Assembly: GCF_000150275.1 (NCBI RefSeq) | Contig: NW_002060943.1 | Coordinates: 207,980 to 271,979 of the forward strand | Origin: Trichoplax adhaerens | Lineage: Eukaryota > Animalia > Placozoa | DNA: 64,000 bases | Direction: 5' to 3' | Shown: piece after piece, positions 1 through 64,000 of the stretch | Position numbering within the stretch: position 1 is the stretch's first letter | Layout of the letters: every line of letters starts with the position of its first letter | Made by a program: the position numbers and the translations under genes | Notes under the pieces: model-generated | The model's input: only the letters and a program-made list of their open reading frames with translations | The model's database searches: none | Told to the model about the DNA's origin: nothing

Positions 1-40
1 ACTTGACTTCATCTCATGACAACAGCATTCATGTTACTCT

Positions 41-382
41 TCTCAATCATGTCATGCGAGTAGTAAGTAAAAGACGAGATTAAAAATCAAAAATTTAACG
101 CCTTACTAACTCATTGGGGACAATACCCTGAATATCAATTTGCAATGGAGTTGTTCAACAACGATTGAACCAGAAACTCTTTGCAATCGTTGTTGAATAC
201 TGCCTTGCTACTCTCAATCATGTCGTGCGAGTGGTAAGTAAAAGACGAGATTAAAAATCAAAAATTCAACGCCTTACTAACTCATTGGGGACAATACCCT
301 GAATATCAATTTGCAATGGAGTTGTTCAACAACGATTGAACCAGAAACTCTTTGCAATCGTTGTTGAATACTGCCTTGCTAC
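41..382. repeat. Tandem duplication, 171 bp x2, each copy with a 14-bp-stem hairpin
   Basis: Near-identical copies start at 41 and 212; TTCAACAACGATTG-16nt-CAATCGTTGTTGAA at 154-197 and 325-368. Confidence 0.92.
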
Positions 383-1929
383 ACGACACCACCTACTTCA
401 ACTGGGCTACCAACCATTCCTACAAGGATAACAAGCGATAGTGGAAAAATCATTTGCCAATACTGTAGTCAACCCAAAGTGTCTCTCCTATCTACCGGAT
501 AGAAAGGATTATGAATTCATCCAAAATAATCATAATGGACTACGGTAGCGTCACGATTGATTTCAATATTCACATGCAAGCAATTGCCACCTTTTTAATA
601 CTGCTTGTCTGTCATATCCGCTACCTTTATACAGTATTTTGTAATCGTAAATTGTCACTGATTAGACTTCCATTAAAGTCTCCTTCAAGTTGCCATTATT
701 TCCAATTTTTTTCCCATCCTCCATGAAAAAAAAGTCATCCAATCACCTTGTTGACTCTATGCAATACTCTACTACGCAAGAAACGTCCCCACCGACCACG
801 ATACTGTACGTAGTGCCAACTTGGAAAAATGACATTAGTTCTCTAATTGAAGAAGGAAAAAGTAAATTGTTGCAAAATCACTCATTTACACGATCTATCC
901 TTACTGTCTTGATGACGATGATCGAAAAGTGATTGGGCCCCCCAAAATGTCTTCTTTTTTTTTTTCCATCAAAAATGATTGTATGGCTAATACGAAGATG
1001 CTGTAGTGTGATTGCATCCTTCTCGTCATACTGACTACAGCACCCTTTTGGCTAGCTAGAAAGTTGTATCAATCTTTCCCCATTTTTGATTAATTCAATT
1101 CATTAATATTACTTTTAACAAGCCTCAATTTATTTCTTCAAACTGACTTCTATCCACTTTGACGGTGGATCACCACCAATATTCTAACTTTCTCAACATG
1201 CAAACTTGAAATGTTAAAGAAGGAGCGTCTGGATGGACGCGTTGCGAGGGGTAATTAATCCATTCCAATTCAACTCTACATTTATAATGAAGTCGATAAT
1301 TAAATCGATCATCATCTTAATCACAGTAAACTTTGGATGTTAAAAATTATGCCAGGCATCTTGTCTTTTTCCCGCTATGGTTACCAGGCTTTACCGTCCG
1401 ATTTTAATGTCAATCCTCACTGAAAACCATCGGCTTACTCATCCCTATTGCATATGCTAATATGGCGTATTCTACTTCTTGTCATATTCATTTGCTTTTC
1501 CATGATACAATTTGCCCTCGATCGATGCATTTATTTCCCCTCTATATCCAGACAGGAACCCAACTAGGATTGATACACTGCTGTTGAAAGCCTACTCATG
1601 ACATTGCCTATCAGCGATCGTTTTTCCTCCTATGCATTAGCGTAGAAGGAATAATTTGCTTCTCTCGACACTGGCTATCAATCAGCATAGCCGGCTTGGG
1701 AGATAGGAATGTATCATCACTGTCGTCGTTCTCATCTCTGCACTTACAGTAGTTCAAATCGACTTGATTCATGCATTCTCTGACCAATTCACCATAAGCA
1801 ACGTAGTATCATTCAATCAAGATGGAAAATGTATCCTCAATTCCATTTCGATAGTATTCTATCAGTGTTAAACGACACCATACGACATGATGTCGTGTTG
1901 GCCTTGATCAACCTACGATGGAGTACTAT

Positions 1930-2277
1930 TCAATTTGTTGTTGTTCAAGCAGGCGAATATTCTCAGTCCATTTCGCCGCCGTGATCAACACATGATGTAG
2001 ACCTATCCTCGTATTGAATTTAGTGGTCAAGCCGGCGACTATTCTTAGTCGAATTGGCCGCCGTGATCAACATAGGATGGAGATGTCTTGAACTTGTTAG
2101 TCAAGCAGATGAATATTCTGTGTCCTGAACTTGTTAGTCAAGCACGCGAATATTTTATGCCGGAAACTTGTTAGTTAAGCAGGCGAATATTGTATGTCCG
2201 ATTGACTGCGATCAACACCAATTTGTTAGTCAAGCAGGCGAATTGTAGATGCCTTTGAAATTGGTTTTTCAAGCAGT
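1930..2277. repeat. Degenerate minisatellite, core TTGTTAGTCAAGCAGGCGAATATT, about 7 copies
   Basis: Core variants near 1941, 2021, 2093, 2131, 2168, 2223, 2261 with spacing of about 37-80 bp. Confidence 0.8.
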
Positions 2278-4564
2278 CTACGTCTGCCTAAAATACTCCT
2301 AATTTATTTTCATGGAGAAGGAATAAACTAGTCTTCAATGTCCAACACCATGACAACGAAGTGTCCAATCGATAGGTCGAGACGGTGTCGTTTATACTTT
2401 TGAAACACTTGCCTTAATTCATGTACTCATCAGGCAAACTAGTCATGGCCGCCAGCGTTTTTCCTCCGTTTTAATGCCTATAAAAATGGCCACTACATCA
2501 TTCATTGTAATGTTCACTAGAACCATCTTATCCCTTTTTTTTCCTGACTCAACCATAGCCATAAGAGTCGTCGTTGGACATTTCGCCATGGTACGCATAT
2601 ATCAATATGAGGATTTATTCAAGAAAGATCTTTGCGGCTGTAAAAACTCCCCATACAGCTACAAATTTTCCTTTAGCAATCTCCCTATCGTCATGATAAC
2701 GGATTGACCATGATCGACTAGTGTATTCTACCTTGTTATTGGGGGGGAAATGAATTCTATACTTGAAATTCTGATACAAAATGTCGCCATAGGCTATCAA
2801 ACGGAGCGATCAATGTCGTCGCGCTCGATCGTATTGGAGAGCCATGGAGTAGTACTGTAGTAGTAGTAATTTTAGATCAAGTTTGAGAAGAAATGGAGGA
2901 TAGGAATACACTGTACTATCGTCCGTCATTTGAGAGAAATTTGTCAAGTCTGGATACCAATACGATCAGTCAATACGCCATCAGCAAGCGATATTATTTT
3001 AGGCCGGTAAATAAACAGATCCATTTCAGAATGTTTGCTACATCTTGATTTAATAAGAATCTTATCCAACTGCTAAATCTACTTGAAGAATAGCCATGCC
3101 AACAACTTGATCCATTTTATATTCCTGTACTACCTTTTGATTGCCCCCATAGAAATGATTCATTGACTAGGACGTCGTGATATTCGCTGCAAATTATCCC
3201 TCGTCTCATCATCAATCTGTTACGATTATCTTGTTGATAGACGACCTCAGTAATCTGATTGCCCTCCCATCAGTTCCATTGGAATCCATTTCTTGATGAT
3301 ATGGACACATGCTGTCAACGTTGTAACAACGGAATCGGTGACGATAGGAGAAATGGTTTGCCTGCAGTAAAGTAAAACTCCTTGATCGCCAGTTTCTTGA
3401 TACTAGATTGATTAGACTAAAAACTCTCCATCACCATCCCCCTGTTGGATCCATAGACAAATGGACATGACTTCGTTTATCCAACTGGAAGTCGTCATCA
3501 ATTCTTTTTACCCCTGAAGTTATGCTTGGATGCAGTTTCAATGAGATCCAATTCGATTATTCCCCAAGCATGATCTATAGTAGATGATTGCATTCTGCCC
3601 TACTTATCGTTCCATAAAATAGGAAAAATTGCAGCGAACGCTATCGCAAAATGATGACTTTAAAAACTTTGTTTTATGCTGTTGAAATTATGATCGTTAT
3701 TCATTCTACTCTCATCAAAGAATCAGAAAAATGGATAGGAGAAACCCTTGATCTGCACAGTATATTCCATTCGGGAAAGGACAAACTACCCGACAATTTA
3801 AAAAGCTATACAGTATTTCCTTGAATGAGCCGAGCCGGCTTCCATACTTTTAGTATTCCTGTACTATAAAAATTAGAATAGTCACCGTCAAGAACGTATT
3901 TTAGTAGGCAAGACGATATCGTGTCAAGTATTTGGCTGGCCTTCATAGGCGTTCACATAGGACTAATCATGAAAAATGAAGATAGAATAGCTGTAGTAAT
4001 GTAGTGGTGACATAATATTGTAAGCTAGAAGAAATATGGAAACATGTCTCGTCATTATCCATCAAGAAGCTAAAAATAGTGCGATCCTATACACTGCCTA
4101 CGTTCAGAATACCCCCCCCCCCCCCCATCAAAGCTGGTATACTTGTCAATGGAAAGACAGATATTGCAATCATGGACGATGATCGATACCCTGTCATCAT
4201 TTCATTGACTTTCTAGCTAATTTGAGGTCTTTCCACTGAAGTAGTGCCTAGCAATTGATCGATGTAAAACCACCAATGGAGCTACTTCAATAGAATGAGT
4301 CAACCATGGATTCTATCTTGCTTGCCAGATCATATTTCAATGATTGCAAGCTAACCAACGAATACTCGTATTGATTCCTTGGCCATTTCTACCCATTAGC
4401 AAATTGGAAATTTCGTTACCCACGTATTCACAGTATCCACCGTTGATACGTAGGTTAACAGAATACCCGTAGAAAAGTTGGGCTAGGATGAACTAGTTGC
4501 ATCGATTACTATACTTAGATTAAAAGTGAAATAATACCAATCTCCGACATCAAACCAATTTGTC

Positions 4565-4800
4565 GATGATGGACAACATCCGATGGTATAGCCTTTCAAG
4601 GTAGATGCTGCCTCGATCGACTTTGAAAAGCAATGTCAAATATCAGCCATGATCGCAAAAACTTTGATCGACCTAGACAAGATTATAGATCATGACAACA
4701 TCCAATCGTATAGCCTTTCAAGGTAGATACTATCTCAATCTACTTTGAAAAGCAATATCAAACATCAGTCATGATCATGAAAGCTTTCATCGACCCGTAC
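4565..4800. repeat. Tandem duplication, ~122 bp x2
   Basis: GACAACATCC...GTATAGCCTTTCAAGGTAGAT...CTTTGAAAAGCAAT repeated at ~4572 and ~4694. Confidence 0.85.
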
Positions 4801-7800
4801 AAGGAGAGTTCAGAAATGGACATGATGGGAATCGTGAGTGAAATAGAGTGGTGATAGAATAGGGGATAGACTTAATAATGGTAATAACTTTAGTCTTAAT
4901 GAAAATAATATACCTGTACCAACGCAATTAAATAATCACATTAGAAAACCTCGGGCTATAACGTCATGGATTATAAAGAGTCGATAGAGAAAAAGAAGAT
5001 ATTCTAACCCTAACCCCCCCCCCCCTCCATTTTTAAAAGCGGTTGTCGTTCTTATTGATATTCGTACAGTAATTTTACAGATTAGAGTAAAAATAGCGTT
5101 CAGTCAATGATAGATTGTCAATGGTCTGTACACTTTATCACCAAGACGTGAATAACATGTACTCAATATTTTGTTATGGTGAGAATTCATTTTCTAATCA
5201 AGATTGATGGATACAGTCCTTATCCTTTACCTATATCGGACTAGCCATCAAAATGGCGCCTTGAGAAAGTATCGCCAGTCAACGATAGAAATGTCTTTTC
5301 ATATTGAACTTAATTCTACTACGTCTATAGCGACTGGATTGAATATTTTTATAACTTGATTCGTCTGCTCAATCGGTCATTATTGCAGTAGGAGAGAAGT
5401 AGATACAGTATGATTGCTTGAATCGGTAGCAATAGTTCAACCATTTTATAACCCTTGCAATTGTATCAACAACTTCTACTTTATTGGCTGCAATACAACC
5501 TTTGACCGCTTGAAAATGGCCATTAAATAGATATTGCTGTACCACATGCAAACTATTGATAAATGTTTTCTAATTGACCCAAAACAATGTGACTTAATTG
5601 ATCATCATCAAATAGATTGAATTCTTGACAATCCACTATAAAAATAGACTTTACTTTTTCCTAACGCACAATACTTACCCATGCATCTAATTGGATTGTA
5701 GAAGTTGGAAAAAAAATGCAGCTTCTACACTTATTCCTTTTTCATTTCGTCTACAATAGCAGTTATGTCATTACGGTTGATTTCAATACCATCACTTAAA
5801 GAACGACAAAAGATGGCGATGATAAATGATTGCTTTATTGAACAACTCAATGTCTATTTTAATCAGTAGAGAAAAACGCCTAGAATAGGATTGTATTGAT
5901 CATCACTAGAGTATGTTAGCTAAGCATAGAATCAATCTCGAAGGGTAAAAATGAACATAGTTGACATGGCATGATCGATGAAAGCTGCAACCTATTATCT
6001 GATGGTATTCCTAATGATTTCTTGCTAGTTTCCTTGATCAACTATCCCATTCCGATAGACTATTCCATCAGCCAATTCATTAGCAATAGAAATTGAGTCA
6101 GAAATGTTGCTATAGCATTCTTTTTCGGAAGAATTATTTTATACTTTGTTCATTTTGACAAATGATTCATCATCTACCTCGCCCCAAATGAAAGTACAGC
6201 CATGATTAATAGGACACCGTAATCGTTCAACTTTTGACAAAGACTACTCCAATCTTCCTCATTGAGTAGTCCATAACCTTGACAAGGATTTCATTGACTG
6301 TATTACAATTTTGAACAATCAATATCGGAGATGACGTTAACCTTGTCAACATGGACAATCTATTCTCCATATCCAAATTTAATCATCATGATAGACTAGA
6401 GGAACGATGTAACCAAGTTGACAGCAGGAACAGGAGTATCAAGGTTATGGATACTTTTACAAATGGATAGGAATGACAATGATAATTTATTATCATAACG
6501 TTATTTTGGTTGAAGTATTTTTCCTTAATCATCTCTATCCATAATCTATCTATTATGACCTTGATAGAAAAAAAAATAGTACTATTGTACGTCCATACAA
6601 TTTCGATCATTCTCTACTTTGGTCTACAAGTGAGTAGAATAGACTAGTTCATTATGGATCCATTTTAAAAATGGATTCTTTTTCCCCCTACCATAGTTAT
6701 CCATAGAGCAAGAATCGCTAATAATATATTCTATAGCGTTGATGATCATTGTCATTGCAACAACTAAACTCGTCGTCCCCCCCCCCCCATCATATCAAAT
6801 TATTTTACTATAGCGATAGGATGATATAGAAAAATTTCATGTTAGAGTGGCGAGAACCTTGGGTATACAGTATAGTAACTTAGACTTTTAAGTGAATATT
6901 AAAATATCTGGTAATACACTTGTACCTGTTATAACTTATTCGTCTTGACCAAGCTTGCTACATGTTATTAGCAATCCGTCGTATTGATTGTCATCACTAT
7001 TGACATAGACACTAAATTAATGAAAGACGGGATGGGATGGCTTGTAGAATAGTAATTCATCAAGCTACTGTACTAGCAAAAAATCGAAAATTTTTTTTTC
7101 CATACAATCGATCAGAGCAACCACTTTTATAGTCAAATTTGAAAATTTTCCCTTCGTCATCAGTAGATGATTGTGGTCAAGCTAAGCTTTATAGGATATC
7201 TATCGACAGCATAGTACTTATTTCGATTAATGTGTCCAAGCATAAATCGGTATGCAATCGATTGATTTGTAATGGAGACCGACCCAATCTTTTCCAATCC
7301 ATTTGGTAGGGATAATATAGAAATAATATCCATTGGAAAACACCCTGCCTTCATTGCACAACCGTTGAAAACTTCTTAGGCATGTCAAATCCATTGCAAT
7401 AGAATGGCTATCAGTAATACATCATCGATATACTGTAGTAGTATTCTATTTGCATAGAATATCCACCAATAGCGTCCATGATGGACATATTAAAATATTA
7501 ATGACACTATAAGTTAGTACTGGACCGAATTCCAATGATCAATAAATAGAAAGCTTAATAACAAATAACACTTGAACAAACGTAAAATTAAGACGATTCC
7601 ATTGCGCGATGACAAGGATATCATTGACAGACAACAGCTATTGTATCCGCCATTGCTGTTATTGACTCTAGTTAAAATAGGAATCAATCAATCATTTTTT
7701 AAAGCCGATCGCTAGAGTAATTACTTTTGCAATAAATTTCAAACGTCAACATTTTGGATCTATCTTGAACTACAATCAATCCTCTGACTATAGATTATAA

Positions 7801-7956
7801 TAAATATTTTTATTCATCAAGAGAGTATCACGAATAATCGTTCTATCTTGATGCATTTAAATGCTATTTCTACTTTTACATTCAAAGAAATGAGTCCATT
7901 ATCCATCTGATTCTATTGTCTTCAAACTGACATTCATAACTATTTAAATCAATAAA

Positions 7957-9052
7957 AATGTTCAATTGACATTGACTACCTTAAAGTAGTTATAATATCT
8001 TGACTAGAATAGCAGATAGAATCGAAGCTAATTTTTTTTTTCACTTTCGATATCAAAGCTGTAACTTGTTGTATTAAACTAAATTAGTTAGGATAAGCGT
8101 GAAATAAAATAAGAAAAGCGATTTTACAAAGTAGTGGTAGTGTAATATTCTCTCCCAATATCTATACCTAGCATCGATATTGGAACATGAAGATACTTTC
8201 ATCAACTTGGGTAACAAATTCATTTTACAGTACAGCGGTATTCCAATGTACTACATCGACATGCTTACAGTCGATAGGGAGAATAAATCAACTAAATTGA
8301 ATAGAAATGAACAGTTTTGTGTAGAATGTTCAATTGGCATAGGACTACCGTAAAGTAGTCATATCTTGACTAGAATAGCAGATAGAATAGAAGCTAATTT
8401 TTTTTTCACTTACGATATCAAAGCTAGAACTTATTCTATTAAATTAAATTAGTTAGGATAAGCGTGAAATGAGATTAGAAAAGCGATTTTACAAAGTAGT
8501 GGTAGTGTAATATTCTCTCCCAATATCTATACCTAGCATCGATATTGGAACATGAAGATACTTTCATCAACTTGGGTAACAAATTCATTTTACAGTACAG
8601 CGGTATTCCAATGTACTACATCGACATGCTTACAGTCGATAGGGAGAATAAATCAACAAAATTGAATAGAAATGAACAGTTTTGTGTAGAATGTTCAATT
8701 GGCATAGGACTACCGTAAAGTAGTCATATCTTGACTAGAATAGCAGATAGAATAGAAGCTAATTTTTTTTTCACTTACGATATCAAAGCTAGAACTTATT
8801 CTATTAAATTAAATTAGTTAGGATAAGCGTGAAATGAGATTAGAAAAGCGATTTTACAAAGTAGTGGTAGTGTAATATTCTCTCCAATATCTATACCTAG
8901 CATCGATATTGGAACATGAAGATACTTTCATCAACTTGGGTAACAAATTCATTTTACAGTACAGCGGTATTCCAATGTATTACATCGACATGCTTACAGT
9001 CGATAGGGAGAATAAATCAACTAAATTGAATAGAAATGAACAGTTTTGTGTA
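7957..9052. repeat. Tandem repeat, ~365 bp x3, high identity
   Basis: Units begin AATGTTCAATTG at ~7957, ~8325, ~8690; copies 2 and 3 are almost identical. Confidence 0.95.
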
Positions 9053-9469
9053 GGTTGAGCATTTCAAAATGAAGTGATACTAGTACAACACATACATAAC
9101 TTGTTAAGCTACGTATACCGAAAGAGTAAATTTGGCCTACTGTATTTCTTAATATACCTAGAATGAATTGGCTATGAAGGTAAAAAAACGAAATCAATTT
9201 TATTTTATTTTTTTTTTTTTGCTGTCTATTCTAAACTACCAAATTTCACCTAGTTAATACAATAGACCAAAAGGTACAATTTTTTACAGATCACAAACCA
9301 TACAAAGAAAGGGGTAGCCAACGATAAATGAATTCTAGGTACCAAAAAAAATGAAATAACTCTCTAAACTAGTGCTCAATGGTAGTAGTCGGTCAAAGAA
9401 CGACAATTAATAATTGAATATCAAACTAAATATTTTGGATTTGAAGGCATCATCACTCAAATTTAAGCC

Positions 9470-9850
9470 AACCTTGACAGTTGATAACTACCATTTTTAA
9501 CCATTGACTATATATCAAAGAATGAAATAGATTAGTAACTGCGATGTATTCATTTTTAGCTTAAAACAACCCTCCTACTGTATTTAACACTTATGGACTT
9601 GACAGTGGATAACTATCATTTTATTTTTCAGCATTTATTATATTCAAGAATGAAACATTAATAGCTGTAAGCTATGCAGGCATGGATCAATTTTAACTTT
9701 AAAACAACCTCTTCTTTCTGATTTAAACACCTATTCACTGGATCATTGATAACTATTACTTCATGCTTGAGCATCCATTCTATTGAAGAATGAAACATAT
9801 TAATAACTGTAAACTAAAGAGATATGTATTCATTTTTATTTTAAAATGAC
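9470..9850. repeat. Degenerate ~130 bp repeat x3
   Basis: GATAACTA...AAGAATGAAA...TTAAAACAACC recurs three times. Confidence 0.7.
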
Positions 9851-10615
9851 TCTCGTCTTTGTAATTGAAATACAAGCGTACTTTTGATCAATTCAAAGAT
9901 ATTGTGAAGACATAGATTGAATTTAAAATAACTATCTTACTACTGCTTAATAGAAGTCATTCTCCTATGAAGTAATTGGGGTGGAACGATAATACATAAA
10001 AAAACGCTTGACTATACAAAATAACCCCGTCCTCAGAAATAGAAATGAGTAGTTGTATCAATAGAAGTATGATCATGTATTGATTGATTTAATTTTTAAG
10101 GCCTAGCTCTCATTATTCTCTGTTCCTTATTTACTTACAATATGTATGTATCATCAAATATAGATAAAGCGATAAACGGTAGATATTGTATGTGATAAGG
10201 TCATAAATAGAACTAGCAGAAGATTAGGGTGCGATTAATTTGCACTTAAAAATTCATCAATTGCATACACTATACATCTACCCTTAATACCTTTTGAGGA
10301 CTATCAATCACCGTAGATAAGAACAAATTGAGATTATTATCGATGGAAAATATAAACTAGTAATGGACTTGATAAATTTTTTAATAAAGATGTACAGTAC
10401 AGTATATTCTCCTCTAGCATAATAATTTTATAGTTTATATTATTGTAAACGGAAAATATAAAACTAGTGATTCACTTGACAAATTTCCTCTAACGATACA
10501 TCTTAGACGTTAATACATTGATTTTATATCGTTATGTTATACTTGAAAATAACCAATTTTTTAATCATTTTGCACTACACTGTTAAGCTAATATTGTTTC
10601 TATAATTAATATTAG

Positions 10616-13600
10616 ACGAAATGGTACCCGAAGACCTACGATAATTCCATTCGAGCCTCCAGAACTATCGATACAAAATAGTGAAAAGCAGCTAAAACCA
10701 TGCAATCCAGGAGTATTTATACTACATATGGTCAACCGACAGATATATCTTAGCTACAAGTATGTAAAAAGTGAATTATATAGTTATACAATTCTATTTC
10801 ATCAGCTATAATGTTAAATTGACGTTATTAGCTATACTTTAACTCAATTAATAATTCAACCAGTATGATGTAACAATGTTGCTTATAATGTCAATATAGA
10901 TCAGCTGAAAGGGAAATTAGCCATGCGCCAATATCGGTCACCGCAGAAGGTTATAACCTGAACAAGAAAAATTATACCGATATTAAAATGCTAATAGAAT
11001 TTCATAGCAAACACCCTATCAATGGCACCTTACTATCGATACAGGTAAATTGAAATAACTTGAAAAGTTAACATATAAACTGTATATTTAGCCATAGCTG
11101 TTACCTCATAATTTCGTTTTTATAATGTACGATATATATGTATACTTAATTGATACGAAATATAGCAACAACCTGAATGCAACATTCCTGTTTGGAACGC
11201 TCCTGACATCAACCCTCAAGCAAAGAGTAAGCATCATCATCAATTAATGATTGGTAACGCGTTTGATGATATTCGCAAGAATGGACGCATCATTAAAATT
11301 TTAGTCAGTGCATCTCACACTGGTTAGTAATATGAATAAATCATTTTTAGTACAATTGTAGTTTTTATCGATCATCGGTAGATGCATTTATTTCGTTATT
11401 TTAATACTTGTTCAATCAATCATACATACGTATATTCATTGTAGACTTCAATCAAGAGAGACAGATGTTATTAGAACGAGTCTTTCCGAAAATACGACTA
11501 CATTGTTTTGAGCATGGATATGATTTTCAAGCTATTGATGTAACCTGGGGTATTAAAAGCCTTATATTAGATGAGCACAATATTACTCGATTGACGTTAG
11601 ATTTGCTACGTTACTGCCAAGAGCAATCCGTTGGGCCTAACTTTATCGTAAGTCATACAATTATGTTATAAAAGATTATTAAAAAAAATTACTGCTGTGT
11701 AAAACGTTTTGACATTTTAAAATCATAAATATGAAACGTATTCGATATTTTTAGACCTTAGTGGGTGACAGATATGGTTATCGTCCACTGCCAACTAAAA
11801 TTTTCGATAAAGAATTTAAGCAGATGTTAGCAGCTATTGAAAATCAGGAGCATAGGAAATTTTTTACCGAGTGGTTTGTGTTAGATGAAAATTCTGTTCC
11901 TGCGACGCATGTATTACAGCCAATTAGTTCAGTATACCGTGATTTTAACTCAACAAGTAGCAATGCACGCAAGGCTGCCGAGGGAAATTGGCAGAAAGCA
12001 TTCAATAGATTGCAAGATATTTTATATTCAAGTCTGAAAGGAATATCTGACGAAAAAGCAAGACCGAAATATTTGCTATCTGGTCAGTATTTCAATATAT
12101 ATAGAGAGAGAGATAATGACGTACGTCTTGCTCTCCTTTTACAATTATAGACTTACATAATTGGTATTATCTTACATAAATGACCATCCGTTAGGTCCAT
12201 TAACAAATAATCTTTTTCTCATTTCCACAGAAACCCATATGATCGCTCAGGAAGCCATATTGCGATCAGATAATCCTAACTTTAATTGTATCTTAATGCG
12301 TAGAAATATTACAGATATTAAAAAATTCGTTGGCAATGATTCTAAAATAAGTGATTACTTAGATGTTAACCCTGAATCTGGCGTTATCGATAGCCACGCT
12401 CAAGATTTGTTGTCAACACTTATTGATAACTACATTCCTTCTAGACTACACCATACCAATATATTGAGTTATGATGTAAAGTGGAAAGCTAATGTTGGAA
12501 TCGACAAGAACAAATCAACAGATCATTCCAAGTATATGAATGGACTATGTACTGACGTTACGGAAAAGTTAACATCCTTAGTTGATCAAGCGATCCAAAC
12601 GCATTCTTCGCTAAACTTTAATGATGATGATCTCTATGAAGAAGTTAATCACCATACTGCGCTGTGTTTAACAAAATTTAATGAATTTCATGGATGCGAA
12701 GATCTCTTACAAGCTATCGAACGTTATGTACGAAGTAATAGCAAGCAACCTCTTGTATTATTAGGTCCCTCAGGATGTGGCAAAACATCATTAATATCTG
12801 CAGCTACTAGAGAATGCAAAAAATGGCTAGGATCATCTGGCTGTGTTGTTGTACGCTATTGCGGTACATCACCTGAATCTGGTAATATAAGATTACTGCT
12901 AAGAAGCGTATGTCAACAATTTCGAAAAATTTATAACGGTGACCCAGCTACTACACCAGAGGTAAACCTATCAACATAACTCTTTTATTCTATCATAATT
13001 TACAACGTATCACTTGAGTAGTCCGTAATTATAACTTCCTTAACTATGCAGACTTATAAAGAACTAAGGGACGACCTAATGAAACGGTTAAAAATGGCTA
13101 CCACCTTTTTTCCGCAAGTTCTTATAATTGATGGTTTAGATCAATTATCAGATGATGATAATGCACACGAAATACAATGGTTACCGAAGACATTACCGGA
13201 GTACGTTAAAGTTATCCTATCAGTGAGATCAGACTCATCTAGTCCTGCTTTACGAAGTTTAAGGGTAAATTTCATTCACTGTGATTTATGTAATTATTCT
13301 TGCTCAAAATTTTTCTATTCAAAAAATTTTCCACAATCTTGATGTTTTAATAAATATACTCTTGATGTTGACCGTTTACACAGACAATATACGCAAGTGA
13401 ATCAAACTTTCTAGAAGTACCCCCTATGTCAGAATCTGAAGCCAGCATCGTTTTTGATATATGGATGAATACCAAAGCACGACGCCAAGTTGGTAGTGAT
13501 CAAATAAATGCGATTATGCGTACTTTCTCCAAATGTCCTAAACCACTTTTTCTCAAGTTAATTTACGAAAGATCATGTAAATGGCATTCATATTCTAAAG

Positions 13601-15955
13601 GTGACGTAACATTTTTAGCCTCAACCTTAGAAGAAATTGTTGAACAACATTTCGAAACTTTAGAACAAAAACATGGAAAAGTTTTAGTTAGCTCTGCTTA
13701 CGGATATATTACAGCCTCACGCTATGGTTTAACAGAGTCTGAAATAGAAGATCTCTTATCATCAGATAACGACGTTATTACCGCTATCTATGATAAAAAT
13801 GTCCCGACAGTTGCACGTATTCCACCGATCACATGGATCCGATTACGAGCTGATGCTGGTAGCTACTTAAGCTTGTATACCGCCAATCGATGTCGTGTAC
13901 TCAAATGGTTTCATCGATTTATTGATGAATGCGCCGCAAGGCGATATCTATCTTCAGAACAACAACGTAAAAATAATTACACTGCCCTAAGTGACTATTT
14001 TCGCGGTACTTGGAGTAATAATCGGAAAAAGCCTTGTAAGAATACAAGTGTGGACAGGTTATTACCTCCTCAACCACTAATATATAGCACCAAGGAAGGA
14101 AATAGGCCAATATACAATTTCCGTAAATTGGCTGAACTACCTTATCACTTACTTCGTGCAGGTAACAACTATCGTAAAAATGTACCATAATATAGTGTAT
14201 GAAACGTTTAACAAAGAATTTTTGTTCTCTTTTTAAAAATACTACTAAAATAATATTGTTAGCATACCACTCACATGCACTACCGATTAATTATGGTATA
14301 TCCCAAAAAGTAAATCATTCATTTTATCAACTTATACTTTCCACATAGGTGAAATTGACAAAATGAAGGAAGAAACACTTTGTAATTATGAATTTATTTT
14401 GACCAAAGCTTGTGCAATGTCAGTGGCACAAGTTTTAGACGACATCAATCTTGCCCTTCAAAGTCCAGGAAGTGTCGGCGACAAAGAATTACAACTTCTA
14501 CATGATGCTCTAGTAATATCTATGAATGCCCTCAAAATGGACCCTACTCAGCTTGCATCTCAATTAATTGGTCGAATTGGTCGAAGTGTTGATAAAAAAT
14601 TAACACATTTAAATGCTCTCTTACAACAGGCAATGAAGCCATCAATCCCTAATTTAATTCCACGTCGAGAATGCTTAACTAGGCCTGGTAGTGAAAAACC
14701 AAACCTAGCTAGCATCGATATGGCAAGTCTTAATATGGAAAAATTATATATGAATAATTCAAACGTCAATGTTACAACTACTTCAAAGAAACGTAAAACT
14801 TTTACAGTATGGAATGTTAACAGTTGCCTTCCAGTCCGCTCATTTCGAAATATTACCGTTGATCAAATTGTTATCATGAAAAGCAACAAAATAGCTGTTT
14901 ACTTCGATCGTCGAATTGTTATCATTGATTTAGATTCCGGTGAAGTATTAAACAAGATCAAGGGATTTCACTATCAGCCCAAATTTCTTGATAATGAACA
15001 CCTAGTAACTCTTTCTCGTGGTAGAAAATTTGTCAAGATCGTTAATGCTATATCGGGTGACTCTATTGCATCTTTAAAGGCAGATCAGAAAAATTGTATC
15101 GATCGTTTAATGGTTAGTAGTGCAGGTAGTTTAGCTTTATGTATTTACAAGACCGAGGAAAATATCATCGGATTTATTTCTTGGGACCTTAAAACAAAGC
15201 AACAATTACCTAAATTTGATATCAAAGATTATATCTTTAAAGAGCATATTATAAGATATTCGTCTCTAAGTGATGATGGCGAAATATTTGTTGCCGCTTC
15301 TGATGGAACACGTAAATCAGCAGAAAAGCAAGCTGCCGTAGTATTTGACGTAAAAAGCGGCAAAGTTAACTTTGGCCTATTGTATGAATCATCTCAAGCC
15401 AGAGGATTGCCAATTGGTTTTACATGTTTTACCATCTCGAAAGATATTATATTATCTGGTTGCAAAGATAGTAGCCTTCGTTGCTGGAATAGAATTAACG
15501 GTAAAGTAATTCACTCATTAAAGGGCCATAGTAGGCCAGTTCAACAGATTCGAGTAGATGAAGATAGCTACCGTGCTATCACGGTTGCAAACCATCGTGA
15601 AGATAACAGTATCAGACTTTGGGATGTCAGACAAGGTTTACCTCTAAGTTGTTTTATACCAGATGAAATTCCTAAATGTGTTGGTATCACAAACTGTGGT
15701 TCATGGATTGTATTCTCCGTTGAAAAAGCCGAGAATTTAGGAGTACTTGGCCTCTTTTCGAATAAATCCGAGCCTGGTACTGTTAATGAAGAACGTGCTA
15801 TCGATGATGCCTTCACTGAAATCGATCTTGAACCTTGTTGTACAGCGCCGCATGATCCATTTGATGGCGATGACGATGTTGATGAATATGAATTTGATGC
15901 AGTCACAATCGAAACCGACACCTCAACAGACCCTATGACCAGTGATGACTTATAA
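10616..15955 (+). CDS. NWD1/NWD2-like STAND NTPase: SH2-like - DUF4062 (TIR-like) - NACHT - WD40 - acidic tail; 5' end incomplete, >=1434 aa
   Basis: Phase-consistent GT-AG exons: 10616-10759, 10900-11044, 11166-11322, 11445-11647, 11755-12082, 12231-12961, 13052-13264, 13384-14161, 14349-15955 (TAA). DUF4062-type motifs KILVSASHTDFNQER...DFQAIDVTWGI...GPNFITLVGDRYGYRPLP; Walker A GPSGCGKT; Walker B VLIIDGLDQL; NWD-type segments SRYGLTESEIEDLLS, RIPPITW, NFRKLAELPYHL; WD repeats ILSGCKDSSLRCWN, LKGHSRPV, DNSIRLWD. Start codon not found: in-frame stop at 10584 and an AG acceptor at 10614-10615 imply an upstream exon. Confidence 0.92.
10640..11044 (+). other. SH2-like domain (degenerate) encoded by the first two identified exons of the NACHT gene
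   Basis: Spliced translation PFEPPELSIQNSEKQLKPCNPGVFILHMVNRQIYLSYK/SAEREISHAPISVTAEGYNLNKKNYTDIKMLIEFHSKHPINGTLL follows SH2 order: alphaA (LSxxxSExxL), GxFILH (=GxFLVR), betaC (IYLSY), betaD (ISHAPI), GYxL, and YxDIxxLIEFHSKHP (=FxSLxELVEHY..P). Visual alignment only. Confidence 0.7.
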
Positions 15956-18900
15956 TAAAATAGCTGTTCCAACTTTTAATTATTAAAAAAATTTTTAATA
16001 TTTTACAGACTTGTCTTGAATGATAGATGTTTGTTCGTGCCATCAATTTAGACAACTGAATTTGTTCATTGATTCGAGCGTTGAATGACATGTGTAGAAT
16101 GCGTTATTTGTAACGCTATTTACACTCATTCCGTTAAATACGTAATTACGATTTATCATTGAAGTTTACAGTATTTTCTTGCTATAAATTAGCTATAATG
16201 TTACGCTCGATTCTTAAAATGATAATTTCAAATATCGTAATTGCTGCTTCTGCTTCAGTAAGGGTAACATGTTTCACAGTTCTTACATATACCATATTTT
16301 TATTCTACCCTTATAACGGATCTGATTGAAGTAGTCAAAGCTGAAAAACGCGGTTGTCAGAAGACAACTACAATGACAGCTGCTTTATATCTATATGACA
16401 TGGATTTAGGAGACGAAAAATATGATGTAGTTTATTCTAAGAATTGAAAAATATTTTACTTTCCTACTAAAGTGCTATGGCTAGATCTTTTAACGGAGAT
16501 TGCCCATTATTAATATTATGGTATGCGGACTTTAGATGAAATAATCTCAATTGTAGGAAATAACAACTGATCTTTGCTTTTAACGGTAGCTGTAAAGTCT
16601 TGACTTTATTCTTTAGGTAAGTGATGGCTAAGTTCCAACACTACTCCTTCTTGATTTTCTACTAATGCGACGTTTTAAATATATTTGAATTGTATCACCT
16701 CGACTAAGATAATTACAAAATTTTTTCAGTTTCAATCGAATATTCCAAAAAAATTTGTCCTAATTTACTAAGATCTCATTTTACTTGTACAATGATCTTC
16801 AACGTTACTAATCTGCCTACCACAAAGAGTATGCAACGGTTTACTACCGAAATTGTTGTTGACTTAACTGATGATCTATGTAACGTTGTAATATTTGAAC
16901 TTTGTAGATAAAAATTTACTTTGCAGTTTGCACTTCCCTTTGAAAAGAAGGATAATATTAAAGTTTTTATGATAATAAATAAGGTATATGAGTATTAGAA
17001 TTTCCGGTGTTACATTTCGATCGGTGGATGATGTACTAAAATAGAAAAAATAAAAATAGTTAATGTTGTAAACTTGTAAAATAATACGTTATTACACGTT
17101 TACCTATATTAAAATACTACATTATTTATAGGCAGCGCAGGCCAATAGAAGATAATGCAAAGATAAATTTCAGCTATATGATTATTGAGATTGAAACGGA
17201 TAGATAATAGGACTCTTATTGTGTTTTACAATAATATCTGTATTGCACATGCATAATTATCTATCAAATATCAGTAATACAGTAGATAAACCATCGAAAC
17301 TGCTGCAACAACACATGAAATAAAATAAATGTTTAGAAGTTCGTGTTTGCAGTATATGCACTGTACCACTCATATTCTGTAGTCAATACTGAAGACTATT
17401 ATAAGATGAAATTTACTACTGTGATGCACTCCCATTTTAAAAGATCATTATGAACTAGTAGAAAGGTCCAACTTGGACCGTAACTGCTAAAAGAAAAAGT
17501 AAAACCTACTTGAACTGATTCGATTTATTGGAGAAGTTCTTGAATACTTTATTTCCACTCACTTGCTACAACCTACAACGAGATTACGCTGTCTCTCGGT
17601 TGTGGATGATTTATGAATAAAATTTTTCTGTAACTTCTGTAAGAGTAAAGTCAAGAAAATCATAAAATTCATGCTAGGAGGACCTTCAGCAAGCCCTAAC
17701 TATAGATAATTACCCAAGTTGGTTATATCCGCAATTAAAATAATAGAATTGCGAACACCAAATGCCATACTAGAAGAGAAAGAAAAACTCTGCAGAGTAG
17801 CAATCTTAGTTTGAACTGTACGTGTATAAGAGCATCCTGTACATACTGGTATGTATCTAGTATGTATCTAGTAGTTCTGTGGATCGATTCTAAATGATAA
17901 ATAAATATGATAAGTACATAAGACACTATCGTGGACATATATAAACGTAGTAGAGCTCGCTTCCCTCATCATTTGAGCCTTTTCATATCTTTGCATAGCA
18001 TTCCAGTACCTGGGCTTTATCGAAAGCCGAGGAAATGGCCTATGAAGCGGCTAGCTCAGTACTAGTATCTCCTATAACACTGATCGCAAATGTATCCTAG
18101 ACATGAGCGAATTCTGATGTATTCTATCGTATTGCCTCCAATATCCTATATGAATGCAACTTACGCTATCATACAGTAACTACATGAACTGATTTCATTC
18201 CTATGTACAGTTATAATAAATACTTGTAAGACCACCATTTACAATGCTATGAAACGTGGTGAAGAACTTAGAATCGGAATCCTGGCAGGCCTAACCATAA
18301 AAGAAACTGTTACATTGATAGTTGTCAACATCTAAATAAGAAAGTACCATTAGGAATCACAATTACAATCGCACAATATTATAATAACTACTATAGTATA
18401 TCCAAGACTGTAATCGAATACTATATCTAACAAATACCGAAGTTAATATCTATTTATTTAGAACTACATTCAACTGTATTCCGGCAAGGCTCTACTGCTA
18501 AATTTTAGTGCGCCACTGTCTGTCTCTTCCTTAATCATTTAAAATAACGTTCGGTAAATGCCAGAAGAAAACATAACAGCTACCGTCCCAAATCGGTAAG
18601 TAACAAGTAGAAGTAATCTACCACTTAGCCACAAGATACGGTAACTGAATTCATAGCATACGCGTAATCACAGTTACTGAATAATGCCGCAGCATAGTAT
18701 CTGTACACAGTGTACGGTCATAAATTACTGGAAAAAGAAGACTTTTATTAATTTTCCAGTAGCCCTGAAATTATCATAGAAATCTACCATTTCCAGGTAT
18801 GTCTACTACTGTACAACATTTCTATTTCTATTATTCCTATTTCTGGGCAAATAAGCTATTTTTGTTATTAGAGCTTCAATAATCAATAATCTATATCAGG

Positions 18901-19236
18901 TCCAAAAGAAGTGAGCGTACTAAGAAAATTGAAATGTTCAAGTCAGAAAATCAGCCATGATATCGGTACCGCGACTTCAGTTGTTATTTGTTAATGACAA
19001 GCTATGCGTAGATTTATTTGCAAGCGAAAATAGCCAGCATACCATGGTCTGTTCACAGTATACCGTAAACATATAAACTACTACAGGTAAGAACATCCAG
19101 TAGTATACAGTATTACACAACATTGAATAGCCCAATTTAATTTCAATCAATCAATTGAGCTACAACATTAACAAGCAGCCATGTTGAACCTTGCGAGTTT
19201 TGCCTATTCCGCAGTGCTGCAAGAATGTAGAGTAGC

Positions 19237-19244
19237 TATAAATA
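19237..19244 (+). promoter_or_regulatory. TATA element upstream of the tRNA gene
   Basis: TATAAATA at -35 to -28 relative to the mature tRNA 5' end; the AT-rich background lowers significance. Confidence 0.45.
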
Positions 19245-19271
19245 GTAAAATCTCCCATCCTATCATCGGTT

Positions 19272-19345
19272 GGCGCTGTGGCTTAGTTGGTTAAAGCGCC
19301 TGTCTAGTAAACAGGAGATCCCCGGTTCGAATCCGGGCAGTGCCT
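19272..19345 (+). tRNA. tRNA-Thr (anticodon AGT)
   Basis: GGCGCTGTGGCTTAGTTGGTTAAAGCGCCTGTCTAGTAAACAGGAGATCCCCGGTTCGAATCCGGGCAGTGCCT: acceptor stem GGCGCTG/CAGTGCC, anticodon arm CCTGT-CTAGTAA-ACAGG, T-loop GGTTCGAATCC, no intron. Confidence 0.97.
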
Positions 19346-19348
19346 CTC

Positions 19349-19363
19349 TTTTTGTTTTTTTTT
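19349..19363 (+). terminator. Pol III oligo-T terminator of tRNA-Thr
   Basis: TTTTTGTTTTTTTTT run immediately 3' of the tRNA. Confidence 0.85.
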
Positions 19364-21557
19364 CCTATTTCCATCCGTACTCTACTGTACACTGTACAGT
19401 ACTGACGACACAGTATAGGGGATCATTCCATAGTACTGTATACTAGGGTACCATATAGATAGAACATCCCGTAACAACAGTTTAAGGCGGTGACGTTAAT
19501 GGGTTGTTTATTTGCCTTGTTTACTTCCAGTTGTTGTATATTGTTTATTTTATTTTTCATTAACTGAACCCGCTGAGCAAGGCAAAAGATCATTCCTTCC
19601 TTGCTTCATGTTCTATAACCATGTAGTCATGGATAATTGGTATCAATTCCTCTGAAACTATCGTTAGTGAGGCATCATTAATTCTTGCATAAAAACATCT
19701 TGAAATACGAACTATATTAACCAAATTATGGACAGGCCATACGGTCGATGATGGGATATACAAGCTTGATACGAGTATAGTCAATTAGTCATGGACCACT
19801 AGATACTTTCTATAGGGTATAGTATCTAATGGTCTAGGGTACAGTATCAAAACACGATAATAAAGTGTCCAATAAATTAACTCGACTGTATATCAAACCC
19901 TCCCAATATTGTACAATATTGTCGCTACAGTATTCACTATATTGATATATCATATAATGTCGACGGTGATAGCCTTGCATGCAATTCTGCCAACTGCTCT
20001 AGGACTACAATTAACAATGTCAACATAGTATAGCAATGCTGAAATGGGTTGCATTGTAAGCTGCTAGAAGAGTTTGTTGTTGTAGTCATGAAGTTACTCA
20101 AATCACTTTAGAGTAGCCTACGATCGTTCAACCTAGAAAACACGGCTTTAGTATACTTATATCTCTACGTGACTTAATGATGAAGATCCTTTCGAGGATT
20201 TTTTAATACATGTGCTACGCTAACAAATTTTAGCTTGCTTTTCGTATTTCATAAAATTAAAGAATGATCTTTTGTTTAAACATTTCAATTAACGAATAGT
20301 AATATGATTCTATAATAAAACGGACAGCATCGAGGATTGCTAAATGGAGATTGAGCTATTTTACAATAAGGAAATGCGCTATTTTATTGCAAGCACAATC
20401 TACCTTAACCATGTATGCATACAATTCCTTTTCATTTGACGGAGTGGCTACTAACAATACAATTGCGATAATCTCTCATCGCTAGAATTCAAAGTAGATT
20501 TTAATATCTGGGAAATTATCCCCGTGGTAAAATTATTACATACAGTACAGTAAAGCATCTATAATCAATCATGCAAAAACGTCAACAACTTAGCAAATAA
20601 AATACTCATAGACACGAAGATTTCAGCTAAATTAAAAGCTTTTATGTCCATGTATAAATTTGATAAATTGCAATAATTAAATAAACAGGCAGGTAGCTCA
20701 AACGGAATATAATGATTACAATTGATTCACTAATTTCGAAGCTGTAATAATTAATTAATTATTACTAGATTGTAATAACTATGTATTACCATTGATATGA
20801 ACCTTAGTCAATTTACATTCACTAAATGTAACGAGCATATGAATAGGAATGGATCCTTAAACACATACAGCAACAAGTATATTTGTGAACGAATACTGCA
20901 ATACATTGTTAATGATTCAATACGATTATAAACTATAGTATAGATACAACTCCGCATAAATTCATATATCAGATACTGACAGTCCAAGCATAAAGATGAG
21001 AACAGTTGTAGTATATTTTGCGAAGGATACATGAAAATATTGTATTATAAATCCAATAGTTATTATCTTTGAATAATATTAACTACATAGAAACTAGATT
21101 CATGATGTACTTTAAAAATAGAACGAATAAATCGCTAAATAATGCAACATTATGCAATACCGTAATCGAGTGTAGACATTCCTAATAGTAACCTATTTTA
21201 TAATTAGTGATTATGATCTCTCATACGTGTAACATGTAACTATGAAACCCGAAAATCATTAAAGCATGATTTCAATATTTTCCTCTTTCTAATACAATCA
21301 TCGCAGTACAGAAACATATTCCTCCCTTGTAAAACATGACAATAAATCAGCACGTACACAGTATACATTAGCCATATCTCAAACATTATCTACAATTATA
21401 ATAGCACAAAACGAAGAATTACTATCAGATCAGCAACTTTGCAATGAGTAGTAGCCTAGCTATATGTCATCCTAAACTTTAGCTAAGTTGATTATATCAG
21501 AATACAAGACAAGAAGTTACATTTGTAATTTCATCAAGGTTTTATATTAATAATTAA

Positions 21558-24500
21558 CTACGGTTTTTGCAGCTTGGTGATTTCCGTAATCAGATAGGAT
21601 TTTTCATCCATAAATTGCTCGTCATCTAAAATGTCAATGGCAAAACAATTATTATTTTAGCAATACGCGTATAAAGTATATTATCAAATCAAATTTAGCC
21701 TTGATAACTATAAAAGCACCTGTTCTATCTGTTTGAAATTTAGGCAAGAATGTTAATAGTTTCTCCTTATTCTTAAATAAAATATCTATTATGGGTTTAG
21801 CCTTATTAGGGTTCGCAACAAAAACCTATCGTAGGAATACGTAAGTTGTTATTATCACTATTATAGCAATGATATAGAAATTTATCTGATATATTTTATG
21901 GTATTAGTCTGAATCATCGATAAGAAATAGCTATAAAGTGCACCTTAAACACATGGAAGGCTTCAAATTGAATATTTCTACTCTTATCCTTGAGTAAATT
22001 CATGATAAGCTTAAGATTTTCCGTATTACCAACGTATTTCGTCATCGAAGAAAAATTGTGATGATCCAGCAAGATTTCTCCCAATAACTGCAATCAAAAG
22101 ATTCCCTTCTTTTATTAGATGTATGTTATCTATACGTGTGTGTATACGATATAAATTATATTATTGGTTCTTGTATACCTTCAAAGATTGCCTTTTGGTC
22201 ACATAATTTTCTGACGTTAATAACTTGACGTAATGTTCAAAAAGCTATCACAAGAATTATGAACAATCATGATATTTTAGTTCGTATTATTCAGTAGATG
22301 AAAATGATAGTACATTTCCTAGCTGCTTTAACAATTAGTAACACTTGTATATACATCATCTACCTTGTCATAATTTTTCTCGATAAATTCGGCACATAGC
22401 GTTTTATGCTTTGTTAATAAATCCTAAAGGCAAATGGTAATCATTTTTACTACAGCTGCTATTTGACAAGGGGAATAAAATTAGCAAGGCACGGAAATAC
22501 TCGTATGCAATTACCTTAAACGTAGAGAATGCATCAGAAGCAACATCAAAAGCAGAAAGTTCGACATAAGTAAAAAATTGATAGAAGGCATCAGAACTTA
22601 GAATAAATTTCGCCAATATATCGTATTTGACACACTCTCTTAGAATTATGCCACAATTGAGGGCAATATCTGAATTTTCGTAGCTTCAATTGTTGCATGT
22701 TGTAAGTTATATAGCAGTAAAATAATACAAATTTTGATTATAACCTTGATAAACACCAAATAACGTATACTATTAACTGAAGTTGAGAGTAAGACGATTA
22801 ATAGCATAATAATTAAAGTTACCCTTGGATTAAAGTGAAAAGGATTTCATTTTTACTGCGAACATATTCAACAGTAGGTGAGCGAGTGCCGATTTGTCTC
22901 CTAAGTAAAATATTAAAAATCTGGACGACATCCTTTTTCGCCTAATCAAGAGTCAAAAATTAGATTTATTAGAGAAAGAAGAACAAACTTGTTTCTAATA
23001 TGTTAAATCAAATACTGGATGCCATTTTTATTCACCTCAAATTCCAATCTATGAAGATGATTAACCAGAAACAGCAATAAGTCGAAGTTATAAATTTCTT
23101 GCGCTAATTGAGCGACTTGCTCTGTTTGTGGCTCTTGATCTATAAATAAAAAAAGTAGTAGTATTTTAATATTTTGCAGATGTTCCTTCAATGTACGTAC
23201 TCTACTCTGCAAGAATAGACGACTACATCCATGGCCTGATCATTATTTACAAAGATTAATTGAACTAGAATCTAAATTGAAAGTACTACACCGAGCTTAT
23301 AACTAGATAATTCAGTGTAGAGTACTGTACAAGTATGATGTCAACTTTTTGAACCATGACACGCAGCTTTCTTAATTATCGTATTATTTTGACCTTTCAA
23401 AGCACAATTATAATGACGGTTACAATTAATTAATACTATCCTCTACAGCTGTACGCTATAACGAGATATTTCGATGGTGTACGATTTATCTACTATAGCA
23501 TAAAAAAACAGTATCTTACTTGTCAATAACTTGTTACTAAGTATAAGTTAACGTACTACCATGCATGCCACTTCCTCACATTGATGTGTAATCGTTCAAT
23601 ACAAATTAGAATTAATATATAACATTGACGTAATGTTACCAAAATCGCCGTACTAAAGGTAAATAATTGATAGCAACTCTCTTACAACTTTACATCATTA
23701 ACCAATTGTAAATTGGCCAATATTGTATCAAAATAAAAATGTATTGAACTACAGTATTAGTACCACTATCAAACTGGAACATACGTCAGTAAGTGACAGC
23801 AATTATCTTGTTTACATCACATCGTTTATATCATTAACTTAACCAATTGTAAATTGTAAAGTTGCTAATACTGTATAGAGATAAAACGTCTTGAACTATA
23901 GTATCAATACCACTATCAGAGGGGAACATAAATGTAAGTTTCAAAAATTGAGGGAAACACTGTGCTGTACACTGTACAATCAAGCCATCTTACACCTTGA
24001 CATCATAAACAAATTGTAAACTTGACAATCTGGAGATAAAACGTATTGAACTATCAATACCATAATCAAAGTGAAAAATAAATGTACTGCTCAGTTGTCG
24101 CCTTAACTGGCAAAATGCTTACCTCCAACTCCACATAATATATTCTTCATTGCTACCAATTGCTTACCAATTTCATCTGTAGCCTAATGATAAGGTGAAT
24201 AGAATAGATTAGTAATTATATAGCGAGGCTTTTATACCTTTGCAATACATAACCTCCAAAATGAAATACCATTGGCATTGCATGTTACAGTCTAACCACA
24301 CTATTTTTGCGTGCAGTAGTAGTCAATGTAATCTGTCATCGTTGAGAGTTATCTCTATGCGTTGAACAACTCGTGTTCAACGCTATCGCATTCAGAGGTA
24401 GAGAAAAGAGGTAAAAGTCATGGCAAAAATCATACGCACGCCCCAATTTTGTAACATAGCTTGATAACAGTGCTGTTACTCCCTATGATATTAGCACTAT

Positions 24501-25664
24501 ACTGCATCATCATGCAATTCAACCAATGTATTGAGTCTAAATCGTTCTTCATTGATTAAAAGCAATCAATCTTGATCACGTTCCAATCAATCATTTAAGA
24601 GCTCAATGGACTTTAAAATTTTGGCTTGAAATTCTGTCGTACAAACCAACTAAGTGAACCGCTTGTATTGATAGCTTAGCAATGGCACAAGGCAACAGTT
24701 TAACTGTATTTCATCTTTGTAGCATTTGGTCGAAGAATAAGGTTGACATATTGAATCCATCACGGCTTGTCCTAGACCGCATTCCAAGATACAATACTGT
24801 ATGTTTGCCGTGACGATGACAGCGCCATTGAAGAGATAAAATGATCAGATAGTATCGAGTAAAGTATAAAGAATAAGCACGGGCATTTCTGATCTATCCA
24901 GTGTCATCAAGACAACTACAACAGTTGAAGAAAGAAAACAACTAGCCAACTCATTAGAGAACAGTTTTTGACCGTGCCTTGTTGCAGGGGATTACCCTCA
25001 TCTACACAGAGTCGATTGTACTTGCCTAGTTTATGTCTACTTCTATGATACTCTGTATGCGTTATTACCCAATTGCATTGTGACAAAGAATAAGGCGAAG
25101 TTATTACAGCAAGATTGAAAAATCATGGTGTCTACAATCGATTGAGTCGTATCGTTTCCGATGGTTGAAATTGGAATTCTACAATGTCGTTGTGGTTAAA
25201 ATGGATTGCACTTGGATATTGTATGTTGTCCTAAGCAAGTATAGTACTACCCATGTTTTGTAGAGTAGTCTCATTACTACTAAGGCAATAGTATGCCAAG
25301 TTAGCCTAGCCCTTGAGAGAAACCCATTCATTATCATCGATCAGACTCTAAACTTAAGTTAAGACTACAACCGAGACAATACCGTTCAAGCCCACCAATG
25401 CCATTCATTGCATTGATGACTATGGTATAGGATAACACTTTACAATTAGAAAATGATGGCGGAGTCATGAGTTGAGATGAACACCAAGTCGGAAAGCTTC
25501 AAAGCACTATGTCGACAACAGCAGTAGTGGATGACAACGTTGTAAGTAGGGTTTACCTTCTCTGCTTTCTTGCCAGAACCTTCTTTAATGATTGTCGCCA
25601 AAGCATCGCGAGAAATCCGAACAAGCTCATAGGGCGATTTCTGCTTGGAACCAAATAGCGGCAT
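21558..25664 (-). CDS. CAB39: Calcium-binding protein 39 / MO25 (scaffold of LKB1-STRAD and STE20/GCK kinases), 334 aa
   Basis: Ten phase-consistent coding exons: 25664-25557, 24183-24123, 23139-23036, 22941-22823, 22683-22515, 22423-22364, 22244-22179, 22087-21944, 21825-21720, 21625-21558 (1005 nt). Translation contains [113 protein letters not shown]. Confidence 0.97.
23690..24085. repeat. Degenerate ~140-160 bp repeat x3 inside CAB39 coding intron 2
   Basis: AACCAATTGTAAATTG...ATAAAA..GTATTGAACTA...TACCACTATCA recurs at ~23700, ~23841, ~24008. Confidence 0.75.
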
Positions 25665-25736
25665 GGTCGACAAAACAAGGTTGATTACTCCTTCTAATCC
25701 TTACAAGGCAGCGATTGCTGACGACTTTTGAAAAAA

Positions 25737-25865
25737 CTGCAAATCCAAAATCAAGTCCAATATTCAACTCCTGCTGCAACTTGCTCTGCTGTATCCCACA
25801 GCTGTATGGACGTATGGACGTACTTACGCTTTCTTGTTGTCGAGGCGAGGAACGGCGCGCCGTAC
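25737..25865 (-). promoter_or_regulatory. Predicted 5'-UTR intron (25737-25827) and first non-coding exon/TSS region of CAB39
   Basis: Minus-strand donor AAAGC|GTAAGT at 25827 and acceptor TTTTGGATTTGCAG| at 25737 give a 91-nt intron, the typical size in this gene; the short upstream exon is GC-rich (CGGCGCGCCG). TSS position is inferred. Confidence 0.6.
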
Positions 25866-26760
25866 TGGTCTGTACTAGACCGTACTGGTACGCGGCGCAT
25901 CGGTCTACAGTACACTGTACTGTACTGTACAGTGTACAGTGCTGACAGCATGATCCCAGAGCAAAGGATCCTCCCTCGTCTACAGTACTGTACTACAGAC
26001 TCTGCACTCTACAGTGTACAGTACAGTACTGTAGAGGTCCGCAGAACAACTCCAGTGTGTGGCACGTGACTTGCGGCGCCTTGGATGTTGTTGACTGGAA
26101 GTTGATTTGGCCGCTTCGCTGGCGCTGCCAGTCTTTTACGGCGTACTGTACACTGTACACTGTACGCTACGGCTCGATCAGGCTAGATGTGCAGTACTGT
26201 ACTGTACTGTACTGTAAAACACAAGTTGTTGGCTTTGTTTCCAGTACAACAGCAAGAAATAATACGACAAGTATTTTACACATTTTGGTACAGTACTGTA
26301 CACTGTACAGTAGAACACCAAGAAATACTGTACTGTATGTACTGTACTGTACAGTGTACAGTACTACTGTAGCACGAAGAAAAAGCAGATTTTCCTTTCA
26401 GTACTGTAGCAAAATGTGTAAAATATTGCACATGTCCTACAGGATTACTGTCTACTGTATACAACAACGCCAGCTAAAATGTCTTCAATTAGAATTATTC
26501 AACCTATTCTTATGTCCAATCTTACAGTAAAAATGAACGCGATGACGTAAAACAGACCGGTAAAACAGATGAAATCGATGAAAAATAAATAAAATAAAAT
26601 AGATAAAGTAGATGCAAAACAGATGTCGTTCCTTAGGGCTTTGCTTCCACTATAATACCAAAAAGTGAAAACGACATCTATTTTACACATTCTGGTACAG
26701 TACTGTATCGTCCAGTCCTGGTACAGTACACTGTACTGTGCACTACAGTGTACAGTATTG
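25862..26760. repeat. Low-complexity palindromic TACAG/CTGTA (GTACAGTACTGTAC) array in the CAB39 promoter region
   Basis: Dozens of interleaved TACTGTAC, GTACAGTA, CAGTACTG and TGTACA words, e.g. 25906-25940, 26008-26033, 26140-26216, 26288-26371, 26694-26757. Confidence 0.85.
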
Positions 26761-27460
26761 AAAGCAAAAGATGCTTTTTCTTCGCGCTGTTAACTAGGAA
26801 CCCAAGGCAAAATGTCACTAATCGGAACAAATTAATGATTCAACCCATTCTTATGTCCAATCTTACAGTAAAAATGAACGTCTAATGTCGAACTACTAGT
26901 AGGACGTTGGTGAGAAGAAAAGTTTGACTTTTTCTTGGCGCTAGTACTGCACTGTGACTATGCTATGCCTACCATAGCAGCAACTTCAGTAGTTAACTCA
27001 AGGCAAAGCCCCTACTGGACTCAACCAATTCTTCTGCCCAATCTTACAGTACAGTACAGTAAAAATGAACAGCATGTCCAACTACACGTTAGTGAGAAAG
27101 AAAAGCTTGGCTTTTTCTTGGCGCTAGTACCGCACTCTGACTATGCTACGCCTAGTGAGTAGTGAACAAAAAGCAAAGCCCCAATTGGACTCTACCAATT
27201 CTTTCTGTACCTGTCTGTACAGTGTACATTGTGTATGCCCAATCTTACAGTAAAAAGAAGGGACACTTAACCACGGTGGGGGTGAGAAGAAAAGCTTTTG
27301 CTTTTTCTTCGCACTAGTACTGCACTGTGACTATGCTACGCCAACAATAGCAGGGACTAGTCAACAAAAAATTTTCCATATCCATTAGCAACCCAAGCCA
27401 AAGTCCCAATTAATTCATTATTCAACTTGACAAATTCTTATGTCCAATCTTACATTGAAA
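26500..27460. repeat. Degenerate repeat with core TTCTTATGTCCAATCTTACAGTAAAAATGAAC, 5 copies
   Basis: Core at ~26507, 26848, 27029, 27235, 27435; three copies share GTGAGAAGAAAAG...GCGCTAGTACTGCACTGTGACTATGCTA. Confidence 0.85.
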
Positions 27461-27819
27461 AGGACAGAGAAACACCACTACCTACTCACTGTACAATATA
27501 TGTCACATACAAGACCGGTATTACGACGCGACTTGGACAGTAAAATGGTTGCAGCGACCGGACATCAAACAGCGAATGATCGCTTGAACTCCAAACTTGA
27601 AACAAATAGAATCATTCAATACTGCAATAAAAAGGAATCACAATACCAAGAGCCAATTGCTCAAGGTTGTACTGATCTATCTGCATGGAATTGGAGCCAA
27701 ATTGAAAGTCCATTTCTTCAAAATGGATAATGGAAGCAACTCTTGTAGAGTGGAACATCTTTCAACCATTTTACAGCGCTCGCCGCGCCCCTGGAAGAGT
27801 GGTCTTATACAATTGCAAC

Positions 27820-28472
27820 CCTAGAGGAAGGCTATGGAAAAATCGCGGAGTTTTACCAAGGGTGGTGAGAAACAGAGGGAAAGTTGGGGGTTGACTAGTC
27901 TCTGACTTGTATCTAAGCAATGCAATTATTACAATTGACAACTTTAGCATCTTCAACTAAAGGCATCGAAGTGTAGTATAAATACCACGGCGCCGCTCAT
28001 TTTAGGAAGACTATGGAAAAATCGCGGAGTTTTACCAAGGGTGATAAGAAACAGAGGGAAAGTTGGGGGTTGACTAGTCTCTGACTTATATCTAAGCAAT
28101 GCAATTATTACAATTGACAACTTTAGCATCTTAAACTAAAAGCATCGAAGTGTAGTATAAATACCACGGCGCAGCTCATTTTAGGAAGACTATGGAAAAA
28201 TCGGACTTCTGGTAAGGGATGGTGAGGAACAGTTGGAAAATTGAGGGTTGACTAGTCCCTGACCTGTAACTAAGCAATGCAATTACTGCAATTGACAACT
28301 TTTGCATCTTAAACTAAAGGCATCGAAGAGTAGTATAAATACCCCGGCCGGCGCCGCTCATTTGAAGCGAGGGTGGGTGGCATATACTTTACACTAGTGT
28401 ACACCGTACGGTGCAACCCTTTAGGAAGACTATGCAAAAATCGGAGTTTCCCCAAGGGGTGGTGAGGAACAG
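27820..28472. repeat. ~180 bp tandem repeat (>=3 full copies, runs into the assembly gap)
   Basis: Unit AGGAAGACTATGGAAAAATCG...GTTGACTAGTC...CTAAGCAATGCAATTA...GTAGTATAAATACCACGGCGCCGCTCATTT at ~27825, 28003, 28183, partial at 28423; a related copy lies at 62946-63050. Confidence 0.92.
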
Positions 28473-28665
28473 NNNNNNNNNNNNNNNNNNNNNNNNNNNN
28501 NNNNNNNNNNNNNNNNNNNNNNNNNNNNNNNNNNNNNNNNNNNNNNNNNNNNNNNNNNNNNNNNNNNNNNNNNNNNNNNNNNNNNNNNNNNNNNNNNNNN
28601 NNNNNNNNNNNNNNNNNNNNNNNNNNNNNNNNNNNNNNNNNNNNNNNNNNNNNNNNNNNNNNNNN

Positions 28666-29477
28666 ATCAACAGGGCAAAGAAAAAGTATAACAGAGCTAA
28701 TGTACTATATTGTGCATGAATTTATTTAAAAAGATCCATAAGCATAATCTAGACAGTTGTAGCATCGTCAGACGCGTAAAAATCACACAACGCATGCATT
28801 CACATTCTAAATTTATCTCCAGTTAGTAGCTAGTACATATCCGTGGGCTGTACTCCTAGTAAACAGCTTGATATATTTAAAACGCAATATTTAGGACTTT
28901 TTAAATGATCGTTTATTGGAATATTATCAGATTATAGTTTACATATTTAATAAAGGCAAGGTACAGACCGCATAAAATGAGGTATATCTTTAATTGACAT
29001 CTATCTTACTTCATGACCAGCTATACCTACATTTTTTTATGGATAGGGTCACATTATTAATAGGATTGGGTAACGTTCAATGTAGATATTGCACAAGCTA
29101 TAGCTTCTACTCAATACTAATCTATCTTCTTTAATTGCTAGATGATATTATATGACATCTTTTCATCATATGGGCTCAAGGTTAATTCTGCCAATTATTT
29201 GCAACTTTAATAAAGCCCACTTGGGTAATATAATACTCCTTCCTGTATACACGTCCTAAAAAAGAAATAAAAAAGTTTATCAATAAATACGCTATATTAA
29301 CTATATATACAATAATCCTGACCGTAGTTATTGTTATTGTTAGGCAAGTATAGCTAATAATATATTATTATTAACGACTAGAATACTGCTGGGTCTTGTG
29401 TATTATAATATTTTTAGAACGACTAGATTAAACTGCATCTAATAGTAACTCGCGACAAGTAGAGTACGCGCGTAAAC
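28666..29477 (+). repeat. Segmental duplicate copy A (3' flank of the neuropeptide gene)
   Basis: Essentially identical to 63190-64000 (offset 34524); about six differences seen, all in the distal ~320 bp. Confidence 0.95.
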
Positions 29478-29861
29478 GGATGCTCGACATATGGACTGCA
29501 AGAGGACCTACCTACCATTCATTCTAATGTAGCGTAAAGTAACATTTAAAATCTATTTCAATCCATAAGCAAAAAAAGCAAAATTGTTGGATCTACTTTA
29601 ATTTCATCCTTGTTCAATCTTTAATCCCATTAGTATTCTTACTATACTGAAACATTGTATCTGGTATCAGGAACATCAAGAAAATATAAAAATAAAAGCA
29701 ACTCAAATTTGATCCTAATAGCTGATATCAATTACAGTATCTATCGTGTAAACTCATACAGCAGAAAGAAAGCTAAATTCTATTTTGAACACAAAACTAA
29801 CATTTGTATTCGATCAACTACAGTAGTACAAATCTTTACCAATAATTTGGCCGGTATAGGC

Positions 29862-30878
29862 TTAGGCTTTCGATTTTAGTATGTTTGAGCTATGATGGAG
29901 TTTCTCGGTATTGAATTTTTTATTATAGCCATCTCTTTTCTGCGAAACCGACAATTTATCGTTCCGCTTGGCTGATAAAATGCCTTTGAAATGAGTACTG
30001 CCCTTTAATCTTAATTGCGGGTGATAATTGGTTTTTGATAATTTCGCATTAGAACGAAATTCTCTCTTGAACAAACTCAACCCAGGAATATTTTTATCTT
30101 CCTCTTCCTCTTTATGAGAAGTAGCAGTGGGATCGTGCCTAACATTAAATTCGCTAAATAGTGGATTGTGTCTTTCGTTAAACCAACTAATGAGAGGGTC
30201 TTCTGACTCTTGTCTTTCCTCAAACCAACTAATTAGGGGATCTTGCCTTCGTTTCAAATTATTGAAATCTGCGTCTGAAAAGATGTGTCTCTTCTTAAAC
30301 AGACTAATACCAGTATTAGAACGAGCTTGTCTTTCATTAGATAAGCTAATACTAGCACCAGGAGGAGCTTGCCTATCGTTGAATAAGCTAATACCAGGTC
30401 CTTGTCTCTCATTAAATAAGCTAATACCAGGTTCTTGTCTCTCATTAAATAAGCTAATACCAGGTTCTTGTCTCTCATTAAATAAGCTAATACCAGGTTC
30501 TTGTCTCTCATTAAATAAGCTAATACCAGAGTCAGGAGGCGCCTGTCTTCTTTTAAACCAATTTATAATAGGTTCTTGATTGTTCTTGTATACATGACGA
30601 TCAGTTATCTCTGTTACGATGCAGTTAAAAAATATTCAATACGAGTATACAAGTAAATTATAAAGTAATCATATCAGTTGATTAATCTACGACTAATTAA
30701 CTTCTAAATCATCGTTTCACTTAAAAATTGCAAGGAGCTTTGTCAATGAAGTATGGAGCATCGTTAATTTTTGTTTGCATAGTTATATACGATATATGCA
30801 ATAGCGTATTGCTTTACCTTTGCATGTTGCGATAGCATTAAGGCCAATGATGGTAACAACTAATAGACAGATCTTCAT
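29862..30878 (-). CDS. LFNE-type neuropeptide precursor (placozoan), 269 aa
   Basis: Exon 30878-30818 encodes a signal peptide MKICLLVVTIIGLNAIATC; intron 30817-30611 (GT..AG); exon 30610-29862 (810 nt CDS in total). Repeated peptides flanked by R/KR/KRR: QAPPDSGISLFNE-R, 3x QEPGISLFNE-R, QGPGISLFND-R, QAPPGASISLSNE-R, QARSNTGISLF-KKR, QDPLISWFEE-R, QESEDPLISWFNE-R. QEPGISLFNE matches the Trichoplax LFNE peptide as I recall it. Confidence 0.93.
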
Positions 30879-30883
30879 TTCGC

Positions 30884-31276
30884 CTAATCTTTCAATAAAA
30901 GCGTTATTAATATTGGACTATAAAAATATTTGCGAAATATGGTTCAAGTTCATACTTTGATAGTAGAGTAGTTACAGGTGAAATTATTTTTTAATCATTT
31001 GTTCAGTAAGATCTGTATAATTACACTATTTGCAGTTCTTAACTTAAAATACAAGCAAAAGATTAAACAAATAATACTTGATTAATAAATTTACCTCATA
31101 TACACACATTACATTTTTTTGTATATTAAATACGCATAAAATACTTATTCCAAAATATTCAAACTTTCTAAGATACGCTAACTTTTTAACAGTTACCTTC
31201 TGATAAATCCCTTAATTGGTGTTGCTCAACTAAACTGCAATATTTAACGAAAAAGTTGCAATTCGCCGCTATATAT
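30884..31276 (-). promoter_or_regulatory. Predicted 5'-UTR intron (31196-30884), non-coding first exon and TATA box (~31270-31275) of the neuropeptide gene
   Basis: Minus-strand donor GAAG|GTAACT at 31196, acceptor ATTAG|GCGAAATG five nt before the ATG, and TATATAG about 75 nt upstream of the donor. Confidence 0.55.
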
Positions 31277-33929
31277 CTAAAAAGTGAACAAAAGAATTCA
31301 TTCTTCCTAATCTATTTCTATTTAACTTTATCAGACTCCACCTACCCGTACCTAAGTATAATTATGATAAATAGATAAAATAAAATTTTCTTAGCCACAA
31401 TAGGTCATTTCATACTCTGGCCCAATCTGTCAGTAAATAAAATATTTCCCTGAAATACTCATTACAACACACAACAGTGGCAAAATTAATAAAACCAAAG
31501 ATCAGTAGCAATAAATCTAATTATAACGATGATATGTATTTTATTTATTCGCTAAGGCATACTATCCATTATTGTAACAGATAAATAGTAATACTGTGTT
31601 GCATCACTATATTTCAACCCTTAAGAAATTAAAAGCCGCCATCTAAAATGAAATATAATTAACTTACCTCTTTTGTTATGCTAGATTAATGTATTTGTAA
31701 ATATAGTTATACTAAATACTGATTATAAGTAACGGATACACTGATCATTAGATTATATCTATGGACAATAATTTAATTTAATATAATGTTGACTTAATTG
31801 CTAAAAATGTTATATTAATTTTAAGGACGTATTTAACACCATAAAATTTTCAAAGTGAACTTTTCGTTATCAGAGAAGAGGAATGGCAGACTTTGTGTCT
31901 GACCATTTTTGACCTAAATTCTATCAAAGTATCTTGCCTAAAGTATTCACGTTCAATAGAAACTGCTATAAATAGATTAATAAAGTTATCTATTCCACAC
32001 TCACTTAATTTCATCATCACGTAAACCACAATTACAATTATTGTTGACCTTATTTTTAATTGTTTCATAATATCAACAATGGTCTGATTTACCAATATCT
32101 TATTATATATCAAACAGATTTATCTTGGATTTATTCATGTGAAAGGTACGAATAAACTAAGAATCAACTGAAGAATATATAGAAGCTTAGGAAATTAATA
32201 TTATGATTTACTAGATGCTTAGATAACAACAAAAATGCCTAACGGTAGCTCTATTTGTCATTATTATTATTGTCTAGAATGCCTAAGCTACTGTGTGTAA
32301 ATAACTTAATAGAGAGAATGCTATCTTTACAGCAAGATACACAGCTGCAACTAGACCAATTTAAGGAGCATTATTTTACGCTCTCATTGTATTAATATTA
32401 TCATGCTTTATTGCGTTTAGGAAGAAGCATAGTTGGTAGAAAATGAGGTTTATATCTATATCCTAAAAAATTTCATCATTTTTCTGTTTATAGGTTAAGG
32501 TATATGTAATTATGTTATTAATTTAACCTTTTACTTATACATCACATCAAATCATTTTGAACAATAACTGTATTATACATGCCTAATAAACAGATTGTGC
32601 GAAGAACGCATTTGGAATTCTAAAATCTATATTTAATTATGATGTCAAAATCTTTTTCTATAGTGCAGTAATAATATATTATGGTTATATAATTTTTATC
32701 TGATTATTTAAGATAGAAAATTAATACAAAATGATTTGAAAGTTTAGTTGAGTTTATCATTACTTAAACCGTTGCTTTATTATTCGAAAATTGAGTTTTA
32801 ACCATCATAATTATACGAGTAGTTATAATCAATTTCAAATTTGCTACTGGCAATGACATAACATAGGTGATTGTAAACAGAAGGAAATTTTTATTTTGAT
32901 CACAAGCAAGTTCATTTTTTATTACAAAAAAAATCTTAGCGAAAGAGGTGCAGGTGGATCTATCTTTCATAATTTCAATACTTGATTAAACAAATTAATT
33001 TCTGGAATTGTAAAAAGAAAGTTTCTGAAAAATTATTTTGTTTACATCTTATTGATAATTATTATAATAGAATTATTATTATAGACCACAAAATACATTT
33101 TTTTAGCAAGCAGATACTATTGTACTTAATTATATACATAAAGACAGTATGATTTCATATTTGCTTCCATTGTCTAAATGGGATAAAAACCAATAAAATT
33201 TTCCATATCATATTATAAATATCTGTAAAAATCCACTGAAATAATCATAAAGTGTACCTGCAAAGTCCTGATAATCTCTATGATTATTACCAAGACTACT
33301 TGTATTTATTATAATGAAGAACTTAATACATATGTTACCATTCTAGTATAAAACGGAACAAGAAAGCTATAAACGCGATAATAAGTAATGTCTGCTGCAT
33401 ATTAACATTTTATCGTTACCGCTAACGGTTAAGTATACAATCGAAATTTTTAGAACTAAAATTACCTCCCCCTGGCAATAGTTATAGGATAATCATATTT
33501 GAACAGTTACCATAATTGAGCTTACAAATTGTGGAATTATCGGAGTTCTACTCGTATATCTGTATTGTTGAATCAGACAGGATAATCATATAAGTCAACT
33601 GGTTAAGCCTTCAGAAATACCTTAATAAAGCATCTAAGAATAGATATCGAGCTAAATATCAAGGGTATTAACATACTGTAGTGCAGTCTTTCATTTAACG
33701 TTTAGCGGACACGGAAGTATTGCTATTACAAGTCATTGAAATTTCAACTAGCATCATAGCGGCATAATGCTTAAATATAGACACTTTTTTGTCTGTAAGG
33801 ATTAAAGACTTATTGTTAATAAATCCTGTAACAAGATTCAAATATAGCTTATAGACTGAAATTAGCAATTCTCTAATGATCATATGGGATAAATATCATA
33901 AATAGGTGTGATAGTCAAGCCGCACAAGT

Positions 33930-35450
33930 ATATAATAGAATTCCATTCTGTTATAATTTGTTTCTTATTTGGGTGAAGTATAGTGATCACATACAATAAA
34001 GTATCTCCTTATTTTTAGGCACCATAATCAATAGTTTATATTTTCGGTTGTGAACTATTAGACCACCTGCACCCTTTTCGAGCGTAATACCAATATTAAC
34101 AAATGAAATACTAGAAAAATATGCATTGATTTAACCGCAAATTGCTCATTATGAGTCCTTAATAGAACCTTCAATTACTCTTGCTCGCCTGTAATTTAAA
34201 TGATCTGATGGAAATAAATACAACTAAACTTTCACTACATTTATTACAATTTTACTCACCACTTAGTTTTATCAATAAACTATTATCTACTTCGTTATAT
34301 TTACTATATTTACTTTAAGCAAATTAGCAATTTACGTGTAGAACTTTCAGTACAATTGTACTATTACTTTGATCGTGATTTGGGATGTGTATATGTCCTC
34401 TACAGTACATCTCCACATTCATTTATTTTTTTACTTACCTATCTTTACAATGACAACGCCATTAAGGTTTTAACGCTAACTAATAAGACGGTAAACAGAT
34501 AATATACTTTATTATTGGCGTAAGGTACTTCAGTAAAATTGATGGCTGATAATCATTTGCTCGCCTTGTTATTTTAGAGTGTAGGAATGACTTTGGAGCA
34601 TAGCATGTCATGGAGAGCCTATAGTACATATAAATGGAAAGAGGCCTGTAATTATCAGTGGTTTTTAACTCCCCCACGGAAATAATAATTGTATTCTACA
34701 TCGATAGTTGAAATCTGCATTCCATTTCAATTTGCAAATTCTTTGCCCTCATGGTCTATCGTTTAGAATCATGATTCCCTAGCAGTAGAATTACTATATC
34801 TAAAATATTATTTATAGAGTAATTGTAAATTTGGCAGGTGAAACTGATTTTATTAGACTCTTATTTACTCATAAGTAGGACTGGATAAAGCAGCTTTATT
34901 TTACAATAACGGCTAAAGCAAGTATTCCAACGGAAGTAAACCAACTTCACATTGGGAATTTCCGAGAAGTAAAAACATAAATCTTTGTAACCAATTAACG
35001 AAATCTCCTAAAAGGATTATAGTATTGTTAGTCATCGAATGTAAGACCTTCTCTACACTTGCAGTATATTTTTTCGGACTACTATCGTGTCTAGACGAGT
35101 CGTTTGTATTGCTATTACCTATTTTTATTTTATTACACAAATCTGATATTTAAACTAACATTTTCATTTTGAAAAGAACGTTCATTAAATTAATTTATTT
35201 TCCGCATTGACCCTTGCCCTTATACGAAGAACTTAATGTCATCTCGTCATCCTGGCCTCTGACCCTATAAATGGTTGCAGTTTTAATATCTAGGCTAATG
35301 GATTATAATAACCAGTAATTTATTGCCTTGTATTGCTATGTATAAAATTAAAAGTAACTAAATTTGTAATCGTTATTGCACACTGCTCTGATCCGTAATA
35401 ACCTCGTTATCGGTTTACCCTCAGCACTTATTGTACTGTATAATCTGATA
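33930..35450 (-). mobile_element. Heavily decayed non-LTR retrotransposon (LINE, CR1/L2-like) remnant
   Basis: Minus-strand fragments in LINE ORF2 order: AP-endonuclease-like EKVLHSMTNNTIILLGDF (~35000-35055), RT N-terminal DNYRPLSI (~34633-34656), a second KVIP...NDYQPSILL (~34530-34595), C-terminal ITEWNSI (~33935-33955). Interrupted by stops, frameshifts and large deletions; boundaries approximate. Confidence 0.55.
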
Positions 35451-37114
35451 AAATAATGTGGAATACTCGTATATCCATTAAAAAGTTACACCTTTAATGC
35501 CTTCTATTTTATAAGTTTCGGCTTATAACAAGGCCAATTCAATTGCTACGGAGAGCTGTAAGATGATTTAGTTAGAATCGAAAATAAAAATATTGTCTAT
35601 TGCATTTCAGGTTGCTGTCGACAAGTTCTACAAGTTATCTAATCTAAATACTCAATTTCATTTCACCTGTTTAAATTCTAAGTAACCCTGTCATTGAAAT
35701 ATATTGCATGCTAATACCGTCACAATAAGAACTCTTATAAAACACCATATCCGATTTCTAATGATTTGCTCATTTTAATTGCTATCAGAATAAACTCAAT
35801 TAAAATAAATAGTTACAGAAATGGAAGTAAGAAATCAACGAATGGTTGATGAAGCTATTTAAATAATTTCAGTTCATTAATTCGTGTGATAAAGTCACGT
35901 AGGATTTACCTTCGCCATTAAAAACATATTTTGAAGTAATTTACGTTTATGAGTTGTTAAAATAATTGCAAAAGGAAATGGAATTTTATTTTACAGGGTA
36001 AGAAATCTAGCGTAATGTTGGACCATACATATCATCAATCTTTTTGTACGGAATATATTGCTTTATACACGTATCGAGGGAATCACAAAAGGAATCTGTG
36101 CTAAGGACCAAGTTATAATCCACAAGTATTTTAAACCAATAACAACCCTATTACGGTAATACCAAAGTTGAAAATTGATTTTAGTTAAATTTCGTTTCTT
36201 TTCTAACTAATAAGCTCATTCTGGATTATAAATACAAGCACCACTTACAATACCTACGACTTTTAATATCCTTGCAAAGCACTATTAGATCTACTGCATC
36301 GCAGTAAACTTGGAAAATAGAGCTACTACACCGGTCTTGATCCCCTACTGTGAAAATCTATGATTGTGCTTAAAGGAAGTCAGTGTAAAACAAAATCTAA
36401 AAATCTGCAGCAATACCAAATTGTAAGCACAGTTGCAATATCAAACTATTTTCTAGAACAAATAATAAGAACTAACGACTCTATTTTCTTTTACTTTATC
36501 ACATAGATAGGCTGCGCTTAGACCTAGATGTCTATGACTGCAAATACGATACCTCCGACTACAGTTGCGGATATCAATGTCAAATACTACTCCATTAAAC
36601 TGTCTAGATAATAAACCGGCAAGCAACCTTCTTTAAGACGATCTTTTACCTTGCCATGTTATTCAAACTGAAAATAATAAGAAATATAGTGATCTTAACG
36701 TCGAAATCTGCAGATGCTACATCTTGACAAATCAGCGGGTAAAAAGTGTTTCCTTGAAGATATTGCATCTAATAATCAGCTATTCCTAATTACGTGTAGA
36801 ACTCGAATATAGGCGGCTAAGGATTAACGTATGATAGAAAACTCTGTTGCATGAGCTCAAAAATTATTACAACATGCATTTCTTTTTCTATGATTTTTAT
36901 CTACTGTTATGGTACAAAACCTGCTATGTACTCCTACCATAATGTAAACGCTGAACGTGGGATTACTTGAGCAATAACTGCGTAATGAGCGCTACCATCC
37001 GCGACGCTATTACTAGCCACAGAATAAACTTTTGCTCATAAACTAGTATTTTTTCTTTTAACAGGAATGAATGCTACAATACGGTATCAATCCATCTCAT
37101 TAGTTTCATGCTGT

Positions 37115-37370
37115 TGTACAATCTTGTTCTTTATTGTTGTTATTTCTTAAATAAATTGAAAGAATCGGACTGACCGACATGCTATCAAAATAAAAGACTT
37201 GGTGGGCAATGTTAAGCTAACGTGCAGTCTTGTTGTTGTTGTTGTTGTTTATTGCTGTTATTTCTTAAATAAATTGAAGGAATTTGACCGATCGAAATAC
37301 TACCAAAATAAATTACTTGATGGGCAATGTTAAGCTAACGTGCAATCTTGTTGTTTATCGTTGTAATTTT
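37115..37370. repeat. ~120 bp tandem duplication with (GTT)n
   Basis: GTTATTTCTTAAATAAATTGAA...TGGGCAATGTTAAGCTAACGTGCA repeated. Confidence 0.85.
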
Positions 37371-38639
37371 TAAACATATTTTAGCCAGAAAAATAAGACG
37401 TGGCATGATGATATGGTAATGTTATTAAAAAAATGTCCGTAAGTGGAAGCCTGGATCGCCCGAGTCAAATACCTTACGGCTTTGATTGAGAATGTTCGGA
37501 AATTAGTTGGATGCTAGGCTGAGCTCAGTATCACTTATTCGCAACTTGGTTTATACCGATTTTATCACAAATAATAATTAAAATTGGCAATACCTCACCT
37601 CATAAACATTTTGCAGTAATAGTTTACTCGACGAGAAATGCACAAAGGTGAAGATCTTACTAATCAAAACTATTCTTGGGAGAACATGGAAGGCTTTTTT
37701 TACACATGGTACCGAACTATAGTTTCCAATCATGTCAGAGCAACATCGTCTTTAAATATTGCCGACAATATCCTTGATGACAATGATTTACTCATAAACA
37801 ATTTCTTTATTTTACATTGAATATGATTGTTGTTAAAATGGCACACTGAGATTCCATAGAAGAATGCAGAAAAAATAGAATCTTTTCTGTAGGAGTCATT
37901 TGCATAGCGTAAAGGAAAAGCCTTTCACTCTATTTGTCCTAATGGTGAACTGTCCTTTCCTGGCCGAGCTAAGAAAAATGGACATTTCAAAAAGTAAAAT
38001 TGATCACAATCAAAAAAATTTAGAAGGTTGTTAAACATTATACAATATACTAGATAGGATAAATTTTAAAAATTGAATACTGTTACCACACTATGAGCAA
38101 CGAAAATGCATAACTCGTATCATTTTTAATACTAACACTAAAGGCGAATGAATTGCCAATTTGGTCAGTTTTCAACTCTCTAGTTTAAACTAAGAACGAC
38201 TCATGGAGAAAAATTAATCCCTGCACTCTAATTTGCTGCTTAGGGACTCCTTATCAAAAGCAATTTTCATCGATAAAATTGATAATTTTTACAGTAGCAT
38301 GGGAGTTTTCCGATGCCTCCATCATGGTTGCATCTGTTTAACTTGCACTTGGAAATAAAGGGAGTAATAACTGAGACTTTCCGGTCTCCCCATTTACTCT
38401 CTCTCTCTCTCTCTCCCTACTATATAATCCCCGGGGATTAGAGAGAGAAAGTAGACGGTGGAAAAAGGATTAATACTTTACTTAAGTAGTTTCTGGTCAT
38501 AAAGAGAAACCAAAATACGAAAAAATAAATTTTGCAAAAGAACCAAGAATTGAAACCCGTTTCGTTCTGAAATCAATGTTCTAGATTTTACAAGTGCAGT
38601 ATTTTGATGGTTAACTTAATTGATGATCCATAGGTCATC

Positions 38640-41090
38640 AATAATGATTTAACAATTCACACAAATACTTCAATTTGGATTTCTTTTGAAATCTGCATAC
38701 TTCCACTTATTCTTATAAAAGATATATCTAAATTTATTCCTAGCCAATTAACGAGAGAGAATTCTATAGTAGCTTTAGCGCGATAGTTGTAAACCTATTT
38801 CAACAAGGAGAACTAGAGCAAACTTTCAGCTTAGAGATGTGCATCACCTTATGATCAGGATCCCGACAGAACAGTGAATTCACACAAATCTTTCACTTTG
38901 GGCATCGTTTTAAAATCTAAACACTTCCATTAATTCTTAAAACGTCAAGATAAAATCCAAATCTATTCCAACATGGTGAGCTGGAGAGAATTCTGTATTA
39001 GCTTTAGCACTGCATATGTAAATCGATTCAAACAAAAAGAACCGAAGCCATCTTCAGGCTACTGGATATCAGGAACATTATCATCGGGATTTCTGTAGAA
39101 CAGCAAACACCACATATGTGTAGAATATCTTAAGCTAGACAACATTTCTTTTAAAAGTTGGTTTCTTCATCAAGTATGTGAGTTTACTAGAGCTGAGATA
39201 TCTACAAAGTATTCTTATTACTCAATTTAACGGATAGTCGATGATTAAAAAATATTCTTTACAAGTCCAAATTGCTAACTCCTATGTTTAAAGCTTACTC
39301 TACATTATTTAATGTATAGAGACTCGCGAAAGTCTGTTGAGACCGGCTTCCTCATATGCGAGAAATTCTCCTTGATAATATATCCTATTTAGTTTTCCTC
39401 AGCTATTTTTAAATCTTTCTGTTGTCAATATACAATCAATCTCGTGTATTTAGCCATGAGGATTAGCTCTTTTGCAGAAGTCAGTTCCTTTCACGATCTA
39501 GATTAAATCATTGTAGAGAGACTCGCAAAAGCGTGATTGAGCAAGGAGCCCTGAGATAGTTGACTCTATTTCATGTACGGTCTTCTTGACCTTACTGCTG
39601 TAGTATAAATTAAGCCTTATTAATATTGGTAGTAATCCCTTCTAATAAGTAAAAATTTTAAATGTTTTGACGTTATACGAAGCCTGTACTTGATGAAATA
39701 TCAATTTACTGCAATTATCCATGAGCTAACTTCGCTGTGTAAGACTACTTACAGACCAATTTCTTTCTTGATCAAAATTAATCCATGTACAGAGACTTCC
39801 AAAAGTACAATTTGATCAAGAAATTATAAGGTACGAGAAAATGCATGACTGAGAAATTCCTCTTGGCGATATACGTATTCTATACGGTCTTATTGATATT
39901 ATTACTGTAGTAAGTCAAGATTTTTTAAACATCATGTTGTGATGCATAGACAGAGTTAAGGAAATATCAAGTTAATGTAATTGCCCACGAGCTGGCTTTT
40001 CTTTGTAAGACCCTTTGTATAAGACCAGTTGCTCTCTTAACATCTTGCTGCTAGTCATAGACAGAAATCAATGAAATATCTAGTGCAAATTAATGCACAT
40101 TATTCACGAGCTAGCTTCTCTGTAAAAACCTTTTACAGGCTCATTTCTCTCAATCCAAAGTAATCAGTATAAACAAACTTTCAAAAGTGCGATTTGACCA
40201 AAGAAACTTAAGGTACAAGGAATGCCTCCATGACAGTGTATAATCAGTTCCGTCTTATTGGAAAGTAACTATTTCGCTTAGTAATGATTAATCATAATCC
40301 ATTCTAGTAAGTAAAGATCGCTAACATCATGTTGTTATACGTAGATTGCATTTCACGAGCTTTGCAAAGTCTAGTAATCAAGCAGTCTAAGTAATGCCTG
40401 CTCTTTTTGTGAATTGTATCAGAAAGAACGTCCAAGGAGTACAAGTAGAATCGATTTACTTGTCGATTTCCATTAGAAAGGCACATACTTACGGAGCACT
40501 ACTCGATCTCATAAAGTGTTCAGTTGACATGTTCTAAAAGTATTATCATATAAGAAATGAACTGTGATCAACTAAACTACAGTACAACAAGGTTATATTT
40601 GCTCCGTTTTCAATGTGCTGCCACGTTATGATTAAACAAGGTAAAGTGACTTTTCATGATATTTCTAGTCCATTTCAGTAACTATGAGTGTAATAAAAGC
40701 ATTCTTAATTAAGTATCCATTTTTTCAATGCCAACCCTAACCTTAACTTTTACTTATACTGTGGCTTTAGCCTTTTTTGTATGACATATCTCGGCTTGTA
40801 GCAGATACCCATCAAAACTGCCAATTTACTGCTCCATCTTGGCTATGCAATTCTTCACACGGAGTCAATAGAAATATGCTTTCTTGAGTTTATTGTAATT
40901 AATTACGTGTCACTATAAGTAGTAGTAAGAGTTTTAACTTTTACTTATTCTAGGCCGTTAGCGTTTTTCCGTACAACATATTGCAGCTTGTAGCTGATAC
41001 CGATTAAAAAACTGTCAATTTACTGCTAAATCGTAGTTATGTAATTTTTCACATGCACTCCATCAAAACATGCTTTCTTAATGCTTTCAT
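38640..41090. repeat. Cluster of old degenerate duplications (~230 bp x2 at 38650-39110; mixed units at 39300-40230; ~190 bp x2 at 40740-41090)
   Basis: Shared words AATTCACACAAAT; TAGAGACTCGC and GAAATATCAA; TTAACTTTTACTTAT...AAAACTG.CAATTTACTGCT. Confidence 0.65.
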
Positions 41091-42879
41091 AGATTACTGG
41101 TCAAAAATCGAGTCATTCTACTATTTACTCAATTGTAATATTGCATAGCAACTCGAGAAGAAAATATTGCACAACAGGAATACGAGTAAAGACTTCTTTT
41201 ATTTCATTGGTAATTCTTATATGATCTTATTTCGCTAGAGAGCTAATACGTAGACGCCTAGTTCAATACATTCACATAGTTTATGGCATCAATTTGTATA
41301 ACTTGATTATCGTTATTTTCTTCCACTACTATACTTATTGGCATCTGTATGGTTGCTTTCGCTTAAATAATGACTATAGATCATGACTATATCATTTGAA
41401 TTTATGTATTACGATTGATAGATTAAGGCTAAAGTATCTACGGAAGATGGATAGTTGAGAATAACATATAAACAACATGACTACCTCAACGATAGACAAC
41501 TGCAGTAGTAAAGCATGTAGCCAATACGAGATAAAGCTATAGCATTATTATCCACACTTGGTCAATCTAACTGGAGATTTTGTTACACATTTGAATTACC
41601 ATTAACCGTTCAATGGGAAAGGAGGATGTTGGATAATCCTTCGGTTGAGACTTTCAAGCCATTTTTTCCGATCGACTAGATAAATCACCAAGGAAAATTT
41701 TCTTAAATGGGTTAGAGTTAGGTATGTAAGATAGCCTTTTGTGACCTCTTTTAAAAGGGATAAATCCTTGCTTTCTTGTATCTCTCTGCTACAGTGAGGA
41801 TAAAATAAAGCCATGTTTACATTAAGTAAGCTAGGATTAGCATTTTTGTAATGAACTTAAAAATACTGAAGATTTCATCGAATAACTTCTCTATAATATA
41901 TACCATTCATCTGTAACTAGGTATCACTTATTTATTATCGACATGAGACTTACTGAAAACCAAGATACTACATTCTTTGCTTCCGATTTCTCACTATCAT
42001 CATCTTGCTATCAATAATAATGCATGAAGAAAGAAATTGGTTAACATTAATGGCAATCGATCATGATTTTGATACCTACGCAAATTATTCTCTACTATTA
42101 CAAATTTACAATTAGCAGTTTGCATTAACCGTTTTTAACCAGATGTGTACGAATCGATCAAAAAATGGCAATAACAGTTAATTACGTGATCACAACTCGG
42201 GGCTAGGGTTCCTAATTCTAGCTTGTTGTTATTAGTCTATTTTACAAATTTTCTAGAACAAATTTAAGGTAACTAATGAATCGCTTCAATTTGGGTCTAT
42301 AAACCCTTGTTTCTACGATGGTTGATGCCAGAAAAGTACAGTAAGAGGTCTACAGAATTTGCTAAGATATGATTAAACGTAAGTACGATATCATCAACAT
42401 TTTTATTAATGCAGATCAAATATATTTGTAATAGATGATTTTCTCTCTTATTAAATACAAGAAAGGGTTTTTTCAAAATGCGATGATAACCTCTCCTAAA
42501 TATTGAAAGTGGTAATATTCCTATCAATCAGTCTTTTTCTCCTACATAGTTACTTCTTGGAACAACTAGTATATACTATGGAGTATGCCGAATCTTTTAA
42601 ATATTACTTTACGCCAGATTAATTCAATCTTTTTTAGTCTAAATTATTCCTTCAATTTCTAGTATACAAATAAGCTAAAGCACTGCTGTACGTATATTCG
42701 CATAATTAATAACTCTTTATAACAGATTAAATAGGTTTTAAATTCTTTGCTCTTTCGTTAAGTACATTAATTGGTCTTTCAAAATCCGATCATAGCCTAT
42801 CCTAATATTTAAGAGTTTAATATTCCTACAAATCAGTATTATTCTTCTATAATAGTTGATCCTTAAAATAGCTAGTTTA

Positions 42880-44720
42880 AACAAAAAGGACTATGTTGCA
42901 TCGATTGAACATTCCCTTACAGGAGATAAAATCTGTTACAATCTATCATTTACCCTTTACTTAAATAGAATCTTACGAGTATCGAAATCAGATAATAGCC
43001 TATTCTAAATATTTAACCTTTGTTAATAAGTTTACAAAATTGCTACTTGAGTATCACAGAACTGTTAGTATAAGCTATAAACTATGAATTCAATATTTTT
43101 TGTGGAAATGAAATCGATCATTTACCCTTTTCTTAAATAGAATCATTGGAATTTCAGAATCAGATGATGGGCCATCCTAAATATTTAACATTTCGACATA
43201 TCTGATAAGCGTTTCTCATCAATTATAACGATTCTATAAATTTCTATACTGCACTGCAGTATGGCTAATATAAACTAAAAACAGTATGTTGAACATTATC
43301 TATTGGAAAGGGAGTTTATATAACCTATCATTTACCCTCTTCCATATAATAATCGGGCGTTTAGAATCAGCTGATTGGCTATCCTAAATATTTAATATTT
43401 CGACATACCACATAAGTTTTTCTCAGTAATCATAACAAGCCTACTAAATTCCTACACTAAACCACAGAACGGCAAATATAGAGTAAGAATTATGTATTGA
43501 ACATTTTCCATCAGAGACTAATCTTTTATAGCCTATCATTTATCCTCTTCTTAAATAGGATCATTGGAGTTTTAGAATCAGATGATAGGCTATTCTAAAT
43601 GTTTAATATTTTGACATGCCTGATGAGCATTTCTTACTAATCATTAACCGCAGAACGGCTAATATACTCTTAAACTAAGAACTAAGTAGTAAATATTTTC
43701 TATTTGGAGGCTAAATCTTTAATATCCTATCATTTGCTCTATTTTTGAATAGATTAATTGAAGTTTTAGAATCGGATGATAGCTTATCGTAAATATTTAG
43801 GGTTTTGGCATACCGGGTGAGTATTTCTATAAGATCATGTTAAGCCTACGCAACTACTACACTAGTATAAAGTGAAAGGCTGTATTTTAGTTTATTGAGA
43901 GATCAGATGGCTACTATTTTATACTTGAGTATTTTCCTAAAGTAAACGAATGGGTTATTAAATTTCGATAATGATTCTATCCTTTAATATCATAAAACTT
44001 TGATATGCTATACTATCTCGGTATCCCTTTCTTAGCCTATTTTTTACTAATTAAAAATTAATTATATACAGAGGTGATAATCATACACGTAAGCGTTTTC
44101 GGCAATAAGATTTGTCGGTAGGCTCGAAACGGTTCGTAAAATCATATGATAAATTTATAAAACATCTAACTAGTTTAGGAGTTGCTGTAATGAAATTATT
44201 AATTTAAATCGTAACGATTTAACTCCTTATCTTAATTTAAAAATAGCCTTGTAATACGGGATAGTACACTTTGAATACAGATAGCATTGACGGGACTTAT
44301 TTTCAAATGCATCATCAGATAATGTAGACCCTATTGCGTGATTTACCTCTTTCTTGAATAAGGGAGTGTCAGCTTTCTCCGAGAGTTCACCATCTTGATC
44401 CTGCGATTTTAAACAAAAATAAAGCTATGTTATTGATGCGAAGCAGTTTTATAATCATACTTGGTCAACAAATTGCGATTCTGCGTAAAATGTTATTTCA
44501 GTTAATCTGGTTCTCGGTACACAATTTACCTCTTTTTTAAATAAGGGATGGCCATAAAGTATAGAATTTCCGTTTTGAGCCTTTTAATAACATATTCAAA
44601 AGATAGCTATGTCAGCCGTGTAAAATCCTTTATAAAAATTGTTGACTAAATCTTTAAAATGTAATTTCCTTTTAAAATATAATTACAGAATTATTAAAGC
44701 TACTTCTTTCTTAAATAAGA
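42880..44720. repeat. Degenerate ~200 bp tandem array (5 clear copies, 3 older)
   Basis: CTATCATTTACCCT.TTCTTAAATAGAATC...GAATCAGATGATAGGCTATTCTAAATATTTAA at ~42943, 43117, 43325, 43533, 43727; weaker ATTTACCTCTTT.TTAAATAAG at ~44341, 44524, 44700. Confidence 0.8.
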
Positions 44721-45179
44721 GATTGCCTATTAGTGGGTTATATTTATCCTTTATGAAGATAATGATAAAATCGCAATAGAAATTAACTATATAGTAAAGG
44801 AGGAATGTCTACAATCGCTCTTGATATTGTAGATATTCAGGCAATATAGTATGTGACATCGTACAATGTACGAATGAAATTATGGCGTACTGGGAAATAA
44901 ACACGTTTAAATATGATTCGCTATTATCACTGCTATCTTCCAAGTACTGCATTTGCAAGTAGCTTCATAAGATAGTTTAATAATGCATTCAATTGCAACA
45001 GTGTATAGCTCGTGAAATGAATTAAAATAAATGCTTTGAGTAATCAACATCTTTGCGTGTATTCAATAAAAACTGCCATTAATCTATTTTATATCCACTT
45101 ATTATTTATATACTATAACATTAATAAGAAATAGCGTTATGATTCGCTAATAAAAGCAGTAAAATTTCTATCAAGGTTA

Positions 45180-46775
45180 TTGTTAACTTATATCTATTCT
45201 GAACAAAGCATGCCCTATTTGAGAATCCTATCCATTTGCATTAAGGGTGTAGATAACTTATACATTTTAAATAACCCTAAGATACTATACAATTTAGCCG
45301 TTAGCATACTCAGTACAGTTACTATCGAATTTATAGTTAACTTACGTCTTTTCTGAACAAAGCATACCCATCTTGAGAATCCTACATAAGAGATAACACA
45401 ATCGTCACTATATGTATATTCTGTTAATTATAATATCGTTAACTATGGAAACTGTTTAACTATCAGCTCGTATACAATTGCATTAAAGGTGTAGATAACT
45501 TATGCTTTTTAAGTAACCCTTAGATACTATACAATTTAGCCGTTAGTATACACAGTACAGTTGCTATCAAATTTATAGTTAACTTACATCTTTTCTGAAC
45601 AAAGCATGTCCTGGTTGAGAATCCTATACAATTACATTAAGGGTGTAGTTAACTTACGTTTTTTAAGTAACCCTTAAATGCTATACAATTCAGCCGTTAG
45701 CATACACAGTACAGTTACTATCGAATTTATAGTTAACTTACGTCTTTTCTGAACAAAGCATACCCATCTTGAGAATCCTACATAGCAGATAACACAATCG
45801 TCACTATATGTATATTCTGTTAATTATAATATCGTTAACTATGGAAACTGTTTAACTATTAGCTCGTCTACAATGCATTAAAGGTGTAGATAACTTATGT
45901 TTTTTAAGTAACCCTTAGATGCTATACAATTTAGCCGTTAGCATACACAGTACAGTTGCTATCGAATTTATAGTTAACTTACATCTTTTCTAAACAAAGG
46001 ATACCCTTGAGAATCCTACATAAGAGATAACACAATTGTCACTATATATATATTCTGTTAATTATAATATCGTTAACTACGGAAACTGTTTAACTATTAG
46101 CTCGTCTACAATGCATTAAAGGTGTAGATAACTTATGTTTTTTAAGTAACCCTTAGGTGCTATACAATTTAGCCGTTAGCATACACAGTACAGTTGCTAT
46201 CGAATTTATAGTTAACTTACATCTTTTCTGAACAAAGGATACCCTTGAGAATCCTACATAAGAGATAACACAATCGTCACTATATATATATTCTGTTAAC
46301 TATAATATCGTTAACTATGGAAACTGTTTAACTATTAGCTCGTCTACAATGCATTAAAGGTGTAGATAACTTATGTTTTTTAAGTAACCCTTAGATGCTA
46401 TACAATTTAGCCGTTAGCATACACAGTACAGTTGCTATCGAATTTATAGTTAACTTACATCTTTTCTGAACAAAGCATACCCTTGAGAATCCTACGTAGC
46501 AGATAACACAATTATCACTGTATATATATACATTTTTCGATTAATTATAATATCGTTAACTACGGAAATTGTTTAACTATCAGCTGGTGTACAATTGCAT
46601 TAAGAGTGTAGATAACTTATATTTTTTAAATAATCCTTAGATACTGTACAATTTAGCTGTTAGCATACAGTACACACTCAGTTGCTATCAAATTTGTAAT
46701 CAACTTATATTTTTCGGAACAAAGCATTCCCTATTTGAGAATCCTACATAGGAGATAACACAATTATCACCTTAT
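45180..46775. repeat. Satellite-like array of ~240 bp and ~155 bp related units
   Basis: Units start GTTAACTTAC at ~45182, 45337, 45578, 45732, 45972, 46211, 46449, 46699. Confidence 0.95.
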
Positions 46776-49700
46776 ATGTTTTTTATTAATTATTTAAATG
46801 TATTAGCTAATTTAGGATGAAAAAAGTTACTGGATAAAGGGAATTGCTACTTTATAAGGATAGTCCATGATTTGATAAATTATACACCGTAAGGCAATAT
46901 CAAAGCCATGATCACCAGTAAGTTTGACAAATCGAGTAATGCGCTTATAAAATAATCACTTATGGCCAAAACTTATCCAAAATTGTTTAACACCATACTT
47001 TCTACAGCATGAGATTATAATTACAACTACTGAGTTATTTACCAAATCTTCCTTCTTAAAAAGCGGGTAACCAATCATTAACTTAGGCTCTGTTTTCTTT
47101 GGTTTTTTGCTCTTTTCATCAGTATTCTTGCTGATTGCTAAAGAAGTATAATCATTGAAAGTATTTCATTCATTAAGCACTAAAAAATTAGTTTAATGAG
47201 AAGTGACAGATAGATAGCTGTTAGGATAAATTGATATTCTATGTAGAGTTTAAAAAGATTCAAAAAAACCATTTTGCTTTTATTCGGGTATATACTCTAT
47301 TTTAGCAGCTAAAAGCACCATTAATGTTTATTATCGACCGATGAACTTACTATCGTAAGAATACCAAGATCTGATTTAGAAACTGTGTAAATAAGATGTG
47401 CAGCTTATACGATCTTAATAATGCAAAATTGATAGAATGAAAGTATATCTTTTAATATTATCATTAACACTCTTAATTTGTGTGTCCATGCGTCTGTAAT
47501 GCTAATCTAAATGCTAAATTAACATTATGGATTTCTTTACCTAAAAGGACAAAAGTGATCACTGATATTTTTATACAATTATAATACAGATAATGGATAA
47601 TTTGGCTCTGTTACTTTCTACTTCCTACCAAAAGTTTTTAAGAAGGATGGTTTTACTTTATTTGCATCAGGAGTTTCTGATGAGACTATAAAAGGCTGGT
47701 ACCTGTAGACCACTTTTTATTTAGTTATTCTGTTAGTTAGTCAACTAGTTTGTCAATTACTAATGAATTGGCGAGAATATAATCTTGGTTGTCAACTTTT
47801 CTTCAGTAATAAATAGTAGTAATTCTCTGACTATATTGTCTACACCATCACTGACGCTATAACTATACTATAGTATTCAGTCGTTGGAAGTGAACTATTT
47901 GGTGATATAGCTAATCTCATCTCTCTAAGTCAGTAAGAGGTGTTTTTCGTTAGCGTTAGCGTGTGTGGACTCACTTAGTCACTAGCAGTGTGTGAAAACC
48001 GGTACTTAATTAAAGACCGCTTAATTGAACGTCTATTACCATCACAGGTAGGAGTACATAATAAGGATGTAATAAGCCAAATTTTAATATAGTCGCAATA
48101 TAACAGATAAACTTGAGAATTAAGTGTTGAGCAGTATAACTTGATAATAAGCAATTTACTGAGATGGTAGTAATATTTTAAATGATTCCAATACATCACC
48201 AAATATATTGTATACTATTCTTGACAAAGACCATGATGACTATAATACGGAACCATATACTGTGAAGTAGAGGTTATATTAATTAATTATTCATTTTAAC
48301 TAGTCAATATACAACAAAACTTGCGTGCATTATCTAATCGTTCCGGTATCATTATGATTGATTAACAGTATGGTATTATGCAGTAAAGTTAATACATTTG
48401 TAATAAATATAAATGCCTATCCAAATGAAACCGTCGATTGATTAATGAGTAGCGCATACTAGATTGGAACTGAGCAATGACAATTGAATGCTCACACTAT
48501 TACCAGAGACGAGCGATGGGCGAAAAAAATAGAAATAACGAAAATAAGCGAGCAAATATTGCTCTGGCTGCATAATAAAGAATGGTGCACACACAAAAAA
48601 AAATTGAAATATGGCAATTCTTCTCATCAAAATCTTGAAAAAAAAATAGAATCAGTAAAATTTGACCTTTTTTCTTGTTTAAAGTTCATAATGGGATAAC
48701 TATAATAAAACGATTTCTATAAATTTTTAATGTCGACGCCTGTATATTACTTGTACTTCATGCTCAATGGAACAGTAAGATGGAGACTTAAAATAGGTTA
48801 GTTGATTAATATCAGATTTCTATCAATCGCTCACTAATATAAAATTATTTTCAAATGTTAAATTGCTGATATAAAGAAAGGTGCATGAAAATGAGATTAA
48901 CAAGATATTACTGTTAACCGATAACCGATAGATTGAACTGGAGAAAGAAGTGACAGAGACTTATACTTTAATAAAGTTGTTAATAACTATCAAATATTGT
49001 ACCCGTAAATATGGTGAGTAAAATTATTAAGCAATTAGCAGGAATCTGCTAATATTTAACGCTTTATATCTGTAGCAAGGAAGCTAAGACACTGGGTCGG
49101 TGATGAATCGAAGACGATAGTAGTAAAACTAAAATTCTAATTGTTATGGTGCTAAGATATTTAAAAGTACTAAGATTATCGACATACAGTAAGAAGTCCT
49201 TGGTTAAAAATTTCTATTTTACAAGTAGAAAAGTATCTTAGAATTTGAACGGTGGAAAACAAATTACTTCAAATAAAAATCTAAGCGCTAGTTTAATGCT
49301 CAAAACGATAAGTACATAACCACCTATTTCAATAGTTAGGAGCAATGTGACAATTTTTTTTCATTAAAAGACTCACATTTAGTAAGAATGGAGACTATAA
49401 AATGTTATCTTGAATATTATGTCAGATTATTGGAATATTTTTAAACATTTCTAAAATAACGACTGTAAAACTTTACTAAGTATGGTAAATTGAGACATTT
49501 ACGACGTTAATGTCAAAAAATAGAGATCTTTAAGTTCGATTAGATCAATTCGATTAAATTGATAGTTTAAGATATATAAATGTAAGCGCACATGTTTGCC
49601 AATTAACTAGTTGCGATGTACAGTAGAAATAGTTGAAAGTTTGATTATGCTATTATTCATAGGTCACAACAGTTCCATACGTAGCCAATTTAAACCAATA

Positions 49701-52700
49701 AATAAAACTACTTTCATCGTTAACCTACCTCTGCAGCTGACAGCAACAACTAGTAAGGTAAAGACCAAGATTGTTCTCATGATGAATCAAACAAGGTAAC
49801 CACTGTAGTCTAGATTATAAAATATGATACAACGTTAAGATTCGTAAAACCTTCATTTATGAGTGAATGATCTGTAATAAATTTGTTATAAAGTGTTAAT
49901 TACCTAAAGTGATAAGAGAAAATTATATCTATGCTTTAGGAAGAACAAAGAATAGTGAAGGAGAATATCAAAGTGATTAATTCTATGGTTTACAAATGCA
50001 CTTTTGAGGGAGTGAGATAATGTATAGGATACCCCTTTCATTAGAATTTGAATAATAATTTTCGTGCATAAGTATAGTTATAAGAATAAGAATGTTGCTT
50101 TTATCTATTTTAATAGGATATCGAGTTGCAGTATTGAAAAAATTTCAACTCTCCCTATGCATCCTATGAGAAATGAAATAATCTACCCAATATCGGATTG
50201 ATCCTTTTAATCTATCTATATAGCCAAGATGTCAATCTACCTACGGGATTCTCTAATATTCAAAATTGAAAACAGGCAAAGAAATAGCTTACATCGATTT
50301 TCAAAATTTGTCAGTTTGATGGAGGCTATTCGTCCTTAGCAATTTCCAATGGTAAAACTGGAATTTAAAATTTGTAGGATCGAATTACGAAGTACATACA
50401 TATATATAGATTTGAAATGCATAAATATTTAAAAACGACGCCTGAGATACATATTATTAAATAATCAATCAATTTTATTCTTATTCATTCAAAGCTTATC
50501 AATTATTCAGTAAGAATGAGTAGACACAATAATTTGAAAAGAAATACGAGTATATATTTGAGCTATTTCTACATAAATAAATGGTAGTGGAGAAATTTTA
50601 AAAATTTTAACAACTATTATTATTAACAATTAATGCAATAGCTTAAAGAGTTATTGGCTGAAGTCGGCATTTGAATAGGATCCATTTAGTAACATATATA
50701 TCAATCATGATCAACATATTTTCTCAACTATGCCGGAAACAGAAGAGTTAACAGACAAGAACAATACACTTAACATACTCCTTTGACATTCTTTAATAAT
50801 TTAAACTTGAACGGATGTTAAATTGATATTGGCGTTATAAGAAAGCAGAGGTAGAGGTCATCTTATGAAGATAACTTAATAACATCTTATCCGTATTAAG
50901 GAATATTTTTATAATATAATATTATTAACTTGAAAAGCTTAATCTATTTTGATCATCAAGATTTTAACTATCTACAGTATTAGTAGGAAACAATTGTCTA
51001 CTCAATATAATATAATAATCGCAACCATTCTAGTAATAAGGTGAGAAAAACGAAAGCTGGAATTGAAAATAAAATATCATATTTTGTCTTGCTCTCTATT
51101 TTTAATCTATTCTCATTTCACGTCATACTACAATAACAATTGTAATGGCTATCGTCTTCGTTTTATTTATAATCTATTACTATTAAAAATAGAAAAGATG
51201 TTGATAATCTATTGCTGACTACTACAGGAATAAATGCAGCTAGCGTCATAGGCAAGCATTAAATCTATAGACGATACTTAGACAACAAAATTAATGCAAG
51301 TATTAGTATAGCTATAAATAATAATTTGCATAGCGTTATCATCAAGAGACGCGCAGATGTATTAAATTTAATCCATAATCGTAGTTAAGCTATTAACGCA
51401 TTAAACTCGATCCATTTTGCTAAAAAGCTACGTTCCTGGTTTATGATAAAAGACAGTACAGTAGACAGATTCAAGCATAAACAGGAATACATTAAAAGTA
51501 TGTTTTATCTTTATTTAATCGTTAGATAATGAAGAATTAATAATCAATAACTTAATGATTCATAATTTAGTGATATACCAATTTAGCTAGAATAGTATAA
51601 TATTGACTTGATTAATTCAATTAATCCAAGTACGAAGAAATGAGAATAGTATCTTCTCATCTAATATTAGTATAATGAACAATTCTATTATTTAATCTTG
51701 ACTCAGCAATACTATATTAACATCTTGAAAATGGAGAACAATTCTATGCTTCATAATTAATTCGATGTGATAATATCGTTGAATCTTGTCCTCTATAGTC
51801 TTTCTTTAATCAAGCCAAAAGTTGATGTCGATTATTATCTATTGAATTTACAGATGATAAAATTTCTATCTAAAAAAATGGATCAGATCACTTCTACTTT
51901 GACTACGATACAATTTAAATTTCTTTCCATGTAGTAAAGTTCAAGTCTATATCCAAGATTACAAAATGTAGAGTTGCTCAATCAACTTTTACCCCTCCTA
52001 TTTCCCCCTCTTCTTTCATATCACTTTACAAAGAGGACTACAATTTTTGCGACAACAATAGTTATCATTATTGGTAACATTTATTCTATTCATTTCTTTA
52101 TTCACGGCATCTATTCTATTTTTACACTTTATAAAAGCCATCATTCCATCATTAATATCTAATTAAAATAGAACACGATTATTCAAGCTGTTATGAATAA
52201 CTCCAGATGATAGATGCAATAAAATTAAATATCCTAAATAGACAATCCAGTGTGCTTATGACTGATGTTATTGATAATCTTCAAGGTATTGAAGCTTTCT
52301 TTTCTTAACAACTGGATTTTCTGAACAAAATATGAATTTTCTTCCATGACCGCATCGATTATCAAAGCGATTGATCATAATGGGAATTAAAAGATGCGGT
52401 GTAAGCGAAAATCGTAAGCGCTAAAATCAAACTGCAAATCTTCGATCATAATACCAACATGAATAAATTTTGAAAATTCTATCATACCGTGGTATTCTAT
52501 TTTGAAGAAAATTCCATCGAACTGATGAGTTCATGACCAAATGGCGATCATTTGCCATCCATTTATTGCGATCAGTTCTATTAGTAGTGCTATTATGAAC
52601 CACTTTTGTTTTCTAGTTCCGATCAATCTTTTAACTTATTGCAACACACAATAGAAATAAGCTTTAACATAGGATGTCAATGACCCTAAACAAATACAAA

Positions 52701-54319
52701 CAAGTTTTATGGCTATAGTTTAAAATTACGGTATCACTTTATTTCCGTAAAATGCCGTCATATCATTTAGAAGATACCGCTATGCTTTAGTCATATGTAA
52801 GCTTGCTCAAGTCTGGTCATGACCGTATTAGGGAATTTTATTTTATCGAGTATTTTTTCAAAGTCTCCAGTGCCCTATGAGAATATTTTACTACGGTTGT
52901 TCTTATCAAAGCAACTACTGTACTTGTCCTTAATACTACTTTAATTACGGTTGAACCTGGATAGATAGTAATTCAATCGTTGATATACTTAAAAAGATCC
53001 GAATCAAAGTGGCGCTGTTGTTTTAGTTGGACTTTCATTCATCATCTTCATATTCGTAGAGCTATCCTTTTGAGAAATATTTTCTAACAGTAGGCACAAT
53101 GGTAGCACGGAACGCTAATAATCCTTTCATCTATATTCTAACCTAAACGATAACTGTGCAATAATGCTCCTGTCGTAATGTATCCACATACATGGCTTCT
53201 ATTTTACATTAAGATGTAAAGATGCTATAATCTAATTATAAAGTATACAGCCAGCTTAAAGATAGAATGTAGACAATTAACTATTCACATTCATTTTGGT
53301 TATTAGAAATGAACTTTTATTATATAAATCAAATCAATAAAAGTTTTTGTTTCGTAAGAGAATTTCAAGACGATGAGGGATAACACAAACAATTTCAAAT
53401 TGACTGGATATGTACAGTAGCTATTGGTTAGAATAGAATAAATATATTCCTTAAAATGAATCTTAGCCTAGATATTAAAATTCAATTAGTATTCGATTCA
53501 TAAGCAACGTTAACGAAATAATTAGCAATAAACTATAATTTGATATAGTAAGGCAATATAAAACTACTCTTAAACCTTGTCTGTTCACTTCAAGGTCGCT
53601 CATATCATCATAAAGCGATATACCAGTCATGATGGTCTATACTCCGTATATTAAGGGATACATGGAAAAAAATAAAGATTTGATCATAGACAAGTACTGA
53701 ATATGTGATCTTTGCAATAGCGGAAGTATGAGGCTCTGAAAGAACTCATTTTATTGAATACTGTAATGTAGATCAAAGGTCGTCTATTATCTCCGAGTTT
53801 TAAAGTAACTTCCATGTTTAAAAATTTCTATCTAGTGGCATATTTGTATACTGTGTACTTTCAGCTTTAACCTAGAATCAGCGACGTTTTTATGTTGGTA
53901 CTTAATTTCAATCTTAAAAATTAGATAGAACGGCTATTTCAAAAGCAATTCCTACGCTTTTTTTTTCAGATATCTTGCTGTACAAAAACCATCATTTGTT
54001 TCATTTCTCTGTTACAAATACAGTAGCCAACATGACATCAATGTCTAGACTACCATTACTTTCTCTATCATCCTACCAATTGTAATACTAATAAATTGTC
54101 GACAGATCGTAATTAGCCACTTGACTGTCATTAAGCTATTGGTAAACAATATTGAAACAAGAGCTTAAAACTTGTATAATCCATTACACTACTGTGCCAC
54201 AGCGATCTTATACGGATAATCTTCGACGAAATGGGCCTATTCACTTCAAAATGTCGACTAATTTTAATTCTATTACAGAATTTATTTTACGAGGGCGATG
54301 CTCAGAGTTGCCACCGTCA

Positions 54320-55600
54320 ATTAATTTTTTTATAAATTGATCATCAAAGTCTTGCTTTTGACAGCAATATATCGCTATACTCTTTAATTTAATTTCTATT
54401 AAATATGATTGCTGTTGACTGTTACGAAAGTAATACTAAGAGGGATCACCATTCATGAACATTTTTTTATAAATTGGCCATCAAAGTCTTGCCTTTTAAC
54501 AGCAATATATCGCTATACTTTTCAATTTAATCCCTATTGAATGCGATAGCTGTTGACTGTTACGAAGCGATGCTAAGAGGGATCACCTTTCATTCACTTT
54601 TTTTTATAAATTGATTATCAAAGTCTTGCTTTTGACTGCGATATATCGCTATACTTTTCAATTTAATCCCTATTTATCACGTCAAAGTATTGCTTTTGGC
54701 AGCAATACATCACCATACTTTTCAATTTAATTTCTGCTAAACACGATAGCTGTTGGCCGTTACGAAAACGATACTAAGAGTTATCACAGTAAATTGACCA
54801 TCGAAGTATTGCTGCAATAATTTCAGTTAATTACAGTAATGATGTGTTAGGATAGAGAACCCATATACTGCAATTGCTTTTGGCGGTGATATATCGTTAT
54901 AGTTTTTCAAGTTAATCTCTATTAGATACAGTAGCTGTTAATTGCTACGAAATCGAGGCTAAGAGTTATCGCCATTAATTAACTTTTTTTCTTTACAAAA
55001 TTGACTATTAAAGTATCGCTGTTGACAGCAATACCATTCGTATATCGCTATGCTTTTCAATTTGATCTCTATAAATTACCGTAACTATTGATTGTTAGAA
55101 GATCGATACTGAAGGTTATTGCTGTCAATAAACTTTTTATAAACTGGCCATTGGAGTATTGCAGCAATAATTTCGGTGAGTTGCAGTAGTTATATGTTAG
55201 GGTTCAGAGCCCATAGACTGTAGCTGCTTTTAACGGCGATACATCGCCATAGTTTTTCAATTAAATCTCTATTAAATACAGTAGCTGTTGATTGTTGCGA
55301 AATCAAGGCTAAGAGTTGTCGCCATTAATTAAATTTTTCATAAAATTGACCATTAAAGTACCGCTGTTGACAGCAATGCCACTCGCATATCGCCGTACTT
55401 GTCAATTTAATCCCTATTAAACACAGTAGCTATTGATCTTTCGAAGATTGAGTGGCTACTGATAGAAAATCGATACTAAGGTTTGTCACCCTTAATTAAC
55501 CTTTTTTTGTTAATAAATTGATCATCAAAGTATTGTTTTTGACGACAATATATCGCCATCCTTTTCGTATGAATTTCTATCCACTACGTTAGCTGTTGTT
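54320..55600. repeat. Degenerate ~135 bp tandem array
   Basis: TAAATTGATCATCAAAGTCTTGCTTTTGACAGCAATATATCGCTATACT...TAGCTGTTGACTGTTACGAA recurs about 9 times. Confidence 0.9.
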
Positions 55601-57142
55601 TAATCGAATTAGCATAGTTAGCTATTTCTAGTAAGTTAAGCGCTGTGGTCAAAGATTTCACTAGAAACCGTGCCAGGTAGCGTTGTCTCTATTGCATTAT
55701 TTGACGTCAAAATAAGCGGTGTGGTTGAAGTTTAATTATTGATTATGGTCGATGAATTGAATACAAATATCAATTTTTTTCTTATTACAAAATGTAAACG
55801 AGTATATGCGTATAAATTACTAAATGGCTGTTTACACTTGGGATTTGTATTCACCTGGAGCTTTATCATTCTCCGATCAAGGATAGAAACAATTGTCGAT
55901 TCAAATCCAATACACATATTAACAATTTCATTATATCCAATTCAGTGACGAAAAATCTATGATCTAGTACTATCATAAATATTATTTGCTTCTATGGGGC
56001 TATTTGTCTGATTCTATTCAGTCTTTGAAGAAATGGTGATAGTTTTGACAGATGACGTAGTATTCCTGCAGTAAATATTATTTATCCTTACGATACTATT
56101 TATAAGATCTGCTAGCTAGCATTATCCTAAAACAGTCCTTGGATAACACCAACATCAATAATTTAATTCCCTTTTTATCCATTGATAAAAATCTTTGAAT
56201 ACTATTTAAAAAAATAAAAATAGCTCTTCTTAACTTCAATAAGTTACATGATGGTAACAAGACTCAATAGTGGATAGAAAGTTTATATCCATTGCGGTAA
56301 AGCTTTATCTATTTTTAATAGGATTTCATAATATTGTATTTGTACTATATTTAGGCGTAAAAATGGATATAAAGACTATTGCATTGTCCCTAAAAATTTA
56401 ATGTCAATATTAACTGAAAATATTAGACGAAAGTTAATATGGTAAAAGTGACCAATTTCCATTAAGCCATTAAATCGAAATATGAATAATAGCGAATATC
56501 CGTTAAATAAATGTATTACGCCAATCCATGGTTTAAAGTATAAAATTTGGAGTGATTGGAGAATCAATATACGTATTTTAATAAGTGATTCGGTAGAATT
56601 CATCTTAGTAAATGATCCCAATGGTCGCTTATCAATGTACTTTGAAAAAAAATTTAGATCGCGCTTTCGTAGCTACAATTCCTAAAATATTGTTCAATTC
56701 TCATCTCCAACTTACGACTACACTTGATTTCAAGAACTACTATGTACCATGTTCAATCGATATTTTTTTCAAATTCAACCGATAGTGAATTTGTCCTGAT
56801 CTACTTGGCGTAGGAAAACGTAGATAGGCGATATACCACATTGGATAAAACTGCAATTTTTTGGGTTCAATTTTTTTAATGCACTTTAAATTTGTAATAT
56901 AACTATCATTCAGTTGAAGTGGCTATATACACTGAGCAATATTGCTAATATTTGCTATCAATGTTAATAAAGCGTGAATTATAGACCATTTTTCAATGAA
57001 AAAATTAAAATTATTAACGTAAATGATGGTGGAAGAGCCTGCAGGGTTGCAGTATTTTTGCTTCGAATTTCTGACTAGTTAGGGGATTGATAAATTTCAT
57101 GCATAAAGTAACAAATTTTAAATACAACACTATGCAACTTTA

Positions 57143-57402
57143 TAAGTCATCGTTAGGGGTAATACGATTGATAGTTAGAATGTTCTTTATAGCCTATCAG
57201 TCTTCTGACACTTTATTATGGAATGGAAGTTTTTTAGCTTTAATAACGCATTGCATTGACGAATTAGAACTTAAGTCACCGTTAGGGGTAATACGATTGA
57301 TAGTTAGAATGTTCTTTATAGCCTATCAGTCTTCTGATACTTTATTATCGAATAGAAACTTTTTGGCTTTAATAATGTATTGCATTGACGAATTAGAACT
57401 TT
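57143..57402. repeat. 129 bp tandem duplication x2
   Basis: TAAGTCA.CGTTAGGGGTAATACGATTGATAG at 57143 and 57272. Confidence 0.92.
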
Positions 57403-57904
57403 GATTATCATTGTTGTCTATACAACTTTCGTATTTCATAATCAATTTTTGTCGTGAATTTTCAATACTTTTTTTAATATCAAATAAAGATTCTTTGCTT
57501 TAAATGGAGCCTTGCATTCTCAATTGGAAATCTTTCTTCTTTTACAAATTTCCTAATGAATTTCTAATCCTTTACTACCGAATAGAAGAGTTTTTAATTT
57601 ATATGCAGTATTGGATTGGCAATTCATTACTATAGCTAATACTGTAATCTAGAGATTTTTCTTGAATTTTCATAGCGTATTGACTTTAAGCTTAACGTAG
57701 AGTAATTATACTTGTATATATAATTTTCTTTTACAATCTATAATTGAAGAGAAGATTCTTAAACGCCAATCAGTTAGTAACTTATGTAATAGAAAGAGCT
57801 TAGAATTATAACTTAAACTGGCCCAGATTTTGAACGCCTTATCATTTTGTCACATGTATATTTCATCCATCAACCACAGCGTTCAATATAAAATGCATCT
57901 CCAT

Positions 57905-59470
57905 TTGACCAACGATAACTTTAGAGTAAAACTGTTACTACATCATTAGTAAGAAAACTGTTCTATTCGCTGCGAATAGATTTCATTTTATAATATGTGT
58001 CCTCCAGTGAACTAGTCTATTGACTAATGTGAAGGAAATATCCATTTACCTTTTGTGACCCTAGGCTACAATGGTCGCTACAATGCATTGTTGGCGAGTA
58101 AATTAATCTATTTGCTGTGGATAGACTTAATTTTGTAATGAGTATCTTTTAGCAAACTAATCCGTAGATTAATGTAAAGAATACCACCATTTCACCGTTT
58201 GTGAAGTTAGACTTGATTCTTTCTATTTTACCATCGATAACCTTAGAGTAAAACTGTTATCATATTAATTATTAGCGAGAAAGCTGTTCTATTGGCTATA
58301 AATAAATTTCGTTTTATAATACCTCTTCTTTAGTGAACTCGTCTGTGGATTAATGTAAAGGTAATCTTTATTTACCTTTTGCAACATCAGGTTAAAATTA
58401 TCACTACAATGGATTGTTTGCGAGTAAAGTAATATATTCGCTGTGGATAGATTTTATTTTATAGTACATGTCTTTTGTAAACTATTCCGTAGATTAATGT
58501 AAAGAATATCTTTATTTTACCTTTCGCGACGTTAGACTAAATTGTTACTACATTGTTAATGAGCAAATTGATAAATTTAACGTATATTATTCGCTGTAGA
58601 TAGATTTAATTTCATAACATATGTCTTTATGTGAGTTAGTCTGTAGATTAATGTAAAAGACATTTCCATTTTACCTTTTGTAAAGTTCAGCGAAATTGTA
58701 GCTGCATTGTTAGTGAATAAATTGGTATATTCGGCGAATAGTATTCGCTGTAGATAGATTTAATTTTCTAATACGTATCTTGAGTGATTTATTCTATACA
58801 TTAATGTAAAGGACATCTGCATTTTACCTTTTACGAAGTTCCAGTAATTTGTTACTATATTATTAGCGTGTAAATTGGCACATTTGATCAATATCATTCG
58901 CTGTAGATAGATTTAATTTTATAATACGTGTCTTTAAGTCTATAGATTAGTGTAAAGTAGTCTGCAGAGTTCGTCGATTAATGGAAAGAATATCTTCATT
59001 GTACTTTTAGCGACGCTAGACTAAAATTGTTAAGTAATGATTGACGAATAAATTGATATATTTTCACTGTAGGTAGGTTTCATTTTATAATGCGTATCTT
59101 TCAGTGGACTAGCCTGTAAACCGATGCAAAGGACATCTCCATTTACCTACTGAGCCGTTAAATGAAAACTGTAAAGAAGTGATCGGCGAGTAATTAGATG
59201 TATTGACTGCAGATACATTTTATTTCAGAATGCGTGCCTTTAAGTGACTAGTCTATAGGCCGATATCACGACCTCCCCATTTTACCTATCGCACCGTTAG
59301 ACTAAAATTGTTAACTAATAATTGACGAGCAATTTGATATGTTCGCTACTGGTACATTTCATTTTAGAATATGTGCCATTTAAGAGAATAGTCTGTAGAC
59401 TGATATAAAAGATATCTCCATTTATGATATTAAATTGAAGTTGTTGTATTCGCCGCGAATAGATTTCATT
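57905..59470. repeat. Degenerate ~120-140 bp tandem array, about 12 copies
   Basis: TATTCGCTGTAGATAGATTTAATTTTATAATA...GTCTGTAGATTAATGTAAAG...CCATTTACCTTTTG recurring. Confidence 0.88.
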
Positions 59471-62400
59471 CTATAGATAAAAGTACGCCAGGTATATCAC
59501 GGCATTACTACGATTGGCCTTAAATGATAGGAATTCTGGATACTTCGACTATTAGTACTTCACGGAATGTAAACACAGTAAATAACTGACACCATAGTAA
59601 GGGATTTCAATTAAATTTTATTTTAAACCTTACTAACAATTATCAAATTTTACGCGAGCTAGTGCTTAGCACACCGTATTTATAGAGTTTACTATCAAAA
59701 TTACAACAAATATTGCGCCGATTGAAAAATTAAGTATAGAAACAGTAAGTAATAAAGATTATGAAGCCTACGTGTGTACTAGGTTATCATACCCGTATGA
59801 TCGGCATCCTTAGCGATATTCGCCCAAGGTTATAATAATGACTACCTTTATTTCGATAAGCATTTTATACTTCTACATACAGTATTATAAAGCATTGCAA
59901 ACTGCTTGTAATGTACGAGTATGTTAATTGCGCATCCAACAAAATATTGATATTAGGAATCTATTTTAATGTAGCGAAGGGCTACGATATGCGATCGCAT
60001 ATATGCACATAGTAAGGAAGTTGAACAACATTCTGGAAATACTCAAAACACTTGATTTCTGATTGCTATATCATTTCCTAATATCTAGTCTTAATGTGAT
60101 CAACTACTGTATCACTCATAATTTGTCGAGATTGGTAAAAATAAGTTTTTCAAAGGGTTGCTGAAACTTTCAATATTCATTCATTCGATAGCCTTATTGC
60201 ATTTGCTCATTCTGGTTTAAAATAAACCTTACAAGCCACTACTGTATAATTAGAAATTGCTTCATGACCCCATTTCGTTACCGGCACCATTTATTAATAT
60301 TTATCAAAATGAACGATATGGTTAATGAATCATCAATTCCAGAGGTTAGATTTTATCTTGAATTATCTAATCTATATTACAGTCCTAAAATAACAATTCA
60401 TCAGATTATGGTGTTAATAGTTACAAATACAGTTATTGTATCAGCATGAGATTGTAAAAGAGTTTTACTGTTATGTCGATTATCATGTCCACGCGGTAAT
60501 AAAAATCGAATTGTGACATATGATACAGTCAGTATTGGAAATAACCCGATCCAGCGATTCATTTCATCGACCAGTGACTGCATTAGGCTACCATGTATCA
60601 TAGGTTCAGTCCGAAAGAAACGGAATATTTTCATGATAATTACACTAGTATGATATACCTTTGATAATAATATATCATACTATATAAATTTGCTCCAAAA
60701 TAGCGATCTTCATACCTCCAGCTGTTTACGTTATGAATTTTATGCTATCACATACTCCATTTCAATCATTTTCATACTAAAATGGCAATGTGTATTCGAT
60801 ACGCCTTGCACCGGTTGTCTTCGTATCCATTATTTGTTAAATACAACTCCTCAGTACCGATACTGCCATACGTATGACAACTCGCGATTACAATAGAATA
60901 TGGCATCACCAAATCAGATTATAATAGTCTTGGAAACACAGATTAACTCTGCTATGGCTCAAGAATATAAAAGGAGACGTTTATAATCCATCATTACGGA
61001 AGATCTTTCAATTTGTTCCCAACATTGCATTGCGTAATTTAGCCTATTAGAATAAATTCTATAATTAATGTCTACATCAAATTGCATGGAAGGTTTTTTA
61101 TATATATGCGTATATTAATAATTCCTGACAAATTCTACATTACTTTTACAGAATTAAATGAAATGTCTATTATGCATACCATCCCCTTTCGGTTAGTGAA
61201 TTAGAAAACGAGTCTCTGGGAATAGCTAGGATCTAAAAATATTTAAGAGAATATCAGTAATTGCAGGTCATACCATCTATTATAGTTACACGTACCTGAT
61301 TCTCTAGGCTTTGATAAAGTACGTCGTAATTTGGATGTCCCATATATAAATTGGTAGGTGAAGAATTTGGATTCTCTAATGAAGAAATAATATGTGGCTA
61401 AAAATTAAAAAAAGACCAAGCCTACATTTTACGAACGTCAAATTACTTTAGATACGTACCTGCGCTAGCGGTATCGAATTTATCTGATTCTTTCTCGTTG
61501 CAATCGTATATCGGTAGTAAAAATATATTTATGTCAGTTAGGCTTTTGCTTATACCTGTAGCATTGACAACTTCAAACTGGAACTGAGATACCGAACCTG
61601 AAAACATGCAATGGCATTAGATCATGAAGGATGATTATGGAATTGGAAATGGAGATCGTAATTAATGTTGTCAATACTGGCTAAGGACAGTCATTATATC
61701 ATTTAACTTATCTACTACATTTATTACTATGCAATTCTTTTGCGACAATGCTTACCGCGGTATCTTAATCGCGAATGTCGAAATAACTCTTCGGTTACGG
61801 AAAGCATGCTATTAAGACAATCAGGATGATAATCTTTCTCACACGCTCTATTGTAAACAAATACTAAAAATAGACCAGATAAAATTTTAAAATAGAACTT
61901 TTCATTTGGAGTATCAAGATGATAATATATTATTATAAAAAAATTGAAATATACACTCATGAAAGTTCTTCATTGATGTAATAGAATATACGGTACAGAC
62001 ACAATTACCTATATTGGGCAGTTGATTACTTTGCTCCTTCAAGCTAATAAACAATTTCCGAAAAATGCTCTTAAAGTTTTGTATGATATCTGCTGGCTTA
62101 ATGATTGAAAATATACAACTTTTTAATCCTCAATATAATTAAATACCTACCTAGATACTTCCTTGGCATTAATTTCACTTGATGTTGGTTTGGTTAGCAT
62201 TTCAGCTGTTAGTAAAAACCTAATAAACGAAACATAAAGTCTAATAAATCGAGAATACGATGCCGAGTTTATTAATGGGTTTAGGATCTACTAGTGTATT
62301 AACAAATAGGTTCTAATACTATTGACGCAATACCTTAGCAAACTTAGATCAGTAAACCAATCTTGAACCACGATTACAACATGGCACACAGAGTACAGGA

Positions 62401-62945
62401 AGGATACTTGCTTAAGCGACTATATTTTACATTTCATGAAATTTTACAGGTTAAGAACTCAACTCAACGTCATTTCTCGTACAATGATAATAGTTGGGAG
62501 TATATGTAAAATCTATTGCGAATATTTAATATCTTTTTGTATTTTAACCTGGATTTCCATGTAAACATCTATTGGAGTATCGTCCAAACGATAGTTCCTT
62601 GTATTATTGATGATGTGATTTGTAATTGAAGAGCTGAGGATAGGCTGTCAGTTTAGGAATATAGTACGATAATTAGCTATTTGATAAGAAATAACTTCAT
62701 TCTCGATTTTGTACAACATGATAATAATAATAATGATTTATCAAAATTATATTCGTACTTGAGTATCCAATAATATCATTCTATCTGAAGTAATAAAAAG
62801 ATCGATGCCTTCTGTTTGATGTAGGCTATTCTCCTAATAGTTTTGTATCAATCAATCATTTAGAATATAATGCAATAAGACAAACTGATGATTAANNNNN
62901 NNNNNNNNNNNNNNNNNNNNNNNNNNNNNNNNNNNNNNNNNNNNN

Positions 62946-64000
62946 TTTCGGTAAGGGGTGGTGAGCAACTGAGGGAAAATTGAGGGTTGACTAATCTATG
63001 GCCTGTAACTAAGCAATGGAACTATTGCAATTGACAACTTNTGCATCTTAAGCTAGTAGGAAATCTGCTAAATCTCTTTCTCCATCATCATGGCTACCAC
63101 ATTTAGTACAGTACTGTACATTTAGTGTGCAATAGGTGTACAGTAACTCCAGTTATCCGCAAAGACCGCGTACACTATATGAAAGACAAATCAACAGGGC
63201 AAAGAAAAAGTATAACAGAGCTAATGTACTATATTGTGCATGAATTTATTTAAAAAGATCCATAAGCATAATCTAGACAGTTGTAGCATCGTCAGACGCG
63301 TAAAAATCACACAACGCATGCATTCACATTCTAAATTTATCTCCAGTTAGTAGCTAGTACATATCCGTGGGCTGTACTCCTAGTAAACAGCTTGATATAT
63401 TTAAAACGCAATATTTAGGACTTTTTAAATGATCGTTTATTGGAATATTATCAGATTATAGTTTACATATTTAATAAAGGCAAGGTACAGACCGCATAAA
63501 ATGAGGTATATCTTTAATTGACATCTATCTTACTTCATGACCAGCTATACCTACATTTTTTTATGGATAGGGTCACATTATTAATAGGATTGGGTAACGT
63601 TCAATGTAGATATTGCACAAGCTATAGCTTCTACTCAATACTAATCTATCTTCTTTAATTGCTAGATGATATTATATGACATCTTTTCATTATATGGGCT
63701 CAAGGTTAATTCCGCCAATTATTTGCAACTTTAATAAAGCCCACTTGGGTAATATAATACTCCTTCCTGTGTACACGTCCTAAAAAAGAAATAAAAAAGT
63801 TTATCAATAAATACGCTATATTAACTATATATACAATAATCCTGACCGTAGTTATTGTTATTGTTAGGCAAGTATAGCTAATAATATATTATTATTAACG
63901 ACTAGAATACTGCTGGGTCTTGTGCATTATAATATTTTTAGAACGACATGATTAAACTGCATCTAATAGTAACTCGCGACAAGTAGAGTACGCGCGAAAC
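62946..64000 (+). repeat. Segmental duplicate copy B (180-bp-repeat remnant plus copy of 28666-29477), truncated by the window end
   Basis: ATCAACAGGGCAAAGAAAAAG... from 63190 matches 28666 onward; preceded by a 180-bp family copy and an N-gap, as copy A is. Confidence 0.95.

Follow-up and report, generated by a model that had tools for sequence, protein, structure and literature searches.

NWD1, NWD2 and the NWD1-like proteins of invertebrates with an N-myristoylation-type start (among them the hemichordate, mollusc and coral entries P0005, P0009, P0035 and P0077) share the domain order DUF4062, NACHT, HTH_NWD1, helical domain and WD40. The same order was found in a gene of the placozoan Trichoplax adhaerens which occupies part of the 64,000-nucleotide stretch of DNA analyzed here (the window). 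The Trichoplax protein is 38-45% identical to these relatives in the winged-helix region and, like them, begins with MG... and ends in an acidic tail. It differs from them in having an SH2-like domain, whereas the NWD1/NWD2 relatives contain a low-complexity leader and no SH2 (0 of 257); in having one propeller only (1,465 aa versus approximately 1,700); and in having lost the aromatic residue of the SSTF motif and the glutamates of S-x-T-E-x-E.

DUF4062 has been described as a TIR-like NADase, with oligomerization-driven activation proposed for TEP1 and the bacterial DUF4062 NADases Swarozyc and Evangelion, while human NWD1, NWD2 and NPHP3 showed no NADase activity in vitro (bioRxiv 10.64898/2026.05.01.722283). 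In TEP1, as in the Trichoplax protein, the DUF4062/TIR-like domain adjoins a NACHT-type ATPase, but the residues essential in TEP1, Swarozyc and Evangelion (aromatic F and catalytic Glu) are, by motif alignment, replaced in the Trichoplax protein.

NWD1-type switches are related to Apaf-1 and to NLR proteins. Apaf-1 and the placozoan Apaf-1-like NB-ARC-WD40 proteins are built on STAND principles as well: WD40 repeats act as the sensor, bound nucleotide sets the switch, and oligomerization puts an N-terminal module on display (PMC6321704). The Trichoplax protein differs in belonging to a NACHT clade instead of NB-ARC and in having an N-terminal module other than a death fold. Kamm et al. listed one H2 gene as NACHT-WD40-IPR025139, without an effector domain.

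Among SH2 domains, those of the TYK2/JAK family and RIN2 have His at the FLVR position, as does the Trichoplax domain, and SH2D5 has Trp there; for all of these, binding without phosphotyrosine is expected, as for the Trichoplax domain (PMC7530234). SH2_2, the Pfam family of the Spt6 tandem SH2, gave the only Pfam match to exon 2. No specific kinship of the Trichoplax domain to the SH2 domains of TYK2/JAK, RIN2, SH2D5 or Spt6 was detectable. In JAK, FERM and SH2 together form a receptor-binding unit; the context of the Trichoplax domain is different, between a putative lipid anchor and a TIR-like domain. The Src-family kinases (SH4 lipid anchor, unique region, SH3, SH2, kinase, tail) offer an analogy only: a Gly2 myristoylation signal with a nearby Cys, a disordered leader and an SH2-type domain recur in the Trichoplax protein, which lacks the SH3 and kinase domains and the conserved tail tyrosine, and whose SH2-like domain lacks the phosphotyrosine arginines.

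Structure and expression of the gene

The initial annotation had proposed that three small exons missing from the open reading frame track splice in phase onto the NWD-like gene. This was borne out: the exons are flanked by AG acceptors and GT donors, and one open frame (from 10617) runs through all three into the NWD-like gene. All three predicted joints (10759/10900, 11044/11166 and 11322/11445) were present as GT..AG junctions in spliced RNA contigs from three studies (X4, X5 and X11), which extend from an upstream exon across exons 1-4 to exon 5. The X1 contigs were DNA-like, with the introns covered.

The exon at 10616-10759 has an open frame from 10587 without Met, and no in-frame ATG precedes the SH2-like domain; this exon is not the first exon of the gene. 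The loose 5' ends of the RNA contigs mapped uniquely to G000:C1414:206678-206707, 1.27 kb to the left of the window, and the first coding exon ends 1,271 nt ahead of window base 1. Its ATG, at L003:1431, is preceded by an in-frame TAG two codons upstream, and its donor GT is at 1532. The exon encodes MGSSCAKGNRNN...RAPA plus 2 bases; since it ends in phase 2, the A at 10616 completes a Gly codon and sets the frame of 10617. The locus is one expressed gene of approximately 1,465 codons, with the following features:

Window -1371 to -1271 (G000:C1414:206608-206708; L003:1431-1531), + strand: first coding exon, located by the loose ends of RNA contigs X4, X5 and X11.
Intron separating exon 1 from the first coding exon, + strand: 11,886 nt, of which the 3' 10.6 kb are window 1 to 10615.
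10616 to 10759, + strand: exon 1, a short linker followed by the N-half of the SH2-like domain; joint 10759/10900 seen in RNA.
10900 to 11044, + strand: exon 2, C-half of the SH2-like domain (betaD with the conserved His, betaE, alphaB and betaG).
11166 to 11322, + strand: exon 3, a linker of approximately 38 aa leading into the first DUF4062/TIR-like strand; joints 11044/11166 and 11322/11445 seen in RNA.
11445 to 11647, + strand: exon 4, DUF4062 core; an RNA contig passes from 11647 to 11755.
11755 to 12082, + strand: exon 5, remainder of DUF4062 with the long insert of the family (YGYRPLP ... VLQPISS).
12231 to 12961, + strand: exon 6, with S-E-T-H-M-I as a degraded form of the S-x-T-E-x-E motif, followed by a helical spacer and the beginning of NACHT, including Walker A (GPSGCGKT).
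13052 to 13289, + strand: exon 7, NACHT Walker B (VLIIDGLDQ); boundaries predicted from GT-AG sites and abutting alignment.
13418 to 14161, + strand: exon 8, NWD1-type winged helix (HTH_NWD1) and helical domain; predicted boundaries.
14349 to 15955, + strand: exon 9, a single WD40 propeller after a helical domain, then the conserved acidic tail; stop codon at 15953-15955.

Exon 4 had been drawn to 11649; the RNA contigs place its end at 11647 (donor gtaagt) and the start of exon 5 at 11755. Exon 5 was delimited by tblastn to P0004, P0005 and P0009, its end being taken from the equal length of the orthologous exon and a GT, and exon 6 by abutting alignments to relatives and by equal length and splice sites in the orthologue L047.

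Comparison with a second placozoan showed that the coding sequence is maintained. In the orthologue L047 the lengths and splice sites of all six exons are kept. Exon 1 (L047:674-817) is 89% identical at the amino acid level, with 5 non-synonymous versus 24 synonymous changes; dN/dS is 0.06 for exon 2 (L047:932-1076) and 0.02 for exon 3, while the introns are only about 60% identical between the two placozoans. Exon 9 is 87% identical to its orthologue (P0258/L046), with almost no change in the last 40 residues.

Domain order and the N-terminus

The protein runs from a Gly2/Cys5 start through a short basic/Ser-rich leader, the SH2-like domain and a 38-aa linker to DUF4062, NACHT, the winged helix, the WD40 propeller and the acidic tail. 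The SH2-like domain had been taken for the N-terminus, but the exon which precedes it encodes a start of the N-myristoylation/palmitoylation type, MGSSCAKG. MGSSCAK fits the consensus G-{EDRKHPFYW}-x-x-[STAGCN]-{P}, with Cys5 nearby, which makes Gly2/Cys5 lipidation and a membrane location candidate properties of the protein. A start with the MG consensus was found in 48 of the 257 NWD1/2-like relatives, mostly together with acidic tails, like the Trichoplax protein. Nor does the myristoylation-type subgroup of NWD1-like relatives begin at DUF4062, as had been assumed for NWD1/NWD2-type proteins: low-complexity leaders of 50-275 aa follow Gly2. The hydrophobic fraction of these leaders is 0.11-0.30, versus 0.34 for exons 1-2.

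The switch and sensor domains were identified by family searches. Exon 8 matched PF25469 (HTH_NWD1) with E 1.2e-18 and 67.7 bits, above the cut-off of 27, and had 3,557 library matches, the best with 45% identity. NACHT scored 22.9 bits in Pfam on the ORF piece of exon 7, NPHP3_N also matched on pieces, and the Walker A (GPSGCGKT) and Walker B (VLIIDGLDQ) motifs are intact. Exon 9 matched WD40 (PF00400, 36.2 bits) and many other beta-propeller families. DUF4062 (PF13271) gave no direct Pfam match on the Trichoplax exon pieces; by phmmer, exon 4 matched with E 2e-18 the DUF4062 region of NWD1/2-like proteins which have a PF13271 match of their own, and a 200-column alignment of the DUF4062 family was collinear with the Trichoplax protein.

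The first strand of DUF4062 reads IKILVSASHT, against the family consensus IFTSSTFT. Alignment with 153 relatives showed the aromatic motif SSTF replaced by SASH, and S-V-T-E-x-E, in which the second Glu is conserved in at least 90%, replaced by S-E-T-H-M-I; both replacements are shared by the orthologue. Two residues in these motifs, F11 and E87, are required in bacterial Eva01 (bioRxiv 10.64898/2026.06.25.731849). Their correspondence, and that of TEP1 E1008, to the replaced positions was deduced from the descriptions in the preprints, and the identification of S-x-T-E-x-E with the catalytic Glu follows the motif descriptions in the two preprints and general knowledge of TIR domains rather than a structural alignment with TEP1. 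Judged by these motifs, the TIR-like DUF4062 module of Trichoplax looks catalytically dead.

SH2-like character of exons 1 and 2

The proposal that the first two small exons encode an SH2-like sequence was examined for each exon separately; the division of the domain between two exons halves the attainable score. No curated SH2 family model reached its gathering score in the exon-by-exon Pfam search. The sole family match of exon 2 was SH2_2 (PF14633), with E 1.4e-3 and 18.5 bits, below the cut-off of 27. PF00017 (SH2) gave nothing on either exon searched alone, and the locus was absent from the 48 exon matches of a PF00017 scan of the genome.

Models of the N-half and C-half of SH2 were built from the SH2 exons of the Trichoplax genome itself and compared with 2000 shuffles. 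Exon 1 scored 7.8 bits against the N-half model (0 of 2000 shuffles, p<5e-4) and exon 2 scored 4.7 bits against the C-half model (6 of 2000, p=0.003). The cross-controls were clean: exon 1 matched only the N-half model, exon 2 only the C-half model, and exon 3 neither. Among the ESM Atlas neighbours of exon 2, 27 of 30 were SH2 clusters (score 0.92, 188 of 256 features). By hhalign, collinear matches to alphaA and alphaB were obtained in the proper order, residues 15-28 of exon 1 aligning with alphaA (P 0.024).

Set against the SH2 core pattern of alphaA, betaB (FLxR), betaC (Y-x-L-S-h), betaD (h-x-H-h-x-h) and alphaB (F-x-s-h-x-x-L-h-x-x-Y/H), the two exons are collinear. Exon 1 supplies alphaA, betaB, in which His takes the position of the FLVR Arg, and betaC (...IYLSY), and ends in CTT AGC TAC AA/gtatgt at a phase-2 intron. 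The place and phase of this intron (after LS-x-[RK]) are those of 13 canonical SH2 genes of the Trichoplax genome; 13 of the 17 split canonical SH2 N-half exons in this genome end in A[AG]/GT or CG/GT directly after LS-x. A shared intron position was taken as a supporting, not a defining, criterion for the SH2 family. The fragment model of exon 2 showed a hairpin followed by a helix, in SH2 order (pLDDT 63). That of exon 1 placed a helix at the expected betaB-betaC position, a weak test for a fragment out of context. Foldseek with the fragment model returned noise only, and PDB sequence searches with each exon were blank or returned only noise.

It could be argued that the domain is real, conserved and small but not homologous to SH2, its likeness being convergent or due to chance. 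In favor of this are the silence of PF00017, scores that stay below every curated threshold, the blank or noisy PDB sequence searches, the helix modelled for exon 1 and the modest size of every positive result. Against it, five kinds of test agree on the family and on the correct half, with clean controls; the N-half model found no match at E<=1 in the 257 relatives, which are proteins with large unrelated regions; and the same intron place and phase would be hard to reach by convergence. We regard this reading as rather unlikely. At the level of sequence, the SH2 likeness of exons 1-2 is more than chance, as several independent, individually modest tests indicate, and the extra conserved domain of the N-terminal region most probably has a divergent SH2 fold without the phosphotyrosine-binding arginine.

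The phosphotyrosine site

In both placozoans the FLVR arginine (betaB5), present without exception at this column in 10 canonical SH2 domains from the Trichoplax genome, is His (GVFILH), the alphaA arginine is Ile, and the phosphate-binding betaB-betaC loop is approximately 2 residues shorter. The core hydrophobic residues and the betaD His are retained. With His at the FLVR position, the domain is unlikely to read phosphotyrosine in the ordinary way. His at this position has precedents in TYK2 and RIN2; human SH2 domains of this type do not bind phosphotyrosine through that residue, and peptides with Glu or pThr are ligands of SH2 domains lacking the Arg (PMC7530234). Of the two outputs suggested in the initial annotation, kinase-type signalling or an adaptor surface, the former fared poorly, given the FLVR His, the alphaA Ile and a tail Tyr which is not conserved; an atypical adaptor surface is the better reading.

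Proposed mode of action and its alternatives

The explanation which we consider, on balance, somewhat probable is that this placozoan protein belongs to the N-myristoylated branch of the NWD1/NWD2-like STAND NTPases: a lipid-anchored NWD switch which clusters divergent SH2-like scaffolds and in which the TIR-like module is inactive. The lipidated N-terminus would hold the protein on the membrane. A putative ligand at the WD40 end would permit a nucleotide-driven, Apaf-1-like oligomerization of the NACHT domain, which would gather the N-terminal modules under the membrane. The output would most likely be scaffolding, because the TIR-like module looks dead and the SH2-like domain is without phosphotyrosine arginines. 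The clustered SH2-like domains may, like the SH2 domains of TYK2/JAK and Spt6, bind a partner peptide that is free of phosphotyrosine or one that carries an acidic or pSer/pThr group.

Alternatively, the SH2-like domain may act in cis, not as an output module but as an autoinhibitory latch which clamps the acidic tail of the same protein (…DGDDDVDE-Y/F-EFDAVTIETDTSTDPMTSDDL, possibly phosphorylated on Ser/Thr) until a ligand binds. The near invariance of the last 40 residues between the two placozoans, against 87% for the remainder of the exon, would suit such a latch, as would the acidic tails that accompany the N-myristoylated members of the family, the binding of Glu-containing or pThr peptides by SH2 domains without the Arg (PMC7530234) and the Spt6-type SH2_2 as best Pfam match of exon 2. 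The contact between SH2 and tail is, however, conjectural, and the relatives have acidic tails without any SH2, so that the tail presumably has another, older partner. A latch in cis seems to us unlikely.

Still less probable is that the domain is a working phosphotyrosine reader, through which the oligomer would dock on Tyr-phosphorylated proteins or recruit tyrosine-kinase components. The domain is SH2-like by sequence and keeps the betaD His, which contacts phosphotyrosine in many SH2 domains; the combination of an N-terminal lipid anchor and SH2 is reminiscent of the Src-family kinases; and the genome is rich in SH2 domains (48 exon matches), so that phosphotyrosine signalling is presumably available. 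Yet all three changes at the binding site are kept in the second placozoan, the His-type human SH2 domains do not bind phosphotyrosine at that residue (PMC7530234), and the orthologue has Phe for the single Tyr of the conserved tail. That the small exons come from a different transcript, or that their joints are assembly chimeras, is very improbable: the RNA evidence consists of contigs, not raw reads, but contigs of three independent studies, which span the upstream exon, exons 1-4 and the start of exon 5, contain identical joints, at canonical GT..AG sites with the frame preserved, and the exon structure is kept in another species.

Significance of the architecture

The combination SH2-DUF4062-NACHT-WD40 had been put forward as undescribed, and this view stands: none of the 257 NWD1/2-like relatives has an SH2 domain, and no paper on an SH2 domain within an NWD-type architecture was found in the literature. 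Tentatively, the preferred explanation may be carried further, to the possibility that the protein represents the first fusion in nature between an SH2-type adaptor and a STAND/NLR-like oligomerizing switch: a membrane-anchored, possibly RFX-regulated (ciliary) placozoan NWD receptor which would have given up TIR-like NADase chemistry and would signal by clustering phosphotyrosine-independent SH2 domains. If this were true, the protein would parallel, in nature, the SH2-death-domain adaptors engineered to rewire signalling.

Gene structure, splicing and expression

The locus lies in an assembly of 105.6 Mb (1,414 contigs, G+C 32.6%) and comprises the following features, all read on the forward strand:

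G000:C1414:206608-206708 (L003:1431-1531), forward strand, first coding exon, left of the window
10616-10759, forward strand, exon 1, first half of the SH2-like domain
10900-11044, forward strand, exon 2, second half of the SH2-like domain
11166-11322, forward strand, exon 3
11445-11647, forward strand, exon 4
from 11755, forward strand, exon 5
12231-12961, forward strand, exon 6
15830-15952, forward strand, acidic C-terminal tail

Sequence reading showed that each of the three small exons is bounded by an AG acceptor and a GT donor, and that a single open frame runs from position 10617 through all three into the NWD-like gene at 11445, as the initial annotation had proposed. Contigs from four public sequencing runs were mapped onto positions 5800-11750. 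One contig in each of the runs X4, X5 and X11, which belong to three separate studies, omits exactly 10760-10899, 11045-11165 and 11323-11444, all of them GT..AG introns; the predicted junctions 10759/10900, 11044/11166 and 11322/11445 are therefore present in sequenced transcripts. The same contigs pass from 11647 directly to sequence beginning at 11755. Run X11 is recorded as RNA, and run X1, in which introns and intergenic DNA are covered, served in effect as a DNA control.

No in-frame start codon was found for exon 1. All three RNA contigs share one 30-letter extension 5' of this exon, which has no copy in the window and a single copy in the genome, at C1414:206678-206707. An ATG in good context is located there at L003:1431, preceded two codons before by an in-frame TAG, and opens a coding stretch of 101 nt up to a GT donor; the two bases left over by this exon, joined to the A at 10616, give a Gly codon and the observed frame. 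The predicted N-terminal peptide, MGSSCAKG, fits the N-myristoylation pattern and carries a Cys at position 5. The small exons and their joints stood as first described, and the start of the gene was moved to an RNA-supported exon 11.9 kb upstream. With a first coding intron of 11,886 nt, window positions 1-10615 are intronic. Two tandem repeats lie in this intron, at 7957-9053 (365-nt unit, three copies, 96% identity) and at 9550-9816 (140-nt unit, 1.9 copies, 77%), and the depth of the RNA runs shifts sharply across the first of them.

Exons 5-9 were positioned from GT-AG sites and from the requirement that exon-wise alignments to relatives abut. The predicted coding sequence has 4,398 nt (1,465 codons); its joints are supported by RNA up to exon 5, an orthologue supports the 5/6 joint and the place where exon 6 ends, and the last three were deduced. 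Three variants were seen in other runs with the same organism label: 10659 C>G (X1 and X5), which changes Pro to Ala immediately before alphaA of the SH2-like domain, and 11216 T>A and 11545 C>T, both synonymous.

Upstream of the gene and outside the window, at L003:782-795 (G000:C1414:205959-205972), a single candidate RFX X-box was observed about 650 nt before the start codon: the near-palindromic sequence GTAGCCTAGGTAAC matches the pattern GTNRCCNNRGYAAC exactly. The 64-kb window as a whole has no exact match to this pattern, against an expected 0.03.

Family membership

Pfam searches on exon and ORF pieces identified HTH_NWD1 (67.7 bits), WD40 together with many other propeller families and, weakly, NACHT/NPHP3_N. 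Walker A and Walker B are both intact. Exon 4 aligned with the Pfam-called DUF4062 stretch of relatives at E 2e-18. The winged-helix piece matched 3,557 library proteins, the named ones being NWD1-like and NWD2-like proteins from hemichordates, amphioxus, molluscs, corals and others. The full-length Trichoplax protein was recovered neither by this search, in which identity reached at most 45%, nor by profiles combining the protein P0009 with window pieces in either order of seed; a PDB search with P0009 returned matches dominated by WD40. The order of domains is a lipid-anchor start, an SH2-like domain, DUF4062, NACHT, winged helix, WD40 and an acidic tail, and the protein was filed as an NWD1-like STAND protein carrying an inserted atypical SH2.

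The genome contains at least five other HTH_NWD1-positive loci, besides a cluster of weak matches:

G000:C1414:6353113-6387788, HTH_NWD1-positive
C1384:76302, HTH_NWD1-positive
C1410:5246217, HTH_NWD1-positive
C1410:7555460-7639388, HTH_NWD1-positive

Sequence resembling exons 1-2 was found at none of the further HTH_NWD1-positive loci. Kamm et al. described one gene of Trichoplax sp. H2 as NACHT-WD40-IPR025139, without an effector domain and without SH2 (PMC6321704).

The combination of SH2, DUF4062 and NACHT, which the initial annotation regarded as a candidate undescribed architecture, did not turn up elsewhere: an SH2 on a NACHT/STAND protein was seen neither among the 257 NWD1/2-like relatives collected nor in the Pfam pre-computation among the 120 family members listed, and a literature search found no paper reporting one.

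Conservation in other placozoans

The ORF of exon 6 led to a Logan protein (P0259, 91% identical) and from it to two contigs of a second placozoan, L047 and L048. L047 aligned with window positions 10618-14153 at 74.6% nucleotide identity, and all of exons 1-6 were found in it with exactly equal lengths and with AG and GT at identical places. Identity in the introns was only 57-65%, and synonymous sites were close to saturation. In exon 1 non-synonymous change affected 5 of 110 sites; for exon 2 dN/dS was 0.06, and for exons 3-6 it was 0.02-0.03. The two species agree in every residue of GVFILHMVNRQIYLSY. Low non-synonymous change together with exact conservation of the exons indicates that the SH2-like domain is a part of the protein under selection in at least two placozoan lineages.

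The last exons are also covered, at 87% amino acid identity, by a third source, the 3.2-kb metagenome contig L046 (ENA ERZ27263980, contig k141_517463), with the last 40 residues nearly identical to the Trichoplax tail; the contig shows that an environmental or aquarium sample contained placozoan DNA. No orthologues were found in two JGI metagenome scans.

Probable homology of exons 1-2 to SH2

Searches, comparisons and folds were run exon by exon; the domain is divided between two exons, so every test covers half a domain. In Pfam, at E<=10 the only match of exon 2 was SH2_2, at E 1.4e-3, below the cut-off, and PF00017 picked up the locus neither on exons 1-2 nor in a whole-genome scan. Among the protein-language-model neighbours of exon 2 (ESM Atlas), 27 of 30 were SH2 clusters (best 0.92, 188 of 256 shared features, recognition 2992); exon 1 gave no usable match.

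N-half and C-half HMMs were made from canonical SH2 exons of the Trichoplax genome itself. Exon 1 scored 7.8 bits against the N-half, a value reached by none of 2,000 shuffles, with ELSIQNSEKQLKPC-NPGVFI aligned onto alphaA-betaB. For exon 2 the C-half score was 4.7 bits, which 6 of 2,000 shuffles reached. Crossed exon/half pairs and exon 3, used as controls, gave no match. When ten full SH2 domains were compared by hhalign, exon 1 fell on alphaA (P 0.024) and exon 2 on alphaB (P 0.076).

The intron between the two exons points in the same direction. Of the 17 split SH2 genes of the genome, 13 have a phase-2 intron where betaC ends, in the codon following L-S-h; exon 1, with its end Y-L-S-Y-AA|GT, has its intron in the same place and phase. 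Ten SH2 domains of the genome have no internal intron, five of them within about 80 kb on C1408 (exon set L012-L033).

With low confidence, AlphaFold2 modelled the exon-2 fragment in the SH2 order, as a hairpin followed by a helix; the exon-1 fragment was modelled as one helix. Foldseek with the exon-2 model returned noise only, and co-folding of the two halves scored 0.19 (mark, 0.34). The PDB was also searched by sequence: exons 1 and 2, each singly and as a two-species profile, and the start of exon 6 returned nothing or noise. Taken on the sequence evidence, exons 1-2 are probably homologous to SH2.

The position of the FLVR Arg, invariant in ten canonical SH2 domains of the genome, is occupied by His, and that of the alphaA Arg by Ile; the betaB-betaC loop has about two residues fewer. 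The core hydrophobics remain, as does the betaD His. Among human SH2 domains the FLVR Arg is absent only from those of RIN2 and TYK2, which have His, and SH2D5, which has Trp; for TYK2, binding to the receptor peptide does not involve phosphotyrosine (PMC7530234).

Lipid anchors, leader and tail

A CaaX-type box is terminal in 72 of the 257 relatives. In a further 48 the sequence opens with an N-myristoylation consensus, in many cases with Cys3 (MGC...), and the tail is acidic in most; at a glance the two types seem mutually exclusive. The Trichoplax protein follows the second pattern, start and tail alike, which is independent support for placing the true start in the upstream exon. Between Gly2 and DUF4062 the myristoylation-type relatives have 50-275 residues of low hydrophobicity (0.11-0.30); the Trichoplax protein has at this place a compact segment of 95 residues with a hydrophobic fraction of 0.34. 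That a divergent SH2 is hidden in the relatives' leaders was rejected on their low hydrophobicity, the lack of similarity to exons 1-2 and the lack of a local SH2 HMM match; the N-half HMM found nothing at E<=1 across the 257 large relatives.

The 40 C-terminal residues are acidic, Ser/Thr-rich and contain many CK2-type sites. They are almost invariant between two placozoans, the remainder of the exon being 87% identical, and form a conserved short linear motif.

The TIR-like DUF4062 domain

Two 2026 preprints describe DUF4062 as a TIR-like NADase (10.64898/2026.05.01.722283; 10.64898/2026.06.25.731849). TEP1 is active through E1008, and human NWD1, NWD2 and NPHP3 are inactive in vitro (10.64898/2026.05.01.722283); in the bacterial Eva01 an acidic S-Y-T...E-Y region supplies an essential Glu, and the aromatic F11 is likewise required (10.64898/2026.06.25.731849). 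In an alignment with 153 relatives most of the conserved columns (ER, GPNF, YGYRP, VLQPISS) are kept, and the Trichoplax sequence deviates in three places: SASH for SSTF, TWG for RWG, and S-E-T-H-M-I for S-V-T-E-x-E, the second Glu of which is at least 90% conserved among these relatives. The orthologue shows the same changes. With the SSTF and S-V-T-E-x-E residues replaced, we infer that the TIR-like module is catalytically dead, the residues being matched by motif and not by structure. In a PDB sequence search exon 4 matched the TEP1 TIR entry 11gz only at E 0.58. The catalytic motif was not located in the stretches examined of four Trichoplax paralogues.

Discussion

The gene is spliced, expressed and conserved, and the analysis yields a corrected, RNA-supported gene model with its first exon 11.9 kb upstream. 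To our knowledge there is no accepted mechanism for NWD1 and NWD2. By analogy with STAND proteins such as Apaf-1, binding of a ligand by the propeller would free NACHT for nucleotide-dependent oligomerisation, and the N-terminal modules would thereby be gathered. Judging from the residues, the output is probably scaffolding near a membrane through clustered, phosphotyrosine-independent SH2-like domains; NAD+ hydrolysis and phosphotyrosine reading are not favoured.

A live alternative is a role in cis, in which the SH2-like domain would latch the protein's own conserved acidic tail. A Src-like form of this latch, through phosphotyrosine, was ruled out because the single Tyr of the tail is Phe in the L046 orthologue.

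STAND/NLR-type switches are defined by the head that they display on oligomerisation, be it death-fold, TIR or enzymatic. An SH2-type head would, if true, be a new output class for such switches, and would place the SH2 fold in a new context, beyond tyrosine-kinase signalling, chromatin (Spt6) and cytokine-receptor binding (JAK). An NWD paralogue in which the switch is kept and the head visibly exchanged gives a handle on what the head does and on where the family acts, questions on which the upstream X-box and the N- or C-terminal lipid anchor also bear.
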